Below, piece after piece: positions 1 through 62,910 of a stretch of DNA of 62,910 nt (position 1 is the stretch's first letter; every line of letters starts with the position of its first letter). The stretch is from a virus (taxonomy: Duplodnaviria > Caudoviricetes). Location of the stretch: the IMG/VR virus record IMGVR_UViG_3300037522_000055, positions 1 to 62,910 of that record; one strand, given 5' to 3'. A program made the position numbers and the translations under genes. The notes beneath the pieces were generated by a model. It made no database searches. It was not told where the DNA came from and saw only the letters and a program-made list of their open reading frames with translations.

Positions 1-544
1 CGTCCGGGCCGTCTACCATCGCCAGGATCTTGGCGTCCAAGTCGTCAACGACCGGGGCGTCGGGCAGTCCGATCGCGCCGTACAGGTCCGCGCCGTACAG
101 GTCCGCGCCGTACAGGTCCGCGCCGTACAGGTCCGCGCCTTCCAGGATCGCGCCTTCCAGGTCCGCGCCTCGCAGGTCCGCGCCTTGTAGGTCCGCGCGT
201 CGCAGGTCCGCGCCTGCGAGGCGCGTACCTACAAGGCTCGCGACTCGCAGGTCCGCGCGTCGCAGGTCCGCGCCTCGCAGGTCCGCGCGTCGTAGGTTCG
301 CGCCTTGCAGGTCCGCGCGTCGCAGGTTCGCGACTCGCAGGTCCGCGCGTCGCAGGTCCGCGCCGTACAGGTCCGCGCCTTGCAGGTTCGCGCCGTACAG
401 GTACGCGCCTCGCAGGTTCACGCCTCGCAGGTCCGCGCCTTGTAGGTCCGCGCCTTGCAGGTCCGCGCGTCGCAGGTCCGCGCCGTACAGGTCCGCGCCT
501 TGTAGGTTCGCGTATGGTTCGATCGTGTATCCGTTGGCTTTCAT
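1..544 (-). CDS. Pentapeptide-repeat protein, type A C-terminus (5' part; continues across the window junction into 62910..62696)
   Basis: ATG at 544 (MKANGYTIEP...) followed by A(D/N)LxxA repeats and [25 protein letters not shown]. Joining to 62696..62910 gives 759 nt in frame, 3 nt shorter than paralogues at the junction. Confidence 0.85.
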   Translation of the reverse strand, partial: MKANGYTIEPYANLQGADLYGADLRRADLQGADLQGADLRGVNLRGAYLYGANLQGADLYGADLRRADLRVANLRRADLQGANLRRADLRGADLRRADLRVASLVGTRLAGADLRRADLQGADLRGADLEGAILEGADLYGADLYGADLYGADLYGAIGLPDAPVVDDLDAKILAMVDGPD

Positions 545-575
545 TTTCTTAGGTCCTTTGTTCTGGGTTGCGGGG

Positions 576-1112
576 CTAGGCGCCTCGGAGGTCCGCAAGC
601 GCTTCGTCCGTCGTCGCGTAGAAATCTGGCACGCGGCCCGTCGACGCGTAGTAGATCAAAGAACCCGCCGTCGCCGATCCCAGTCGCGATTCGAGATCGT
701 ATCCCGCTTCGCCCGCGAGATGGATCGCCCATCCCGCGCGGCAATGGGTAGTCTCACACGTGTGCCATACGGACATGTCCAGCGATCCGTGTGCGTCCGG
801 TCCGTCGACCATCGCCAGTATCTTGGCGTCCAAATCGTCGACGCTCGGTGCGTCGGGCAGTCCGATCGCGCCGTACAGGATCGCGCCTTCCAGGTCCGCG
901 CCTCGCAGGTTCGCGCCTTCCAGTCGCGCGCCTCGCAGGTTCGCGCCTTCCAGGATCGCGTTTCGCAGTTTCGCGCCTTGTAGGTTCGCGCCTCGCAGGT
1001 TCGCGCCTTCCAGTCGCGCGCCTCGCAGGTCCGCGCCTTCCAGGTTCGCGCCTTTCAGATTCGCGCGTCGCAGGTCCGCGCCGGGTTCGATTGCATATCC
1101 GTCGACTTTCAT
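576..1112 (-). CDS. Pentapeptide-repeat protein, type A C-terminal domain ([12 protein letters not shown])
   Basis: ORF with A(D/N)LxxA repeats; leader AACAAAGGACCTAAGAAA before ATG. Confidence 0.9.
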
Positions 1113-1151
1113 TTTCTTAGGTCCTTTGTTTGGGGGTTGTCGCTTCGGGGG

Positions 1152-1901
1152 TTAGGCGCCTCGGAGGTCCGCAAGCGCTTCGTCCGTCGTCGCGTAGAAA
1201 TTCGGGATCCGACCCGTCGACGCGTGGTAGATCAGAGCACCCGCTGTCGCCGATCCCAGTCGCGATTCGAGATCGTATCCCGCTTCGCCCGCGAGATGGA
1301 TCGCCCATCCCGCGCGGCAATGCGTAGTCTCACACGCGTGCCACGTCTCCATATCCAGCGATCCGTGTGCGTCCGGGCCGTCTACCATCGCCAGGATCTT
1401 GGCGTCCAAGTCGTCGACGATCGGTGTGTCGGGCAGTCCGATCGCGTTTCGCAGGTCCGCGCCGTACAGGTACGCGCCTCGCAGGCACGCGCCTCGCAGG
1501 TTCGCGCCTTCCAGGATCGCGTTTCGCAGTTTCGCGCCTCGCAGGTTCGCGCCTCGCAGGTTCGCGCCTTCCAGTCGCGCGCCTTCCAGTCGCGCGCCTC
1601 GCAGGTTCGCGCCTTCGAGTAGCGCGCCTTCCAGGTTCGCGCCTTCGAGTAGCGCGTATCGCAGGTACGCGCCGCCTTCCAGGTCCGCGCCTCGCAGGTC
1701 CGCGTATCGCAGGTTCGCGTATCGCAGGTTCGCGCCTTCCAGGTCCGCGCCTCGCAGGTCCGCGCCTTGTAGTAGCGCGCCTTCGAGTAGCGCGCCTTCC
1801 AGGTTCGCGCCTCGCAGGTCCGCGCCTTCCAGGTTCGCGCCTTCCAGGTCCGCGGATCGCAGGTCCGCGCCGGGTTCGATTGTATATCCGTTGACTTTCA
1901 T
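1152..1901 (-). CDS. Pentapeptide-repeat protein, type A
   Basis: Start [10 protein letters not shown] at 1901 after the shared RBS leader; long pentapeptide tract. Confidence 0.9.
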
Positions 1902-1932
1902 TTTCTTAGGTCCTTTGTTCTGGGTTGCGGGG

Positions 1933-2514
1933 CTAGGCGCCTCGGAGGTCCGCAAGCGCTTCGTCCGTCGTCGCGTAGAAATTCGGGATCCGACCCGTCG
2001 ACGCGTAGTAGATCAAAGAACCCGCCGTCGCCGATCCCAGTCGCGATTCGAGATCGTATCCCGCTTCGCCCGCGAGATGGATCGCCCATCCCGCGCGGCA
2101 ATGCGTAGTCTCACACGTGTGCCACACGTCCATGTCTAACGATCCGTGCGCGTCCGGGCCGTCTACCATCGCCAGGATCTTGGCGTCCAAGTCGTCAACG
2201 ACCGGGGCGTCGGGCAGTCCGATCGCGTTTCGCAGTTTCGCGTATCGTAGGTTCGCGCCTTCCAGTCGCGCGCCTTCCAGGTTCGCGCCTTCCAGTCGCG
2301 CGCCTTCCAGGTTCGCGCCTTCCAGGTTCGCGTATCGTAGGTTCGCGCCTTCCAGGTTCGCGTATCGTAGGTTCGCGCCTTCCAGGTTCGCGCCTTCCAG
2401 GTTCGCGCCTCGCAGTCGCGCGTATCGCAGGTTCGCGCCTTCCAGGTTCGCGCCTTGCAAGTTCGCGCCTTGTAGTCGCGCGTCGGGTTCGATTGTATAT
2501 CCGTTGATTTTCAT
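1933..2514 (-). CDS. Pentapeptide-repeat protein, type A
   Basis: Same architecture as neighbouring paralogues. Confidence 0.9.
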
Positions 2515-2580
2515 TTTCTTAGGTCCTTTGTTCGGGGTTGTCGCTTCGGGGTTGTCGCTTCGGGGTTAGGCGTCCGACGC

Positions 2581-2790
2581 CTAAAGCCATACCGCGTCAC
2601 GAGCGTCGACGTCCGAGAGATCGCCACAATCAGCTACAGCGCGATCGAAGTCGTCGACGTATGCGGCCCACTCCCCGTTGGGGTCGTTCGCTACAAGCCA
2701 GCCAAGGCATCGTGTGAGCGACCACGCGTCAAGCTCGACGCGGGTGTCCGCGATCTCCAGTGGTCCGCGTTGCGTCTGAATGGTATGCAT
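2581..2790 (-). CDS. Hypothetical early protein
   Basis: Likely start MHTIQTQRG at 2790; tightly packed with 2795..2989. Confidence 0.55.
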   Translation of the reverse strand: MHTIQTQRGPLEIADTRVELDAWSLTRCLGWLVANDPNGEWAAYVDDFDRAVADCGDLSDVDARDAVWL

Positions 2791-2794
2791 CGGG

Positions 2795-2989
2795 CTAGCC
2801 TTCAATCTCGGTGATAAGGTCCATACCGCCGCTCTCAATGGCGCCAGCGAGCGAAACAAGCTCCGGCGTCGACTCGACGGGGGAGAACCAGGGGAAATGC
2901 CGGCCGGCATTCAGGGTCTCGGCCCAAAGGTCGATCTCGCGGGTCTTCGGGGTCTTGATTGCCGTCGGGGTTCCGGGTTTCGTGTCCAT
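2795..2989 (-). CDS. Hypothetical early protein
   Basis: ORF MDTKPG..., first gene of the leftward early unit. Confidence 0.5.
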   Translation of the reverse strand: MDTKPGTPTAIKTPKTREIDLWAETLNAGRHFPWFSPVESTPELVSLAGAIESGGMDLITEIEG

Positions 2990-3114
2990 GAATCTACTAT
3001 AGGGCATCGCCCCGGGCCTGTCTAGAGAAAATCGACATAAATCGCCTTCAATGTCGATTTTTTCTTGGCCGTGGGATTCGGCCCTGCGGCCCTGCCCACG
3101 GCCCTAACCTACGC

Positions 3115-3222
3115 GGCCTGCCCGCGGCCCTGCCCACGGCCCGTGACCACGGCCTGCCCGCGGCCCTGCCCACGGCCCGTGACCACGGCCTGCCCGCGGC
3201 CCTGCCCACGGCCCGTGACCAC
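3115..3222. repeat. 36-bp GC-rich tandem repeat x3
   Basis: GGCCTGCCCGCGGCCCTGCCCACGGCCCGTGACCAC at 3115, 3151, 3187. Confidence 0.95.
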
Positions 3223-3290
3223 GTGGATGTAATGTCTACATATGTCCATCGTCCACTGGGATACTCCCAGAGAGTACTTATCCCTAGTGG

Positions 3291-3337
3291 TCGACACCGA
3301 TCGACATCGATCGACATCGATCGACATCGATCGACAT
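3291..3337. repeat. 10-bp tandem repeat TCGACATCGA
   Basis: About 4.7 copies (first copy TCGACACCGA). Confidence 0.9.
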
Positions 3338-3604
3338 AGGTCTAATTATGCGGTATGGTTAGGAATTTTATTTCTATCGAAACGCAAGACATAGGTCGAC
3401 ACCGATCGTGGTTAAAACACCGCTGAGCGACATCCTGAAATGTAAGTATAACAACAATCTCGGTATTTTAAATAAACGTATTCTGTGGAAAATTACACTA
3501 CACGTTTGAGCTTTTATTTAATGTTTGTATTGTGGCTTACAATTAAATCCTAAACCATATTGCTTTGTAGTAGAGGGCGAGCGCGCCCTGCGCCCACGGA
3601 GGCG

Positions 3605-3693
3605 CCCTTGCCCTCGCCCTCGCCCTTGCCCTCGCCCTCGCCCTGCCCTCGCCCTCGGCCTGCCGCCCTGCCCTCGCCCTGCCCTCGCCCTGC
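3605..3693. repeat. Low-complexity CCCTCG/CCCTG tract
   Basis: Run of 5-6-mer units. Confidence 0.8.
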
Positions 3694-3835
3694 CCGCGTG
3701 ACCATATACATAGGGCAACGTATGGTCACGTATGGTCACTCTAGGTCCGTGGTCCCCACTCACGTGAATCCGCGTGACCATATACATAGGGCAACGTATG
3801 GTCACGTATGGTCACTCTAGGTCCGTGGTCCCCAC
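3694..3835. repeat. 66-bp direct repeat x2 (period 76)
   Basis: CCGCGTGACCATATACATAGGGCAACGTATGGTCACGTATGGTCACTCTAGGTCCGTGGTCCCCAC at 3694 and 3770. Confidence 0.9.
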
Positions 3836-4055
3836 CTCAATGTAAGCAGTGCTTCCATCCGTAACCCTTTGAAATCACTTGGGCATGGGGGTTGAGTCCC
3901 AGTGGGGGCCGAGCCTCCGGGCGGCAGCCCCCGCCACGTAAGGTCACGCGATCGTTGGGATTAGTTGGGGGCTACAGACCGGGGGGGAACCCCCCACCCC
4001 CCTTTCGTCCCCGGGGCCTCGAGTCCCCATGCTCTGGCGTAGGACTAACGGAAAT

Positions 4056-4225
4056 AAATGATCAATTTTCAAATTTCGGATTTCAGGAGAAATGATCAAT
4101 TTTCAAATTTCGGATTTCAGGAGAAATGATCAATTTTCACATTTCGGAATTTTCGAATTCAGGATCAATTTTCAAATTTCGGAATATGAGATTTCGGATT
4201 TCAGGATTTTTCAAAAATCCGAAAT
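4056..4225. repeat. AT-rich 34-bp tandem repeats plus degenerate ATTTCGGA copies (possible origin iterons)
   Basis: AAATGATCAATTTTCAAATTTCGGATTTCAGGAG at 4056 and 4090, partial at 4124, further degenerate copies; AT-rich island in a GC-rich genome. Confidence 0.8.
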
Positions 4226-4350
4226 CACTTGGGTTTTAGGTTTTGTTATCGGCAGCTCGATATTCGTGCCGCCCTGGCGGTCGTCAGGGCTCGAGGTTTC
4301 ACAACTTTCAAAAGTTTCTGAAAGTTTAAAAACAGAAACCAGGTTCTATT

Positions 4351-4404
4351 GTGGGTCCTTTTAGACCCGGGTCTAAAAGGACCCAGGTACTCGAGCTCGC
4401 GCCG
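4351..4404. repeat. 54-bp direct repeat, left copy, containing a perfect 34-bp palindrome
   Basis: TGGGTCCTTTTAGACCCGGGTCTAAAAGGACCCA at 4352-4385; the 54 bp are identical to 6786..6839. Confidence 0.95.
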
Positions 4405-4549
4405 GTCGGCTGCGCCGGGGTCTTTTTAGACCTAACGGCAACTCAACTAGCCACCTACGCGACAAACTGGCACATACCAAAAATCTAAAATGCGAATATT
4501 TAAAAGATCGTGCCGTGGCACGGTACGTGTATTCTTTTTACGTCAACGC

Positions 4550-4635
4550 GGCAGGGCTGGACTAGGCACGGCCGGGCTGGGCATGGCAAGACAAGGAACT
4601 GGCAGTGGGGTGCGATGACTTCAATTCCACTGCAC
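4550..4635 (+). ncRNA. Putative guide-like RNA unit 1: (GGC-NN)x9 plus hairpin tail
   Basis: NN = AG TG TA AC CG TG AT AA AA (two units are GAC instead of GGC), then GGAACTGGCAGTGGGG...TCCACTGCAC. Confidence 0.65.
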
Positions 4636-4697
4636 CAAACGAAGAGCGATTTTGCTCTTCGTTGAAACCCAAGGCAACGTACGAAAGGAACAAGTAA

Positions 4698-5255
4698 ATG
4701 CGCGTAGCAACAGTTGAAATCAAAGGCGTCTCCCCTTATTCCCAGTGTCGGCCCGTGCCCTCGACGAAGGAGCCGAAGGAAACACACGAGGACTTCGAGA
4801 AGCGCACGTGGAAAGAGCGCGCCCACATTGATGACGAAGGGCGCGCGTTCATTCCGCCGATGGCGTGGAAGATTGGGATTGCGGAGGCGGCAAAATTCCT
4901 TTCAATCCAAATCCCCGGAAAAGGGAAGTCGACGTACACCAAACACTTCGAGGCCGGAGTCTTGGTGACCGAGCCGGCGTACATCGGCGCCACCGCGGAC
5001 GACATGCAAAGCGAGTGGTTGTTCGTTCCAGCGACCGGCCGGCGCGGCGATGGTAAACGCGTGTGGAAGTGCTTCCCGAAGTTCTCGAAGTGGGCTTGTA
5101 CTGTCACGTTCTACATCCTCGACGATACGATCACAAAAGACGTGTTCGCCCAGCACATCGAAGAGATGGGCAAGTTCATCGGGGTCGGCCGGTTCCGAGC
5201 ACGCAACAACGGATTCTACGGCCGCTTCGAGGTCATGAAGGTGAACTGGAGTTAA
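4698..5255 (+). CDS. Solo Cas7/RAMP-like protein (candidate Vipr-like effector)
   Basis: N-terminal strand VEIKGVSPY, FIPPMAWKIGIAEAA (RAMP IPxxxxKG-like motif), C-terminal Gly-rich loop GKFIGVGRFRARNNGFYGRFEV; RBS GAAAGGAA. Confidence 0.75.
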   Translation: MRVATVEIKGVSPYSQCRPVPSTKEPKETHEDFEKRTWKERAHIDDEGRAFIPPMAWKIGIAEAAKFLSIQIPGKGKSTYTKHFEAGVLVTEPAYIGATADDMQSEWLFVPATGRRGDGKRVWKCFPKFSKWACTVTFYILDDTITKDVFAQHIEEMGKFIGVGRFRARNNGFYGRFEVMKVNWS

Positions 5256-5259
5256 CCGC

Positions 5260-5455
5260 GGCGAGGCTTGGCGTGGCAAGGCGCGGCTAGGCAGGGCGAG
5301 GCGGGGCAAGGAACTGGCAGTGGGTGCGATGACTTCAATCCCACTGCACTACCTCGGCCCGGCGTGGCATGGCCAGGCGTGGCTTGGCTAGGCAGGGCTC
5401 GGCATGGCGTGGCAAGGAACTGGCAGTGGGTGCGATGACTTCAATCCCACTGCAC
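5260..5455 (+). ncRNA. Putative guide-like RNA units 2 and 3: (GGC-NN)x10 and x12, each with hairpin tail
   Basis: Unit 2 (5260-5309) NN = GA TT GT AA GC TA AG GA GG AA; unit 3 (5356-5415) NN = CC GT AT CA GT TT TA AG TC AT GT AA; tail GGAACTGGCAGTGGGTGCGATGACTTCAATCCCACTGCAC. Confidence 0.7.
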
Positions 5456-5482
5456 TACCCAACACAACTGATAGGAGAGAAC

Positions 5483-5686
5483 ATGGCGGACAAACGAAGC
5501 GTGGAAGAGTGGAAGAACGGCGTGACAATCAAGAAGACTCGGGACGGATATAGTTGGACGGTGGCCGTCGCTGCGGACGCGAACACAGGTGATGCGTTGC
5601 TGGCTGCTACGGAGACAGCGCACACGATCGAGGTGCGGCTGCGCGATATGTACCCGGACGCGGATGGGAAACGGCGCCGGTCATGA
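5483..5686 (+). CDS. Small hypothetical protein inside the repeat locus
   Basis: ATG 5483 with RBS AGGAGAG; 67 aa. Confidence 0.7.
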   Translation: MADKRSVEEWKNGVTIKKTRDGYSWTVAVAADANTGDALLAATETAHTIEVRLRDMYPDADGKRRRS

Positions 5687-5702
5687 CTGAGAAGTAGAAC
5701 GC

Positions 5703-5807
5703 GGCTGGGCGCGGCTTGGCGGGGCTGGGCGAGGCATGGCCTGGCGGGGCTGGGCGAGGCGGGGCAAGGAACTGGCAGTGGGTGCGATGACTTCAATCCC
5801 ACTGCAC
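5703..5807 (+). ncRNA. Putative guide-like RNA unit 4: (GGC-NN)x13 plus tail
   Basis: NN = TG GC TT GG TG GA AT CT GG TG GA GG AA. Confidence 0.7.
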
Positions 5808-5869
5808 CAAGCGAAAAGGAATTCTTCCTCTTCGTTGAAACCCAAGGCAACGTACGAAAGGAAATAACA

Positions 5870-6385
5870 GTGAGTATCAAAGGAAAAGGAACCGGTGGGG
5901 TACCCCATCCCGATGCGCAAATTCTTGTGAGTTTGCTGCGAGAGGTCGAGCCTGGAGGGGTTGTGACCTACAAAGCGCTGAACAGCGCAATCGCAGGCGA
6001 CGTGCAAGGGCGATCCCGAAGTCGCCTTGTTACGGCGCGTCGTATCGCACAAAATCAACACGCTATTACGTTCGGGACTCTCACCAACGAAGGACTTCGC
6101 CGGCTGACCAGCAGCGAGCTCGCGACCAGCGACGCTGAAAAGCAAACAAGTTCGATCGGGCGTAAGGCCCGGCGGGCTTCAAAGCGCTTACAGTGCGCGG
6201 ACCAATCGGAACTTTCATCGGAAGAGCAGGTATCACTCGTGCTTCACTCCAGTGTACAGTTCGTCGTCTCGCACACGACGAAGAAACGATCTCGCGCTCG
6301 GCTCGAAGCCAAGCTCGAGAAGTCCCAAGCAAAGGCAATCTCCCTGAACGAGACGTTGCTGTTGTTCGGGGACACCGAGAAGTAG
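5870..6385 (+). CDS. Basic hypothetical protein (possible winged-helix DNA-binding accessory)
   Basis: GTG start after the same hairpin/RBS leader as the Cas7-like gene; K/R-rich. Confidence 0.7.
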   Translation: MSIKGKGTGGVPHPDAQILVSLLREVEPGGVVTYKALNSAIAGDVQGRSRSRLVTARRIAQNQHAITFGTLTNEGLRRLTSSELATSDAEKQTSSIGRKARRASKRLQCADQSELSSEEQVSLVLHSSVQFVVSHTTKKRSRARLEAKLEKSQAKAISLNETLLLFGDTEK

Positions 6386-6390
6386 AACGC

Positions 6391-6790
6391 GGCTGGGCAG
6401 GGCTTGGCAGGGCTGGGCAGGGCGAGGCAGGGCGAGGCAAGGCGTGGCGAGGCATGGCAAGGAATTGGCAGTGGACTTCAATCCCACTGCACTACCTCGG
6501 CCCGGCTGGGCAGGGCGAGGCATGGCTCGGCATGGCAAGGCGGGGCAAGGCAAGGAACTGGCAGTGGGTGCGATGACTTCAATCCCACTGCGCTACCTCG
6601 GCAGGGCCAGGCGTGGCGAGGCATGGCATGGCTGGGCTCGGCATGGCGTGGCGAGGCATGGCAAGGAACTGGCAGTGGGTGCGATGACTTCAATCCCACT
6701 GCACTACCTCGGCCCGGCGTGGCTGGGCATGGCGTGGCACGGCTGGGCTCGGCATGGCAGGGCGAGGCATGGCAAGGAACTGGCAGTGGG
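6391..6790 (+). ncRNA. Putative guide-like RNA units 5-8: (GGC-NN)x14, x11, x13, x13 with tails
   Basis: Tracts at 6391-6460, 6499-6553, 6600-6664, 6711-6775, linked by tail plus TACCTC; unit 5 tail has an internal deletion and unit 8 tail is truncated by the palindromic repeat. Confidence 0.7.
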
Positions 6791-6839
6791 TCCTTTTAGA
6801 CCCGGGTCTAAAAGGACCCAGGTACTCGAGCTCGCGCCG
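6786..6839. repeat. 54-bp direct repeat, right copy (palindromic)
   Basis: Identical to 4351..4404. Confidence 0.95.
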
Positions 6840-6889
6840 ATACGAAACGTCGGCTTTTAACTAGAAGGCCCGACGTTTCGTATCGGCGC
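6834..6889. other. 20-bp perfect inverted repeat (hairpin)
   Basis: GCGCCGATACGAAACGTCGG ... CCGACGTTTCGTATCGGCGC. Confidence 0.85.
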
Positions 6890-7091
6890 ACTACCTCAGT
6901 TACCTTTACTAGCGAACTAGTGTAGTAACAACTCTGTTACCAAGGGAGCGTCCGAGTTACTGTAACGTGCCAGAACTAGCACTTAAAGTGTGTATTCGAG
7001 CACGTTACGACAAGTATTGGCGTGTTACCAGAACAGTAACGGAACCGCCGTCTCGGCAACCCCGTGCCCAGGCGTGCTACACTAAGTTATT

Positions 7092-7379
7092 ATGACTAAT
7101 TCGAAACCTGATGAGGCGAGTCCTGAGATCGTCGTACTACCACCAACACCTACTCCCGATCAGGTGGCGAAGTTTGTAATCGCGATTATGCACGGACAGG
7201 ATGTTGTTGTTGACGGCGTGGCTGTAAAGCCGTCGGTAAGCGATCAAATACAGGCTTGTGTAATCGTAGCTAAGTATTCAACGCCTTCAGTGTCGGACGT
7301 CGTGACTGTAAAGCCGTCGGTAAAAGATCAACTACAAGCTTGCGAACTCGTGCTGCGGCGATCGTTCGAACAATCCTAA
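7092..7379 (+). CDS. Small protein paralogous to the downstream TerS-like gene
   Basis: IAIMHGQDV and KPSV(S/K)DQ(I/L)QAC twice, versus IAIMRGQGV and PSVKDQLKAW; extended -10-like TGCTACACT upstream. Confidence 0.65.
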   Translation: MTNSKPDEASPEIVVLPPTPTPDQVAKFVIAIMHGQDVVVDGVAVKPSVSDQIQACVIVAKYSTPSVSDVVTVKPSVKDQLQACELVLRRSFEQS

Positions 7380-7888
7380 TGTCCCACACTAAAGATAAGA
7401 CCGAGCTCGTCGACGCGCCGCAGCGAGAATCCGTCGCCGAGGATGGGACCAAGCGCATCAACGGGCGCTTCGCTCCCGGCGTCAGTGGCAACCCAGGTGG
7501 CCGCGGGAAGCGGGCGTTCAACCTAACGAAGATCATCCAGGCCCGCACCGATCCCGACGAGATGTACAACATCCTGATCGCGATCATGCGTGGTCAGGGC
7601 GTCCGCGTCATGGACGGCGGATCGTTCGCGCCGGAGGGACCCATCAACTCAACGGTGCCGATTCAGATGCCGTCGGTGAAGGACCAGTTGAAGGCGTGGC
7701 AGATGTTGGCCGAGTGGGGCTTCGTCAAACCGCCGACGCAAAAGCAAGTGTCGATCGACGACAATCGATCGCTGCCCCGGGCCGGATTCGACGAGCGAAA
7801 GCTTACCGGCGACCAGCTCGCCACGCTGGCCGGAATCCTTGACTCGGCGCGGTCACTGCCGGCGCATGAGGACGGGGACGACGACTAG
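7379..7888 (+). CDS. Putative terminase small subunit (DUF5681-like)
   Basis: GRFAPGVSGNPGGR motif; lies upstream of TerL. Confidence 0.65.
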   Translation: MSHTKDKTELVDAPQRESVAEDGTKRINGRFAPGVSGNPGGRGKRAFNLTKIIQARTDPDEMYNILIAIMRGQGVRVMDGGSFAPEGPINSTVPIQMPSVKDQLKAWQMLAEWGFVKPPTQKQVSIDDNRSLPRAGFDERKLTGDQLATLAGILDSARSLPAHEDGDDD

Positions 7889-7910
7889 TAGTCGTCCCAG
7901 TCAGACCACA

Positions 7911-8633
7911 TCAAAGAACCTCGATCCGTCGAGCTCGATACTTATCCCCCGCGCGCAGGACGTCTGATACACGGGCGCGGACTCGTACGAACGCCGAGTC
8001 GGTCGCCAGTCCATACTGCGCCTCGAGCCAATCCATTGAAGCGAGGTAGATGCCCGGATGACATGACGAGCCATCGTCCACGGAGAACACCGGGGCGACG
8101 TAGGTCTGACCGGGTTCGTACACGTTGTTGCCGACGTGCATGGATCTGGCAGTGCGCCAGGCGTAGACGTAGCCGTTTTTTACCTCGCCGAGTTCACTTA
8201 GGTTTTGATCGGGGATGATCGCCTCGGGATCCAGACACGTGCCTTGTAGGATCGCGCTTCGCAGGATCGCGCTTCGCAGGATCGCGCTTCGCAGGATCGC
8301 GCTTCGCAGGTTCGCGTCTTGTAGGATCGCGCCTACCAGGTTCGCGCCTCGCAGGTTCGCGTCTCGCAGGTTCGCGTCTCGCAGGTTCGCGTCTCGCAGG
8401 TACGCGCCTTCCAGGATCGCGCCTTGCAAGTCCGCGCCTTGTAGGTTCGCGCCTCGCAGGTCCGCGCCTTCCAGGATCGCGCCTTGCAAGTCCGCGCCTT
8501 GCAGGTTCGCGCCTTCCAGGTCCGCGCCTCGCAGGTACGCGCCTTGCAAGTCCGCGCCGTACAGGTTCGCGCCTTGTAGTAGCGCGCCTTGTAGTCGCGC
8601 GTCGGGTTCGATTGTATATCCGTTGATTTTCAC
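7911..8633 (-). CDS. Pentapeptide-repeat protein, type B C-terminal domain
   Basis: [10 protein letters not shown] plus repeats plus GTCLDPEAIIPDQ...CHPGIYL...GDKYRARRIEVL. Confidence 0.9.
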   Translation of the reverse strand: MKINGYTIEPDARLQGALLQGANLYGADLQGAYLRGADLEGANLQGADLQGAILEGADLRGANLQGADLQGAILEGAYLRDANLRDANLRDANLRGANLVGAILQDANLRSAILRSAILRSAILRSAILQGTCLDPEAIIPDQNLSELGEVKNGYVYAWRTARSMHVGNNVYEPGQTYVAPVFSVDDGSSCHPGIYLASMDWLEAQYGLATDSAFVRVRARVSDVLRAGDKYRARRIEVL

Positions 8634-8854
8634 GGCGACACCTTGTCAGCCGGGCACTCCCACGGCCGAACGCAAATTCCGTGGCAGCACACCGCGTTTG
8701 CGCCAGGGCCATAGGGACAGATAGGCGCGGTAAGACAGGTGAGAACCTCCGGCTCGGGCTCGACTTGCCCGGCATCAACACCGGGGGCAGTCGGGCCTCC
8801 TCCAGAGAAACAGGCCGACAGAAAAAGGGCGATGATTACGATTAGTGTTTTCAT
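8630..8854 (-). CDS. Small Cys-rich lipoprotein
   Basis: MKTLIVIIALFLSAC lipobox; Cys-rich C-terminus. Confidence 0.65.
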   Translation of the reverse strand: MKTLIVIIALFLSACFSGGGPTAPGVDAGQVEPEPEVLTCLTAPICPYGPGANAVCCHGICVRPWECPADKVSP

Positions 8855-9046
8855 ATTTTTATGTCCTTGCATGTTGTGTGCCAACGTGTAAACGATTGTA
8901 AAGACGTCGTCTCCGTGCCAACCTGTCACACAGGTGGCAACTCGAGTCGCCCGTCATTTACTAAATGCACCGACGCACGTCGCCATCCCCGCACCCGGCG
9001 CACTGTTGGCCAGGGTCGACAGATAGGATGTTGACCAGTGTATCCT

Positions 9047-9259
9047 TCACAAAAATCTCAACGGGCGAAATAGCAGTTCACTTGCTGCCACAGCGTTTCC
9101 GTTGATTTCAAATCCGATGCTGGTCGCACCTAGCTCCTCTAGGATTTTAGGTAGGTCATCTTTATGAATCACAGGCCCCACGGCCGCGAATAGGTCTGCG
9201 TTACCGCATATTCCGGCGACGATTAGTGCCGTTTGGTTTGTCTGCTTTTCGTACCACAT
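9047..9259 (-). CDS. Hypothetical protein
   Basis: ATG overlaps the stop of the upstream pentapeptide gene. Confidence 0.5.
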   Translation of the reverse strand: MWYEKQTNQTALIVAGICGNADLFAAVGPVIHKDDLPKILEELGATSIGFEINGNAVAASELLFRPLRFL

Positions 9260-9921
9260 CAGAGAACCTCGATCCGGCGAGCTCGATACTTATCCCCCGT
9301 GCGCAGGACGTCTGATACACGGGCGCGGACTCGTACGAACGCCGAGTCGGTCGCCAGTCCATACTGCTCCTCGAGCCAATCCATTGAAGCGAGGTAGATA
9401 CCCGGGTGACACGACGACATCTCATCCACGGAGAACACCGGGGCGACGTAGGTCTGACCGGGTTCGTACACGTTGTTGCCGACGTGCATGGATTTGGCAG
9501 TGCGCCAGGCGTAGACGTAGCCGTTTTTTACCTCGCCGAGTTCACTTAGGTTTTGATCGGGGATGATCGCCTCGGGATCCAGACACGTGCCTTCCAGGTC
9601 CGCGCTTCGCAGGATCGCGCTTCGCAGGATCGCGCCTCGCAGGTTCGCGCCTTCCAGGATCGCGCCTTGCAGGTTCGCGCCTTCCAGGATCGCGCCGTAC
9701 AGGTCCGCGCCTTCCAGGTCCGCGCGTCGCAGGTCCGCGCCTCGCAGGCTCGCGACTCGCAGGTCCGCGCGTCGCAGGTCCGCGCCTTGCAGGTTCGCGC
9801 CGTACAGGTACGCGCCTTGTAGGTTCGCGCCTTGCAGGTCCGCGTCTACCAGGTCCGCGCGTCGCAGGTTCGCGCCGTACAGGTTCGCGCCGGGTTCGAT
9901 CGTGTATCCGTTGGCTTTCAT
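9259..9921 (-). CDS. Pentapeptide-repeat protein, type B
   Basis: Start MKANGYTIEP at 9921; C-terminal domain nearly identical to 7911..8633. Confidence 0.9.
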   Translation of the reverse strand: MKANGYTIEPGANLYGANLRRADLVDADLQGANLQGAYLYGANLQGADLRRADLRVASLRGADLRRADLEGADLYGAILEGANLQGAILEGANLRGAILRSAILRSADLEGTCLDPEAIIPDQNLSELGEVKNGYVYAWRTAKSMHVGNNVYEPGQTYVAPVFSVDEMSSCHPGIYLASMDWLEEQYGLATDSAFVRVRARVSDVLRTGDKYRARRIEVL

Positions 9922-9934
9922 TTTCTTAGGTCCT

Positions 9935-9950
9935 TGCACGTCCCGTGCCA
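9935..9950 (-). promoter_or_regulatory. Sigma54-like -24/-12 element
   Basis: TGGCACGGGACGTGCA (GG-N10-GC); identical at 45671..45686, variant at 8868..8883. Confidence 0.5.
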
Positions 9951-10201
9951 GCGCAACAAATAAGTGTTTCCCGACACATACGTGTACGCCCCGTGACAAC
10001 CTGTCACGACGGTGGCTACTACAGTATCCGCTAGCACGCGGCCCAGGGGGATATCGGATGAATATAGATCACGACAGCTCCTTGCGCGTTTGTTTGCAGA
10101 TGCGACTCGCGAACCGACGACGCGGCGCCGGGCGACGACGCGTAGAGCCCGATGAGTTCTGCCAAGAATGCGGGCATATGCGACATGATACTATCAACCA
10201 A

Positions 10202-10456
10202 ATGCCCGCGGTGACCATTAAAATCAGCGATTCTGGCGGCGAGGTACGTATGACCATCGATATGGACAAAGCATACGCGCAGTCGAAGTCGCCCACCGAC
10301 CTAACGCCCGCGCAGCAAGTAGGTCTCCTGGTCGCGGACTACGCCCGGCGGTTGATGGAAGGCGGCGCGTCGGAACATCGAACACGCCAGTTCGACCACG
10401 ACGGGCGCGAAGTGCTCATCCCGAAGCCGCCAACAGGATTTGATGTTGATTGGTGA
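10202..10456 (+). CDS. Hypothetical protein
   Basis: MPAVTIKISDSGG..., natural-looking 3' end of a longer shadow ORF. Confidence 0.5.
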   Translation: MPAVTIKISDSGGEVRMTIDMDKAYAQSKSPTDLTPAQQVGLLVADYARRLMEGGASEHRTRQFDHDGREVLIPKPPTGFDVDW

Positions 10457-10826
10457 CCCTGTCTTTTTCGTCCTCGCGGGCGTCGTGACGACAGCGGGTT
10501 TGGCGGCCATTTACCTAGTGCCGCGACACAACGATTGTGTGGCCACTTGGTTTTGGTTCATACTGACGTTGGTTGTGTTATCGTTCTGGGCCGCGTGGGC
10601 GAGGACGATTTGAGCGCTGTTGTGGCGGCGCCCCGCAAGGCGCCCGCGCCCTCGTGGTGGCACCGGCACCGATGGTCCTTGTGGATGCCTGAGAGTAATA
10701 GATGGTACGCGCGGGCGTGCTCGCTGTGCTCTAGGCGGCAGATTCGTAGGTGGTATACGGCAAAAGGCCGATGGACTCGGGCTGTCGAAGTCGAGGTCCC
10801 AGCGGGACGCGTGCTATTCTAGCTAG

Positions 10827-13571
10827 ATGCGAGATTTTTCCGCGGAGCTAGAAGCTGCACTACGTGTGGGGCCGCCCCCGGCGGCCGGTCCGGCACCGTC
10901 ACGGGCTCCGGCGCCTTCGGCGCCGTCGCTTGAGCCAACCCTAGACGACGTCGCTCGGCAGTTTGGGGTCCCAAAAGAAGAGCTTCAACGTCGTGTTCAC
11001 GCCGAGAGGCTGCGGCGATCGTTCGCTCTGTTTTTTCGCGAGTCGTGGCCCGTGCTCGAGCCGTCGACGCCGCTGTCGTGGAACTGGCACATCGAAAGAG
11101 TGTGTGAACACATCCAGCACCTCATCGAAGATCACATCAAGAAGAAGGCCGACCCTAACTATGTAATGGAGTACAGCAACTCCGTAATCAACGTGCCGCC
11201 GGGGACGGCCAAGAGCCGTATGTTGATGGTCGCGGCGCCGGCCTGGGCGTGGGAGAACTGGCCAGGGCTGAAGTTCCTTTGTCTGTCGGGCAACCCCAGC
11301 AACGTGACTCGTGACGCCGCGTTCTGCCGAGACCTCGTACAAAGCAATTGGTATCAGGAAACATTCCGTCCCGACTGGGAGCTTCGCGAAGATCAAAACG
11401 CCGTCACGCGATACACAAACACAAAGGGCGGCGAGCGCATCTCGAAGGGCATCACTGCCAAATTGACCGGGGATCGGGGTGACTGTGTCGCAGGGGAGAC
11501 GTTAATCGCCACTGAGCTAGGCGACGTTCCTATTGAGGCACTGCACTCGATGACGAGTCCGCCCAGAGTATGGTCTTTCAATCACGAAACTAATGAGTGC
11601 GAGTTGCGGCGGATTGTTGCGTCCAGACGAATTACGCGTAGCGGGATAGTAGATGTTTGTACATCCGCCGGTAATACGTTAAGATGTACGAATGACCACA
11701 AAATCCACGGCGAAAAAGGATATACAAAAGCAGCGTGTATCGCCGGGTGCGAAGTGTCCGTCATGCGGCGGCGCGACGAGCCTTCGAATCGGGAAGCCTA
11801 TTCGGTGCAACAACTGCTCAATAGCAACCCTTACATGCGCAACATGCGGCAAGGACTTTCAGAGAGAGGCGGCAGAGGAAGCGAAGCGTTTAAGACGCGG
11901 AGCGAAGAGCGGTCCTTTTTGCAGTACGAAATGCAAGAGGCCGTCGCACAATCCCAGCCCGATTATATTGAGCTGCGAGAGCTGCGGGAAGAACTTTCGG
12001 CCGCGCTCAAAAAAGAAAACAAGGCGTACCTGTTCGACAGTTTGTCGAGACAAACTGGCTGTAAAGTCTCGCTCTCGCAAGACGCTACCAGACAGAGCGT
12101 GCGACTTTTGCCTTGTGATGATGCGAGTAAGTTCCAAGCGTCGGCGATATTGCAGCAAGACGTGCCAGAACCGAGCGCACTCAAAGCGAATGGAAGGCAA
12201 GGGGAACTCACACTACAAGAAGGCGTCGAGCCGATATGGTCTGGCCTATCAGATGGCTCCGCTGATTCGAGAACGCGACGGATGGCGATGTACAACATGC
12301 GGAGCAACACGCGGCGGAAGAGCGCTGACGGTACACCATATAAATCACAAACCGGTCGACAACCGATCGGAAAATCTGATTACGCTGTGCGATGCATGTC
12401 ATATGACACACCACAAATCGAAGGAACCGCCGTTCTGTCTTCTGACGAAACGTCTGCAAGCCGACGCGGCGAGAAGATCGCGGTCTATGACATCCAAGTT
12501 GAAAAAAACCATAACTTCTTTGCTGGCGGACTACTCGTCCACAACTGCATCCTCTTAGACGATCCCAACGACGTCAAAGAAGCCGACTCGGAAAATATCC
12601 GAAAGGGAATCAACTCCGACTGGGACAGCTCGATTTACAACCGTGTAAATCACTACGCCGCCGCGGTGCGTATGATCATCCAGCAGCGCGTTCACGAAGA
12701 GGACTTCTCCGGGCACGTGCTAGGTAAAGGTAACTGGGTTCACTTCAAGCTTCCGCTCGAGTACGAGACGAAGCAGTTATGTGAGTGCCACTCGTGCAAG
12801 TCGGGAATCCTCGGCGACTACGACGAGCGCACCGAAGAGGGACAAGTCCTGCACCCAGATCGCTTCACCGACGAAGTTATCGAAGATTTGAAAATCACAC
12901 TTGGCGAAGAAGGGTACGCGGGGCAGTGTCAGCAAAATCCAGATCCCGCGTCCGGCGGAAAGTTCAAGTGGACGTACTGGCGCTTCTGGAAAAAGGACGG
13001 CGACCCTGATATCGGCGCGAGGCCGGAGCGTTGTTACAGCGGCGGAGCACGGATACTTCCCGAGGAGTTCGATGACATCATCATGTCGACGGACTGCGCG
13101 TTCCGAGGCAAAGCGAAGAACGATCGCGTCGCCACGTTTGCCATCGCCAGAAAGGGCGCCGATCGCTTCATCTTAGATCGTGACTGCGACAACATGGACT
13201 TCGGCGAGACGAAAGACTCAATTCGTCACATGTCGAAGCGCGTGCCGCGCGCCGGCGCAAAACTGGTTGAGGGGAAGGCAAACGGTGACGCCGTCGTCAA
13301 CGATCTTCGAAACGAGATTACAGGGATGATTATCCGAGACCCTAAAGGCGGTAAGGAGTCCCGCGCTTCGATACTCAAACCCGTCGTGCAGGCGGGCAAC
13401 TACTACTTGCCCGACGGCGCCCCTTGGCTGGATGATTTCTGCCATGAGTTCGCGCGCTTTCCGCGAGGTAAGTTCGACGATCAGATCGACGCCGTATCAC
13501 AGGCCGAGGCGTATTTCCAGGAAGAGGTCGAGGACGAGTTGTTCGTTGCAGGGTCGCTGTATACGCGGTAG
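10827..13571 (+). CDS. terL: Terminase large subunit, intein-containing
   Basis: Walker A INVPPGTAKS, LTGDRGD/CILLDDP Walker B after splicing, IIQQRVHEEDFSG, nuclease motifs STDCAF, VEGKANG, FPRGKFDDQIDA. Confidence 0.95.
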   Translation: MRDFSAELEAALRVGPPPAAGPAPSRAPAPSAPSLEPTLDDVARQFGVPKEELQRRVHAERLRRSFALFFRESWPVLEPSTPLSWNWHIERVCEHIQHLIEDHIKKKADPNYVMEYSNSVINVPPGTAKSRMLMVAAPAWAWENWPGLKFLCLSGNPSNVTRDAAFCRDLVQSNWYQETFRPDWELREDQNAVTRYTNTKGGERISKGITAKLTGDRGDCVAGETLIATELGDVPIEALHSMTSPPRVWSFNHETNECELRRIVASRRITRSGIVDVCTSAGNTLRCTNDHKIHGEKGYTKAACIAGCEVSVMRRRDEPSNREAYSVQQLLNSNPYMRNMRQGLSERGGRGSEAFKTRSEERSFLQYEMQEAVAQSQPDYIELRELREELSAALKKENKAYLFDSLSRQTGCKVSLSQDATRQSVRLLPCDDASKFQASAILQQDVPEPSALKANGRQGELTLQEGVEPIWSGLSDGSADSRTRRMAMYNMRSNTRRKSADGTPYKSQTGRQPIGKSDYAVRCMSYDTPQIEGTAVLSSDETSASRRGEKIAVYDIQVEKNHNFFAGGLLVHNCILLDDPNDVKEADSENIRKGINSDWDSSIYNRVNHYAAAVRMIIQQRVHEEDFSGHVLGKGNWVHFKLPLEYETKQLCECHSCKSGILGDYDERTEEGQVLHPDRFTDEVIEDLKITLGEEGYAGQCQQNPDPASGGKFKWTYWRFWKKDGDPDIGARPERCYSGGARILPEEFDDIIMSTDCAFRGKAKNDRVATFAIARKGADRFILDRDCDNMDFGETKDSIRHMSKRVPRAGAKLVEGKANGDAVVNDLRNEITGMIIRDPKGGKESRASILKPVVQAGNYYLPDGAPWLDDFCHEFARFPRGKFDDQIDAVSQAEAYFQEEVEDELFVAGSLYTR
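11484..12545 (+). mobile_element. Intein in TerL (354 aa)
   Basis: Block A CVAGETLI, block B LRCTNDHKI, blocks F/G VYDIQVEKNHNFFAGGLLVHN followed by extein Cys. Confidence 0.93.
11692..12558 (+). CDS. HNH homing endonuclease with Zn-finger repeats, in the +1 frame inside the intein
   Basis: RERDGWRCTTCG...LTVHHINHKPVDNRSENLITLCDACHMTHH; several CxxC...CSxxC repeats. Confidence 0.85.
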   Translation: MTTKSTAKKDIQKQRVSPGAKCPSCGGATSLRIGKPIRCNNCSIATLTCATCGKDFQREAAEEAKRLRRGAKSGPFCSTKCKRPSHNPSPIILSCESCGKNFRPRSKKKTRRTCSTVCRDKLAVKSRSRKTLPDRACDFCLVMMRVSSKRRRYCSKTCQNRAHSKRMEGKGNSHYKKASSRYGLAYQMAPLIRERDGWRCTTCGATRGGRALTVHHINHKPVDNRSENLITLCDACHMTHHKSKEPPFCLLTKRLQADAARRSRSMTSKLKKTITSLLADYSSTTASS

Positions 13572-13631
13572 TATTGGCCTAGCGGCGCGCGGAGCCAGCC
13601 GCGACCATCGGGGGTGCTATACTCCGATGAT

Positions 13632-15041
13632 ATGGGCCTCCTAGATTTGTTCAGGAGCAAACCGAAGCCCGACGCGGTTGTCGGTTTGCCCGGGTATACG
13701 ATTCACGGCGGTCTGTTGACTGAGCGTGAGAAGGCGGCTGCGCTCAGTGGGACTCAGAAGTACAAGACCTACACGGACCTGATTCAAAGTACGTCCGCGG
13801 TTGCCGCAGGCGTGCGCGCGTACCTTGACTTCGTGGGGCATCCTAACTGGCGAATCGCGTCGGCTAACGACTCGCCGGAGGCAAAGCGCTACGCAGAAGT
13901 CGTAGAGAAGGCGATCCACGACTGTAATCGATCGTGGCGAAGAGTTGTCAAGCGAAGCGCGACCTACGTGCTTTATGGCTTCGACATCCAAGAAATCACG
14001 ATGCGTAAAAACGACGACGGAGTCACCGTCGTCAGCGCCGTCGATCCGAGACCGCAACACACAATCGAGTTGTGGGATGTCAATAAGAACGGCGAAGTCG
14101 TCGGCGTCCTACAGACGACGCCGGACGGAGAGCGTTCATACCTTCCGATATGGAAGTGCGCGTACGCGTCCGACGACTCGCTTACCGACAGCCCCGAAGG
14201 GCTAGGCTTGCTTCGTCAAGTCGTCGCCGCGTCTAAGCGGTTGTCGCGGCTCGAGCAACTCGAAGCGTTCGGTTACGAAACAGACCTTCGAGGAATCCCG
14301 ATTGGCCGCGCGCCCCTGAGCGCCCTGGCCGACATGGTCGCAAAAGGCAAGCTCAAGAAGAGTGAGGCGGACAAAATCACCGCCCCTCTGAAGGACTTCT
14401 TAGAGAACCACGTTAAGACGCCGTCGCTCGCGCTGTTGCTCGACTCGATGGTCTACAAGTCGACGGGGACGGCTCAAATTCCGTCCAACGTGTATCGCGA
14501 GTCGATTGAACTTCTTCAGGGGGACGGCGTCGGGCTCGCCGAGGTGTCGGCCGCGATCCTTCGACTCAACCACGAGATCGCCCGCGTGCTCGGAGTGGAG
14601 CATATCCTTCTCGGCCAAGACCGCGGCACACAATCCCTGAGCGCCGACAAGACCGATACGTTCCGTATGCGCATCGAGGGAATCCTGACCGAGTTGTCCT
14701 GGGTGTATCAGCAAAAAATCGTCATCCCGATGGCAGTCGCGAACGGCTGGCCGGTCGATTTGATTCCGACAATCAAGCACGATCCGATTCGCCAGGCTCA
14801 TCTCGACGAGCTCGCCAAAGTGCTCGAGTCCCTCGCGCGATCCGGCGCCCCGTTGGATCCAGACGACCCGGTCATCAACGCGATTCGCGACATTGCCAGA
14901 TTGCCCCGCGCGCCTGAGATTAACCGCATGGCCGACGTGTCACTACTGGGGACGACTCCGGCGCCGCCGCGCGGCACGTCGACGAATCCGGCCGACGAAC
15001 AAGGGCGCAACAACTCGGTGGACCCGGACGAGGATAAGTAG
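13632..15041 (+). CDS. Portal protein (DUF935-like)
   Basis: Follows TerL; YGFDIQEI and DSPEGLGLLR motifs; about 470 aa. Confidence 0.85.
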   Translation: MGLLDLFRSKPKPDAVVGLPGYTIHGGLLTEREKAAALSGTQKYKTYTDLIQSTSAVAAGVRAYLDFVGHPNWRIASANDSPEAKRYAEVVEKAIHDCNRSWRRVVKRSATYVLYGFDIQEITMRKNDDGVTVVSAVDPRPQHTIELWDVNKNGEVVGVLQTTPDGERSYLPIWKCAYASDDSLTDSPEGLGLLRQVVAASKRLSRLEQLEAFGYETDLRGIPIGRAPLSALADMVAKGKLKKSEADKITAPLKDFLENHVKTPSLALLLDSMVYKSTGTAQIPSNVYRESIELLQGDGVGLAEVSAAILRLNHEIARVLGVEHILLGQDRGTQSLSADKTDTFRMRIEGILTELSWVYQQKIVIPMAVANGWPVDLIPTIKHDPIRQAHLDELAKVLESLARSGAPLDPDDPVINAIRDIARLPRAPEINRMADVSLLGTTPAPPRGTSTNPADEQGRNNSVDPDEDK

Positions 15042-15632
15042 ATGGCGTTCACAGTATTCGGCAGTCCTGGAGCAAACTCGTACGCGGCCGTTGCCTCCGC
15101 GGACACCTACCTCGGTGATCGTTACGGTTATTCAACGTGGACCGCGCTGACTGTGACGGCGAAACAGCAAATTCTTGTCACAGTGACGACGATTTTAGAG
15201 ACGATGAACTGGGACGGCACCATCGTCAGCGCCACGCAAGACCTGTCGTTCCCGCGCACGGGGCTGGTTGATCGAAAGGGCGCGACCATCTCCGACAGTG
15301 TCGTTCCGCCAGAGGTGTTGAGCGCGCTGTACCTTGGTGCGGGCGAGCTCGCCGCGACTCGCTGGGATCTCACAGGTGTCAAGCAGAGTGTTACTTCTGT
15401 GTCCGACGGTACGGTGTCCGTCGCGTTCGGAGGCGGGCTGATTGACGTTCCCGGTATCGATCACGGAATCCCCCGAGTGATGTACGATCAGATTGCGCAT
15501 TTGCTGGCCGGCAGTCAGAACGGTATGCGCGCCGGGGCCGCGTACGGCACGAAGGACTCCGACGGTGACACAGTCGAGTCGTCGTTCCCGGAGACGGACC
15601 TGGAAGCCTACGGCACGCACGAGCCGCTATAG
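15042..15632 (+). CDS. Head-tail adaptor (DnaT-like family)
   Basis: GANSYAAVASADTYL and QDLSFPR motifs. Confidence 0.7.
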   Translation: MAFTVFGSPGANSYAAVASADTYLGDRYGYSTWTALTVTAKQQILVTVTTILETMNWDGTIVSATQDLSFPRTGLVDRKGATISDSVVPPEVLSALYLGAGELAATRWDLTGVKQSVTSVSDGTVSVAFGGGLIDVPGIDHGIPRVMYDQIAHLLAGSQNGMRAGAAYGTKDSDGDTVESSFPETDLEAYGTHEPL

Positions 15633-15642
15633 GAGGCGCAAC

Positions 15643-16230
15643 ATGGACGGCGCAGGTAAGGTCTTTTGTATCGGCTTGCCGCGGACGGGAACGACGAGTT
15701 TTCGTGTCGCGTGCGAGCGATTTGGACTACGTGTGATGGGCGACCCACTAGGGAAAGACGTCCACGACTCGCTGCTAGATTCCGGTCGGCTTCCCGACGA
15801 CCGATATCACTCGGCCGATGTGTTCGCAGACGTGCTGATCTCCGCGTACTGGGTGGAGCTATCGCGCGCGTACCCCCGAGCCCGTTTCGTGCTGACTATG
15901 AGGCGACCGTTCGACTGGGCCGAGTCGATGAGGGATCGCTTCACCAAGCGTGAAGTCGACTACACAGCTTGGCTTCCTCAAGATCGCGCGGCATATATCG
16001 CGGCCATATCGGCCCTTGCAGGGCGCGGAGACTGGGTACAACCAGAGCATGCGTTGCGACACGTGGAAGAGGTGCGCGCCCAACTACTAGGACGGCAACA
16101 CGAAATTCAGCTAGAGCACATGGCCGCGGCAGAGGACGTGACCGCCACTCTATGCTACTTACTCGGGCGTAAACGAACGCACGCGACGCCACAAGTCATG
16201 TGGCCTCACTGCAACGCGAGGAAAGCATAG
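15643..16230 (+). CDS. Sulfotransferase-family P-loop protein
   Basis: KVFCIGLPRTGTTS, YPRARFVLTMR, WAESM; RBS AGGAGG. Confidence 0.75.
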   Translation: MDGAGKVFCIGLPRTGTTSFRVACERFGLRVMGDPLGKDVHDSLLDSGRLPDDRYHSADVFADVLISAYWVELSRAYPRARFVLTMRRPFDWAESMRDRFTKREVDYTAWLPQDRAAYIAAISALAGRGDWVQPEHALRHVEEVRAQLLGRQHEIQLEHMAAAEDVTATLCYLLGRKRTHATPQVMWPHCNARKA

Positions 16231-16595
16231 TGGCCTGGTTCGGCATCGATTTGCCCGGCATCGTCGGCGACGTGCTGGACGAGGTCGCTAAGGACGCAAC
16301 GTTGATTGTGGTTACGCTTGGCGCGCGTAAAGCAACAAGCACGGCGGGGCTCACCATTACCAAAACGAACGTGGCCTGTCGCGGATATATCGCCGACTTC
16401 GAAGAACATCAAATCGACGGCGCCCTCGTGACTCGTCAAGACCGCCTCGTGGTTCTGTTTGCTTCGTCGCTTGGTACAACCGTCCCGAAAGAGCGGGATG
16501 AGGTGACTATCGAGGGGGACACGTACAAAATTCACAGAGTGACGCGGGACCCGGCAAGCGCCGAGTATCAACTCACGGTGCGCCTCGGTGGCTAG
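16230..16595 (+). CDS. Head closure / head-tail joining protein
   Basis: IDGALVTRQDRLVVL and DPASAEYQLTVR motifs; position. Confidence 0.65.
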   Translation: MAWFGIDLPGIVGDVLDEVAKDATLIVVTLGARKATSTAGLTITKTNVACRGYIADFEEHQIDGALVTRQDRLVVLFASSLGTTVPKERDEVTIEGDTYKIHRVTRDPASAEYQLTVRLGG

Positions 16596-17529
16596 CGATC
16601 TCGACGTTTCGGTGATCATGGCTCGGCTCGAGCCTCGCTTCCGCCGGGTGTTTTTGGAGATTGTCAAAAGAATCCAAAACGACTATGAGGTCGAGCGCCT
16701 TGTTCGGTTGATTGAGACCGGCCGAATGCACGAGTTCGAAGCCGGGTTGGAGCGTTACGCGGTCGAGCTCGGCAATCAAATCGTCGCCGGCTACACGCTA
16801 AGCGCGAAAGCCGCGTCGGAGCTTGTCGGCGTGTCGTTCAACGGTGTTAACATCCGAGCCGTCGCCGAGATGCAAGCGATGCGACACCGCGTTATACGCG
16901 AACTTGTTGGATCACAGATAGAGGCTGTTCGCCAGACGATGAATCGTGGTGTCTCGGCTGGTTTGAACCCTGTCGAGATCGCGCGCGAAGTACGTCGATC
17001 GATCGGTCTGACGGCGAGACAAGAGCAGTGGGTTCAGAACTATCGACAGTTACTCGAGGCGGGCGAATCCGACGCGCTGCGACGGCAGTTGAGAGATCGC
17101 CGATTCGATCGCAGCGTAAGGCGATCGACTGCGCTCACGCCCGATGAAATCGAGCGAATGGTGCAGCGCTATCGAGAGCGCGCTATCGCTTACCGGGCGC
17201 GAGTCATCGCGCGCACAGAGGCGCTGTCGGCGGCGCACGGCGGGACCTATCAGATGTGGAATCAGGCCGTGTCCGACGGCGTAATCGACTCGCGTCTAAT
17301 TGTGCAGCGTTGGGTGACGAGCGGACTGCCGAATCGTCGAGACAGTCATATCACGATGCACGGACAGCGACGGCCGTTCGGTGTCGCGTTCACGTCAGGT
17401 GCCGGCGTTAGCCTGCGATACCCGGGCGACCTCGCCGCGCCGCTCTCCGAGACCGCACAATGCGCGTGCGCGTTCACGGTACGCATTGCGCCGTCTATCG
17501 AAGTCGCGCAGCAAATGCTAGCGGCGTAA
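16588..17529 (+). CDS. Head morphogenesis (Mu gpF-like) protein
   Basis: RARVIARTE, RRDSH, LRYPGD...CAC motifs. Confidence 0.8.
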   Translation: MASDLDVSVIMARLEPRFRRVFLEIVKRIQNDYEVERLVRLIETGRMHEFEAGLERYAVELGNQIVAGYTLSAKAASELVGVSFNGVNIRAVAEMQAMRHRVIRELVGSQIEAVRQTMNRGVSAGLNPVEIAREVRRSIGLTARQEQWVQNYRQLLEAGESDALRRQLRDRRFDRSVRRSTALTPDEIERMVQRYRERAIAYRARVIARTEALSAAHGGTYQMWNQAVSDGVIDSRLIVQRWVTSGLPNRRDSHITMHGQRRPFGVAFTSGAGVSLRYPGDLAAPLSETAQCACAFTVRIAPSIEVAQQMLAA

Positions 17530-17794
17530 AAAAGCCCGGCGTGCTTGCGGACACCGGGCGGTTCAAGCTGCACCCCCGTAGGGAAACGCGCGCCCCGGCC
17601 GCCGGGGAAAGGACCAGTAAACCCGACGACCGGGGGCAGCGTGGTCGCATACAAGCGACCTGCAAGACCAGTATAACGTAAAAAGTTCAAGATAGGTCTA
17701 ACAACCGACATGTAAAAAGTGAAGTTAAATTCACCTTTTCGTAAGTCGTCAAAAACTTAAGTGTGGGGGCTGTGGACCCGGGGCCTTGCACCCC

Positions 17795-17839
17795 TGGCAC
17801 GGGATGTGCTAGGCTGTTGTGGTTGGCACGAATCGTGCT
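17795..17839 (+). promoter_or_regulatory. Tandem TGGCAC-N5-GTGC motifs (sigma54-like) before the capsid operon
   Basis: TGGCACGGGATGTGCT at 17795 and TGGCACGAATCGTGCT at 17824. Confidence 0.45.
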
Positions 17840-17845
17840 AGTCAC

Positions 17846-19114
17846 ATGCCGAGTTCAAAGTACACCCTTCGTTTGAAAACGATTTGTCGAATCAGCGCCG
17901 TCGACCGCCCCGCGCAGCCGACCGCCGCGGTTCGGCTGATTAAACGAGACGACTCCGCCAAGAGCGCGCCTGTCGACTTCACCGCCGAGTTCAAGGTGGC
18001 GAAGCTCGACGACGATCTTCGCTTGGTGTTTGGGTACGCGTTCACGTCGACGAAGGACGGTGCGCCGTACCACGACTTGCAGGGCGATCACGTCTTGTCG
18101 GACGACGAGATGATCAAAGCGGCGCTCGCGTTTGTTACGACGGGCGCGCGAGCGGACGTCATGCACGACCGGCTCGATCACGGCGGAAGCGTTCCGTTCC
18201 TTATGCCCATGACGCCAGAGATCGCGAAGGCATTCGGGCTCGAGGGCGGCGAGGTCGGCCTGATGGTCGGTATGCGACCGGACGCCGAGACCTACGCGAA
18301 ATTCAAAGACGGCACTTACACCGCGTTCTCGATCGACGGCACCGGCGAGCGCGAGTTGGTTACCGAAAAAACCACCGTCGACATCCAGATCATTCCAGCA
18401 ACCAAATCGGTTCCCAAGGAGAAAGAAAACATGCCCGAAGTCGAAGACCTCAAAAAGAACGTCGACGAGCTCAACGCGAAGCTTTCCAAGGCCATCGCCT
18501 ACGGCTCCTTGTCGGACGCCGAGAAGAAGTATCACGCGGCGCTGCCGGATTGCGAGCGCGATGCGTGGCTCGGCAAGGCACGTTCCGCACGCGCGGAAGA
18601 CGTCAACAAAGCCGCGGAGGCCGACGCCGTTGTGTACAAGTCCGAGCGAACGGGCAAGGAGTACCGCAAGAGCGCGGGCGCGGAGCTGATTGACGCCGTG
18701 AAGGCGGCCGATGAGGCGTTCGCCGCGGTCAGCACCGAGAAGGCGCTGCGCGAAAAGGCGGAGCTCGAAAAGCGCGCCGACGACGAGATTGGGAATTTCT
18801 CGGGCTCGGTCAAGGCTCGCGCGGCACTGCTCAAGGCTGTCGATTCGATCGCCGACGAGAGCGTTCGCAAAGAGGTTCAGGAGTCGATCAAGGGCGCCGA
18901 CGGCACCATCAAGCGCATGTTCGAGACCGCCGGAACGTGGGAGCGCGAAGCTTCCCCCGACAGCCCGCAGGCGAAGATCGAGAAGCTGGCCCACACGCGC
19001 GCGTCCGAGAAGGGCGAGGCGTATGGCGTGGCCTATTGCGAAGTGCTCAAGACGGCTGAAGGTGAGTCGCTGTACAACCAGCTTCGTGCAGAGCAGAGCG
19101 CCAACGCGAGCTAA
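17846..19114 (+). CDS. Prohead protease (XkdF-like) fused to scaffold
   Basis: ISAVDRPAQ, RLVFGYA, DLQGD, DVMH, KDGTYTAFSIDG; coiled-coil-like C-terminus. Confidence 0.8.
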   Translation: MPSSKYTLRLKTICRISAVDRPAQPTAAVRLIKRDDSAKSAPVDFTAEFKVAKLDDDLRLVFGYAFTSTKDGAPYHDLQGDHVLSDDEMIKAALAFVTTGARADVMHDRLDHGGSVPFLMPMTPEIAKAFGLEGGEVGLMVGMRPDAETYAKFKDGTYTAFSIDGTGERELVTEKTTVDIQIIPATKSVPKEKENMPEVEDLKKNVDELNAKLSKAIAYGSLSDAEKKYHAALPDCERDAWLGKARSARAEDVNKAAEADAVVYKSERTGKEYRKSAGAELIDAVKAADEAFAAVSTEKALREKAELEKRADDEIGNFSGSVKARAALLKAVDSIADESVRKEVQESIKGADGTIKRMFETAGTWEREASPDSPQAKIEKLAHTRASEKGEAYGVAYCEVLKTAEGESLYNQLRAEQSANAS

Positions 19115-19116
19115 CC

Positions 19117-19584
19117 ATGCCCAGCAAAGAACGACAGAAGACGTATCAAGCTGGCGACATGGTCGTCAGCGGTGACGTGACGTTCTCGGGTGAAGTCGCG
19201 CATACGGGCGCGGTCTTGGACACCGTCGAGGCCGTGACGGCAACGGCCGACGGGCTCACGACGGGTCTCATCTCTCGCGGGTCGAAGTTTGTAGTGGTCA
19301 CTTCGGCTAGTGCAGTCAACATCGTTCGGTTGCCGCCCGGACTGGCGGCCGACGTTGGTATGACGATCAAAGGCTGGGTCGGAACTAACGGCTGCGAGAT
19401 GCGCACCAACGTCGGTGATAGCGCGACTATCAATGACGTGGACTGCGACGACTCCGCGAACGAAGCTGCTATCCCGGCGACGACTTTTTTCACTTGTACG
19501 CTCGTCGCACTCGATACGTGGATTCTCGAAACGGCCGACGAAGAAGGCGTTGCTATCTCGGGTATCATTCCCGACGCCCAGTAA
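19117..19584 (+). CDS. Putative head decoration / virion protein
   Basis: Position between protease and capsid genes. Confidence 0.55.
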   Translation: MPSKERQKTYQAGDMVVSGDVTFSGEVAHTGAVLDTVEAVTATADGLTTGLISRGSKFVVVTSASAVNIVRLPPGLAADVGMTIKGWVGTNGCEMRTNVGDSATINDVDCDDSANEAAIPATTFFTCTLVALDTWILETADEEGVAISGIIPDAQ

Positions 19585-19599
19585 TTCAGGAGAAAGACA

Positions 19600-19971
19600 A
19601 TGGCATCAGATCAAGGCGGAAAAGACATCTCGATCGAAGCGGGCGCCGACCTCTCGGCGCTTCAGTACACGTTCGTCACCCTGGCCTCGGACGGTCAGGT
19701 CGACGGAACTTCGTCGGCGGGCGGGACGGCGCTTGGCATCTTGCAGAACAAGCCGAACGCCGCGGGCCAAATCGCGGTCGTGCGGATCGAGGGCTGTTCG
19801 AAGCTTGTGGCCGGCGCGACCATCACCCCGGACGACAAGATCCAGTCCGATGCCGCCGGAGAAGGTGCTGTTGCTACAACTGGCGATCACGTTCTCGCTC
19901 ACGCGCTGGAAGGCGCTGATGACGGAGACGTGTTCGAAGTCGCACTCGTTTCCAAGCATGTCCTGGCGTAA
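19600..19971 (+). CDS. Capsid cement protein (DUF2190-like)
   Basis: EAGADLS, LGILQNKP, AGATIT motifs; directly upstream of the capsid gene. Confidence 0.75.
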   Translation: MASDQGGKDISIEAGADLSALQYTFVTLASDGQVDGTSSAGGTALGILQNKPNAAGQIAVVRIEGCSKLVAGATITPDDKIQSDAAGEGAVATTGDHVLAHALEGADDGDVFEVALVSKHVLA

Positions 19972-19983
19972 GGAGCCAAACCA

Positions 19984-20964
19984 ATGACGATGATCCGTAA
20001 GAGTCTCCCGACCCCCGGTGATGTGCATATCGATGCGCCGCTCACCAATATGTCCCTCGGGTTCATGCAGTCGCCCAACGCGTTCGTGGCGACGAAGGTG
20101 TTCCCGATGCTGGGCGTTGAGAAGCGGTCGGACAAGTACTTCACTTATGACCGGAGCTACTGGTTCCGTTCGGAGATGCGTAAGCGCGGTCCGGCCACGG
20201 AGTCGGCCGGCGCGGGATACGCCATCTCGAGCGCCGACTACAGTTGCGACGTGTATGCGCTGCACAAGGATGTCGACGACGACACCCGCGGCAATGCCGA
20301 CACGCCGATTCAGGTCGATCGCGAGGCGTCCGACTTCCTCTCGCTTCAGGCGCTCCTGAACCTGGAGAAGCAGTGGGCTTCCGAGTTCTTCACCACGGGC
20401 AAGTGGACGACTGATCTCACCCCCACGACCACGTGGGACGACCCGTCTTCGGACCCGGTGAGCGACGTCAACGTCGGCGTTCGCACCATCATCCAGAGCA
20501 CGGGGGTCGATCCGTCGCAGCTCAAGCTGACCTGTGGTTACAAGGTCTGGGAGAAGCTGAAGGAACACCCGGACCTCATCGACCGGGTGAAGTACGGCCA
20601 GACCGCGGGCTCGCCCGCCATGGTTTCGCCTGCCGCGGTCGCCTCGGTGTTCGGTATCGGCGAGCTTTTGATCGCCCGTGCCATCGAGAACACCGCTGAC
20701 GAAGGTGCAAACGCGTCGTACGACTTCATCAACGGGAAGCACGCCCTGCTTACGTACTCGCCGTCCAGCCCCGGCATCCGTACCCCTTGCTCCGGCCTTA
20801 CCATGGTGTGGACGGGTCGAGTGGGCTCCAACGCCGCGGGCGGCGTCCTTCGCCGGTTCCGTATGGAGAAGCTCAAGTCGGATCGGTACGAGATCGAGCA
20901 CGCGTTCGACCAGAAGCTGGTCAGCGCCGATCTCGGATACATGATGGACGACGCGGTCGCGTAA
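19984..20964 (+). CDS. Major capsid protein
   Basis: VHIDAPLTNMS, WDDPSSDPVSDV, LKEHPDLIDRVKY; size and position. Confidence 0.85.
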   Translation: MTMIRKSLPTPGDVHIDAPLTNMSLGFMQSPNAFVATKVFPMLGVEKRSDKYFTYDRSYWFRSEMRKRGPATESAGAGYAISSADYSCDVYALHKDVDDDTRGNADTPIQVDREASDFLSLQALLNLEKQWASEFFTTGKWTTDLTPTTTWDDPSSDPVSDVNVGVRTIIQSTGVDPSQLKLTCGYKVWEKLKEHPDLIDRVKYGQTAGSPAMVSPAAVASVFGIGELLIARAIENTADEGANASYDFINGKHALLTYSPSSPGIRTPCSGLTMVWTGRVGSNAAGGVLRRFRMEKLKSDRYEIEHAFDQKLVSADLGYMMDDAVA

Positions 20965-20970
20965 CCATAA

Positions 20971-21006
20971 CGCCAAGCCCGATTTCGGTCGGGCTTGGCG
21001 CTTCTT
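20971..21006 (+). terminator. Hairpin terminator-like element after the capsid gene
   Basis: CGCCAAGCCCGA-TTTCGG-TCGGGCTTGGCG then CTTCTT. Confidence 0.6.
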
Positions 21007-21022
21007 ACACTGGAGGCCCCTA

Positions 21023-21289
21023 GTGACGATGTATCAACGCGAGACCTACGACCCGACGCGGAGTATGGTTGCTCGCAAAACGTTTACGTGCCAGGGCGTG
21101 AACTACACGCCGGGTAAAAAGTTCGAAGGTGTTGTGGACGATCGCCGGCTGCGGCAGATGTACGAGACTCGCTGGCTCGCGGTCGAAGGCTCGAAAGACG
21201 CGGACAGCGCGGTTCGAGCGTACAAGGCAACTCAGAAGAAAGCCAAGGGCGCGAAGAAGCCGGGCCTGTTGGACAGCATCGGGGTGTAG
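21023..21289 (+). CDS. Hypothetical virion-associated protein
   Basis: RBS GGAGG; position in late operon. Confidence 0.6.
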   Translation: MTMYQRETYDPTRSMVARKTFTCQGVNYTPGKKFEGVVDDRRLRQMYETRWLAVEGSKDADSAVRAYKATQKKAKGAKKPGLLDSIGV

Positions 21290-21292
21290 CTC

Positions 21293-21961
21293 ATGATGAC
21301 GATCCGTGAAACCATCAGCGCCGGCACTACGCTACTCAGCGCGGCGGCGTCGCTGCCGTTCCCTCCGCTTGCCGGGGGTGACGTCGCGGACTGGATGTCA
21401 GGCAACAAGGCGCCGCCGGAGTTCGACCTAGAGCTGTCGTCGGATAACACGTCGGCACTCACGAATTTGGAGCTCGACGCGGCCGTTGCCGAGGCACAGT
21501 CGATTTCGGACGACGACTTCACGGCGACCAACGGGACGAATACGCTCACGGCGACTACTCACGGATTGCAAACCGGGGACGGTCCTATTCAGCTTACGAA
21601 TGCGGGCGGGGCGTTGCCGGCCGGTTTAGAGACGGCGACAGACTACTGGGTCATCAAGTCGGACGCTAACGACTTCCAGCTCGCGCTCACGCGGGCGGAT
21701 GCCCTGGCGGACACGGCAGTCGCTTTTACCGACGACGGCACGGGCACTCATACGCTCGAGGACACCGCGACCACCGAGAGGCTTCAGTGGGCTTCGCATG
21801 GGCTTCTCGGTCAGGCCGAGGACGGCGCGATTAATCTTACGGCGACGAAGCGTTTCACGCAGCGATGTCGGCATCGGATTCGCGTCGTCGCGTACTCGGT
21901 TTCTGGCGCGGTGGACGCCGGCAATATCACCGTCAAGGCGTTCCCCGTTACAGAGGTGTAG
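21293..21961 (+). CDS. Hypothetical structural protein
   Basis: HGLQTGD...LPAGL...YWVI...FQLALT beta-rich motif seen in virion proteins. Confidence 0.6.
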   Translation: MMTIRETISAGTTLLSAAASLPFPPLAGGDVADWMSGNKAPPEFDLELSSDNTSALTNLELDAAVAEAQSISDDDFTATNGTNTLTATTHGLQTGDGPIQLTNAGGALPAGLETATDYWVIKSDANDFQLALTRADALADTAVAFTDDGTGTHTLEDTATTERLQWASHGLLGQAEDGAINLTATKRFTQRCRHRIRVVAYSVSGAVDAGNITVKAFPVTEV

Positions 21962-21963
21962 TC

Positions 21964-23973
21964 GTGCTGGGGAGCCTAATCCCTAGAAACGGGTTGTTGC
22001 GGTCGCAGGGACTCGTAGGCGGCGGGTTGATTCCTGGCGCGGGCGACGCCGACACCCTCACGCTCTACGCGGACTACACGCAGCCGAGGCAGCAGGCGTT
22101 CCCGACGACGGCCGCGGGATTCAACACGCTCGGCGGTTCGCCCACGGGCTCTCACTCGTGGCTGTGCGACGAGGCGAGCGGAAACCTCGTGGACGAGATC
22201 GGCGGCGAGGCGCTTGTCCCGGAGAACTCGCCGCTCCACGATCGTCGCGCGGTCGGCTTCTTTGACGGCACCGACACCTACTCGAAGGCCGCCGTCGAAG
22301 TCGAAAAAGACACGTCGCAGCGGGTTAAAAGCGCGGACATGGCGTTCTTGGATCGCGACGAGACGGAGAGCATCGCGATAGCCGTGGACATTTGCATCCC
22401 CCAAACGGCGGGCACCGGACTCAAGCAGATCGTCGGTAAGTACAACGGCGGAACGGGGGTCGGCTACACGATTCTGGCGTCGTCCGCGGGCACGGTCGTG
22501 CTGCGGGTGGAAGGCGGTGTCACGCGAACAATCGCGCTGTCGGGTCTCAGCGACGGCGCCCGCCATCGTGTAGTGATGGTGATCGATCGAGCGGCACAGG
22601 AGCTTCGGGGCTACGACGACGTCAACGGTGCGGCGACACCGGTAGATATCTCAACGGTCGGGACCCTCAGCAACACGATAGATTTCGGGATAGGCGCCCA
22701 CTCGTCAGGCTTCAGCGCGGCGCCAGCAATGGTCTCCTGGCTGGGCGTGTGTCTAGACGCCGAAGCCGAGAAGGTCACCGGTCTAGGAACAAGCTGGTCC
22801 CACGCCACCGACCCCGGCGGCGACACGGCGCTGCACCCCGCGCTCTCGACCTACACCCGCAACTCCGTGACCGCGTGTCCGATCGGCGACGATCCGGCGT
22901 ACGGGCTCAGGATTGCGAAGTACGGCTCGGGGCAGTTCGCGCACCGCTACGACGCGGACTATTCGCACGCCACGAAGCTCGACATGGCGGGCAGCGACGC
23001 GCGCACGAACCTACTCGCCGGCTCCGAGGCGCTGCACGACACGGACTGGGCCGACATCGGGACGCCGACCGTCACCGCGAACGCGATGGAGGCGGCGGAC
23101 GGATCGCAGACGCTCACGACGATCGCGGCGAGCGGTGCGGCGGAGGGGCGCGACCAGACGATCACGGTCAACGCGGAGACCGAGTACACGTTCCAGATCT
23201 TCAACGCGATGCGCGGCATTCCCGGGACCGACGCCTTCGCCGAGGTCGAGATCTACGACGCGGACAACGCCGCGACGATCGACACGCTCCAGATCGATCG
23301 CGACACCGACGACCTGAACGCGGCCGAGGAGCTCACGTTCACCACGCCGACCGGCTGCACCTCGGTCGAGGTCCGCGTGCGCGTGGACGACGGCTCGACG
23401 ATGGGCTTAGGGATGGTGCAGGTCGTACTCGGCAAGCCCACGACCTATATCCCGTCGCCGGTCGGGGCGGCGGGGACGCGGGTCATCACGACCCCGCGGC
23501 TCACCAACACCGGCGGTGACACCATCATCACGGCCGACCGGGGTGAGATCGAGATCGTGTGCTCGCTCGACTCGGACGCCAGTACGCCCGCTCGGACGCT
23601 GATCAACATCGACGATGGGGCGACGAACAACGGCCGCATCCGGTTGCAGGTGACGAACGTGGGCACGATCGCGGTGCTGATCTGGGACTCGGCCGGCACG
23701 ATCCGGCAGAACTTCCAGGCCGCCGACCCGGGCAACTGGGATCAGTTGCACACGATCCGGCTGCGCTGGGATACGGCCGCGGGTGTCGCCGGTAACGCGG
23801 AAAACTGCGATCTGATTGTCGACGGCGTGCGTACGGCGGGCGCTGTGCAGACGTGGACGATGGGCAGCGGGCTCACGCTCGCCGCACTTGGTATCAACCG
23901 GAACGCGGACGCCGAGAACGGCGGCATCGCCCACGTCAAGGCGTGGAGCACGCCGCGCCCGGAGTCGGTGTGA
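21964..23973 (+). CDS. Fibre / adhesin-like protein with LamG-like and carbohydrate-binding-like domains
   Basis: W.CDEASG, LSDGARHRVVMVIDR, RTNLLAGSE motifs. Confidence 0.6.
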   Translation: MLGSLIPRNGLLRSQGLVGGGLIPGAGDADTLTLYADYTQPRQQAFPTTAAGFNTLGGSPTGSHSWLCDEASGNLVDEIGGEALVPENSPLHDRRAVGFFDGTDTYSKAAVEVEKDTSQRVKSADMAFLDRDETESIAIAVDICIPQTAGTGLKQIVGKYNGGTGVGYTILASSAGTVVLRVEGGVTRTIALSGLSDGARHRVVMVIDRAAQELRGYDDVNGAATPVDISTVGTLSNTIDFGIGAHSSGFSAAPAMVSWLGVCLDAEAEKVTGLGTSWSHATDPGGDTALHPALSTYTRNSVTACPIGDDPAYGLRIAKYGSGQFAHRYDADYSHATKLDMAGSDARTNLLAGSEALHDTDWADIGTPTVTANAMEAADGSQTLTTIAASGAAEGRDQTITVNAETEYTFQIFNAMRGIPGTDAFAEVEIYDADNAATIDTLQIDRDTDDLNAAEELTFTTPTGCTSVEVRVRVDDGSTMGLGMVQVVLGKPTTYIPSPVGAAGTRVITTPRLTNTGGDTIITADRGEIEIVCSLDSDASTPARTLINIDDGATNNGRIRLQVTNVGTIAVLIWDSAGTIRQNFQAADPGNWDQLHTIRLRWDTAAGVAGNAENCDLIVDGVRTAGAVQTWTMGSGLTLAALGINRNADAENGGIAHVKAWSTPRPESV

Positions 23974-24395
23974 GCCGCCCCGTCGTCATAGGCGTCGCCG
24001 ACGTGCAGGACATCATCGCCGGTCTACCGGACAGCGTCGATTACAGGCGCACCGGACCTGGCATCCACACGCTGTCCTGGCGCGAGCACGCGCTCACCGT
24101 CTGGAACACCGGACTCGTGGTCGGCGGCAAGCGGTGGTTCTACGGCTCCGGTAGCAGGCTCATCCTCGTCGGGCTCGCGCATCTCGGCGCGGACATCCGT
24201 CTGGTTTCAGACCTCACGGTCGCGCAACGCGATCAACTGCGAGCCGCTGGCATCCGCGCAATTCGGCGCGTGAGTGACGGCGCGATCGTCGGCCTCATGC
24301 CGCCCGTGGTGTTCGCGGGTGAGCAGCCAATCTCAGTCGGACTCGACGGTCAGCTCGAAGACGGCGAACAGTACGCGGTGGACGCCGCGCTGTAG
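23970..24395 (+). CDS. Hypothetical protein homologous to the C-terminus of 24855..26540
   Basis: AAGIRAIRRVSDGAIVGLMP versus AAGARKIVRDSDGATVTLMP. Confidence 0.65.
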   Translation: MSRPVVIGVADVQDIIAGLPDSVDYRRTGPGIHTLSWREHALTVWNTGLVVGGKRWFYGSGSRLILVGLAHLGADIRLVSDLTVAQRDQLRAAGIRAIRRVSDGAIVGLMPPVVFAGEQPISVGLDGQLEDGEQYAVDAAL

Positions 24396-24410
24396 AAGGA
24401 AGAAACGACA

Positions 24411-24845
24411 ATGGGCAAATCAAACGTATGGGAGACGGGGCTGTTGGATCTGGTGTTCAAGAACTCCGACTTCACCGGACTCGGCGATGCGGGAGGACTG
24501 CTCGGCAGCGCCGGAGCGGGAAATCTCTACGTCTCGCTGCACACCTCCGATCCCGGAGAGGCCGGCGACCAGGAGACCAACGAGATCGCGTACACCAGCT
24601 ACGCCCGCGTCGCCGTAGCGCGCGGCGCTGGGTGGACGGTCAGCGGTGGGCAGGTCGTGCCCGCTGCGGAGATCTCGTTTCCCCAGGGCACCGGCGGCAG
24701 CGGCACCGTGACACACTTCGGCGTTGGCACTGCGTCGAGCGGCGCGGGCAAGCTGTTATACAGCGGCGCCATCACGCCGAACATCGTGTGTGGCGACGGG
24801 GTCGCTCCCGCGCTGGACACCGACACGAACATCAACGAGGACTGA
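24411..24845 (+). CDS. Conserved virion / fibre-associated protein
   Basis: LYVSLHTSDPGEAG...EIAYTSYARVAV motif. Confidence 0.7.
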   Translation: MGKSNVWETGLLDLVFKNSDFTGLGDAGGLLGSAGAGNLYVSLHTSDPGEAGDQETNEIAYTSYARVAVARGAGWTVSGGQVVPAAEISFPQGTGGSGTVTHFGVGTASSGAGKLLYSGAITPNIVCGDGVAPALDTDTNINED

Positions 24846-24854
24846 GCCCACGGG

Positions 24855-26540
24855 ATGTCTTTAGAGCGCCAGGCACCAGACGCCCTGATCGGTACCTCCG
24901 GGTATCAGGGCACGCCTACGCTCGCCGACGTCGCGGACGATCCGGATAGCCCTGACGCGAACTGGCACGTCGCTGCCAACAACAACACGAGTGTCGAGAC
25001 GCACTGCGGTTTTCCGACGCCGTCGAGTGGGCTCACCGACGGTGCTGACCTTCAGGAGTTCCGCGCGAAGGTGCGCAGGACGGGCGGTTCGGGGCCTGGG
25101 ACTCCTACAGCGCGTGTCGAGTTGTGGGAGGCAGGGTCACTCGTGCGTGCGGGCGACGAGGTCAACGTCATAGGTTCCCCCGTGATCTCGTTCACGTGGA
25201 ACGCGACCGAGATTTCCTCCCCGGCCGACGTCGAGATCAAGATCATCGGGACCAAGACGGGCGGGTCGCCGCAGGTACGCGCTTCCGTGGACGTCGGCGC
25301 GGTCGAGTGGAACGCGGACATCTCAGCGGCGGCGTCCATTGCCACGGGCGAGTCCAGCGGCGCCGCGACGGCCGCTGCGACCGGACGCGCCGACGCGCGG
25401 GCGACCTCAACCGTAAACGGTGTTGCGACCGCAGCGGCTACGGGGCGCAGCGATGCGCGCAGTACGGCGACCGCCAGCGGCGCGGCGACTGTCGCGGCAG
25501 TCGGGCGGGCAGACACCACAGCCTCGGCAACCGCGAGCGGTGCGGCCACGGCAGACGGCACCGCTCGCGCCGACGCCAGGGCCACGGCGAGCGCGAGCGG
25601 GACCTCCACGGCGAATGCTGTGGGGCGATCCGTGGCGTACAGCGTCGGGGTGGCCAGCGGTTCCGCGACGGCGAGCGCGTTTTCCGGCGGGTCCACGGCG
25701 GCCACCGGGACATCGTCTGGCGCAGCGACGGCGGCAGCGACGGGCAGAGCCGACGCTCGCGCGGTAGGAGCCAGCAGCGGCAGTGCCACCGCGTCCGCGA
25801 CGGGCCGCTCCGACGCTCGCAGCGTCGGCCTCGTCGATGGGACATCGTCAGCAGGAGCGACGGGTCGCTCGGACGCCAGAGCCACTGCAACGGCGAGCGG
25901 AAGCTCCACCGTGAACGGCGTCGCTGCAGCGGAGACAGCGGTCGCCACCGGCACGTCGTTCGGGGCCGCGACGGCCGCAGCGGTGGGTCGTGCGGTCTCG
26001 CGCGCGAGCGCGACGATCAGCGCCGCGGCGACTGCGAGCGGCATCGGATCATCCATCGCGGTGTCGGGTGGCGAGGCGTTCGCTACGAGCACTGTTGCCG
26101 GCGTCGGGTCGTTCACCGTGGCCCCGGCGTGGAAGCCGCTTCTGGTGACGGTCGAATTCGACGGCAACGGCGACCCGGACATCGGGGTCCCCAACCTGAC
26201 TTGGCATCACCCGAACGGCAGGTTGTGGTTCGCGCAGTGGGGCAGCGAGTGGATCACGATCACGCACGTGGGCGTCGTGCAGTCCGCGAGACGGTTCGTC
26301 GCGATCGGTTCGCGCAAAGCACTGGACTACATGACGCCCGGGATCGCCGGAGTGCTGCCGGAACAAGCGCAGGAGCTGCTCGACGACTGCTACGCCGCGG
26401 GCGCGCGCAAGATCGTGCGGGACTCGGACGGCGCGACCGTCACCCTGATGCCGGACGTCGTCATCTCGGGGATGGACCCGAAGATCAACGCGCTGGGCGA
26501 GGCGTACGACCCGGACGAGACCTATCAGGTGGTGGGGTAG
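24855..26540 (+). CDS. Ala/Thr/Ser/Gly-repeat fibre-like protein
   Basis: Roughly 20-aa repeats of SGAATAAATGRADARAT. Confidence 0.7.
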   Translation: MSLERQAPDALIGTSGYQGTPTLADVADDPDSPDANWHVAANNNTSVETHCGFPTPSSGLTDGADLQEFRAKVRRTGGSGPGTPTARVELWEAGSLVRAGDEVNVIGSPVISFTWNATEISSPADVEIKIIGTKTGGSPQVRASVDVGAVEWNADISAAASIATGESSGAATAAATGRADARATSTVNGVATAAATGRSDARSTATASGAATVAAVGRADTTASATASGAATADGTARADARATASASGTSTANAVGRSVAYSVGVASGSATASAFSGGSTAATGTSSGAATAAATGRADARAVGASSGSATASATGRSDARSVGLVDGTSSAGATGRSDARATATASGSSTVNGVAAAETAVATGTSFGAATAAAVGRAVSRASATISAAATASGIGSSIAVSGGEAFATSTVAGVGSFTVAPAWKPLLVTVEFDGNGDPDIGVPNLTWHHPNGRLWFAQWGSEWITITHVGVVQSARRFVAIGSRKALDYMTPGIAGVLPEQAQELLDDCYAAGARKIVRDSDGATVTLMPDVVISGMDPKINALGEAYDPDETYQVVG

Positions 26541-26924
26541 ATGGCGTCCAAACTAGATCGCGTCATCGACGAATTAAACGAGTTCCTCGAGCTAACCGTG
26601 AAGCGCTTGACCGCCGAAGTTGTCGCGGAACTCGTCGAAGCCAACCCGGTTCAAACTGGTTGGTCTCGCGCAAACTGGGTTCCCGGCACGGGCGATAATG
26701 TCGCGGTCGAACCTGTCGGAACACGCCAGAGCGTAAGCACGTCTGAGAGAGATTTAGGTCTCGCACTAATTCTATCTTCGTACGAGATCGAACAGGGCCG
26801 CGTGACGATTCAGAACAACGTCCCGTACATCACTACAATCAACGACTTTCACCCAACGAGGGCCGGCTTCGTACAAGAGAGCATCGACCGAGCGGTTAGC
26901 TCGATTGCCGGAGGCACACTCTAA
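26541..26924 (+). CDS. Neck / tail completion protein (HK97 gp10-like)
   Basis: NPVQTGWSRANW and IQNNVPYI motifs. Confidence 0.7.
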   Translation: MASKLDRVIDELNEFLELTVKRLTAEVVAELVEANPVQTGWSRANWVPGTGDNVAVEPVGTRQSVSTSERDLGLALILSSYEIEQGRVTIQNNVPYITTINDFHPTRAGFVQESIDRAVSSIAGGTL

Positions 26925-27322
26925 TGGCTGACAGCGCCGCAGCACGAATCAGCATCTACGACCGCATGGTCGCGCAGTGGAACACGGGCAACGGCGACTT
27001 GACGACCGAGGGCGAGCAGTACGAGCCGGACGGGACCGCCTACGTTCGTTTGATGGTCCGCCATGACACATCCAACCAGCGAAGTCACGGCACCGTAAGA
27101 CGATTTCGCCGGCCCGGACGAATCATCGTGCAGTGCTACTCCCCGTCTGGGGAGGGCATAAACGCCCTGGATGGCATGCAAGATTTGGTCCGTGCTATAT
27201 TTGAAGGTGTTTCGTTCGACGACATCGACACTTACGCCTCGACTTGCCGTGAGAGCGGCGAAGAAGGTGGCTATATCCGCGGCGTGGTAGAGACGCCATT
27301 TGACTACGACGAAGTGAAGTAG
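26924..27322 (+). CDS. Tail terminator-like protein
   Basis: GRIIVQCYSPSGEG motif; precedes tail tube. Confidence 0.65.
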   Translation: MADSAAARISIYDRMVAQWNTGNGDLTTEGEQYEPDGTAYVRLMVRHDTSNQRSHGTVRRFRRPGRIIVQCYSPSGEGINALDGMQDLVRAIFEGVSFDDIDTYASTCRESGEEGGYIRGVVETPFDYDEVK

Positions 27323-27334
27323 GGAGCAAGATTC

Positions 27335-28843
27335 ATGCCAGCCAAAACAAACCGCACCGGATTCCGTGCCGTCCGTGAAACTACTGCTGGGGCGACTCCG
27401 CCGCCGACTAGTGGATGGTTCGACGTCGAGATCAACCAGCCGGCCTCGGTCGGCGCCAGTATCACGACCACCGAGCGAAATCCGATCAACGAGAACCGCG
27501 CGCGCAGCAAAGGCGTAATCACGGATCTCGACTCCAAGTTTGATTGGCAGCAAGACCTGACGATGGAAGCGTTCGAGGAGTTCCTCGAAGCCGCTCTGTT
27601 CTCTACCTACAATCACCCCGGTACGACTGGCGTTGCGTTTTTTCGTCCGACCGCGGCGGTGGACGGCGGTACCGGTGTTGACTCGTTCACGGTCGGCGCC
27701 GACGGCGATCTCGTCGCGAACGAACTCATCGTTACGCGAGGATTCACCAACGACGAGAACAACGGTTTGTTCGTCGTGGCATCTGGATCTACAACGACGT
27801 CAGTCAAAGTGGCGACTGGAACTCTTGTCGCCGAAGCGGGGCCGCCCTCCAACGCGATCTTGGAAGTGTGCGGCGTTCAGGGCGCGACGAGCGACATCGA
27901 GATCGACGGTAACGGCGACATCATTTCGTCAACTCTTGACTTCACAACGCTCGGCCTGAAGAAAGGCCAGATGATTAAAGTCGGCGGCAGCACCGCCGCT
28001 ACGCAGTTTGACACGGCGGCCTACAACGGCTATGCGCGCATTGCGGAGACGCCGACTGCTAACCTGATCGAGCTCGACAAGCGTAGCTGGACGGTCGGCT
28101 CGGCAGACGACGGCGACGGGCAAACCATCCAGCTTATTTACGGGCGATTCATTCACGACGTGGCTGTCACGGACGCGCTGTTCTTGGATCGCACCTACGC
28201 GGGCGAAGTCGCGTTCGACGCGGCGCTACTGCCGGGGCCGGCGGCGCACTACATGTATCCGCTGGGCAACAAGCTGAACAAGATGACGCTCGAGTTCCCG
28301 CTCGCGGACAAGGCCGGTATGAACATGGAGTTCATCGGCACTGATACCGAGGATCCGACCACGTCGCGCCACACCGGTCCTTCGACGTCTCGCGAGCCGT
28401 TGAAGACGGAGGTCGTCAACACGTCCAGCGGTATCGTACGCGAGCGCGTTGCGGAGTTGGACGAGGACGGAATGCTCACCGACATCACGAATTTGTCGCT
28501 GGTCATCAACCAGAACGTGTCGCCGCAGAAGGTTCACGGAACACTCGGCGCCAGCTCGATGAACGAAGGCAACCTACACATCGACGTCTCAATCACTGCA
28601 CTGTTCACGGACGCGACGATCCTCGCCCACGTCCGCGCGAATGAGACGCTAGCGCTCGATGCGATTTATAAGACGCCGAACGAAGGTGGCTTCGGCGTGG
28701 ACCTTCCCGCCGTAACGGTCGGCGACGATCAGCTCGGATTCTCGGAAAACGAGCCCGTCACCTTGGACTCGACCACGAAGGCATTCAAGGACGGCGACCT
28801 GGGATACCAGTGCTCGTTTAGCTTGTTCCCTTACCTGCCGTAA
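27335..28843 (+). CDS. Major tail tube protein
   Basis: Position, size and N-terminal RETTAG motif. Confidence 0.75.
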   Translation: MPAKTNRTGFRAVRETTAGATPPPTSGWFDVEINQPASVGASITTTERNPINENRARSKGVITDLDSKFDWQQDLTMEAFEEFLEAALFSTYNHPGTTGVAFFRPTAAVDGGTGVDSFTVGADGDLVANELIVTRGFTNDENNGLFVVASGSTTTSVKVATGTLVAEAGPPSNAILEVCGVQGATSDIEIDGNGDIISSTLDFTTLGLKKGQMIKVGGSTAATQFDTAAYNGYARIAETPTANLIELDKRSWTVGSADDGDGQTIQLIYGRFIHDVAVTDALFLDRTYAGEVAFDAALLPGPAAHYMYPLGNKLNKMTLEFPLADKAGMNMEFIGTDTEDPTTSRHTGPSTSREPLKTEVVNTSSGIVRERVAELDEDGMLTDITNLSLVINQNVSPQKVHGTLGASSMNEGNLHIDVSITALFTDATILAHVRANETLALDAIYKTPNEGGFGVDLPAVTVGDDQLGFSENEPVTLDSTTKAFKDGDLGYQCSFSLFPYLP

Positions 28844-28878
28844 GGAACGCACACGCCCTTCGGGGCATAGGAGGCATC

Positions 28879-29367
28879 ATGGCGAAATTCGGAAGACTGA
28901 AGCAGCTCGACATCAAGGGTAAGACGACTCCGTTCGCACTACCCGAGGCGCATGTACCGGAGTTCTGCAAAGAAGTCCCGGTCCTGCATCTGGCCCACAT
29001 GGGCCGGTCCAACGAGGACTACTACAACGCCCGCATGGCCATCGCCGCGAACAACATGGCACGCGCGACGAAGACGCGATCTGCGGACGAGGTCGACAAG
29101 GAGTCGATGAAAGAGGCGCTGTCTCTTAACACGGACCGCGAGCTCATCCCCGCGTACGTCATCGTCGGCTGGGATCATCTGTACGACGACGAAGGAAATC
29201 CCGTCACACATAGCCCGAAAGAGGCGAGCGATCTCGTCGCCCAGTTGCCCGACGACATCGTCGATCGCATGAGAACTGTAGCGATGAACGTTGCCAACTA
29301 TCGCAGCACGCCGGTTGTCAGCCCGGCGGGCGAGGCGGCGCTGGAGGGAAACTCACAAACTGGTTAG
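28879..29367 (+). CDS. Tail assembly chaperone (gpG-like)
   Basis: Between tube and tape measure; slippery G-GGA-AAC near the 3' end. Confidence 0.75.
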   Translation: MAKFGRLKQLDIKGKTTPFALPEAHVPEFCKEVPVLHLAHMGRSNEDYYNARMAIAANNMARATKTRSADEVDKESMKEALSLNTDRELIPAYVIVGWDHLYDDEGNPVTHSPKEASDLVAQLPDDIVDRMRTVAMNVANYRSTPVVSPAGEAALEGNSQTG

Positions 29368-29741
29368 AGTGGCAAATCCGCTTTAACCAGGTCGGCTGGA
29401 GTGTCGACGAAGGCTTAAAAAAAGGTCGGCCAGCCCCCGACTGGTACTTGGAGAAGCCGTTACTCACACCGGATATGATCGTGTTCGTACAAGCATTCAA
29501 TGATTTGGATACGACGCGGTCACGTCAGATGTCGCAGGCCGGCGCCCTGGTTGGGCGAATCCCCTGGGACACGATCGATCGCTACGCCGATCATCTGGGG
29601 TTGAACTGCGACAACAAGTTGGTGTTCAACCGCATGATGCGTTCCATGGATTCGATCTACTTGGAGCACGAGAAGGACCGAATCACCAAGGCGTCAAAAA
29701 AGGCGACGCCCTCCGTCCCAGGTGTGAAGAAGTCCAGGTAA
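29346..29741 (+). CDS. Tail chaperone -1 frameshift extension (gpGT-like)
   Basis: -1 frame from GGGAAAC (29346-29352) is open (KLTNWLEWQIRF...) into ORF 29448..29741. Confidence 0.75.
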   Translation, partial: GKLTNWLEWQIRFNQVGWSVDEGLKKGRPAPDWYLEKPLLTPDMIVFVQAFNDLDTTRSRQMSQAGALVGRIPWDTIDRYADHLGLNCDNKLVFNRMMRSMDSIYLEHEKDRITKASKKATPSVPGVKKSR

Positions 29742-29744
29742 CAA

Positions 29745-32144
29745 GTGGCAACGTTTCCTATAAAAATCGTCATTGACCCAGCCGGCGCCGTGCGAGGCGC
29801 CAGCAAGGTCAAGTCCGAGCTCAGCGTCGTTGAAAAAGAAGCGAAGCGAACCTCGGACAGTATCAAGCGCGCGTTTTCCACGCTGGCCGCGGGACTAGGC
29901 GTGCGTGAGGTCATCAAGCTTGCCGACTCGTTCACGCTCTTGCAGAACCAACTGCGGACCGTGACGAAGGACTCGGCGGAGCTTGCGTCGGTTTCAAAAG
30001 AAGTGCGCGCGGTCGCCAACGCCACGCGGTCGTCGGTTGATGTGACGGCACTTGCCTACACCCGATTTTCACGGTCGTTGAAAGAGACGGGCGTCTCCCA
30101 AAAAGAAGTGCTGGCGTTCACGCAGTCGGTGAACCAGGTCATCCAGGAGTCCGGCGCCAGCTCGCAGGAGGCTCGCAACGGACTTATCCAGTTCTCGCAG
30201 GGACTTGCGGCCGGCGCTTTGCGCGGCGACGAGTTCCGTTCCATCACCGAGCAACTTCCGGTCATCCTTGACGTGGTCCAAGAAAAACTGGGGGTCACGC
30301 GCGCCGAGATTACGAAGATGGCGCACGCAGGGCAACTCTCGGGAAAAATTATCTTCGACGCGTTCAAAGAGGCACGCGGCGAAATCGGCGAGCGGTTCGC
30401 CAAGCTAATCCCGACCGTCAGCGGCCAGCTCGAGGTTCTTAGGACCAATTTCGTATTTTTCCTCGGACAGCTTCAACCGCTGTTCACTGGGTTGGGAAAC
30501 GCTGTTCGATTCCTCGCCGACAACATGACGTTGATTGCGACGGTCGTTAGTGTCGCCCTGGTCCCGGCGATGATTCGCTTGGTCGTTGCTACGGCGAGCT
30601 GGATAGCGCTTAAGCTGGCTGAAAGCGTGCTGCTTACGTTCGCCTCCATGGTGCAGTTAAATAATGGGGTTCAGATTGCCGTTGGAGGATTAAAAAAGTT
30701 TGGACAGGGCATTGCTGCCGTTGTAGCCGCGAGCCCAGGACTAAAAGGGCTGGCCGCTGCATTTGGCGCTCATGGTATCGCGGCTGCTATTGTAGCGGCG
30801 GCGGTTGCGTTGATTGCTTTGTTCGTCGCACTAAAAGACGTACGAAAAGAAATGGCCAAAAGTTTCGAGGGGGCACCTAAATCATTCAAGCGAGCGGCTG
30901 AGGTCGCCCCGGTTCTTAGTGCCCAGCTCGCAATAACTAATTCGTTAATGCAGCATCATCAAAGAAGCGTTGATGCGGCGACCGCGGCGACTAACAAGTG
31001 GCGAGATGCGCTACTATCAACTGCCCGCGCTATAGGAGCGCTTCCGACTAGCCGAATCAGTGGAGGCATTCGAGCGTTCATAGACGGTATCCCAGAAGTG
31101 TTGACGGGCATGCGCCAGTGGGACCGAAGTCAAAGGAACCTGAACGACCGCATGGTGTCGTTCGTAGGGATGATGCGCGCCGTGGTTCCCGTCGCGATTG
31201 ACGACTACGTCGATAAGCTGGAGAAGGCGCGGGAAGCGCACAAGAAGTTCCTCGAAGAGTTCAAGGCGTTCCAAGAGACTCACGATCCCGTCACCAAGGC
31301 CATGAACGACTACGACGCGGCGCTGGCGCTTGTCGATCGTGCCGTACGTAAGGGACTTGTAAATCAGGCCCAGGCCAACGAACTCATGCGCGCCGCCGCA
31401 TTCGCAATCGGCGAAACTCTCGAGAAGGCGAAGATGCTGGCGGGCGCGTATGAAGGACTGGCCGGCGTCGGCGAGTTTGCCGACCCATCGCAATTCGTAC
31501 CCACGGCGAACACGGTGGAAGCACAGTTTGCGCGCGACTTCCCCGACCTAGTTCGCCGCGAGCGTGAAGAGCGAAAAGCGCTGTCAAAAGAAAAGCAAGA
31601 GCAGGCTCTGAAGGATATCGAGCTCGCAAAAAACGCCGAAGAGATGAAGAGTCAAGCCATCGAAGCGGAGCGTGCTCGCATACAACTTGCGCAGGAGTTC
31701 ACTAGAGGTTTGGTGGACGCCGCTTTCGATGCGGATAAGTCGTTCAGCGACTTCTTCCACGACTTCTTCCTGAACCTGGCCAAAGCAATTGCTCAGGCGC
31801 TGCTACTCAAAGCGATACTCTCCGCCACAGGCGGTTCACCGGACGGCGCTACCGGTGGTATCGGCGCTCTGTTTGGATTCGCCCACGGCGGCGCGTTCCA
31901 GGTCGGCGGCGCCGGAGGGACTGATTCTCAGGTCGTGGCGTTCCGCGCCACGCCCGGCGAGCACGTAGAAGTCCGCACTCCGTCCCAGCAGATGGACAGG
32001 GGAGGCGGCGGGGGATCGCAGGACGTACGCGTGGTCGTGGTGGATAACAAGAGAGAAGCACAGTTAGAGGTGCTTCGCTCGCGACCGGGTGAACGCGTTA
32101 TCCTGGAAACGATTCGCAGGAATCGAGATGCGTTGGGAATCTAG
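29745..32144 (+). CDS. Tape measure protein
   Basis: LIQFSQGLAAGALRGDEFRSITEQLP tape-measure domain; C-terminal FAHGG motif. Confidence 0.9.
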   Translation: MATFPIKIVIDPAGAVRGASKVKSELSVVEKEAKRTSDSIKRAFSTLAAGLGVREVIKLADSFTLLQNQLRTVTKDSAELASVSKEVRAVANATRSSVDVTALAYTRFSRSLKETGVSQKEVLAFTQSVNQVIQESGASSQEARNGLIQFSQGLAAGALRGDEFRSITEQLPVILDVVQEKLGVTRAEITKMAHAGQLSGKIIFDAFKEARGEIGERFAKLIPTVSGQLEVLRTNFVFFLGQLQPLFTGLGNAVRFLADNMTLIATVVSVALVPAMIRLVVATASWIALKLAESVLLTFASMVQLNNGVQIAVGGLKKFGQGIAAVVAASPGLKGLAAAFGAHGIAAAIVAAAVALIALFVALKDVRKEMAKSFEGAPKSFKRAAEVAPVLSAQLAITNSLMQHHQRSVDAATAATNKWRDALLSTARAIGALPTSRISGGIRAFIDGIPEVLTGMRQWDRSQRNLNDRMVSFVGMMRAVVPVAIDDYVDKLEKAREAHKKFLEEFKAFQETHDPVTKAMNDYDAALALVDRAVRKGLVNQAQANELMRAAAFAIGETLEKAKMLAGAYEGLAGVGEFADPSQFVPTANTVEAQFARDFPDLVRREREERKALSKEKQEQALKDIELAKNAEEMKSQAIEAERARIQLAQEFTRGLVDAAFDADKSFSDFFHDFFLNLAKAIAQALLLKAILSATGGSPDGATGGIGALFGFAHGGAFQVGGAGGTDSQVVAFRATPGEHVEVRTPSQQMDRGGGGGSQDVRVVVVDNKREAQLEVLRSRPGERVILETIRRNRDALGI

Positions 32145-33347
32145 GTGCCTGATCTAATCTACAGACCCGACTTCCCGATCCAGCACGAGGTCTCGTATAA
32201 CACCACGGTCATCGTGGCCGCGAGCGGGCTGGAACAGCGTCGCGCGGAGATCGAGATACCGCGTCAGAGCGTGGAGATGACGCTGTTCTTTACGTCGCTC
32301 AAGGAGATGCGCCGGTACCGAACCTATCTGTTCAACAATCTGAACGATACGTGGCGCACCCCGCTGTGGTGGAAAGGTAATGCGATCACTTCTGAAGTGT
32401 CGTCGTCTGGGCAGACGTGGCCGCTGGATATGACTTATGTCGACATCGCCGTCGGTGATGACGTCTGGATCGAACGAACAACTGACGATACAGGAGAAGT
32501 CTTTACCGTCGATCAGGTGAACGCCGGGGACATTCATACGGACGCAGGTGCGACGGCTAGCTTCCCAGAAGGCTCGCACGTATACAAGCTACAAGACGTC
32601 AAGATTCGAGGCGTACAAAGCCGCCGACTTCGCACCGGGCACGAAACCCTCACGGTTTCGCTAGACTTCGCAACACCAACCGCTCTTGGTGGTACAGGCG
32701 CGAGTATTAGCACGTTCACCCACAGCGCGGATGGCGGCGCTAGAACACTACTCGACAAAATACCGCTAGGCGAGTCGCCTACCGCGTATCGCTTCGACAA
32801 CTTTCACGAACGCGTTGACTATGGTCGGCAGTTCGAACAGTTGACATCCGTCGATCCATCCGCGCAGTTTGAAACGCGGCAGTACGCTATTAACTCTCGC
32901 GCCGAGTTGCAGTACTGGGAGCTGTTCATGGCTACAGTGGTCGGGGCGCGCGAGCCAATTTACACCGCGACGTATCGCGACGATTTGGTGGTTGACACGC
33001 AAGCGAGCGGCCCGGGATGGGCCACTATTCGTGTGACAGACGAGTCTGACGACGTCACCGACTCATTTGATTACGTGGGAGAGTACTTCCCGAACAGTTC
33101 GCATAAACAACTACGGTTCGAGAGTAACAAAGGCGAGCAGTACAAAGAGGTCTCGTCCGCGGTTGACTCGGCAACCGGCTTTAACACGCTGACATTGGCG
33201 ACCGGCCTAACGGCGGACACAGTCATCAGCCAGATTTCTTTTCTCGAGTATTGTCGATGTGAGGACGTATTTAGGTTTTCTCACTACTCGTCTTACTCAA
33301 CAGTCCAACTCGGATTGAAGCTAATCCAGCGGCACCCGGACGAGTAG
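32145..33347 (+). CDS. Distal tail protein-like
   Basis: SGLEQRR motif; directly after tape measure. Confidence 0.6.
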   Translation: MPDLIYRPDFPIQHEVSYNTTVIVAASGLEQRRAEIEIPRQSVEMTLFFTSLKEMRRYRTYLFNNLNDTWRTPLWWKGNAITSEVSSSGQTWPLDMTYVDIAVGDDVWIERTTDDTGEVFTVDQVNAGDIHTDAGATASFPEGSHVYKLQDVKIRGVQSRRLRTGHETLTVSLDFATPTALGGTGASISTFTHSADGGARTLLDKIPLGESPTAYRFDNFHERVDYGRQFEQLTSVDPSAQFETRQYAINSRAELQYWELFMATVVGAREPIYTATYRDDLVVDTQASGPGWATIRVTDESDDVTDSFDYVGEYFPNSSHKQLRFESNKGEQYKEVSSAVDSATGFNTLTLATGLTADTVISQISFLEYCRCEDVFRFSHYSSYSTVQLGLKLIQRHPDE

Positions 33348-34175
33348 ATGTCATTCTCCGCAGATGAAAAGTCCATACACGATGGACAAGGTCGAGAGCT
33401 TTATGATTTCACCTTGCTAGGTGGAGATACGGCCGCCTACTACTACACGGACTACGACGCGGACCTATCAGTTCTCAGCAACAACTACGTATCTGTTCCG
33501 ATTAGTCGAACTCGCGTGGTGGCCGTGGGCACGAACAGTCCTAGCGAGCTCGTCGTTCGCGTGCCGCATAACCTGGGCATCGTTGACGAGTTGATACTCA
33601 AACAACCTCCTAGATCAGTGGAATTGGAGCTGCGGCGATACCACGGGAACATCGCCAACGTATCTATAGTTTGGAAGGGGTTCGTGAACTCGTGCCGCAT
33701 CGTCGGGCGCGAAGCCGAGTTGCGAATCCCCTCGACGATGATGGAGACGCTACAGTCCACAGTACCGTCCGTTAACGCACAGGGCATGTGTAATCACGTA
33801 CTGTACGACGACCGATGCGCTGCGGTACGCGCGTCGTTTACACAGACGACTACTGTTTCGGCGATTGACGGGACGGATGCCCGTATTGTCACTGCGACGA
33901 CGCTATCAGGCGCCGCCGACCAAACATATCGCGGGGGCGAGATCATCAGAACGACAGATGGCGAGCGGCGCCTAATCGTGGATCAGACCGGCGACGTGTT
34001 GACACTGGTTCGCGCGTTTCGAAATCTCTCGGTCTCCGATGCTATTGACGTAGCTCAGGGTTGCGATCACAGAGTCTCGACTTGCAACTCTAAATTCGAC
34101 AATCTAAAAAACTTCGGCGGGATTCCGTATATCCCAGTAGAAAACTTGTTCCGCTTCGGCGTCCCAGGAGTTTAG
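33348..34175 (+). CDS. Baseplate hub protein (DUF2163 / BR0599-like)
   Basis: CNHVLYDDRC and GCDHRVSTCNSKFDNLKNFGGIPYIP. Confidence 0.85.
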   Translation: MSFSADEKSIHDGQGRELYDFTLLGGDTAAYYYTDYDADLSVLSNNYVSVPISRTRVVAVGTNSPSELVVRVPHNLGIVDELILKQPPRSVELELRRYHGNIANVSIVWKGFVNSCRIVGREAELRIPSTMMETLQSTVPSVNAQGMCNHVLYDDRCAAVRASFTQTTTVSAIDGTDARIVTATTLSGAADQTYRGGEIIRTTDGERRLIVDQTGDVLTLVRAFRNLSVSDAIDVAQGCDHRVSTCNSKFDNLKNFGGIPYIPVENLFRFGVPGV

Positions 34176-34176
34176 C

Positions 34177-37100
34177 GTGGACCCAAGTAGCTACATTCAA
34201 GAAGCCGGTATCTGGGCCGCCGTCGCAGTCATGGCGATCTCATGGGGGATTAGCCAGCTATTCAAACCCGACGAAGAGGACGTCAACCAGAAACGCCCCG
34301 AAGTAGACGCCCCGTTGGCCGAAGAAGGCGTTGCCCTCCCTATTTGTTACGGGCGAGTTCGTCTACGTACGCCTCAAGTAATGTGGTGGAGAGGCGGTAT
34401 ACGCGAGCACCTAGTAAACCCGGAGAAGGGAGAGCCGTATCTTCGCGCGTCGCTACAGTTGGGGCTCGGCCTGCACGTGGCGAACAACGACATCAATCGC
34501 ATCTATGTAGGCGACCGCAAGGCGTGGCAGGGGTTCGCGGCGGTGGAGCCACCCGCGGCCGACGAATCCCGCCTACTGTGGGACGACACGGTTGTGCCGC
34601 TCTTCGAGTTGAACACATGGTGGTCTTGGCCCGACGGTATCACACGTCTCGGCCGATACGGTAAAATTAAGTGGTACCCAGGTACGTTCACGCAAGGTCA
34701 AAATGAATTTATAGACTCCAGAATTTTAGACCCCGTCCCGAACTTTCGCGGGATATCCTATCTAATGTTCGAGGAGATGTCACTCGGCCGCGGCTCCACG
34801 CCTCCCCCCATCCACGTCGAGGTCGTTGGCTACCCCGACGCGCTCAACGGTGCCTCTACACGCGAAATCTCTAATCATGCCAACCCGATGGAGATTATTT
34901 ATGATCTCTTAACCAACCCGTGGGGCCGGCTAGGTATTGATACCGCATTAGTTGATACCGCGTCATTTCAAGCAGCGGCTGTGACGCTGCACGGCGAGCT
35001 ATTCGGAGTCAGCGTGTTAGTCGATCGGGCGACGTCCGCGCTATCCGTCATCCGAGAGCTTCTCGACCATGTCGACGGCATTATGTACTTTGACCCGTTC
35101 GACGGGACGCTTCATGTTGGCCTCGTGCGCGAAGACTACACAGTGGGATCTCTTCCTGTGTACGACGATGATCACATGGACATCGAGCACGCCGAGATCG
35201 AGCAAACGACCTGGCAAGACGCGATTGACCAAATTCGTGTGAGCTACGAGGCGCGTCTATCAAACGGAAAAACAACCACGGCCATCGCGCAGAACATGGC
35301 GACGTACTACGGGCGATCTCCTGTCAAGGTACGATCGAAGGACATCAACTATCAATACATAAAAAGCTGGGGGCCGATTTCAAAACTAGCGGCGCGTGAG
35401 CTCGCAGTCGCGTCGACGCCGATAAAGCGCGCGCGGATCCCGTTCAATCGTCAGGTGTTCGATCTTCGTCCCAACGACTTGTTCGTGTGGGATTCGGCCG
35501 GATATGGATTCAGCGGATGGGTCATGCGCGTGGCCAATATTGACTTCGGCGACTCAAACGACGGTCGCATCTGGGTTGACTGCTTCGAGGACCGGTTCGC
35601 GCTCGACAAGCCGGTGTTCGGGGACCCGCTCGAAGTCACGCCGATCACGTTCCCCGACCCGCAGCCGGCCACCGTGCGCCAGACGATCGAGATGCCGCAG
35701 TGGATGGGCTACCGCGCAGAGATCGAGGGCCTCGTCGCCAACCGCGATCACGTTCGGCTGTTCACGCTGGCCCGCCCGCCCGGCGACGATGAAGACCGCT
35801 ACATCCCGCACATCTCCGAGGACGCCGGCACGACCTACATCAAGGACGGCGAGAAGCGGCGCTTCGCGACCCACGCCAAGGTGCAGCTCGCCTACAGCCG
35901 CACGGTCGAGCCGTATGACACCGCGCTGCACCTCCGCATCAAATCACTGAGCGACCCGAACGTTTTGCAGGCGCAGACCGAAGCGCAGATCCGCGCGGGC
36001 GGCAACCTGGTCTTTGTCGCCGCAGCGGCCGGTGATGAGATCGTCTCGTACGAGTCGTTCGACGAACTGGCGATCAACGCAGCGGCTGAGTTTTGGACTT
36101 ACGACGCTAGCGCGGATAACTGGACCGACGACACCACTGACTTCAATGACGCCACTAGTTCGGACTGGGGTCCGGGCGGGGACGTAGACGACTTCGGGGC
36201 GTTCGGGCTGGCGGACAAATTCACCAAGTTGGATCTCGACAATGCCGGCGGCGTGCAGGGCGCGGGCGGAACGGGGACGTGGCAGTACTGGAGCGAGTCG
36301 GGATGGTTGGCCTTGGCGGGCGTGACCGACGGTACGTCCGGGTTCACCGCTGCTAAGGCCGACGGGCAGGTCGTCATGTTCACCGCTCCGTCGGACTGGC
36401 AAAAGACGTCGCTCAATGGTGGTGCGTCGCTGTACTTCGTCCGGTTCCTGATCACGACTCAGTATACGACGCAGCCGATCTACGACCAGGGAACGGTTGG
36501 CGGTGTCTACCGGCTCAAAAACATCTGGCGCGGCAAGCTCGACACGTCCCCGATCAACCTGGCGGTGAACGACGAGCTTTGGTTTGTCGCCGATGACGAC
36601 GTTTGGCTAGAAAACCTCGGGGAGCTCGGGCTCGACGGCGACGAGGCCGCCAAGATCAAGCTGCAAACATACGACGGCGTCGTGGGCATGGACCTCGCCG
36701 ACGACACGGCCGAGGACCTGCAACTCGTGAGTCGCTCGCTACTTCCCTACCCGGTCGACAAACTACTCGTTGCGCCCGAGCCGCCGATCAACGCTTGGGA
36801 CTCCGCCGACGACGCGCTAAACGAGTACCCAGGCGAGACGCTCGAGGGCGACTCGGACCGCTGGATCGTCGGACCCGAGATCCTCCCCTCGTTCCTACGA
36901 CGGCTCCGCATCCAAGAGTCCATCCGTCGCGGTGACGATGCCGACGAGGACCCGGACGAGACCGGCTTAGGGCCGACGTTCGGCGCGACCACCTACGACG
37001 TGGACGTGGACGCGGACGGGGGCGGGTTCGTGAACATCGGCAACGTCGCGGACGACGGAGACCCAGTCAACCTAGAGCCCGTCGCGTTCTCGACCGGGTC

Positions 37101-38121
37101 GTCCGAGGCGCTGCGCGTGCGCACCAAGCGCGCCGACGACGCGGCGGATCGCTACAGCTTCACAAGCCCTGAAGTTAAGATGCGCCTCGCCGAGTATCGG
37201 CAGCTCCTGCCGAACCCGAGCTTCGACGACGCGACGGACGGCCGCGGCTGGACGCTGGTCAGCGGCACGGTCGCCTACGTGGATAGCGCCGATGCGCTCG
37301 GGTTCGACGGGAAATACGTCCACGCGACGACGTCGCTGGCAGTGCTCGAGCGTGTGGTCGATGTGCAAGCGCTTTCCGCGCCCGGCAAAGACGCGCACCT
37401 GATCTTCTATGCTCGCGATTTGAACGCCGCCGGCACCGACAGCGTGCGCGTTAAAATGATCAGCGAGACATCGTCTGGAACACCAACAGTCCCATCCGAC
37501 GACTCGGGCGATTTGACGCCGTCCACCACGCACTGGGATCGTCATGTGTTGTCCATTAATAATCTGCATGCCAGCACGGCTCAGATCCGTATTCGCATCG
37601 AGCTGCAGTTTGCCGCTGGACCCGCGATCGACGGCGCGGTCGACGGCTTCGACTTGCGCATCTGCGGCAACCTGAGCGCCGACCAAGTCACGAACGGTGG
37701 CTTCAACACTGACCTCACGGGCTGGACCGCGCAGGACGTCGCCCGCGTCGACGACGCCGGAGCGAGCGAGGGCGCGGGCTATGTATTCGGCGAGGACGTG
37801 CCCGGCGGAAACATTACCAAGACGATCGCGCTCGCGGGTGGGTTCTCGACGGGTGATGTCATTTGGTTGCGATGCCGGCGCCGAGATGGGGCGAACGAGG
37901 ACACCGGCACGGTGTCCCTGATCGCCAAGGACGCTGGCGGCAACACGCTGCGAACCGCGACCACGGGACCGACCACGACGGGCGATCCCGGGGGTATCTG
38001 GCAAGTGCAGGACCTCTACCTGATCATCCCGAACAACTGCACCCAGTACACGGTGCTTTTCGAGACCGACGGAGACGCGCAGTTCGACGACGTCTCTGTT
38101 CACCTGTTTGATCTTAGCTAA
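34177..38121 (+). CDS. Tail tip / central fibre protein
   Basis: EGVALPICYG, PNFRGISY, ANPMEIIYDLLT; C-terminal carbohydrate-binding-like domains. Confidence 0.85.
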   Translation: MDPSSYIQEAGIWAAVAVMAISWGISQLFKPDEEDVNQKRPEVDAPLAEEGVALPICYGRVRLRTPQVMWWRGGIREHLVNPEKGEPYLRASLQLGLGLHVANNDINRIYVGDRKAWQGFAAVEPPAADESRLLWDDTVVPLFELNTWWSWPDGITRLGRYGKIKWYPGTFTQGQNEFIDSRILDPVPNFRGISYLMFEEMSLGRGSTPPPIHVEVVGYPDALNGASTREISNHANPMEIIYDLLTNPWGRLGIDTALVDTASFQAAAVTLHGELFGVSVLVDRATSALSVIRELLDHVDGIMYFDPFDGTLHVGLVREDYTVGSLPVYDDDHMDIEHAEIEQTTWQDAIDQIRVSYEARLSNGKTTTAIAQNMATYYGRSPVKVRSKDINYQYIKSWGPISKLAARELAVASTPIKRARIPFNRQVFDLRPNDLFVWDSAGYGFSGWVMRVANIDFGDSNDGRIWVDCFEDRFALDKPVFGDPLEVTPITFPDPQPATVRQTIEMPQWMGYRAEIEGLVANRDHVRLFTLARPPGDDEDRYIPHISEDAGTTYIKDGEKRRFATHAKVQLAYSRTVEPYDTALHLRIKSLSDPNVLQAQTEAQIRAGGNLVFVAAAAGDEIVSYESFDELAINAAAEFWTYDASADNWTDDTTDFNDATSSDWGPGGDVDDFGAFGLADKFTKLDLDNAGGVQGAGGTGTWQYWSESGWLALAGVTDGTSGFTAAKADGQVVMFTAPSDWQKTSLNGGASLYFVRFLITTQYTTQPIYDQGTVGGVYRLKNIWRGKLDTSPINLAVNDELWFVADDDVWLENLGELGLDGDEAAKIKLQTYDGVVGMDLADDTAEDLQLVSRSLLPYPVDKLLVAPEPPINAWDSADDALNEYPGETLEGDSDRWIVGPEILPSFLRRLRIQESIRRGDDADEDPDETGLGPTFGATTYDVDVDADGGGFVNIGNVADDGDPVNLEPVAFSTGSSEALRVRTKRADDAADRYSFTSPEVKMRLAEYRQLLPNPSFDDATDGRGWTLVSGTVAYVDSADALGFDGKYVHATTSLAVLERVVDVQALSAPGKDAHLIFYARDLNAAGTDSVRVKMISETSSGTPTVPSDDSGDLTPSTTHWDRHVLSINNLHASTAQIRIRIELQFAAGPAIDGAVDGFDLRICGNLSADQVTNGGFNTDLTGWTAQDVARVDDAGASEGAGYVFGEDVPGGNITKTIALAGGFSTGDVIWLRCRRRDGANEDTGTVSLIAKDAGGNTLRTATTGPTTTGDPGGIWQVQDLYLIIPNNCTQYTVLFETDGDAQFDDVSVHLFDLS

Positions 38122-38299
38122 CCGGATGCACACCATTAAAATAGACACGCTTATCGTCAAAGGAACCGAACGCTACTTTGCTTCGTGCGGAGTGTGCAAC
38201 ATGGCCACTGGCGTTTGTAAAACTGCGGAAGAAGCTAGTCGCCTGATCGGTACCCGGCCGTGCGACGGGAAGAAACCGGGGCCGTGTTAGGCTATTGGA

Positions 38300-38542
38300 A
38301 TGACCGACGAACTGGATCAAGACCGGCCGGCGGACGCCCAATCGGACGAAGACACCGACGAATCGGGCGGCAAGAGACGGAAACGCCTCCTCCGCACTCT
38401 GGGCCGCCCGATCGTCGGGGTCGTTTTAGGCATACTGCTCGGCGCGCTTTGCTCTCGCCTGCCGAGTACGTTTCAGGCGCCATGCGAGGCGCTGTCACAC
38501 ATATTACCGCAAGCATGCGGGATAGGTAGCGAGCATGAATAA
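38300..38542 (+). CDS. Small membrane protein
   Basis: One hydrophobic segment. Confidence 0.5.
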   Translation: MTDELDQDRPADAQSDEDTDESGGKRRKRLLRTLGRPIVGVVLGILLGALCSRLPSTFQAPCEALSHILPQACGIGSEHE

Positions 38543-39104
38543 AACACGAAGAGTCGCAATGTGGGTTGTAGGGTTGTTCGGCGGATTCGCGCTTACCGCG
38601 ACACCGGCTCTTGCCGATACGCTCGGCGAGATTGCGCAGGGCGCCCTGCAATCGTTCTCGGACGGAAACTACGGGCTCGCCGCGGTAATGCTCGTGGTCC
38701 TAGCGACCGCCGCGGCACGTAAGTTTCTGCCCAAGAGATACCCGTTCTGGCGAGGCGATCTCGGCGGATCCCTGCTCGTGCTCGGCGCCGCATTCGCCGC
38801 CACGATGGCCGCGGCGCTGCCCACCGAGGGCTGGTCGCTTGGTCTTTTGTGGACTTCGGCCAAGGTTGCCGCGGCGGCCTCCGGCGGATATACCCTGGTC
38901 AAACGCATCGGCGGCGCCCTGATTGGATATGCAAGCGCCCGGGGTTGGATCCCTGGTTGGGCGAACGTGGCCCTGATGTTTGTGTTGAAGATGTTCCAGC
39001 CCCGTGGCGAGGCGGCTGTTAAGAAAGCCGAGGCCGCCGGCAACGCCGCTGTGATGGCGAAGCCGTCAGCCGGCCTCTCCGGTCCGTCCGGCGAGCTCGA
39101 ATAG
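38535..39104 (+). CDS. Multi-TM membrane protein (holin-like)
   Basis: Several hydrophobic helices; post-tail position. Confidence 0.5.
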   Translation: MNKTRRVAMWVVGLFGGFALTATPALADTLGEIAQGALQSFSDGNYGLAAVMLVVLATAAARKFLPKRYPFWRGDLGGSLLVLGAAFAATMAAALPTEGWSLGLLWTSAKVAAAASGGYTLVKRIGGALIGYASARGWIPGWANVALMFVLKMFQPRGEAAVKKAEAAGNAAVMAKPSAGLSGPSGELE

Positions 39105-39135
39105 ATCGCACACAGACGACGTGCGTATATCGCTC

Positions 39136-39513
39136 ATGCGACGACTCTTCGCGGCTGTGGTCGCCGCCGCAGCGCTCCAGATGTCCCCCCCACTGTTGAG
39201 CGCTGCGGCGGCCGATCCTGTACCCCGCGTCACAATCCCGACCGAGCTACTATCCCCGGCGACAGTGACCACGGACGGCGGTTCTGTGGCGCGTCTGGAC
39301 GCCGGAGACTGGCTCGTACCGAAGACGTACCGAGACGACTGGGACGCGGAGATGAGGCGCCTACAGGACCAGGAAACGCGTTTGGAGGCCGAGAACGAGT
39401 CCTTGAAGAAGTCGCTCAGAGCAACGGACCCAAAATGGTATTGGCTGGTCGGGGCGTTTGTGTCCGGGCTTACGATTAAATACGGCTACGACGAAGTGAA
39501 AGGGCGGTTCTAG
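39136..39513 (+). CDS. Secreted coiled-coil protein (spanin-like)
   Basis: Signal peptide, coiled coil and C-terminal hydrophobic segment. Confidence 0.45.
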   Translation: MRRLFAAVVAAAALQMSPPLLSAAAADPVPRVTIPTELLSPATVTTDGGSVARLDAGDWLVPKTYRDDWDAEMRRLQDQETRLEAENESLKKSLRATDPKWYWLVGAFVSGLTIKYGYDEVKGRF

Positions 39514-39520
39514 ACTGGTC

Positions 39521-40987
39521 ATGATACCAAGAAAACTATGTAATAAGTGTGGGGTTGAATATCCGCTGACGACGGAAAACTTCCACCGTAGTAATAGCTC
39601 TCCGACCGGGCTCTCATACACGTGCAAGTACTGTAAGAACCAGGCGTCCGCCGATCGTCGATCACTACAATCCAACGAGTCGGACGAGCGCGCCAGGGCT
39701 GAACGCGCTGCCCGACAGGAGGATCCTTACCAGGCGTTGCGTCCCGAAGACTTCGACGTCGGCGCACTAAACGACGGCAAGATCGATCGCAACGCAGCCC
39801 GCGAGAAGCGACAGGAGTTCAGTCGCTCCATGGGTACGCTGTTGTCCGAGGTATCCGAAGCTGCATCCCACGGCGCAGACGGCGCTGGCTTGCTTGACGC
39901 GATCTCCGACAAATCAGTTCGATTCCTAACCGTGGCAAGCGAACAGGAAAAGCGGTTCGGCAACCGGCGGCACGCCCGCTCGTTTTCTCTGGCCATGGCC
40001 CACGAGGTGATGGCGATGCGCTTGATGCGCGACGTCGCCGATCGATACTTCTCCAAGAAAGTCGAGCCGAAGGGATGGTCTAAAAAGAACGGCCCTCCGC
40101 ATCCGGCGAAAAGAACCGTGTGCCTACTGCTATCCGATTTACACTTCGGTGCCGACCTCGGCGCGCTAGATGAGCCGATGCCTTATCGCGCGATCGAAGA
40201 GGCGCGCCGACTCGAGTATGTCGTTCGTCAGGCCGCGGACTACAAGCCGCAGTATCGAGACGTGTCCGAGCTCCTGATCATGCTGAACGGCGATGTGATT
40301 CAGGGGATGCTCCTGCACGACATTCGAGATGGCATTCCGATCGTCGAGCAGAAGGCGGTGTTCTGGCGATACATGACCGAGGCGATTGGATACCTCGCCA
40401 GCGCGTACCCAAGCGTGCGCGTGGTGTGTCAGCCGGGCAACCACGGGCGCGACAAGCTCCGTCACCCGGGGCGCGCGACGTCCCGCAAGTGGGACGGACA
40501 CGAATGGGAGATGTATTACGCACTCGCCGTCATGTGCAAGTCGCTGAAGAACGTAACCTTCGACGTCCCCTTCCGCGCCGTGTCAATCATCGATCTGTAC
40601 GGCTCCAACCTACTACTCACCCACGGCGATACCGAAGTCAAAATCGGACACCCACTGAAAGCGGCGGCCAACAACGCGTCGGTGATGGACAACATCAACA
40701 GTACGATGCGGTACGGCTGCACGTTTGACGCCGCGGCGTTTGGTCACTGGCACTATGGCGTATACGTTCCCGGCGCCGTAAAGCTGGTCCACAACTCGGC
40801 TTTGATTCCGCCGGACGGATTCTCTCGCTCGCTGGGATCCAACCACAGCGTGTGCGGACAATTTCTGTGGGAGGCGGTCGAAGGTCACCCGGTCGGCGAT
40901 GTCCGCTTCATCACCGTAGATCAATCTCAAGACCACGACGAGTCGCTCGGCGACATCATTCACCCGTTCCGGTTCGAGGCGGAGTAG
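39521..40987 (+). CDS. Calcineurin-like metallophosphoesterase with N-terminal Zn finger
   Basis: LSDLHFG, NGDVI, PGNHG, THGD, FGHWH; CNKC...CKYC. Confidence 0.85.
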   Translation: MIPRKLCNKCGVEYPLTTENFHRSNSSPTGLSYTCKYCKNQASADRRSLQSNESDERARAERAARQEDPYQALRPEDFDVGALNDGKIDRNAAREKRQEFSRSMGTLLSEVSEAASHGADGAGLLDAISDKSVRFLTVASEQEKRFGNRRHARSFSLAMAHEVMAMRLMRDVADRYFSKKVEPKGWSKKNGPPHPAKRTVCLLLSDLHFGADLGALDEPMPYRAIEEARRLEYVVRQAADYKPQYRDVSELLIMLNGDVIQGMLLHDIRDGIPIVEQKAVFWRYMTEAIGYLASAYPSVRVVCQPGNHGRDKLRHPGRATSRKWDGHEWEMYYALAVMCKSLKNVTFDVPFRAVSIIDLYGSNLLLTHGDTEVKIGHPLKAAANNASVMDNINSTMRYGCTFDAAAFGHWHYGVYVPGAVKLVHNSALIPPDGFSRSLGSNHSVCGQFLWEAVEGHPVGDVRFITVDQSQDHDESLGDIIHPFRFEAE

Positions 40988-41088
40988 ACCGTGACGAAGA
41001 TGATTGTCGCTGAGATCGCAGTTTGGATTGGCTGGCTCGTAATACTCGCGTATGCGTACTGGCCGAGGCGTAGCAAATTGGAGGGCAA

Positions 41089-41310
41089 ATGAACACGCTG
41101 AGTGCGGTTGCGAACTGGGCGTTTTACATCGCAGGAGCGGCGGCAATGGTGGGTATGGCGATTGTTGTGCTCATCTGGTTTGTCGATCGCCTCCTTGCTT
41201 TCTTCCAGTGGAACAAGGCGATCATCGAGTACCTAATCCATAGAAAGGCGTTCGTCGCCTGGAAGCGCCAGCGGAATATCGACTCTTTGTACCCGGGGAG
41301 GAACGAATGA
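41089..41310 (+). CDS. Small membrane protein
   Basis: Hydrophobic N-terminus; RBS GGAGG. Confidence 0.55.
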   Translation: MNTLSAVANWAFYIAGAAAMVGMAIVVLIWFVDRLLAFFQWNKAIIEYLIHRKAFVAWKRQRNIDSLYPGRNE

Positions 41311-41936
41311 GCCGCCCGGTGACTCTGGCAGACGCGCAGCGAATCACGCACATATCGTTCGCTCCCACCGAGGGCGTTAGCCGGTTGCGAGACTTCCAAG
41401 AGCGAGAAGTCGACTACCTGATTTCACTTATCGGACTTGGTGAAGAACCAGGGCTTCCGAACAACACAAGTGAATTCTTGCGCATGATGCGATCGACCGA
41501 CGGGACGGGGAAGCCTGCCGAGACAGGCGGAGCGTGGTGTGCGGTAACGCGCTCTCACGCCGGCCAAAAAGTCGCCATCGACACACGTCACCGATGCCCC
41601 TATGCGCCACATCGTGGCGCGAGACGGCTTACACGCAACATTGCGGACGCCGGGGGCTGGATCATCAAGCCCGGCGAGTCGTTCACAAAGCAAGTCATCA
41701 TCCCGAAAGGCGCGGCGCTCTGCACGAAACACGGTGTGTGGCAAGGGCATTTCATGACCGTCATCAATCACGACCTACGCGCAGATATTGTAACGATCGT
41801 CGAAGGGAATCGAAACAATCGAAAGACGAACGGCAAGCGGTATGCCGTAATCGACGTGCGCGAACTTAAGCCGGCGCAATGGCGCCGCAGTAACCTGTAC
41901 GGAATCAGCGCCCTGTGGGTGCCGAGGCAACCATGA
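41307..41936 (+). CDS. CHAP-like peptidoglycan hydrolase (possible endolysin)
   Basis: GAWCAV...GHFMTV...IVEGN Cys/His pattern. Confidence 0.6.
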   Translation: MSRPVTLADAQRITHISFAPTEGVSRLRDFQEREVDYLISLIGLGEEPGLPNNTSEFLRMMRSTDGTGKPAETGGAWCAVTRSHAGQKVAIDTRHRCPYAPHRGARRLTRNIADAGGWIIKPGESFTKQVIIPKGAALCTKHGVWQGHFMTVINHDLRADIVTIVEGNRNNRKTNGKRYAVIDVRELKPAQWRRSNLYGISALWVPRQP

Positions 41937-42127
41937 CGCTAGTAGTGCTATACGCAGTAATGTTCGCGACGGTGACCATCGCGTCGTGGATGCTGGCCAT
42001 GCGCAAGAAAGAGTACGGGCCAATTGCAACCGCGACCGCGTCCGTGTTGGTCGGCGCCTTTTGGCCTCTTGTCTTGTTGACCGGGGCATACCTGCTCGTT
42101 AGAGACAGAGACAAGGAAAATCAGTAG
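41933..42127 (+). CDS. Small membrane protein
   Basis: Two hydrophobic segments. Confidence 0.5.
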   Translation: MTLVVLYAVMFATVTIASWMLAMRKKEYGPIATATASVLVGAFWPLVLLTGAYLLVRDRDKENQ

Positions 42128-42151
42128 TTTAGACAGTCGTGTGCGGCTCGC

Positions 42152-42583
42152 GTGCTACCCTTGGCTGTGCTCGAGCTTGCCGCTGTGTTCCTGATCTCGT
42201 TGTTTTCCGACCTCCTGTCCTGTGAGTGGCAGTCCGCCCGGGAGCGAGGACAGCTCGCCCGTATCGCGGCCCTGAGCGCCGTCATAGAGGCTATGAGCTG
42301 GTTTCCTATCTTCGTCGCGGTATTCACGCAGGACGTGAATTTGGTCGTGTCGGGCATCTGCGGGGCCGTGGTGGGCGGTGTGTGGGGTGCCTCGCGAGAG
42401 CGCCGTCGCGGGACAAAATACCGACACTTACGAAAAAGTGATGGGGATTTTGTCCCGATCGGGAAATTTGAATTCGCGAATCGCGAACTTATCCCGCTCG
42501 GGAGTCCGAGAAGGGACGAATATGTCCCGATCGGGAACGTACCCGACCGGGGTACGAACGTACCCAACCGAGGTACGAAGTGA
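42152..42583 (+). CDS. Membrane protein with short C-terminal repeats (VPIG, NVP.RGT)
   Basis: Three hydrophobic segments. Confidence 0.5.
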   Translation: MLPLAVLELAAVFLISLFSDLLSCEWQSARERGQLARIAALSAVIEAMSWFPIFVAVFTQDVNLVVSGICGAVVGGVWGASRERRRGTKYRHLRKSDGDFVPIGKFEFANRELIPLGSPRRDEYVPIGNVPDRGTNVPNRGTK

Positions 42584-42999
42584 AACTTCAAGAGGCGCCG
42601 CATATGTGCGGGCCGACTGCGCTGTCGAACGCCTTGCTGTCGGTAGGCCGGGACATCCCGCCAGCGGCTTGCGCGGAGTTGTGCGGCATCACCCCGGATG
42701 GAATCGGCGACGAAGACCTGGAGCGCGCCATCGAGCTCTTGGATTTCACACCGACCGTGGTTCGGTCCTGGTACGCCCTCCGAGGCGCCCTGGACGCCGG
42801 TGCCCCTGTCGTGTGCTCAGTCCAGGAAGATCGCCCCTACGACCACTGGGTAGCGGCCATCGGTACACTCGGCGAGCTCATTGTGGTGGCCGACTCTCTA
42901 TCGTACGAGGTCGTCAAGACCTACAAGCGCGTCGACTGGCTGGCGATGTGGAGCGACGGCGCCGAAGGACGATACGGCGTGGCGCTCGATTCTGGCTAG
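42580..42999 (+). CDS. Peptidase C39-like cysteine protease
   Basis: Q...CGPTAL, DHWV, VADS catalytic pattern. Confidence 0.7.
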   Translation: MKLQEAPHMCGPTALSNALLSVGRDIPPAACAELCGITPDGIGDEDLERAIELLDFTPTVVRSWYALRGALDAGAPVVCSVQEDRPYDHWVAAIGTLGELIVVADSLSYEVVKTYKRVDWLAMWSDGAEGRYGVALDSG

Positions 43000-43259
43000 C
43001 CCCGCCCCTCGCGATCGAAGACGGCCTGCACGACGTCTTTAACATCCTCGGTGAGCTTGGCCTCCACTGTGCCTATGGCGGTTTCGGTCACCACGTAGAC
43101 CTCTCCGCTCGGGGCGTTGAGGTAGAACTCGACCACGGGATATCTGTTCGACAACTCCTTGAGTGCCGCAAGCTGCGCGTCCAGCGACCAAGAGGGGGAC
43201 CAAACGTCGTCGAGCGGGATCTTAATCATCTCATCGATCTTCTTGGCTTCGTCGCCCAT
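42996..43259 (-). CDS. Hypothetical protein
   Basis: Coupled ORF, last gene of the leftward arm. Confidence 0.55.
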   Translation of the reverse strand: MGDEAKKIDEMIKIPLDDVWSPSWSLDAQLAALKELSNRYPVVEFYLNAPSGEVYVVTETAIGTVEAKLTEDVKDVVQAVFDREGRG

Positions 43260-43696
43260 CAGTACCCCCCGTCGTCCCAGTCCGGGTAGTCGGGCTGGAC
43301 GATCACGCGCGGGTTGTTGGCGGTGCGCTCGCGCTCGATCTCGGCGAGGCCGTCGCGGATTTGTTGTGCGCGGGACTCGATGAATGTGGTTGGGGGCTTC
43401 ACGGTCACGATCTCGCCGCGCGTGGCGCGGAACGCGACTAGTTGCGAGCCGGCGACCTCGGCGAGGTCCTTCGCCTGTGCTAACCCGCCCTCGAAATAGG
43501 CCGCGCGGCCGTCGCTGAACTTCATCAAATGGAACGTGTGGATCGAGATGGGCGGGGCTTCTGGCAGCAGCATGATATCGGAGACGAATGATATATCATT
43601 GATTGGGAGACGGCCGCGAAGTTGCCAGACCTTTTGAAAGGGCCACGACACGCCAACGTCTTCGACGGTCCCGTCCAGGTAGTAGAACTTCGTCAT
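43259..43696 (-). CDS. Hypothetical protein
   Basis: Coupled ORF; start uncertain (43696 or 43711). Confidence 0.5.
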   Translation of the reverse strand: MTKFYYLDGTVEDVGVSWPFQKVWQLRGRLPINDISFVSDIMLLPEAPPISIHTFHLMKFSDGRAAYFEGGLAQAKDLAEVAGSQLVAFRATRGEIVTVKPPTTFIESRAQQIRDGLAEIERERTANNPRVIVQPDYPDWDDGGY

Positions 43697-43886
43697 CTTC
43701 GTCGCCTCCAATCAGCCAGCTCGGTCGCGGCGGCAGTCGCCCACCACAGCGGCCACAGTGTGCTTGCGACCGTCGTGAATATAGTCCGTGAACGCCGACG
43801 GTTGAAAATCGCGTCCGCCCTGGGGTAGATCCAGGTCGCCGTAGCGACGGCCGGGATCAGCCAAGCAAGTGCTGCCGAGGCGAGCA

Positions 43887-44270
43887 TTACGGCGAGAAGA
43901 AGAGGCGTGCTCGGTCGTAGTCGCCCATACCAAACGCTATCAAGTGCGTTAAGTCAAGTGCGACGACCGCGGCGCCCCCGGCCTGACAATCCCAACCGGT
44001 GTAGTCACAGCTCGCCGACAGGAACGCAAAACGTCCGTCGCGCAGACGGAACACCCCGAGCCAACTGGGTCCATCGTTTTCTCCGTCGCTCATCACGAGA
44101 ATTTCAACAACATCGTCTCGGGTGAACTCGTTGACTGATACTTGCGTATCGCCTTCGGCCGCAGATACGCTAGCGCCGTCATGATATGCGGCGGCACACG
44201 TGTCCGGCTCACCCGCGAAACCAAATACCTCTCCCCAGTCGTATTTGTCCAGTTGCTCGAGCATCGTCAC
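43887..44270 (-). CDS. Conserved phage hypothetical protein
   Basis: LRDGRFAFLSASCDYTGWDCQ motif; RBS AAGGAG. Confidence 0.65.
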   Translation of the reverse strand: MTMLEQLDKYDWGEVFGFAGEPDTCAAAYHDGASVSAAEGDTQVSVNEFTRDDVVEILVMSDGENDGPSWLGVFRLRDGRFAFLSASCDYTGWDCQAGGAAVVALDLTHLIAFGMGDYDRARLFFSP

Positions 44271-44593
44271 TCCTTCTTCTCGAATTGTCGCCGCCGCAGA
44301 TCACTAAGCTCCGCGAACGCGCGTATTAGTCCCGTTGCAACATCGCACTTCTCGACCTCGGCGATCAAGTCCCGGCCGCCTTCATCCCACGCATCGGCGA
44401 GTGCCTCCATCTCCGGCGTGACTTCCGGCGGGTTGACCCACGGATTGCCGTGGTGCGGCGACGGAGGGCCACGCCACGGATCGGTCGTGTTACGCTTTAT
44501 CCGAGCCATAGGTATGTCTAGCACGGTGGGCGCGGCGCTAGTTATTTTTTCTGTCGATGCTCGCGAGCGCCTGTCGTTAGATTTTTCGTTCAT
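44267..44593 (-). CDS. Hypothetical protein
   Basis: Overlapping stop/start coupling. Confidence 0.5.
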   Translation of the reverse strand: MNEKSNDRRSRASTEKITSAAPTVLDIPMARIKRNTTDPWRGPPSPHHGNPWVNPPEVTPEMEALADAWDEGGRDLIAEVEKCDVATGLIRAFAELSDLRRRQFEKKE

Positions 44594-44949
44594 AAAATCT
44601 CCATCACAGCTTCGATGAACGCCGTGGCGAGCGGCTCGACGATCGCATTTCCGTAGGCGCGCAAGAGTCCCACGCGTCCGGCAACCCCATAAGCCAACGG
44701 GAATGTGCCGGGTTCAACTGGCCGGGCTTTTCCGTCGGTGCAGGGGATCCACTCGACATCGGCCCAGAACCCGCGCGTGACGCCGCTGTTGGCAGGTCGT
44801 GACCTGTTGCAGCCCTTCGTTGAGTCGCCCTCATAGCCCCTTTCGCCCCATGGATCGCTCGTCAACTCGGCCAGGAACGATTTGACCTCGGTCCTGAAGG
44901 CGTCGCAGCCACTCCGCGGCGAACGGCTCGATTTCGTTGTAGACGACAC
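44590..44949 (-). pseudogene. 3' remnant of a phage DNA cytosine methyltransferase
   Basis: [13 protein letters not shown] (motif X-like) and, in the overlapping frame, [15 protein letters not shown] (motif IX-like); no catalytic PC motif or FxGxG upstream. Confidence 0.6.
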
Positions 44950-44952
44950 TGC

Positions 44953-45657
44953 TCAAGAACACTCGGCCTTGGTGAGATAGAAGTAGATCCCCGGAGCGCA
45001 TTCGAGTCGGCGATCATCGCAGTAGTGATTCGCTCGGACAACTTCTCCGGTGGCGTATCTTGTTTTTCCGCCGTCGTGTCGGTGACGATGAAGCAAGTCC
45101 ACGTCAGGGGTGATAACACGCACGTACTCGGCCCGACACTTGTACGATCCGATTCCGTTCGTTCTCCTGGCGTCGGCTGGGACTTCTACCTCTATGACGC
45201 GTATGTTGCGACCGTCGTTGACTTGCTTCCAGGCGCGGAACGATCCGGTACAAGGACATCGCTCTGGATTGAGCTCTGCGCCTCGCAGGTTCGCGCCTTG
45301 CAGGTTCGCGTTTCGCAGGTACGCGTCTCGCAGGTACGCGCCTTCCAGGATCGCGCCTTGCAAGTCCGCGCCTTGCAGGTCCGCGCCTCGCAGGCTCGCG
45401 ACTCGCAGGTTCGCGTTTCGCAGGTCCGCGCCTCGCAGGTACGCGCCTTCCAGGATCGCGCCTTGCAAGTCCGCGCCGCTCAGGTTCGCGCCTTCCAGGT
45501 CCGCGTATCGCAGGTTCGCGTATCGCAGGTTCGCGCCTTCCAGGTACGCGCGTCGCAGGTCCGCGCCTTGTAGGTCCGCGCCTTGCAGGTTCGCGCCGTA
45601 CAGGTTCGCGCCGTACAGGTTCGCGCCGGGTTCGATCGTGTATCTGTTGGCTTTCAT
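44953..45657 (-). CDS. Pentapeptide-repeat protein, type C (DUF5758-like) C-terminus
   Basis: MKANRYTIEP plus repeats plus GSFRAWK...KCRAEYVRV...ECAPGIYFYLT. Confidence 0.85.
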   Translation of the reverse strand: MKANRYTIEPGANLYGANLYGANLQGADLQGADLRRAYLEGANLRYANLRYADLEGANLSGADLQGAILEGAYLRGADLRNANLRVASLRGADLQGADLQGAILEGAYLRDAYLRNANLQGANLRGAELNPERCPCTGSFRAWKQVNDGRNIRVIEVEVPADARRTNGIGSYKCRAEYVRVITPDVDLLHRHRHDGGKTRYATGEVVRANHYCDDRRLECAPGIYFYLTKAECS

Positions 45658-45767
45658 TTTCTTAGGTCCTTGCACGTCCCGTGCCAGCGCAACAAATAAG
45701 TGTTTCCCGACACATACGTGTACGCCCCGTGACAATCTGTCGCAACGGTGGCTACTACAGTATCCGC
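45658..45767. repeat. ~110-bp leader duplicated from 9922..10031
   Basis: Near-identical (3 mismatches seen) upstream regions of two distant pentapeptide genes. Confidence 0.9.
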
Positions 45768-45776
45768 CGTGCCCCT

Positions 45777-46313
45777 TTAGTGCGTGGCCCCGGGGAATAC
45801 GCGGCGTCGCGTGAACCGATCGCAGTCCCACAAGCCTATTCCGATAGCGTCCCACACATCCCACTCGGCATTCGACAATCCGGCAACCACCTCCATTTCC
45901 GACGGCAACAAGCGAGATTTCACGCGATCCGTAATCACATATGGCGAGCGCTTACTTTTAGGCTTCGGCGTCTGTCCTTTCCACTCCCTAGGAAGCACGA
46001 TTCTAGAAGCACAAAAGGCCGGTGCGAGCGCCCCGCCGACCGCGGCCAGCGGGATGATTTTGTTAGGGTCGGATTTCGTCTTCCCGGGCGAACGAGCGTC
46101 GTATATCTGAGGCCACTCGAACACGAGCTCAGACTGGGATGGATCGACGACGGCGCCGACGGCGAAGAGGATCGCCTGCGCCATGTGGGACGCTCTATCG
46201 AGTTCATTACCGCTCGCCACGGGTTTCAAATATCCCGCTTTGATTAGCATCAAATCGCGGAATACGGCGAACCCAGACTTGACGATGCTGGGATCTACGG
46301 CGACTAAATCCAC
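45777..46313 (-). CDS. RuvC-like Holliday junction resolvase
   Basis: VAVDPS, VFEWPQ, PREWKG, DVWDAIGIG. Confidence 0.75.
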   Translation of the reverse strand: MDLVAVDPSIVKSGFAVFRDLMLIKAGYLKPVASGNELDRASHMAQAILFAVGAVVDPSQSELVFEWPQIYDARSPGKTKSDPNKIIPLAAVGGALAPAFCASRIVLPREWKGQTPKPKSKRSPYVITDRVKSRLLPSEMEVVAGLSNAEWDVWDAIGIGLWDCDRFTRRRVFPGATH

Positions 46314-46603
46314 GACTCTCCGCGGCGAGGTTTCGGCTTTCTAAGCCCCGCGACCTCGCAGGCGACTTGCATCTCTTGATGGAACAACTTCGACAACAGC
46401 GCCTCGGGATCGTCGGGCATCCCGGACTCTTCGAGAGCGTCGTTGAAACGTATGCGAGCGCAGCGCTCGGCCTCGGGAATCAAGCGGTTGACGGACTCGA
46501 CGTAGGCGCAGTCGTGATAGGCGCCCTCCGTGTGACCACGGGGGCACGGGGGCGTCGCGTCGCTAAACTCGTCGTCCACGTCACTAAAGTCGAAGCCGGT
46601 CAT
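46304..46603 (-). CDS. Hypothetical protein
   Basis: MTGFDF..., coupled to the exonuclease stop. Confidence 0.5.
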   Translation of the reverse strand: MTGFDFSDVDDEFSDATPPCPRGHTEGAYHDCAYVESVNRLIPEAERCARIRFNDALEESGMPDDPEALLSKLFHQEMQVACEVAGLRKPKPRRGESWI

Positions 46604-47145
46604 CGCGAAGCCATCCAGTGGCGGTGCAGTTCCACGACGTCTCGAGCGTCCTGGAGCGCGTCGTGCTTGATGTCCCTTCCCAGGATATCCCGTACCGCGC
46701 GATTCGACGTTATGGGAAACCCGTTCGGGGACAACAGCGAACCGAGCTCGACCGGGCGATAGTGAAAGAACGAGTCGGTAAACCCGCCGGCTGCTTTGAT
46801 AAATGCAACGTCGAAAGCGGCCACGTTGAAGCCGACGGGATGAGGGCCTCGCTTCGATCCCCATTCGATTGTGTTCATCCAGCATTTTAGATTGAACAAG
46901 GCGACGTTAAGGGTAGTAGTGCGCTCACCTTGATCGGCGATTCTTTTCAGAATCCGGGCGTTCATCTGTAACGCGTATGCGTCCCCTTCGTATCGGGCGT
47001 GTCGCACGTCTGTGTAGAAGTACGGAAGCTCGTGAACGGGGACAGTAGGATCGTCCGGATCGAACGCGACGACAGCGATTTGAAGAATCTGATCTATTTG
47101 GGGATTTAGCCCGGTGGTCTCTAAGTCTAGTGCTGCGAGTCTCAT
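46600..47145 (-). CDS. DEDDh 3'-5' exonuclease
   Basis: LDLETTG, GFNVAAFD, HDALQDA. Confidence 0.9.
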   Translation of the reverse strand: MRLAALDLETTGLNPQIDQILQIAVVAFDPDDPTVPVHELPYFYTDVRHARYEGDAYALQMNARILKRIADQGERTTTLNVALFNLKCWMNTIEWGSKRGPHPVGFNVAAFDVAFIKAAGGFTDSFFHYRPVELGSLLSPNGFPITSNRAVRDILGRDIKHDALQDARDVVELHRHWMASR

Positions 47146-47370
47146 AAAATCTCCTTCTCTAGTTATTACTTACTGCGAGCGCACGTTGTTTGCGTCGCTT
47201 TCTTACCGCGCGCAAAAACACGTCCGGGTCCATCCCATGGAACTCCGCATAGTGAGGCTCCGTGTGACCAAGCGCTACTGTTCCAATTGGAAGGTCGCCG
47301 CCGGACACAACTTCTACGGATGCGAACTCACCCGAGCAAAACGCGCAAGGCAAGTATGGTGTCGTGCTTT

Positions 47371-48258
47371 TTACTTCCATAGCAGCGCCCCTGGTGATCC
47401 TATGAACACGCACTTGGCAGGAACGCGCCCGCCCGTGTCCGCGTTGATGGTCCTCTGCTCCGTCGAGTCTAATACCTCCGCCCAGCCATACAGATCACGT
47501 ACCCATTCCGTGTCGGCGTTTGACGCGAACACGATGGCGCCTCGTCGCCATGCTCGCATGAGCGCCGAGGCCAGCCGGGCTTGGTCGTCGGCCGAGAAGC
47601 CTTGTGTCGTATAGGAGTTGTAAGTTCCGTCGTACGGCGGGTCGGCGTAGATCACATCGCCGTCACCCGACAGATTAACGACGGCCTCGAAGTCGCCGCA
47701 GTAGATCGTCGACCCTTTCAGAACCTCGGAAACGTCGTGCCATTTCTCTTTGTTGGGGAATATCGAGCCGATGGCGTCGCGACCTTTTCGCTCGACGACG
47801 GACTCTCGCCAGCCCTTCGACTTATCCCCGGCAGGGACGTTGAAGCCTCCGTTAGAGTTGACGCGGTATACGCCGTTGTAGCCCAGTTTGTTTAGAAACG
47901 CGGTTCGTGCCGCCGCGACCTCAGGCGCCAGCGCGACGGGGTTGTGGGCGCACCACGGGTCCATAGCGCGCACGCGATAGTAGTTGTCCTCGCCGATGCC
48001 GTTGACGCACAGCCCAGACAACGCAAACGCGACGGCGCCAGGGCGGTCGCGGACCTGTCGGTAGAAGTGTACGAGCTCGGGAATAGCGTCGCCGAGAACC
48101 ATTCGGCTACCAAGAGCAAGGTGTAGGGCGAGTGCGCCCGATCCCAGGAAAGGTTCAAAGTATCGGCCGCCGCGCTCGAGAGCGCGCTCGACCGGGGGAG
48201 CGATTAGCTTCAGGTGCCGGGACTTGCCGCCAGCCCATTTGAGTAGGGGTCCTGGCAT
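47371..48258 (-). CDS. dam: DNA adenine methyltransferase (Dam-like)
   Basis: LKWAGGK, EPFLGSG, YNGVYRVN..G.FNVP, YADPPY. Confidence 0.9.
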   Translation of the reverse strand: MPGPLLKWAGGKSRHLKLIAPPVERALERGGRYFEPFLGSGALALHLALGSRMVLGDAIPELVHFYRQVRDRPGAVAFALSGLCVNGIGEDNYYRVRAMDPWCAHNPVALAPEVAAARTAFLNKLGYNGVYRVNSNGGFNVPAGDKSKGWRESVVERKGRDAIGSIFPNKEKWHDVSEVLKGSTIYCGDFEAVVNLSGDGDVIYADPPYDGTYNSYTTQGFSADDQARLASALMRAWRRGAIVFASNADTEWVRDLYGWAEVLDSTEQRTINADTGGRVPAKCVFIGSPGALLWK

Positions 48259-48468
48259 TTCAACAACCCAAAGCCGACAGGATCCGATCCAAGCGTGCAA
48301 TTGCCAACGGAACGTCGTCGGTGATTTCGTCCAGCCACAGGTTCAGCGCAATACGACGTATGTGCTCGCGCGTCTGCGGACGGTCCGTCAGCGCAAGCGT
48401 GCCGTATACGAAGCTGAGTCGCTGTAGGTAGCGATCTCGTTCGCGCTCGTATGCGGACCGGTCCACCA

Positions 48469-49293
48469 TCACACCATGCACTTAACACAAACGCCGCAAC
48501 GGACCGACTCCGACTTACCAAATACGTCAACCGGGCAGACCATGCGCTTCGTTCGCGCACCGAGCGACGTGAACCACTCATAGCCGGGCATCGACTCGTC
48601 GAGCTTGCCGTCGCGGCCGGCGCGCAGCGCATAGTCGGGGAACACGACCGAGTCGTGCGGAAGATCGATCGGAACCGTGCCATCAGTCGTCAGGTAGCAG
48701 ATGCGGAAACCATAGTCCCGCGCGGCGCGACGCATGATGTTGTAGTTCTCGGCGTCGGCGGATAGGTTGACAACAAGGTTGTCTACGTTCGACAACGGCT
48801 CGAGATACGCGACGGAGCGCGTGTAAATCCAATGCCGCGTGTTGGGTGACCAGCGGCAGACGCGCGCGATCCACTCCGCGTATTGGTAGGAGTACACGTC
48901 GCCCGACACGTGCCAGCGGAAGTCCGGGCAGTTCTGCTCAATCCACGAGGCCATCGAGTCTGCCCACGCTAGATCGGGCGTGGAGTCGTCACCTAAAATC
49001 TCACGAATCGTTCGCGAATTGTGCGCGTAAAGCGCGTGCGTATCCGGCGCCGCCTTCTCCAAATTATGGACGTAACAGGCCGTTTCACACAGCGACGTCC
49101 GATACGGGCAGTCGGCGATCTGAAGCAGAGAAAAAGCGTTCGGACGCGGGTCCTCGTAGGTGCCACAGCCGGCCGTGATCTTCTGGTTGCCGTCCACGTA
49201 CAGATAGCGGCCGTCATGCCCGACGATCTGCTCGGCGACAAACTTCGTCTTGGCCGCCGTCGACGTGGCTGGGAGTACGGGGAGACTACTCAT
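48469..49293 (-). CDS. Gp88-like (radical-SAM-related) protein
   Basis: CP...LCETACY, FRWHVSGD, HWIYTRS, NLVVNLSAD, C-terminal CGVCVKC. Confidence 0.65.
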   Translation of the reverse strand: MSSLPVLPATSTAAKTKFVAEQIVGHDGRYLYVDGNQKITAGCGTYEDPRPNAFSLLQIADCPYRTSLCETACYVHNLEKAAPDTHALYAHNSRTIREILGDDSTPDLAWADSMASWIEQNCPDFRWHVSGDVYSYQYAEWIARVCRWSPNTRHWIYTRSVAYLEPLSNVDNLVVNLSADAENYNIMRRAARDYGFRICYLTTDGTVPIDLPHDSVVFPDYALRAGRDGKLDESMPGYEWFTSLGARTKRMVCPVDVFGKSESVRCGVCVKCMV

Positions 49294-49471
49294 AAATCAC
49301 ACACAGACCTTTCAACGCACGTCTCGTCCGAGCGTTCTTCAAATTCAGCAGCCCGCACCGAGAGCAGTACAGCCAGTGGTAAATTTTCTTGGTCATCCGG
49401 TGAGGGCCGGTGTTGCGGACGCCTTTTGAAGTCAAGAAGTCCGCGGCCTCGGCCGCGGATAGCTGAATCAT
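49286..49471 (-). CDS. Small Zn-ribbon protein
   Basis: YCSRCGL motif; coupled ORF. Confidence 0.5.
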   Translation of the reverse strand: MIQLSAAEAADFLTSKGVRNTGPHRMTKKIYHWLYCSRCGLLNLKNARTRRALKGLCVIYE

Positions 49472-49739
49472 TTCTTTTGCGATGGTAGTCCTCTGCGTCG
49501 CAACTCGGCTTCGACTGAGGCGCGTAGTGAATCGAAGTCGTAGCGCAGCAAATCCGTCAATGACCTAGGATTCCTATAAGGCTGCGTCGTCTCCGGCTCG
49601 ACGTGCTCGGGGATGGCTTGCGGTGCGTTCTCCGGCTCGATGTGCTGGGGAATGGCGTCGCACCCTTCAAGGCATCGGACGTACCCTGAAACCACGTGCT
49701 CGCCGCTGTGGCCGCAGGGGGCGGTGCCGGGCTTTCCAA

Positions 49740-51974
49740 TCATGTGGCCTTCTCCTCTGGTTCCCAAGGAATCAAACGATCATTCTGGTACACAGGCTCC
49801 GCTCCCTTATATAGACGTCGCATGAGCGCGGGCTCGGCCGATACGCGCACGTCGGGACAGCAGTCCTGCATGACGGCGACCATCACGTCAACCATTCGAT
49901 GGGCCGCTTCGTGCGACTGCGTCTCGGGCATCTCCACAACAGCCTCGTCGTGGATGAACGCAATCGGTCGGCAGTTGTACAGCGACGAGCGCGTATCGGT
50001 GTAGCACTCACGAACAATCGCCCAGTATGCCCTTTTGGCGCCGTATGCCGCAAGTGCTGAAAAATACCCGTTCGCGGCTTGGCAGAAGCCGACTCCGCCA
50101 CGCACGATGCCCGATCCGAAGTGAGTGATAGACCCTACGTCTTCGACTTGTTTCGAGATATATTCGAAGTAAGGTCCGGCCTCGAGCCAACGGTTGAACC
50201 ACGCCTGCCGGATCTTGACGGCCTCTTCGACGCACGCAAGGCAAACCGGCGAACCAGTCGGGCGACCCTTCCACTCCACGATGCGCTCTTCTCCACACCG
50301 TTGCTTACCGCCGGTCAACAAACAGAAGCGGACGCCCTTATACGGCTTACCGTCGGGCGCCTTCGTGTACATACCGGGCGCCTTGCGGTTCGTGATGACA
50401 AACTTCGGTGGCCCCATGCCCCCGGCGTATCCAAAGTTTCCCCACTTCGCGGCCTGGCGGTAATCCTTCAGGTCTGTCTTTTTTAACGGAATGAATTCTT
50501 CATACGTACGGCCGCACAGATCGGCGCCGAGGATTGAGTGTGCATCGGCACCGCTGTTGATCGCGTCACCTAATGTGGAGTATCCGAGCAGATTGATACA
50601 AACCTGCGCCCACGTAACCATCTCGACACCGGAGAAGTCCACCGATGCCAGGACCATGCCGGGACGGGCGACGATACACTCGCGTACGCTGATGTCACCG
50701 TGCGCGCTGGCTTTGCGCGGCATGGTCTGCACAATCCCCGAGTATGACACTCGCTCATTAGCGAGCGGCACGTTGGGGTATAGTGGAACTCCCCTGCGTA
50801 GCCCGGGGATGTAGGTCGATACCGTCTTGAGGTCCTCTCCCCAGTCGCCGTAATCGACGAGCAAATCGCTCCCAGAGTCGACAAGGATGTCGCGCGCGGT
50901 CATCACACCGCCCTTTTCAGTGCGCGGCACGCTTGGGACATTCAAATCTAATGACGTACCGGCGCAACGAGAGCAGGTAATCGGCTTACCTGTTTTCTCG
51001 GACTGCGCCTTTCCGGTGCCGTGGCAGCCTTGGCATGGATCTGTCGCCCCGTATGCCAGCGCGACCAAGCGGCGGAGCGGGGCTTGCTTCTTGGACAGTT
51101 TGATGATCTCGCCGTCAACTTCAAGCTCGAGCTTGCCGTCCTTCTTTTCGGCAATCAGCCCCTCGGCCATGAACTGATGAATACTCGCCACGATGTTTTT
51201 CTTGGTCTCGGCTTCCAGAGCGTCGACCATATCCGGGTCGGTAGCGAATCCCCAGGCCGCGCCCAGTGCCAGCGCGAACGACGCCCGGGACATCTCGGCC
51301 AGCATATGTAGATTCATCGCGCGACGTGTACTGCCATCCCCACGGGGAGTAATAGCGACCTGCGCGAGCGCGACCTGCAACGGATTCGTCACGTCGTCGA
51401 GCGGATACGTCCGAGCCTCTTCGGGCCAAGAGTCGATCGGGACGCCGTCGAGCAGAGCGTACCGCATGCGCCAATAATCGTTGTCCTTCGCATCGACGCG
51501 ATCCAGGACTAGGTCGGTGACGACGGCGAGCGAGTAGCGATTGGTGGCCTTGAAGTTCTTACCCGGGTCGCGCAGTCCGCCCCCGGTGCGCGGATCCAGG
51601 CCGAGGCATCCAATGCCGATGGCGTCGAGCATCTCAGCGAGAAGCACATCGTAGATTTCACCACGATCGTACTTGGCGAATATCTGCGGCCACAAGTTGA
51701 TCCCGCGGCGTGCGAAGTCCGTGGCCATCACGGTCATGTCGAACGCCAGATAGGCGCCGATGACGACAACGCCGGGCTCGAGCAGTTCTAAGAATCGACG
51801 CCTGAGCTCGGCCTTCCCGTCGTCGTCCCCGCCGTGTACGGTAGCGACGCCAGAGCGATCCAGAAACGATCCGCAGACCACCGGGGGCGCCGCGCAGCGA
51901 TCCGTGATCAACCACGTCTCGGTGTCGAACGCGACACCGACTCGGTCCAGGCTGTCGAGCAGGTCTGCGTTCAT
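49740..51974 (-). CDS. DNA polymerase, family A
   Basis: Exo I FDTET, motif A SVDFSGVEM, motif B RQAAKWGNFGYAGG, motif C FIHDE. Confidence 0.92.
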   Translation of the reverse strand: MNADLLDSLDRVGVAFDTETWLITDRCAAPPVVCGSFLDRSGVATVHGGDDDGKAELRRRFLELLEPGVVVIGAYLAFDMTVMATDFARRGINLWPQIFAKYDRGEIYDVLLAEMLDAIGIGCLGLDPRTGGGLRDPGKNFKATNRYSLAVVTDLVLDRVDAKDNDYWRMRYALLDGVPIDSWPEEARTYPLDDVTNPLQVALAQVAITPRGDGSTRRAMNLHMLAEMSRASFALALGAAWGFATDPDMVDALEAETKKNIVASIHQFMAEGLIAEKKDGKLELEVDGEIIKLSKKQAPLRRLVALAYGATDPCQGCHGTGKAQSEKTGKPITCSRCAGTSLDLNVPSVPRTEKGGVMTARDILVDSGSDLLVDYGDWGEDLKTVSTYIPGLRRGVPLYPNVPLANERVSYSGIVQTMPRKASAHGDISVRECIVARPGMVLASVDFSGVEMVTWAQVCINLLGYSTLGDAINSGADAHSILGADLCGRTYEEFIPLKKTDLKDYRQAAKWGNFGYAGGMGPPKFVITNRKAPGMYTKAPDGKPYKGVRFCLLTGGKQRCGEERIVEWKGRPTGSPVCLACVEEAVKIRQAWFNRWLEAGPYFEYISKQVEDVGSITHFGSGIVRGGVGFCQAANGYFSALAAYGAKRAYWAIVRECYTDTRSSLYNCRPIAFIHDEAVVEMPETQSHEAAHRMVDVMVAVMQDCCPDVRVSAEPALMRRLYKGAEPVYQNDRLIPWEPEEKAT

Positions 51975-52020
51975 AATTCCCAGAGCATCTCGTGGGTGAC
52001 GCGCGAATTTGGCCCCGCAG

Positions 52021-52635
52021 TCACGCGTTGTGACAACCGGGTGCGTGTCGTCCGTACACGTTAGGGATGCATAAACAAGGAGTGTGTTCCGGTGATCGTC
52101 CGTACCGACTAGTCGCCACTGGCTCCGGCGGCTCTGGCTCCGGCGACTCGGACACGTCACGAAGAGTCCACTCGCCACCGGTGAGGCCAGCACACAACCA
52201 CTTCCAGGGCTGTCCTGGATCCGGCGGGAGTAGTCCCGCCAGCACCGCTTGTTCGATCGCCATGTTCAGCGACGCAGCGCAGCCGCCAATGTGTGGCAAA
52301 CCCGACGCGCCCACCTTCGCCCCCGGCGTCTCGTCTGTGTCCGCCGCATAGGCCGCCATACACATACCCGACTCGTCTTCCAGGTTCGGATCCGTCGCTT
52401 GATGTCGCTCCATTGCGTCGAGCGTCTGAGACAGGTGAGAGTCGACGGCGCGCAGGTAGCTACGATAGCGCTCGAACGCTTCTTTCAAACTACCTACGGG
52501 GCGCAGGTAATTCGAACGCACGTACTTGTCGTTTCCGTATTCGCAGTTCCGTGCGACATACACCTTCAGCGACGTACGAACGTGCGTGATGTCCGGCTTG
52601 ATATTCGATCCGAGCGCTGCTTTCAGGTCCTTCAC
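52021..52635 (-). CDS. dATP/dGTP diphosphohydrolase-like (DUF5664-like)
   Basis: YGNDKY..SNY and SGLPHIG..AASL motifs. Confidence 0.65.
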   Translation of the reverse strand: MKDLKAALGSNIKPDITHVRTSLKVYVARNCEYGNDKYVRSNYLRPVGSLKEAFERYRSYLRAVDSHLSQTLDAMERHQATDPNLEDESGMCMAAYAADTDETPGAKVGASGLPHIGGCAASLNMAIEQAVLAGLLPPDPGQPWKWLCAGLTGGEWTLRDVSESPEPEPPEPVATSRYGRSPEHTPCLCIPNVYGRHAPGCHNA

Positions 52636-52636
52636 G

Positions 52637-53122
52637 CTACACCCCCGGGATTAGAAGTGCGTTGACGACCTCGGCGGCCTCCGCGAGTGACGTCGTGTGA
52701 ATATCCGCCAGCTCGCGGACGAATACGTGCTCGTGAATGTTGCCGCTCGGCTCCATCACCAACACGATGGGCTTGTGCAGCGTGCTCGCGATTCCCATCT
52801 CGGCGACGCTGCCGATCGAAACAGCCCTGGCACCGAGAAAGTTAACCAGCACCAAACTGGACTGTCGGATGTCCAGCCTGTCTTTCGCAACAATCGCTCG
52901 CTGCGTGGCGATGGCGACGGCGTCGGACGCGAACGTTGTGATCTCCGTGGAAATCTCGGCGAGGTGTCCTTCTTGGCGCATCGGAGACAGCACTGGAATG
53001 CTCGGATGAAACAAATCAGCGACGTCGCGACGCCAACCAAAGCGAGCGGCCTCATACGTGCAGCCCGCAATCGGGCCGCACAGGTAGACGCCGCCGTAGG
53101 GATTCGAATAGTTTGGTTCCAT
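52637..53122 (-). CDS. Nucleoside 2-deoxyribosyltransferase-like protein
   Basis: VYLCGPI, LSPMR, DRLDI, SIGSVAEMG.A...KPIV. Confidence 0.8.
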   Translation of the reverse strand: MEPNYSNPYGGVYLCGPIAGCTYEAARFGWRRDVADLFHPSIPVLSPMRQEGHLAEISTEITTFASDAVAIATQRAIVAKDRLDIRQSSLVLVNFLGARAVSIGSVAEMGIASTLHKPIVLVMEPSGNIHEHVFVRELADIHTTSLAEAAEVVNALLIPGV

Positions 53123-53134
53123 GATTACCTCCGG

Positions 53135-53278
53135 GGAGCGCACGGTGCGAGACCTTCGTGACCGAGTCGCGGTCGGCCAACGAAACCGATGCGCTCCACG
53201 CAAGTACCCATGGACGGGACGCCTCTCGTCGGACGCGGTTTAAATCCGCGGTCGCTGGCGGGGCGTCCCGTCGTGGGA
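53135..53278. other. Two long imperfect hairpins in the intergenic gap
   Basis: GGAGCGCACGGT...ACCGATGCGCTCC and GACGGGACGCC...GGCGTCCCGTC. Confidence 0.55.
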
Positions 53279-53283
53279 TTAAG

Positions 53284-54084
53284 CTAGGGCAGTATGTCGT
53301 CTAGCATGCTGCCGCCCAAGCCGGAGGGCGGCGGTGCGGACGGGGCCGCGGGCGGCTGCGGGGCCTGGGCTGCCGGCGGCTGCGGGGCCGGCGGAGGCGC
53401 GGGCTGTGGTGAGGCCTGTACTGGCACGGGCGGCCCTGCGACCGGGACGTCGGCGATTCCCTGCTCGAGCTTCTGACGACCGTCCAGAACCATCTCGGTC
53501 GTCTGCCCCGGGATGTTGCGGAACTGCATGTAGGTCGGCCAGTCCTTGCGCGGCGTGCCTTCCGGTTGCACCTTGCGCTTCTGCCGGTAGCTCGATCCGC
53601 TGATGCGAACACCACGGTATGGATTCACCTTACCGCGCGCCGGATCCTCGTTCGTCGCCTTCAGAATCCACTCGGCGAACAGCTTGCGCGGCCTCTCATT
53701 TGCGGCCTGCGCTCGCGCGTTTTCGGCGGCTTGGTCGCGAGCGATGTCGTGCTCGGTGACGCCCGCGATGGCCATGGCCACCATCTTGATGTTCGGTAGC
53801 GCCGCCTTGTGTTTGGTTTTGTTGTACGCGACGCTGGCCCGCGATCCGACCGGGCTACACGAGACCGACTGTCCGTGCGTGTCGATCTCGTTGACAGACG
53901 CCGCCTTCTCCACCAATGTCTCCATGATGAACGACACGCCTTCGGCGCCGCTGTGCAGCTTGAGTTTGTCGACAATCAGGGAACGATACTCGCCGTCCGT
54001 AAAGTAATTTCCCTTGCCGGCGGCATCGGCGTCGGCCGCCTCTTCTGCGGCCTGTCGCCGCCAATCTTGAACATCTTGACTCAT
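53284..54084 (-). CDS. Putative ssDNA-binding / replication protein
   Basis: Pro-rich linker with acidic LDDILP tail; in the replication cluster. Confidence 0.5.
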   Translation of the reverse strand: MSQDVQDWRRQAAEEAADADAAGKGNYFTDGEYRSLIVDKLKLHSGAEGVSFIMETLVEKAASVNEIDTHGQSVSCSPVGSRASVAYNKTKHKAALPNIKMVAMAIAGVTEHDIARDQAAENARAQAANERPRKLFAEWILKATNEDPARGKVNPYRGVRISGSSYRQKRKVQPEGTPRKDWPTYMQFRNIPGQTTEMVLDGRQKLEQGIADVPVAGPPVPVQASPQPAPPPAPQPPAAQAPQPPAAPSAPPPSGLGGSMLDDILP

Positions 54085-54162
54085 ATCAGTAACTCCTTGT
54101 CTTCCTATGACCATTCCTCTATACGCGCAGACCTGGAATTAGGTCTGCGCAAAACGATAAAA

Positions 54163-56076
54163 TTATAGCAGTTCCCACGTAGGCGCGCACGCCAGCAGTT
54201 TTTGGTAACTGCCCATCGTCCCGGTGACGTACCGGGCGAGCTCTAGGGCGCGGTCCCACGCCTCTCGCATCTCCCACGTGTGTCGGTATACGTAGGTGAT
54301 AACCTCGTCCGATTGCTGCCCTTGGCGATGCAAGCGACCGAGCAACTGTTCCCACCTTCCGGCGCCGCCCGTCTTACGTGACACGGGTGGGTTTGCCACT
54401 AGTTGTTCGTGAAATAGAAACTGAAGTCCGTCACGACCTTCGCCGTGTGAGCGAAGCGAAGCGATGATAGATCGATCGCCGCGCTCGGCTTTTATTCTGG
54501 CCTCTGCATCGACTCCCCCTGCGTGAACAGGAAGCCCGGATAGCTCGGCAACTTTACGCCCAAACGCAGAGTGCTCGTACCAAATAATGCCGTTGTGCTC
54601 CAGACCCCACTCCGCCGCATCGCGAGCGAGGTAATCATCAATCCAGACCGCCTCCGACTTAGGCTTTACCTGATCACGAATTTCTCGCCAGGCGGGCCAG
54701 ACCTGGGAGCGCCACGTGGGCATAGGACCTTTGTACTTCGGCTCTTGGTAGTAGCGAACCGCGGCCTTGGCGCACATCATCGGCGAGTCGAGGTATTGTT
54801 GTCTAGCCTCGAGCTTCCGTCTCAGTTCGGCGTGCCAGTCCTTTCGAATGCGAAGCCATTCTTCAATCAAGTACACGGGCTCGCCGCGTGGATAGGTCCA
54901 GCGATAGTAGAAGCCGGACGCCAGCTCGCGAGCGCAGCGCGAGACGGAGAACGCGTCAATCAGCTCCTCGCCGTCGGGACGCTGCATCGACGAGCGCACC
55001 TGACGGATTGCTTCGTCGACGGCATCGGGTATCTCACCAGGGTCGCGTTCATACACGGGCAGCGAGGCGCCTATACCCGCGTGATCGGTGGCGACAACGC
55101 CGCGCGTGTCTAGCAGCCGACGTCGATAGCCGTCGCGCAGCGTCTCACCGGGACTACACAACTCGACGAGCGCACCGGGCGGGGCCGGGTCCTGTCCCGG
55201 CGCAGGAGGATCGATTGCCATCGACCACTCGCTAAGCGCGTCTTTATCGAGAGGTAAAGGAGAACTCGGTCCCAACGCGATGTGCGCCAGGTGAGCGTAG
55301 TCCTTAATCGACTTGTCAGTAAGCGAGCCTGACCATGCACAGAGATTCGTCGCCGGATGCGCGGCGAAGTAGCGAAGCAGCCGCGACGTTCGCGCCGTGT
55401 CTGGGTAGCGAAACTTGTGAGCCTCGTCGATGATGATTAAATCCGGTTTCAGTGTCTCGAGTAGCACCGCGGCCTTATCGCGCGAAAGCTGCGACGTAGG
55501 GATTACGTGAACCGCTGGCCGACCGGGCTGAATCATACCCCAGCCTTTAGGGCACAGAAGCGACGGAACTTTCCAGTGTTGCGCCCACAGTTGGTATTCA
55601 TTTTTGAGTTGATCGACGAGCTTAGGTGGAACCAACAACACGGCCGACTTGCAGTCAGGTACGACCATCGGCGTAAGGAAACCGAGCGCGGTCTTACCGC
55701 CGCCGACTACGATAATTCCTAACAGCCCGTTGGCGATTCCGGCCTCGTACAATGCCCACGCCTGGATCGGATTCAGGTGCGTTATACACTGCCGACGAAA
55801 CTTCTCTTTGCACACGCATTTTGTTTGCGGAGGGAGTCGAAGTCGGCCCCCAACGAGCTCGACGAGCGCTTGATATTGTTCGTCGGTCGGCCGCGGGCGT
55901 CGCGGCACGGCAATAATACGCTCAAGGTCAGCGGTGTTCTCCGGGGCTTTCTTTCCCCAGACATCGCCGAGTAGATTATCCTCACCCGGGTTGGCCCCTG
56001 GCGGGACAACGCGCAAGCGACGAACGGGCCGATCGTCTTCGGGAAGTTCATCAACTACTTTGTCGATGTCGAGCAT
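54163..56076 (-). CDS. SF2 helicase
   Basis: VGGGKT, IIDEAH, WSGS, EQLLGRLHRQGQ. Confidence 0.9.
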   Translation of the reverse strand: MLDIDKVVDELPEDDRPVRRLRVVPPGANPGEDNLLGDVWGKKAPENTADLERIIAVPRRPRPTDEQYQALVELVGGRLRLPPQTKCVCKEKFRRQCITHLNPIQAWALYEAGIANGLLGIIVVGGGKTALGFLTPMVVPDCKSAVLLVPPKLVDQLKNEYQLWAQHWKVPSLLCPKGWGMIQPGRPAVHVIPTSQLSRDKAAVLLETLKPDLIIIDEAHKFRYPDTARTSRLLRYFAAHPATNLCAWSGSLTDKSIKDYAHLAHIALGPSSPLPLDKDALSEWSMAIDPPAPGQDPAPPGALVELCSPGETLRDGYRRRLLDTRGVVATDHAGIGASLPVYERDPGEIPDAVDEAIRQVRSSMQRPDGEELIDAFSVSRCARELASGFYYRWTYPRGEPVYLIEEWLRIRKDWHAELRRKLEARQQYLDSPMMCAKAAVRYYQEPKYKGPMPTWRSQVWPAWREIRDQVKPKSEAVWIDDYLARDAAEWGLEHNGIIWYEHSAFGRKVAELSGLPVHAGGVDAEARIKAERGDRSIIASLRSHGEGRDGLQFLFHEQLVANPPVSRKTGGAGRWEQLLGRLHRQGQQSDEVITYVYRHTWEMREAWDRALELARYVTGTMGSYQKLLACAPTWELL

Positions 56077-56325
56077 TTTACCACAGGCCCCTGACGACGA
56101 TTCCGCCGCCGGAGTTTACGATTGCCACGTCCATTGCTCGCGCGCACGGACGGCAGTAGCGACGAAGACGCGTGTCGATCTGCACGTCATCTACGATTAG
56201 ACCGGGCGTTGGCTGAAGCCAGCGCTCGTTGTAACATTCAGGCATCGCGCAAACGCCACCGAGTGTGTGCGTCTTTGGAACATCAGTACGAGGATCATCC
56301 GGCGGACGTTGCGCGGCGCTCATTC

Positions 56326-57039
56326 TTACGTGAGCGACTCGATCCACGCAACGGCGACCGCTGCGACTTGCACGAGCTCTTTCTTCAAGTCGGCGCCGGT
56401 CGTGTCGTTGGCCAGCTTGTTGCGCTCGAGGACGGCGCGCGCTGCTTCGCCAAACTCTTCGGCCAGCACTGTGAGTTTTTCCGCGTCCGACAACTCCGAA
56501 TCCGCACACGTATAGGGGAAGCGACCGGCCGCTTTTAGATCGTTCTGACGGTTGCGCTCGGCGACAATCAGAGATAGTGCTAGCGCGCGTCGCAGGCTGT
56601 TGTGAAGCAGATTGTCTGCCGGGCCGTCGACCATTGCCAGGATCTTGGCGTCCAAATCGTCGACGATCGGTGCGTCGGGCAATCCAATCGCGCCTCGCAG
56701 GCTCGCGACTCGCAGGTTCGCGCCGTACAGGTTCGCGTCTTGCAGGTTCGCGCGTCGCAGGTCCGCGCCTTCCAGGTCCGCGTATCGCAGGTTCGCGCCT
56801 TCCAGGTTCGCGCCTCGCAGGTCCGCGTCTTGTAGGTACGCGTATCGCAGGTTCGCGTATCGCAGGTTCGCGCCTTCCAGGTCCGCGCCTTCCAGGTCCG
56901 CGCCTTCCAGTCGCGCGCCTTCCAGTCGCGCGCCTTCCAGGATCGCGTCTCGCAGGTCCGCGCCTCGCAGGTCCGCGTCTACCAGGTCCGCGCCTTCCAG
57001 GATCGCGCCGGGTTCGATCGTATATCCGTTGACGTTCAT
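56326..57039 (-). CDS. Pentapeptide-repeat protein fused to a MazG-like NTP pyrophosphatase
   Basis: Repeats plus partial type A linker plus LAEEFGEAARA...KELVQVAAVAVAW. Confidence 0.8.
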   Translation of the reverse strand: MNVNGYTIEPGAILEGADLVDADLRGADLRDAILEGARLEGARLEGADLEGADLEGANLRYANLRYAYLQDADLRGANLEGANLRYADLEGADLRRANLQDANLYGANLRVASLRGAIGLPDAPIVDDLDAKILAMVDGPADNLLHNSLRRALALSLIVAERNRQNDLKAAGRFPYTCADSELSDAEKLTVLAEEFGEAARAVLERNKLANDTTGADLKKELVQVAAVAVAWIESLT

Positions 57040-57220
57040 TTTCGTTCCTTACATGGTTGCGCGATGCGGTCTTTCCGTGAATGACCCGATGTCGTATTAT
57101 CTACGCGGGCGTTGGTTTTATCGACGACCGGAGAGTGCGAGAACGATCGACGCCTTACATCCGCCAGAAAGACAGGTGACGCACTCCATCTTCCCTTTTT
57201 CGCATCACGCGCGTTGTGTT

Positions 57221-59173
57221 TTATAGGCCGCGGTGTACCATCGCCACAGTGCGCAACGCCTCGGCGATGCATTCCCTTACCTCATCGCCTTTGACGCGCA
57301 TGTAGTAGCGCCCAGGCTGCGGCGGATTGGCACGAACACACGCGCTGAGATAGCCGCGCCACTTACCGTAAGCGATCGGCGAATCGTTCGGTGCCGCAAG
57401 GATATGTGTCGCTTTGCCGACCTTGGCGACTTCGGCGCACCACGCGTCGATCTCATCGTCGATCGCCGCGGGCAGATCGTCGGAAGGAAGACAGTCGACC
57501 CACAGCTCGATTGCCTGGGAGCAGGTCGCCGCTTTCGCCCACGTCGCGCCCGCGGCCTTGTACTCGGCGAGCTTTTGCTCCAGGTCGGCTATGCGCTTCG
57601 TGTCTTCGGGGAGCGAAGTCAACGTCCCGATCGCGTAGTTTTCAACAGCGTCCGGGTCGTCGATGCCGAGAGCAGTCATCAAGTGGACCAGCTTCTTCGC
57701 GATGACCGGCTTGGTCAGTTTTTTGACGGATCCTTCTGTTGTCGCCGGCCGCCCTCTGCCCTTAGACTCTGCCGGAGCCGGGGCGGTCGCAGGGGTCGCA
57801 GGCGCCGGGGCAGGCGCAGGGGTCGCCGGAGCCGGGGCAGGCGCAGGGGTCCCAGACGCTTCCACGCGGTCCCTTACAGCCTTCGGAAGTGTGATGACGT
57901 CCTCGGGGGGCAGCTCTTTGGCGGCCTCAGCGGGCGTCGGAAGGCGTGACTCTGGCGGAAGAGCAGACGGGACATCGGGCGCGACGTCGGGCGCCGGGAC
58001 CGCCACGGATGCGGATGCCGGGGGCTCTACGACGACGTGGTCGGGTGCGGGCGTCAGATTCGGCGGCCCGTCAGGGAACTTCGACTTTAGCTCGGCGAGC
58101 AATCCCAATATCTGTTCGATCGAGACGACTGAAGGAATGCCAACAAGCCGTCCGCTGCCCGTGACCTCGCCGCCGGCCTCGAGCACGGCCGCCGCGGCGT
58201 CGCCCTCGAACGTCGGCAGACCAAGGCCGTATTGCTCGATTTCCGACAGCAAACCAGAGACGTCCGGCGCCGGCTTACGAGCCTCGCGCTCGGCGCGTTC
58301 CTGCTTTTCGAGCTCGGCGATATGGTCACTCATGTTCATATTATCCAGTAGTCCCACAGATTCCTCCTGTTGATCTCCCCACGTTTCACGCACGAGATCG
58401 TCCAATGGTCTGTCGCAAACATTCTTGTAGTAGCAGCCGCCGAAGGCGTCACACGCCCGGAGGTTACACGGTGCCTGGTTTGGGTCCGAGATACCTGCGA
58501 CTACTTTCATCTGCTCGACAATAGGCTCGTGCGCGCGCACCACGGCCGCGGCACGGGCGGCCGACACCTTCGCCGTTCGTTTGAACGCATCGATGCGTTT
58601 CGTCGAAAAGTACACGTGCGAGAGGCGGATATTTTTGAACGGTTTGACCCATTGCTCGAGCCACGTCGCATAGGCGCACATGGCCAGGTCGTCACGGATT
58701 TGCGTCGCGTTCTTTCCCCACTTACGCGGGTCGCCACTGTACTTCCAGTCGATAATCTCCGGCGTGTCAGGATCTCGTACGACTTCCTGCTCGGGATTGA
58801 TGTAAATTCCGGTGAGATTCGCGGCGTCGAGGCGGCCTACGATCGGAAGTCCGGCCAACCTGTAAAGCGGGCGGGCCAAATCAATCTCAGGCTCGACAAC
58901 GAAGTGCTCGGGTTTGAAACCGGCTTGTATCCAGCCGGCGCCGGGGCGATCAATATCCGTGAGAATAGGTTCCCTGGTCTTTAGGAAGTGCTCGATTCGC
59001 TTATGGCCGTCGATGCCGGCCTGTTGTGCGGGCGTCGTCGGCGCTCGGATCCCAGCGACGTAACGAAACGCCCACTGGCGAGGGCACCCGGTCTGTGGAT
59101 CAGAGAATGTTTTGATTGCGCTCGGCGACGCGTATTGAAGTCGACCGTCGACGACTGTCTTTCCTAGTTTCAT
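57221..59173 (-). CDS. PD-(D/E)XK (RecB/Cas4-like) exonuclease with long C-terminal extension
   Basis: SPSAI..F..CPRQW, GRLD, IIDWK, C..FGGCYY..VC. Confidence 0.8.
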   Translation of the reverse strand: MKLGKTVVDGRLQYASPSAIKTFSDPQTGCPRQWAFRYVAGIRAPTTPAQQAGIDGHKRIEHFLKTREPILTDIDRPGAGWIQAGFKPEHFVVEPEIDLARPLYRLAGLPIVGRLDAANLTGIYINPEQEVVRDPDTPEIIDWKYSGDPRKWGKNATQIRDDLAMCAYATWLEQWVKPFKNIRLSHVYFSTKRIDAFKRTAKVSAARAAAVVRAHEPIVEQMKVVAGISDPNQAPCNLRACDAFGGCYYKNVCDRPLDDLVRETWGDQQEESVGLLDNMNMSDHIAELEKQERAEREARKPAPDVSGLLSEIEQYGLGLPTFEGDAAAAVLEAGGEVTGSGRLVGIPSVVSIEQILGLLAELKSKFPDGPPNLTPAPDHVVVEPPASASVAVPAPDVAPDVPSALPPESRLPTPAEAAKELPPEDVITLPKAVRDRVEASGTPAPAPAPATPAPAPAPATPATAPAPAESKGRGRPATTEGSVKKLTKPVIAKKLVHLMTALGIDDPDAVENYAIGTLTSLPEDTKRIADLEQKLAEYKAAGATWAKAATCSQAIELWVDCLPSDDLPAAIDDEIDAWCAEVAKVGKATHILAAPNDSPIAYGKWRGYLSACVRANPPQPGRYYMRVKGDEVRECIAEALRTVAMVHRGL

Positions 59174-59360
59174 AGTTCGTCAACATCGTCAACGCAGTCG
59201 CAAGCACTGCCTAACACGTCGCTAATCGTAATGGTCACGCCGTCGTCGAACTCGTAAATATACCCATCTGTGTCGTGATTCGAACGCTGCATTTGATGTA
59301 CAACGCACGCACGTCCGAACAGAGTGGTCGGGATCTCCCATAACACCGCGCTATCTTCAT

Positions 59361-59801
59361 TCATCGCCTGAATCTCCTTAGCAACACTCGCTCCTTACCC
59401 CCGCGATGGCCGATTGCTTTTGCCACAGGGCGCGTTAGGTCGGCGACGCCAATCCATCGCCCCGGGTCGGATCGTCGCTTCTTCAATACCCAAGTGCCAT
59501 TGTGCTTCGCGCCATAAGGCCCGGCGTCGATGCGCGGTACGACAGCCCACCCGCCAGTTCTTGGATTGACGACGAGGTACAGGTCGCCACATTTACCTTG
59601 TCTAGTCGCGAGTCCCCAATCATCGGCGCGGACACGGCGCGGCGGCTTGAAGCAGTACGTCTCGCCGCCGCGGTGCTTGTCGTCCGCGCCGCCAAAGACG
59701 GATGCCTTGCCTGCGATGGGATCACCGAAGGCTAGCAGTAGGACGGCGAAGATCCAGTCAATCACGAAGGCTCCGGGAACTCGAAGGACCAACATCGCCA
59801 T
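59361..59801 (-). CDS. RlpA-like double-psi beta-barrel protein
   Basis: VVNPRTG..AVVPRIDAGPY...VADLTRPVAKAIG. Confidence 0.6.
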   Translation of the reverse strand: MAMLVLRVPGAFVIDWIFAVLLLAFGDPIAGKASVFGGADDKHRGGETYCFKPPRRVRADDWGLATRQGKCGDLYLVVNPRTGGWAVVPRIDAGPYGAKHNGTWVLKKRRSDPGRWIGVADLTRPVAKAIGHRGGKERVLLRRFRR

Positions 59802-60101
59802 CGCACGGTGCCGACTCCGTTGAACGGCTCCAGCTCGACGTCAACGCTTCCGCTGTCCCGTATCTTAACTCCATCTCGCCTGAGCTCGGCCGCGACGTCG
59901 TCGCGAAACGCCCGTGCCCGAATCCCGATACGGCGTAGTAGGTCCAGCGTGCGGTCGTCGTCGAGGCGCTTGTGCGTCGGCTTCTTGGTTTTCTTCTTCG
60001 CCATCGCTAGGCCGTCCCGAGAATCATTCCGGTACAAAGCGAGCACAGCAGTGTGATTGAGATCCCTAACAACACAGCGAACACGTAATACGTGCGGTCG
60101 T

Positions 60102-60422
60102 TCATGGGATGGTCACCGAGTCGGGCGCTGACTCACATACCGCAGAACAGTCCCACTCGCTTGTTAGGCCTTCGACGGGATCAACGATCTGCACGCACCC
60201 CAACGAGCGTGCAAGCTCCTCGAGCCAGGCTCGGCCGGCGGATACCTGATCCTCGACAAGCTCTTGACAGTCCGCCGCGGTTTGCTCCTGTGCCTCGCGA
60301 ACAATCTCTTCGCACTTGTCGGCGGCCTTGTCGACGGCGCCTTCGACATCCACACATCCAAACACAAGTGCGGCGATTGCGACCGCAATAAGAATCCCTA
60401 GCGCGTATTCGAGTAGCTTCAC
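60102..60422 (-). CDS. Putative lipoprotein
   Basis: Signal peptide ending VFGC; RBS AGGAGG. Confidence 0.6.
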   Translation of the reverse strand: MKLLEYALGILIAVAIAALVFGCVDVEGAVDKAADKCEEIVREAQEQTAADCQELVEDQVSAGRAWLEELARSLGCVQIVDPVEGLTSEWDCSAVCESAPDSVTIP

Positions 60423-60433
60423 GTTACCTCCTG

Positions 60434-60913
60434 TTAAACCGACGAAGGCGCGTCGATCAAGTCGGACGCCTTCATCCGTACACCAGCCGCCTTTAACTGC
60501 GCACGGGTTTTAACTGCCGAGACCGTGTTCCCGTAGTCTCGCTGCGTGCGATACCAGGCCGTAATTCGACTAAGCGGCGCCTTCCCAATTTTTTTACGGA
60601 TGTTGTTTTTCAACCGCCAAGAACGGCGATTCACGCAGCCCATCTCGAACAGGAAGTAGGACAGCTTGCGACGTCGCTCGGACGCTTTGACCGAGCGGTA
60701 CGCCAGGCCGTTTTGATGGGGGCGGGCGATACGCCGTGCGAGCTTACGATGGGTGAAGCGCGCGTAGGCCGGATTTGTGTGCGGACGTCTATCTCCCGAT
60801 CGACGCCGAGGACGTCGTCGCATCGTCGGGGGCGCAAAAGTCGGAGCCGCAGTGCGGCGGGATCGGACGAAGAACGAGACGATAGCGACGATTAGTGTTC
60901 GTAGTGCGGTCAT
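60434..60913 (-). CDS. Arg-rich hypothetical protein
   Basis: RBS GGAGG; N-terminus resembles that of 60917..61075. Confidence 0.55.
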   Translation of the reverse strand: MTALRTLIVAIVSFFVRSRRTAAPTFAPPTMRRRPRRRSGDRRPHTNPAYARFTHRKLARRIARPHQNGLAYRSVKASERRRKLSYFLFEMGCVNRRSWRLKNNIRKKIGKAPLSRITAWYRTQRDYGNTVSAVKTRAQLKAAGVRMKASDLIDAPSSV

Positions 60914-60916
60914 TGC

Positions 60917-61075
60917 TTACCTCCGTCGCGACGCGTGCGTACGTCGCCACGCGTACGATTCCGTACGACAACGCGCGTTGCGCTCGGCTAGCTGGCGACA
61001 ATCCATCACAACCGCAGGGGGCGATGGTCGGAACAGTGTGATAAGTGCCGCAATGATCGTTTTCAGTGCGTTCAT
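60917..61075 (-). CDS. Small hypothetical protein
   Basis: MNALKTIIAALITLF versus MTALRTLIVAIVSFF. Confidence 0.5.
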   Translation of the reverse strand: MNALKTIIAALITLFRPSPPAVVMDCRQLAERNARCRTESYAWRRTHASRRR

Positions 61076-61076
61076 T

Positions 61077-61145
61077 TTAGGCGCCTCGCAGGTCCGCGGA
61101 TCGCAGGTCCGCGTCGGGTTCGATTGCATATCCGTTGATTTTCAT
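61077..61145 (-). pseudogene. Collapsed pentapeptide cassette (22 aa)
   Basis: Full leader plus [22 protein letters not shown]-stop. Confidence 0.75.
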
Positions 61146-61180
61146 TTTCTTAGGTCCTTTGTTCTGGGTTGCTTCGGGGG

Positions 61181-61759
61181 CTAGGCGCCTCGGAGGTCCG
61201 CAAGCGCTTCGTCCGTCGTCGCGTAGAAATCTGGCACGCGGCCCGTCGACGCGTAGTAGATCAAAGAACCCGCCGTCGCCGATCCCAGTCGCGATTCGAG
61301 ATCGTATCCCGCTTCGCCCGCGAGATGGATCGCCCATCCCGCGCGGCAATGCGTAGTCTCACACGTATGCCACAAGGTCATATCCAGCGATCCGTGCGCG
61401 TCCGGGCCGTCTACCATCGCCAGGATCTTGGCGTCCAAGTCGTCAACGACCGGGGCGTAGGGCAGTCCGATCGCGCCTTGCAGGTTCGCGCCTTGTAGGA
61501 TCGCGCCCAGTCGCGCGCCTCGCAGGTTCGCGCCTTCCAGTCGCGCGCCTTCCAGGTCCGCGCCTCGCAGGTCCGCGCCTTGTAGGTCCGCGCGTCGCAG
61601 GTCCGCGCCTTGTAGGTACGCGCCGTACAGGTACGCGACTCGCAGGTCCGCGCGTCGCAGGTCCGCGCCTTCCAGGTTCGCGCCTTTCAGGTTCGCGCCT
61701 TCGAGTAGCGCGTACCGCAGGTCCGCGTCGGGTTCGATTGCATATCCGTTGATTTTCAT
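61181..61759 (-). CDS. Pentapeptide-repeat protein, type A
   Basis: Start [10 protein letters not shown] at 61759. Confidence 0.9.
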
Positions 61760-61797
61760 TTTCTTAGGTCCTTTGTTTGGGGGTTGTCGCTTCGGGA

Positions 61798-62226
61798 TTA
61801 CAGCCAATCGCTGTACTCGTCGCCGGTCTTTTCGTCAAACGGGCGTTCACGGGCGATCAGATCGCCCTGACAGAATTCCCAGATCAGACCGGGCACCGAG
61901 TGATCGTTCAACAACTCCAAGGCGTCATCTTCGTCGGAGAGATCGTCGGACCAATCATCGGATCGAAGATACCCGCGAGCACGCGCAATCGCGTTGACGT
62001 TGAGAGCGGCGGCAATTTGATCGTAGTGTGTCATGCCGCAAACGCGAGCGGCGATCTGATTGGCCAGATCATCAATACACTCGGCGAGTCGTGCGCGGAT
62101 ATGCGCATGGCCATGGGCGCCGTCGCCGTAGCATCCCGCGTCGGACATTTGATAGACGTACTCCGCGCATTCGCAGTTGTGCTGATACTCGCCGCACCCA
62201 CGACAGTACAAGATTGGTTTGGTCAT
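61798..62226 (-). CDS. Hypothetical early protein
   Basis: Preceded by the shared spacer; ends DWL-stop. Confidence 0.65.
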
Positions 62227-62262
62227 CGTCTGGATCCTTTGCTTGGGTTTGTCGCTTGGGGA

Positions 62263-62643
62263 TTACAGCCAATCGTGTTTCAGCGAGTATCCCGCGCGAT
62301 AGTGACCGCGTCGAGCGTTGTGGAAGGATGCATCGCCGCGATCTTTCATGCCGTGGATCGCGTACGAGAGTGAGTTGACGATATGAAAACCCATGTCCAT
62401 CCCGCACCCGCCGACTTTCAGCGCGCTTTCCCTATCCTGGCGGTAGTCCAACGCTCTTGCGATGTATCCCGTGAGGTATACGGGTCCGTCTTTCTTGCAG
62501 GCGTAGAAATCGATCGTGCGCGACATGCCCGATCGACTTACCGATCGCAGGATACAATAAACGCGCGATCCCGGGGGGAGTATGCGCTGAAGCGTTTTGA
62601 TTGCTTCGTACTTCTCTTGCATCTTCTCTTCTTTTTTGGTCAT
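62263..62643 (-). CDS. Conserved phage hypothetical protein
   Basis: LRSVSRSGMSR and VGGCGMDMGF motifs; ends DWL-stop. Confidence 0.7.
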   Translation of the reverse strand: MTKKEEKMQEKYEAIKTLQRILPPGSRVYCILRSVSRSGMSRTIDFYACKKDGPVYLTGYIARALDYRQDRESALKVGGCGMDMGFHIVNSLSYAIHGMKDRGDASFHNARRGHYRAGYSLKHDWL

Positions 62644-62695
62644 TGTCTTTGGTCCTTTGTTCGGGGTTGTCGCTTCGGGGTTGTCGCTTCGGGGG

Positions 62696-62910
62696 TTAGG
62701 CGCCTCGGAGGTCCGCAAGCGCTTCGTCCGTCGTCGCGTAGAAATTCGGAATCCGACCCGTCGACGCGTAGTAGATCAAAGAACCCGCCGTCGTCGATCC
62801 CAGTCGCGATTCGAGATCGTATCCCGCTTCGCCCGCGAGATGGATCGCCCATCCCGCGCGGCAATGCGTAGTCTCACACGTGTGCCACACGTCCATGTCT
62901 AACGATCCGT
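62696..62910 (-). CDS. 3' part of the type A pentapeptide gene that starts at 544
   Basis: [15 protein letters not shown]...ADLRGA-stop. Confidence 0.85.
   Translation of the reverse strand, partial: GSLDMDVWHTCETTHCRAGWAIHLAGEAGYDLESRLGSTTAGSLIYYASTGRIPNFYATTDEALADLRGA

Follow-up and report, generated by a model that had tools for sequence, protein, structure and literature searches.

A very probable VIPR locus with eight putative GGC-NN guide RNAs in a tailed phage of about 63 kb

What is a phage doing with eight tracts of pentamers, constant in three letters and free in two, gathered around the gene of a small protein that resembles Cas7? The stretch in question, positions 4550-6790, lies within a window of 62,910 nucleotides (the whole of the DNA analysed), an IMG/VR virus record of a siphophage of about 63 kb that carries terminase, portal, capsid, tape-measure and replication genes. 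The answer argued here, which I hold to be very probably right, is that the stretch is a VIPR (Viral Interference Programmable Repeat) locus of this tailed phage. Its parts are a small Cas7-like protein, eight putative GGC-NN guide RNAs and a predicted DNA-binding helper gene, and it is a fresh example of a kind already described, first in 2026.

VIPR systems came into print that year in two bioRxiv accounts (10.64898/2026.04.26.720920 and 10.64898/2026.04.26.720927), which describe them as minimal RNA-guided DNA recognition without a PAM requirement and propose that they are older than CRISPR. By the first account, a vrRNA consists of at least 4, typically 9-16, tandem GGY-NN (or YNNGG) repeats, in which GGY is conserved and NN is hypervariable (10.64898/2026.04.26.720920). 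A VIPR locus is characterised as minimal: vipr with a vap accessory gene, the repeats being followed by an invariant, structured 3' tail, with neither a CRISPR array nor other cas genes, and for the most part in viruses or proviruses. The original prediction for this DNA had pointed to VIPR-type systems, and rightly: the locus matches the published systems, and its protein finds the Vipr of Escherichia phage SUSP1 by profile. What the computation yields is a minimal RAMP protein of the Vipr family, eight GGC-NN units on the same strand with a common 3' tail, a conserved winged-helix accessory gene, and a viral context devoid of cas genes and of a CRISPR array.

The protein comes first. The vipr gene (4698-5255, + strand) encodes a minimal RAMP protein of 185 aa with the G-loop G162-V-G-R-F-R167...G172..G175-R-F. 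A family profile built from 85 sequences, compared with the sequences in the PDB, matches 36pp_D, 'SUSP1 Vipr protein', over profile positions 14-182 with an E value of 9.2e-13; the second-best match has an E value of 1.2. The single 185-aa sequence reaches SUSP1 Vipr with an E value of 0.21 only. The AF2 model of the protein is of high confidence (pLDDT 97.3, pTM 0.90), and Foldseek finds 137 PDB matches for it at E of 1e-3 or below, headed by Cas7 of type VII and the Cmr and Csm backbone RAMPs of type III (E 2.5e-7). In VIA-align it scores Z 12.0 with 6s6b_I and Z 11.7 with Csm3 6ae2_B (rmsd 2.6 over 143 residues). The structural comparison that had been suggested for positions 4698-5255 thus puts Cas7-type RAMPs foremost in two fold searches, with Z reaching 12, and the claim that the 185-aa ORF is Cas7/RAMP-like stands on both the SUSP1 Vipr profile match and the fold. 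The family is a large one, with 1113 clusters at 50% identity; 268 relatives were found in viral contigs, and Vipr relatives occur also in MAGs of many phyla.

Within the family alignment, the G-loop glycines G162, G164, G172 and G175 vary little or not at all. An aromatic residue, aligned with SUSP1 W178, occupies position 166 in 77 of the 85 sequences, and R167, present in 83 of them, aligns with SUSP1 R179. Two other residues, D177 and R138, are reported as essential for silencing by SUSP1 Vipr (10.64898/2026.04.26.720927). The first aligns here with R165, at a position that is variable in the family, and the second with F126. I infer the thumb to be the hairpin predicted by the model at residues 104-129, which is aligned with the R138-bearing segment of SUSP1. 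Position 124 is K or R in 84 of the 85 family sequences and, going by the alignment, might substitute for SUSP1 R138.

Then there are the repeats. A regex scan of all 62,910 bases for (G[GA]C-NN)n finds eight tracts on the + strand, with 95 pentamers in total, and none on the - strand or elsewhere. Ninety-three of the pentamers are GGC-NN, the two GAC-NN both being in unit 1. A pattern of six consecutive GGC-NN has 51 matches in the sequence versus 0 in 100 dinucleotide-preserving shuffles. The closing NN is AA in all eight units, and the remaining NN positions use all 16 dinucleotides. The original prediction was therefore right in its count of eight units and 95 pentamers and in the closing GGC-AA (GAC-AA in unit 1). 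Every unit ends GGCAA/GACAA-GGAAYTGGCAGTGG, and for the junction GGCAAGGAAYTGGCAGTGG there are 8 occurrences, seven of them exact and one with a single mismatch, versus 0 expected.

Unit 1 (4550-4635, tract 4550-4594) stands upstream of vipr and has 9 pentamers, two of them GAC, and a 41-nt tail. Downstream of vipr follow unit 2 (5260-5349, tract 5260-5309, 10 pentamers), unit 3 (5356-5455, tract 5356-5415, 12 pentamers) and unit 4 (5703-5807, tract 5703-5767, 13 pentamers), each with a 40-nt hairpin tail. Beyond the accessory gene lie unit 5 (6391-6492, tract 6391-6460), with 14 pentamers and a shortened 32-nt tail, units 6 (6499-6593, tract 6499-6553, 11 pentamers) and 7 (6600-6704, tract 6600-6664, 13 pentamers), with tails of 40 nt, and unit 8 (6711-6790, tract 6711-6775), with 13 pentamers and a truncated 15-nt tail. 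All are on the + strand. They do flank the 185-aa ORF, as had been described, and they flank two further ORFs as well, at 5483-5686 and 5870-6385.

The tails are less uniform than was originally thought. Units 2, 3, 4, 6 and 7 have the near-invariant tail of about 40 nt intact, with its 8-bp stem GCAGTGGG/CCCACTGC; units 1, 5 and 8 do not. Unit 1 has a variant stem containing G-U pairs, and six units in all have a full hairpin tail. The tail of unit 5 has a loop short by 8 nt and a stem of 7 bp. Unit 8 keeps only GGAACTGGCAGTGGG, after which comes a 54-nt repeat containing a 34-nt palindrome, and it has no hairpin. Seven of the eight units, then, fold into a tail hairpin, unit 8 being cut off before it. 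The incomplete tails of units 5 and 8 had been overlooked in the original prediction. The tail pattern has 0 matches in viral contigs, a collection from which near relatives of the window have possibly been left out, and since the tail is found in no other viral contig its structure is without covariation support. Rfam has no match in 3500-7500 at E of 1 or below, hence no hammerhead ribozyme between the units.

Could such tracts be translated, as a low-complexity protein rich in Gly, Ala and Arg? Open frames do run across the arrays (6404-6799 and 6444-6860, for example), two ORFs (131 and 138 aa) cover the downstream array, and one gene caller extended a 105-aa ORF over unit 3. Against this, a period of 5 nt is incompatible with a repeating peptide in one frame, and conservation is at the level of nucleotides, with GGC fixed and NN free. 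The tails are RNA hairpins, and the same architecture is known as noncoding RNA. It is hardly credible that these are coding sequences.

It is only slightly easier to believe that the GGC-NN tracts act as DNA, whether as iterons for the winged-helix protein, as recombination sites or as G-rich structures, and that the RAMP protein binds some other RNA. The neighbouring region 3000-4300, with its other tandem repeats and G-rich tracts, lends this idea some colour. However, the tracts of SUSP1 and P. fulva are described as transcribed, as co-purifying with Vipr and as resolved by cryo-EM (10.64898/2026.04.26.720920, 10.64898/2026.04.26.720927), and an RNA-type hairpin tail comes after each tract here (truncated in unit 8). 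The strand of the tracts in related loci also speaks against DNA elements. Of 80 related viral loci, 44 have strict (GGY-NN) tracts of at least 5 repeats on the strand of vipr, and across the 80 there are 93 such tracts on that strand versus 0 on the opposite one; a laxer GGY-NN-like score picks out the vipr strand in 54 of the 80 and the other strand in 2. The original prediction had named homologues unlinked to GGY-NN tracts among the observations that would count against it. In 44 of the 80 loci the homologues are linked, and on the same strand. All told, a purely DNA role for the tracts is very improbable, and the reading of them as guide RNAs of a VIPR system is retained.

Membership in CRISPR-Cas was considered and rejected, there being no repeat-spacer array, nor any Cas protein family in the 64 ORFs scanned. 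PADLOC, run on those ORFs, finds no Cas protein; its sole matches are a generic DEDDh exonuclease, from a model labelled CRISPR-associated, and a methyltransferase. TRF finds no CRISPR-like array in the window. That no cas1/2/3/5/6 genes or classical spacers are visible had been said at the outset, and the two programs agree. As to the phage itself, its capsid and portal proteins are about 40% identical to those of phages of 62-69 kb recorded from Pseudomonas, Roseobacter, Arthrobacter and Rhizobium hosts, and in genome contigs no relative of the capsid protein was found.

The helper gene at 5870-6385 (+ strand) had gone unnoticed in the original prediction. It resembles a vap and encodes 171 aa, with a winged helix at the N-terminus and four long helices behind it; the model has winged-helix topology and a pLDDT of 91.8. 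Relatives of this ORF are present in 73 of 118 related loci and, in nearly all of the 40 rows listed, they lie on the same strand directly downstream of vipr. An hhalign comparison with the gene downstream of the vipr homologue of Pseudomonas phage LESphi2 gives a probability of 80% (E 1.5e-5). The architecture of the locus together with the winged-helix vap looks like VIPR type II, by analogy; DNA-binding vaps are described also in types VI and VII, besides type II (10.64898/2026.04.26.720920). A further ORF of 67 aa (5483-5686, + strand) has a GGAG ribosome-binding site; it has relatives in 0 of the 118 related loci, and its coding status is uncertain. In a word-index search the 171-aa and 67-aa ORFs each retrieved only their own query, and Pfam has no match for any of the three ORFs (185, 171 and 67 aa).

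Both larger genes are preceded by the same arrangement. Upstream of vipr (4636-4697, + strand) stands a hairpin, AACGAAGAGC..GCTCTTCGTT, together with a shared leader that contains a ribosome-binding site, and a second hairpin and shared leader stand upstream of the accessory gene (5808-5869, + strand). The two copies form a 39-nt repeat that is 97% identical. A promoter scan of the + strand shows no sigma-70-like site.

The whole is bracketed by a perfect 54-nt direct repeat (left copy 4351-4404, right copy 6786-6839, both + strand) that contains the 34-nt palindrome. The right copy overlaps the truncated tail of unit 8 and is followed by a 20-bp inverted repeat at 6834-6889. Three things are particular to this locus: the plain hairpin tail, the divergent G-loop, and these perfect 54-nt repeats flanking a 2.4-kb cassette. 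The palindrome has 0 matches in viral contigs, from which near relatives of the window may have been left out, and no metagenome contig joins across the 54-nt repeats (contigs are short, with a depth of 2-5). Flanking repeats as a general feature of VIPR loci were considered and rejected, as a non-tract flanking repeat of at least 24 nt occurs in only 4 of 117 related loci. Other tandem repeats, and G-rich tracts too, abound in the adjoining region 3000-4300.

How might such a locus work? In SUSP1 and P. fulva, one Vipr protomer is reported per repeat, and the target is read with one base skipped (10.64898/2026.04.26.720920, 10.64898/2026.04.26.720927). The original prediction had likewise proposed one subunit for each GGC-NN pentamer and a discontinuous target code made of the NN pairs. 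By analogy with these two systems, I propose that the + strand would be transcribed and cut into vrRNAs of about 70-110 nt. Each pentamer would be bound by one Vipr protomer, with GGC hidden and NN exposed, the hiding of GGC being linked to the conserved G-loop residues, aromatic 166 and R167. The 3' tail hairpin would cap the filament, and target engagement would go from 3' to 5'. The NN string would then read double-stranded DNA in the pattern NN-x-NN-x, the base passed over often falling at the wobble position of a codon, giving footprints of 26-41 bp. The target so bound would be a rival mobile element, be it another phage, a prophage or a satellite, whose transcription would be silenced, perhaps with the aid of the winged-helix Vap. 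Eight different guides would cover several targets or variants of a target.

The scans for targets took NN pairs with one base skipped between pairs. The phage's own genome has no guide match of at least 80% under skips of 0-2 bases; the best, with 0.78 of NN positions, belongs to the shortest guide and falls inside the range of shuffled guides. Self-targets are likewise absent from the VIPR loci that the published account describes (10.64898/2026.04.26.720920). No guide match rises above the null in 81 + 37 (118) related loci. As exact gapped patterns, guides 8, 7, 4, 3 and 5 have 0 matches each in viral contigs, and guides 8 and 4 have 0 in metagenome contigs. With up to 3 mismatches, guide 8 is matched in 0 of 46 whole related virus records. 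Exact matching overlooks the 80-95% matches that the published accounts accept (10.64898/2026.04.26.720920 and 10.64898/2026.04.26.720927), and the searches, with exact matches required and no particular host to aim at, are of low power.

One might take this outcome as the mark of a decayed or silent remnant, in which the genes and repeats are still present but assembly has been lost or the target is gone. No target came from viral, metagenome or related-virus sequences, the tails of units 5 and 8 are damaged, and conservation is lacking at the counterparts of SUSP1 D177 and R138. Yet both ORFs are intact, each with a ribosome-binding site in its shared leader, and GGC is kept in 93 of the 95 pentamers while NN varies. 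The differing residues are usual in the family, with its 1113 clusters, and are no damage peculiar to this copy; the target searches, moreover, were of low power. That the locus is a remnant I consider quite improbable.

A different thought is that the locus may represent a VIPR sub-lineage that operates somewhat differently from SUSP1. The two guanines may be read by other G-loop and thumb chemistry (R165, the 4-residue insertion, K/R124). The constant 3' CAA repeats and the plain hairpin may cap and nucleate the filament with no pseudoknot. Guides and effector may form a mobile cassette of 2.4 kb, bounded by the palindrome-bearing perfect 54-nt repeats. Guides may change in a Cas1-free manner, as units are duplicated, whole pentamers are gained or lost and NN positions undergo point changes; low-depth metagenome variants hint at such change in the guide set. 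This four-part reading is unlikely.

The general picture of VIPR is unchanged by this locus. It offers a clean environmental example, from a sediment phage, with eight guides, a Vipr distant from that of SUSP1, a tail of another kind and a cassette with clear bounds. It is usable for testing the generality of the GGY pocket and of the one-base-skip rule, the role of the tail, and change in the guide set.

The closest comparison is with SUSP1 (type II VIPR, PDB 36pp). Both have a small Vipr RAMP of about 20 kDa, vrRNAs of GGY-NN pentamers (9-16 there, 9-14 here) and an invariant 3' tail of about 40 nt. In both, a single vrRNA precedes vipr and an array follows it; both reside in a phage genome with an accessory gene predicted to bind DNA, and no self-target was found in either (here, none of at least 80% under skips of 0-2 bases). 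Unlike SUSP1, the phage described here has a G-loop with a 4-residue insertion, R165 in place of D177 and F126 in place of R138. Its tail is a simple hairpin of 8 bp that closes a 15-nt loop, in which no pseudoknot was identified, and it has eight vrRNAs rather than four, interleaved with genes, each gene being preceded by a vrRNA, a hairpin and the shared leader.

Among cultured phages the sole match for Vipr is in Pseudomonas phage vB_Pae_LESphi2 (OQ594955), at 28% identity and E 2e-5. There, three GGY-NN tracts with tails lie upstream of vipr, at a locus not annotated as VIPR in the record, and the gene downstream of vipr is related to the 171-aa ORF. Unlike here, all vrRNAs of LESphi2 are upstream and the tail begins GGGCTG; its locus sits beside the cI/cro switch of a temperate phage, whereas the present one lies upstream of packaging genes. 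The LESphi2 layout matches that of the P. fulva prophage system as the published VIPR work describes it, and from layout alone I would assign LESphi2 to the P. fulva clade.

More distant are the class 1 CRISPR-Cas backbone RAMPs (type III Csm3/Cmr4, type VII Cas7), which share with Vipr a common fold, at Z 10-12, in which a glycine-rich loop and a thumb-like hairpin accompany an RRM core. VIPR proteins and class 1 backbone RAMPs alike are described as polymerising along a guide RNA with a fixed period (10.64898/2026.04.26.720920, 10.64898/2026.04.26.720927). Unlike class 1 CRISPR-Cas, the locus lacks a CRISPR array, cas1/2/3/5/6/10 and a second RRM. The two also differ in period: VIPR has one of 5 nt, with 3 bases hidden and the guide noncontiguous, whereas the class 1 RAMPs have one of 6 nt, with 1 base flipped.

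Eight tracts of strict 5-nt period, all on the + strand, were found within 4550-6790, and 93 of their 95 pentamers read GGC-NN (the other two, both in unit 1, read GAC-NN). From unit 1 to unit 8 the tracts contain 9, 10, 12, 13, 14, 11, 13 and 13 pentamers. The pattern of six consecutive GGC-NN pentamers is matched 51 times, as against 0 in 100 dinucleotide-preserving shuffles, and a scan of the window found no further GGC-NN tract on the - strand or outside 4550-6790. All 16 dinucleotides occur at the NN positions, and every one of the eight units has AA as its final NN. The original prediction of eight units and 95 pentamers, each unit ending in GGC-AA (GAC-AA in unit 1), is therefore borne out. 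Open frames cross these arrays of candidate guide RNAs (vrRNAs) at 6404-6799, 6444-6860 and 5369-5686, and one 105-aa gene call, starting at 5369, spans unit 3; such frames probably give rise to spurious Gly/Ala/Arg-rich hypothetical proteins in automatic annotation.

Directly after every tract comes GGAAYTGGCAGTGG (8/8 units, 0 expected). The near-invariant tail of about 40 nt with an 8-bp stem that had been described holds for units 2, 3, 4, 6 and 7, where a 40-nt tail forms the 8-bp stem GCAGTGGG/CCCACTGC around a 15-nt loop, but not for the other three: in unit 1 the stem is a variant that includes G-U pairs, unit 5 is missing 8 nt of the loop, and the tail of unit 8 ends after GGAACTGGCAGTGGG, where a 54-nt repeat starts and replaces the hairpin. 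Upstream of both 4698-5255 and 5870-6385 stands the same series of unit, hairpin and 39-nt leader; the two leader copies are 97% identical and contain a ribosome-binding site.

Then there are the variants of unit 1 in sediment metagenome runs X1 and X2, which, coming from single contigs at a depth of 2-5, are only hints. They have one extra pentamer after 4573, two changes (4578 and 4583) that both fall at NN positions, and a 1-nt deletion at 4607 that is compensated by 4626 T>C, the pair restoring the canonical stem. Sediment contigs of the same low depth also show a joint 4666/5843 between the two leader copies and another, 5368/6524, between units 3 and 6; the repeats may have produced both joints during assembly.

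Among the units lies an ORF of 185 aa (4698-5255, + strand), which had been read as a solo Cas7/RAMP-like protein. It has no match in Pfam, and its sole match in PHROGs is to an unnamed family (phrog_4652, E 9.2e-12). The protein family is large: a word-indexed search yielded 3219 proteins at E <= 1e-3 out of 3285 candidates, and an exhaustive search of 50%-identity clusters yielded 1113 at E <= 1e-3, with 320 of them reaching E <= 1e-30. Compared with solved chains, an 85-member profile has a single match, almost full length, to 36pp_D, 'SUSP1 Vipr protein' of an Escherichia phage (E 9.2e-13), the second-ranked match (E 1.2) being noise; the single sequence compared with SUSP1 Vipr reaches E 0.21 only. 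An AF2 model is confident (pLDDT 97.3, pTM 0.90) and has 137 Foldseek matches at E <= 1e-3 in a PDB copy ending 8 April 2026. Among the matches listed, all are CRISPR RAMPs, headed by type VII Cas7 and the backbone subunits of type III Cmr/Csm. An independent search with VIA-align gave Z 12.0 with 6s6b_I, Z 11.7 with Csm3 6ae2_B (rmsd 2.6 over 143 residues), Z 11.7 with type VII Cas7 8yhd_A, and Z >= 8 for 34 chains. Profile and fold thus uphold the RAMP reading, Cas7-type proteins leading both structural searches.

Viral contigs yielded 268 relatives when scanned, and tracts were counted at the 80 loci that were kept. Of these, 44 have strict (GGY-NN)>=5 tracts on the vipr strand, where such tracts number 93, as against 0 on the opposite strand, and so the predicted linkage extends to homologues elsewhere. 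With a laxer score (at least 21/24 GGY matches over eight pentamers) the counts are 54 loci for the vipr strand and 2 for the other, and at a threshold of 20/24 they are 63 and 8. Some of the tract-less loci have degenerate repeats (the viral locus L008, for example) and some are interrupted by contig ends. The relatives' tracts likewise finish with one to four [GA][GA]CAA units and then GG. Past this terminal GG their sequence is unlike the tail seen here, which had no match in any other viral contig by pattern scan. An unannotated locus of the same kind adjoins the cI/cro switch of Pseudomonas phage vB_Pae_LESphi2 (OQ594955.1, 2477-3956): three GGY-NN tracts (2477-2526, 2628-2647 and 2722-2771) precede a vipr homologue annotated as hypothetical (2884-3468), with a vap-like gene downstream (3465-3956).

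Two further ORFs lie among the units. For ORF171 (5870-6385, 171 aa), BLASTP relatives (E <= 1e-3) are present at 73 of the 118 related loci; of the 40 rows listed, nearly all place them immediately 3' of vipr and on the same strand. Other flanking genes are not common to these loci. The ORF171 model (pLDDT 91.8) runs helix-strand-helix-helix-strand-strand and then four long helices, a predicted order that is that of a winged helix. Foldseek found nothing for it at E <= 1e-3, and the weak rows (E 0.04-0.5) are mostly winged-helix regulators such as GntR, CodY, PurR, MarR and PadR. The Pfam methylguanine methyltransferase DNA-binding domain is touched by 3 of 25 family members (best E 0.0025), and hhalign links this family with the gene 3' of the LESphi2 vipr homologue (probability 80%, E 1.5e-5). 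ORF67 (5483-5686, 67 aa), of uncertain coding status, has no relatives in the 118 related loci or by protein search.

The IMG/VR virus record is linear, with completeness estimated at 81%. The window encodes a large terminase with intein, portal, capsid protease, major capsid protein, tape measure and tail proteins, together with a family A polymerase, helicase and nucleases; the capsid and portal proteins share about 40% identity with their counterparts in phages of 62-69 kb, whose recorded hosts are Pseudomonas, Roseobacter, Arthrobacter and Rhizobium. In the terminase gene (10827-13571), Pfam Intein_splicing covers residues 247-573, with the PHROG terminase matches broken into parts on either side. 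PADLOC found no Cas proteins among 64 ORFs, its sole matches being a methyltransferase and a generic DEDDh exonuclease (by a model labelled CRISPR-associated), and TRF found no CRISPR-like array in the window, in keeping with the reported lack of cas1/2/3/5/6 and of classical spacers. Rfam has no match in 3500-7500.

The whole 2.4-kb cassette is enclosed exactly by two identical copies of a 54-nt direct repeat, at 4351-4404 and 6786-6839. Each copy contains a 34-nt palindrome, which has no match in any other viral contig, and no empty site of the cassette was seen. Flanking repeats were rejected as a general feature of such loci, since a comparable repeat of any kind flanks just 4 of the 117 related loci.

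The region 3000-4300 is rich in repeats and apparently noncoding: 36-nt repeats with GGG runs (3081-3223), the 10-nt TCGACATCGA x4.7 (3291-3337), a 76-nt repeat carrying GTGACCATACG motifs (x1.9, 3694-3835) and a 34-nt repeat rich in AT (x3.7, 4056-4183). It may be an origin, packaging or regulatory region. At 3603-3695, on the - strand and thus opposite to the VIPR locus 850 nt downstream, about 16 GGGCA, GGGCGA or GGGCAA units of mixed 5- and 6-nt period form a G-rich tract that ends in GGCAAGGGCG, with a short GC hairpin after it. The tract resembles a vrRNA, though out of 5-nt register; a decayed guide, a decoy and a G-quadruplex motif are possible readings. Pentapeptide-repeat proteins are encoded by at least nine stretches with a 15-nt period, four of them flanking the locus (within 74-2514, 7911-9999, 45278-45627, 56688-57009 and 61472-61701), with Pfam PF00805 in four of these ORFs (E down to 1.5e-50); such neighbours also occur at two related viral loci, L073 and L054. 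Because pentapeptide-repeat proteins can mimic DNA, they may be connected with interference against DNA-binding systems.

What the guides might be aimed at was sought in several ways. Within the phage's own genome, no guide has a match covering 80% or more of its NN positions, whether 0, 1 or 2 bases are skipped, which agrees with the absence of self-targeting in published VIPR (Viral Interference Programmable Repeat) loci (10.64898/2026.04.26.720920). No guide targets were found in related loci, and 46 whole related virus records gave 0 targets for guide 8 with up to 3 mismatches. As exact gapped patterns, five guides (3, 4, 5, 7 and 8) had no match in viral contigs and two (4 and 8) had none in metagenome contigs. 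The target searches are weak, because exact matches were required and viral and metagenome contigs were covered in place of the host's genomes.

Published VIPR loci, mostly in viral genomes, consist of a RAMP of about 20 kDa (Vipr), a vap gene and vrRNAs of 9-16 YNNGG repeats, GGY conserved and NN hypervariable, with an invariant tail of about 40 nt (10.64898/2026.04.26.720920). The structural account describes one protomer per repeat with GGY hidden, NN pairing with DNA while each third base is skipped, and filament assembly starting from the 3' end (10.64898/2026.04.26.720927). Silencing of a satellite in E. coli is reported (10.64898/2026.10.15.759431), as are 99 VIPR-like array clusters out of 1.3 terabases (10.64898/2026.10.21.760802). 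By homology, the same mechanism would operate here.

In the SUSP1 cryo-EM structure, W178 and R179 stack on G2 and hold Y3 (10.64898/2026.04.26.720927). These align to F166 and R167 here, with an aromatic residue at 166 in 77/85 family sequences and R at 167 in 83/85. By contrast, of the residues described as essential in SUSP1 (same source), D177 corresponds to R165 (R in 54/85) and R138 to F126; a basic residue stands at 124 in 84/85, and the loop is four residues longer than in SUSP1 Vipr.

Layout and winged-helix vap resemble type II, but DNA-binding vaps are found also in types VI and VII (10.64898/2026.04.26.720920). The VIPR identity that had been put forward is supported by profile, tracts, tails and vap; all testable defining features are present. 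The locus belongs to an already published kind, and its arrangement is exactly that of the published VIPR systems (10.64898/2026.04.26.720920).
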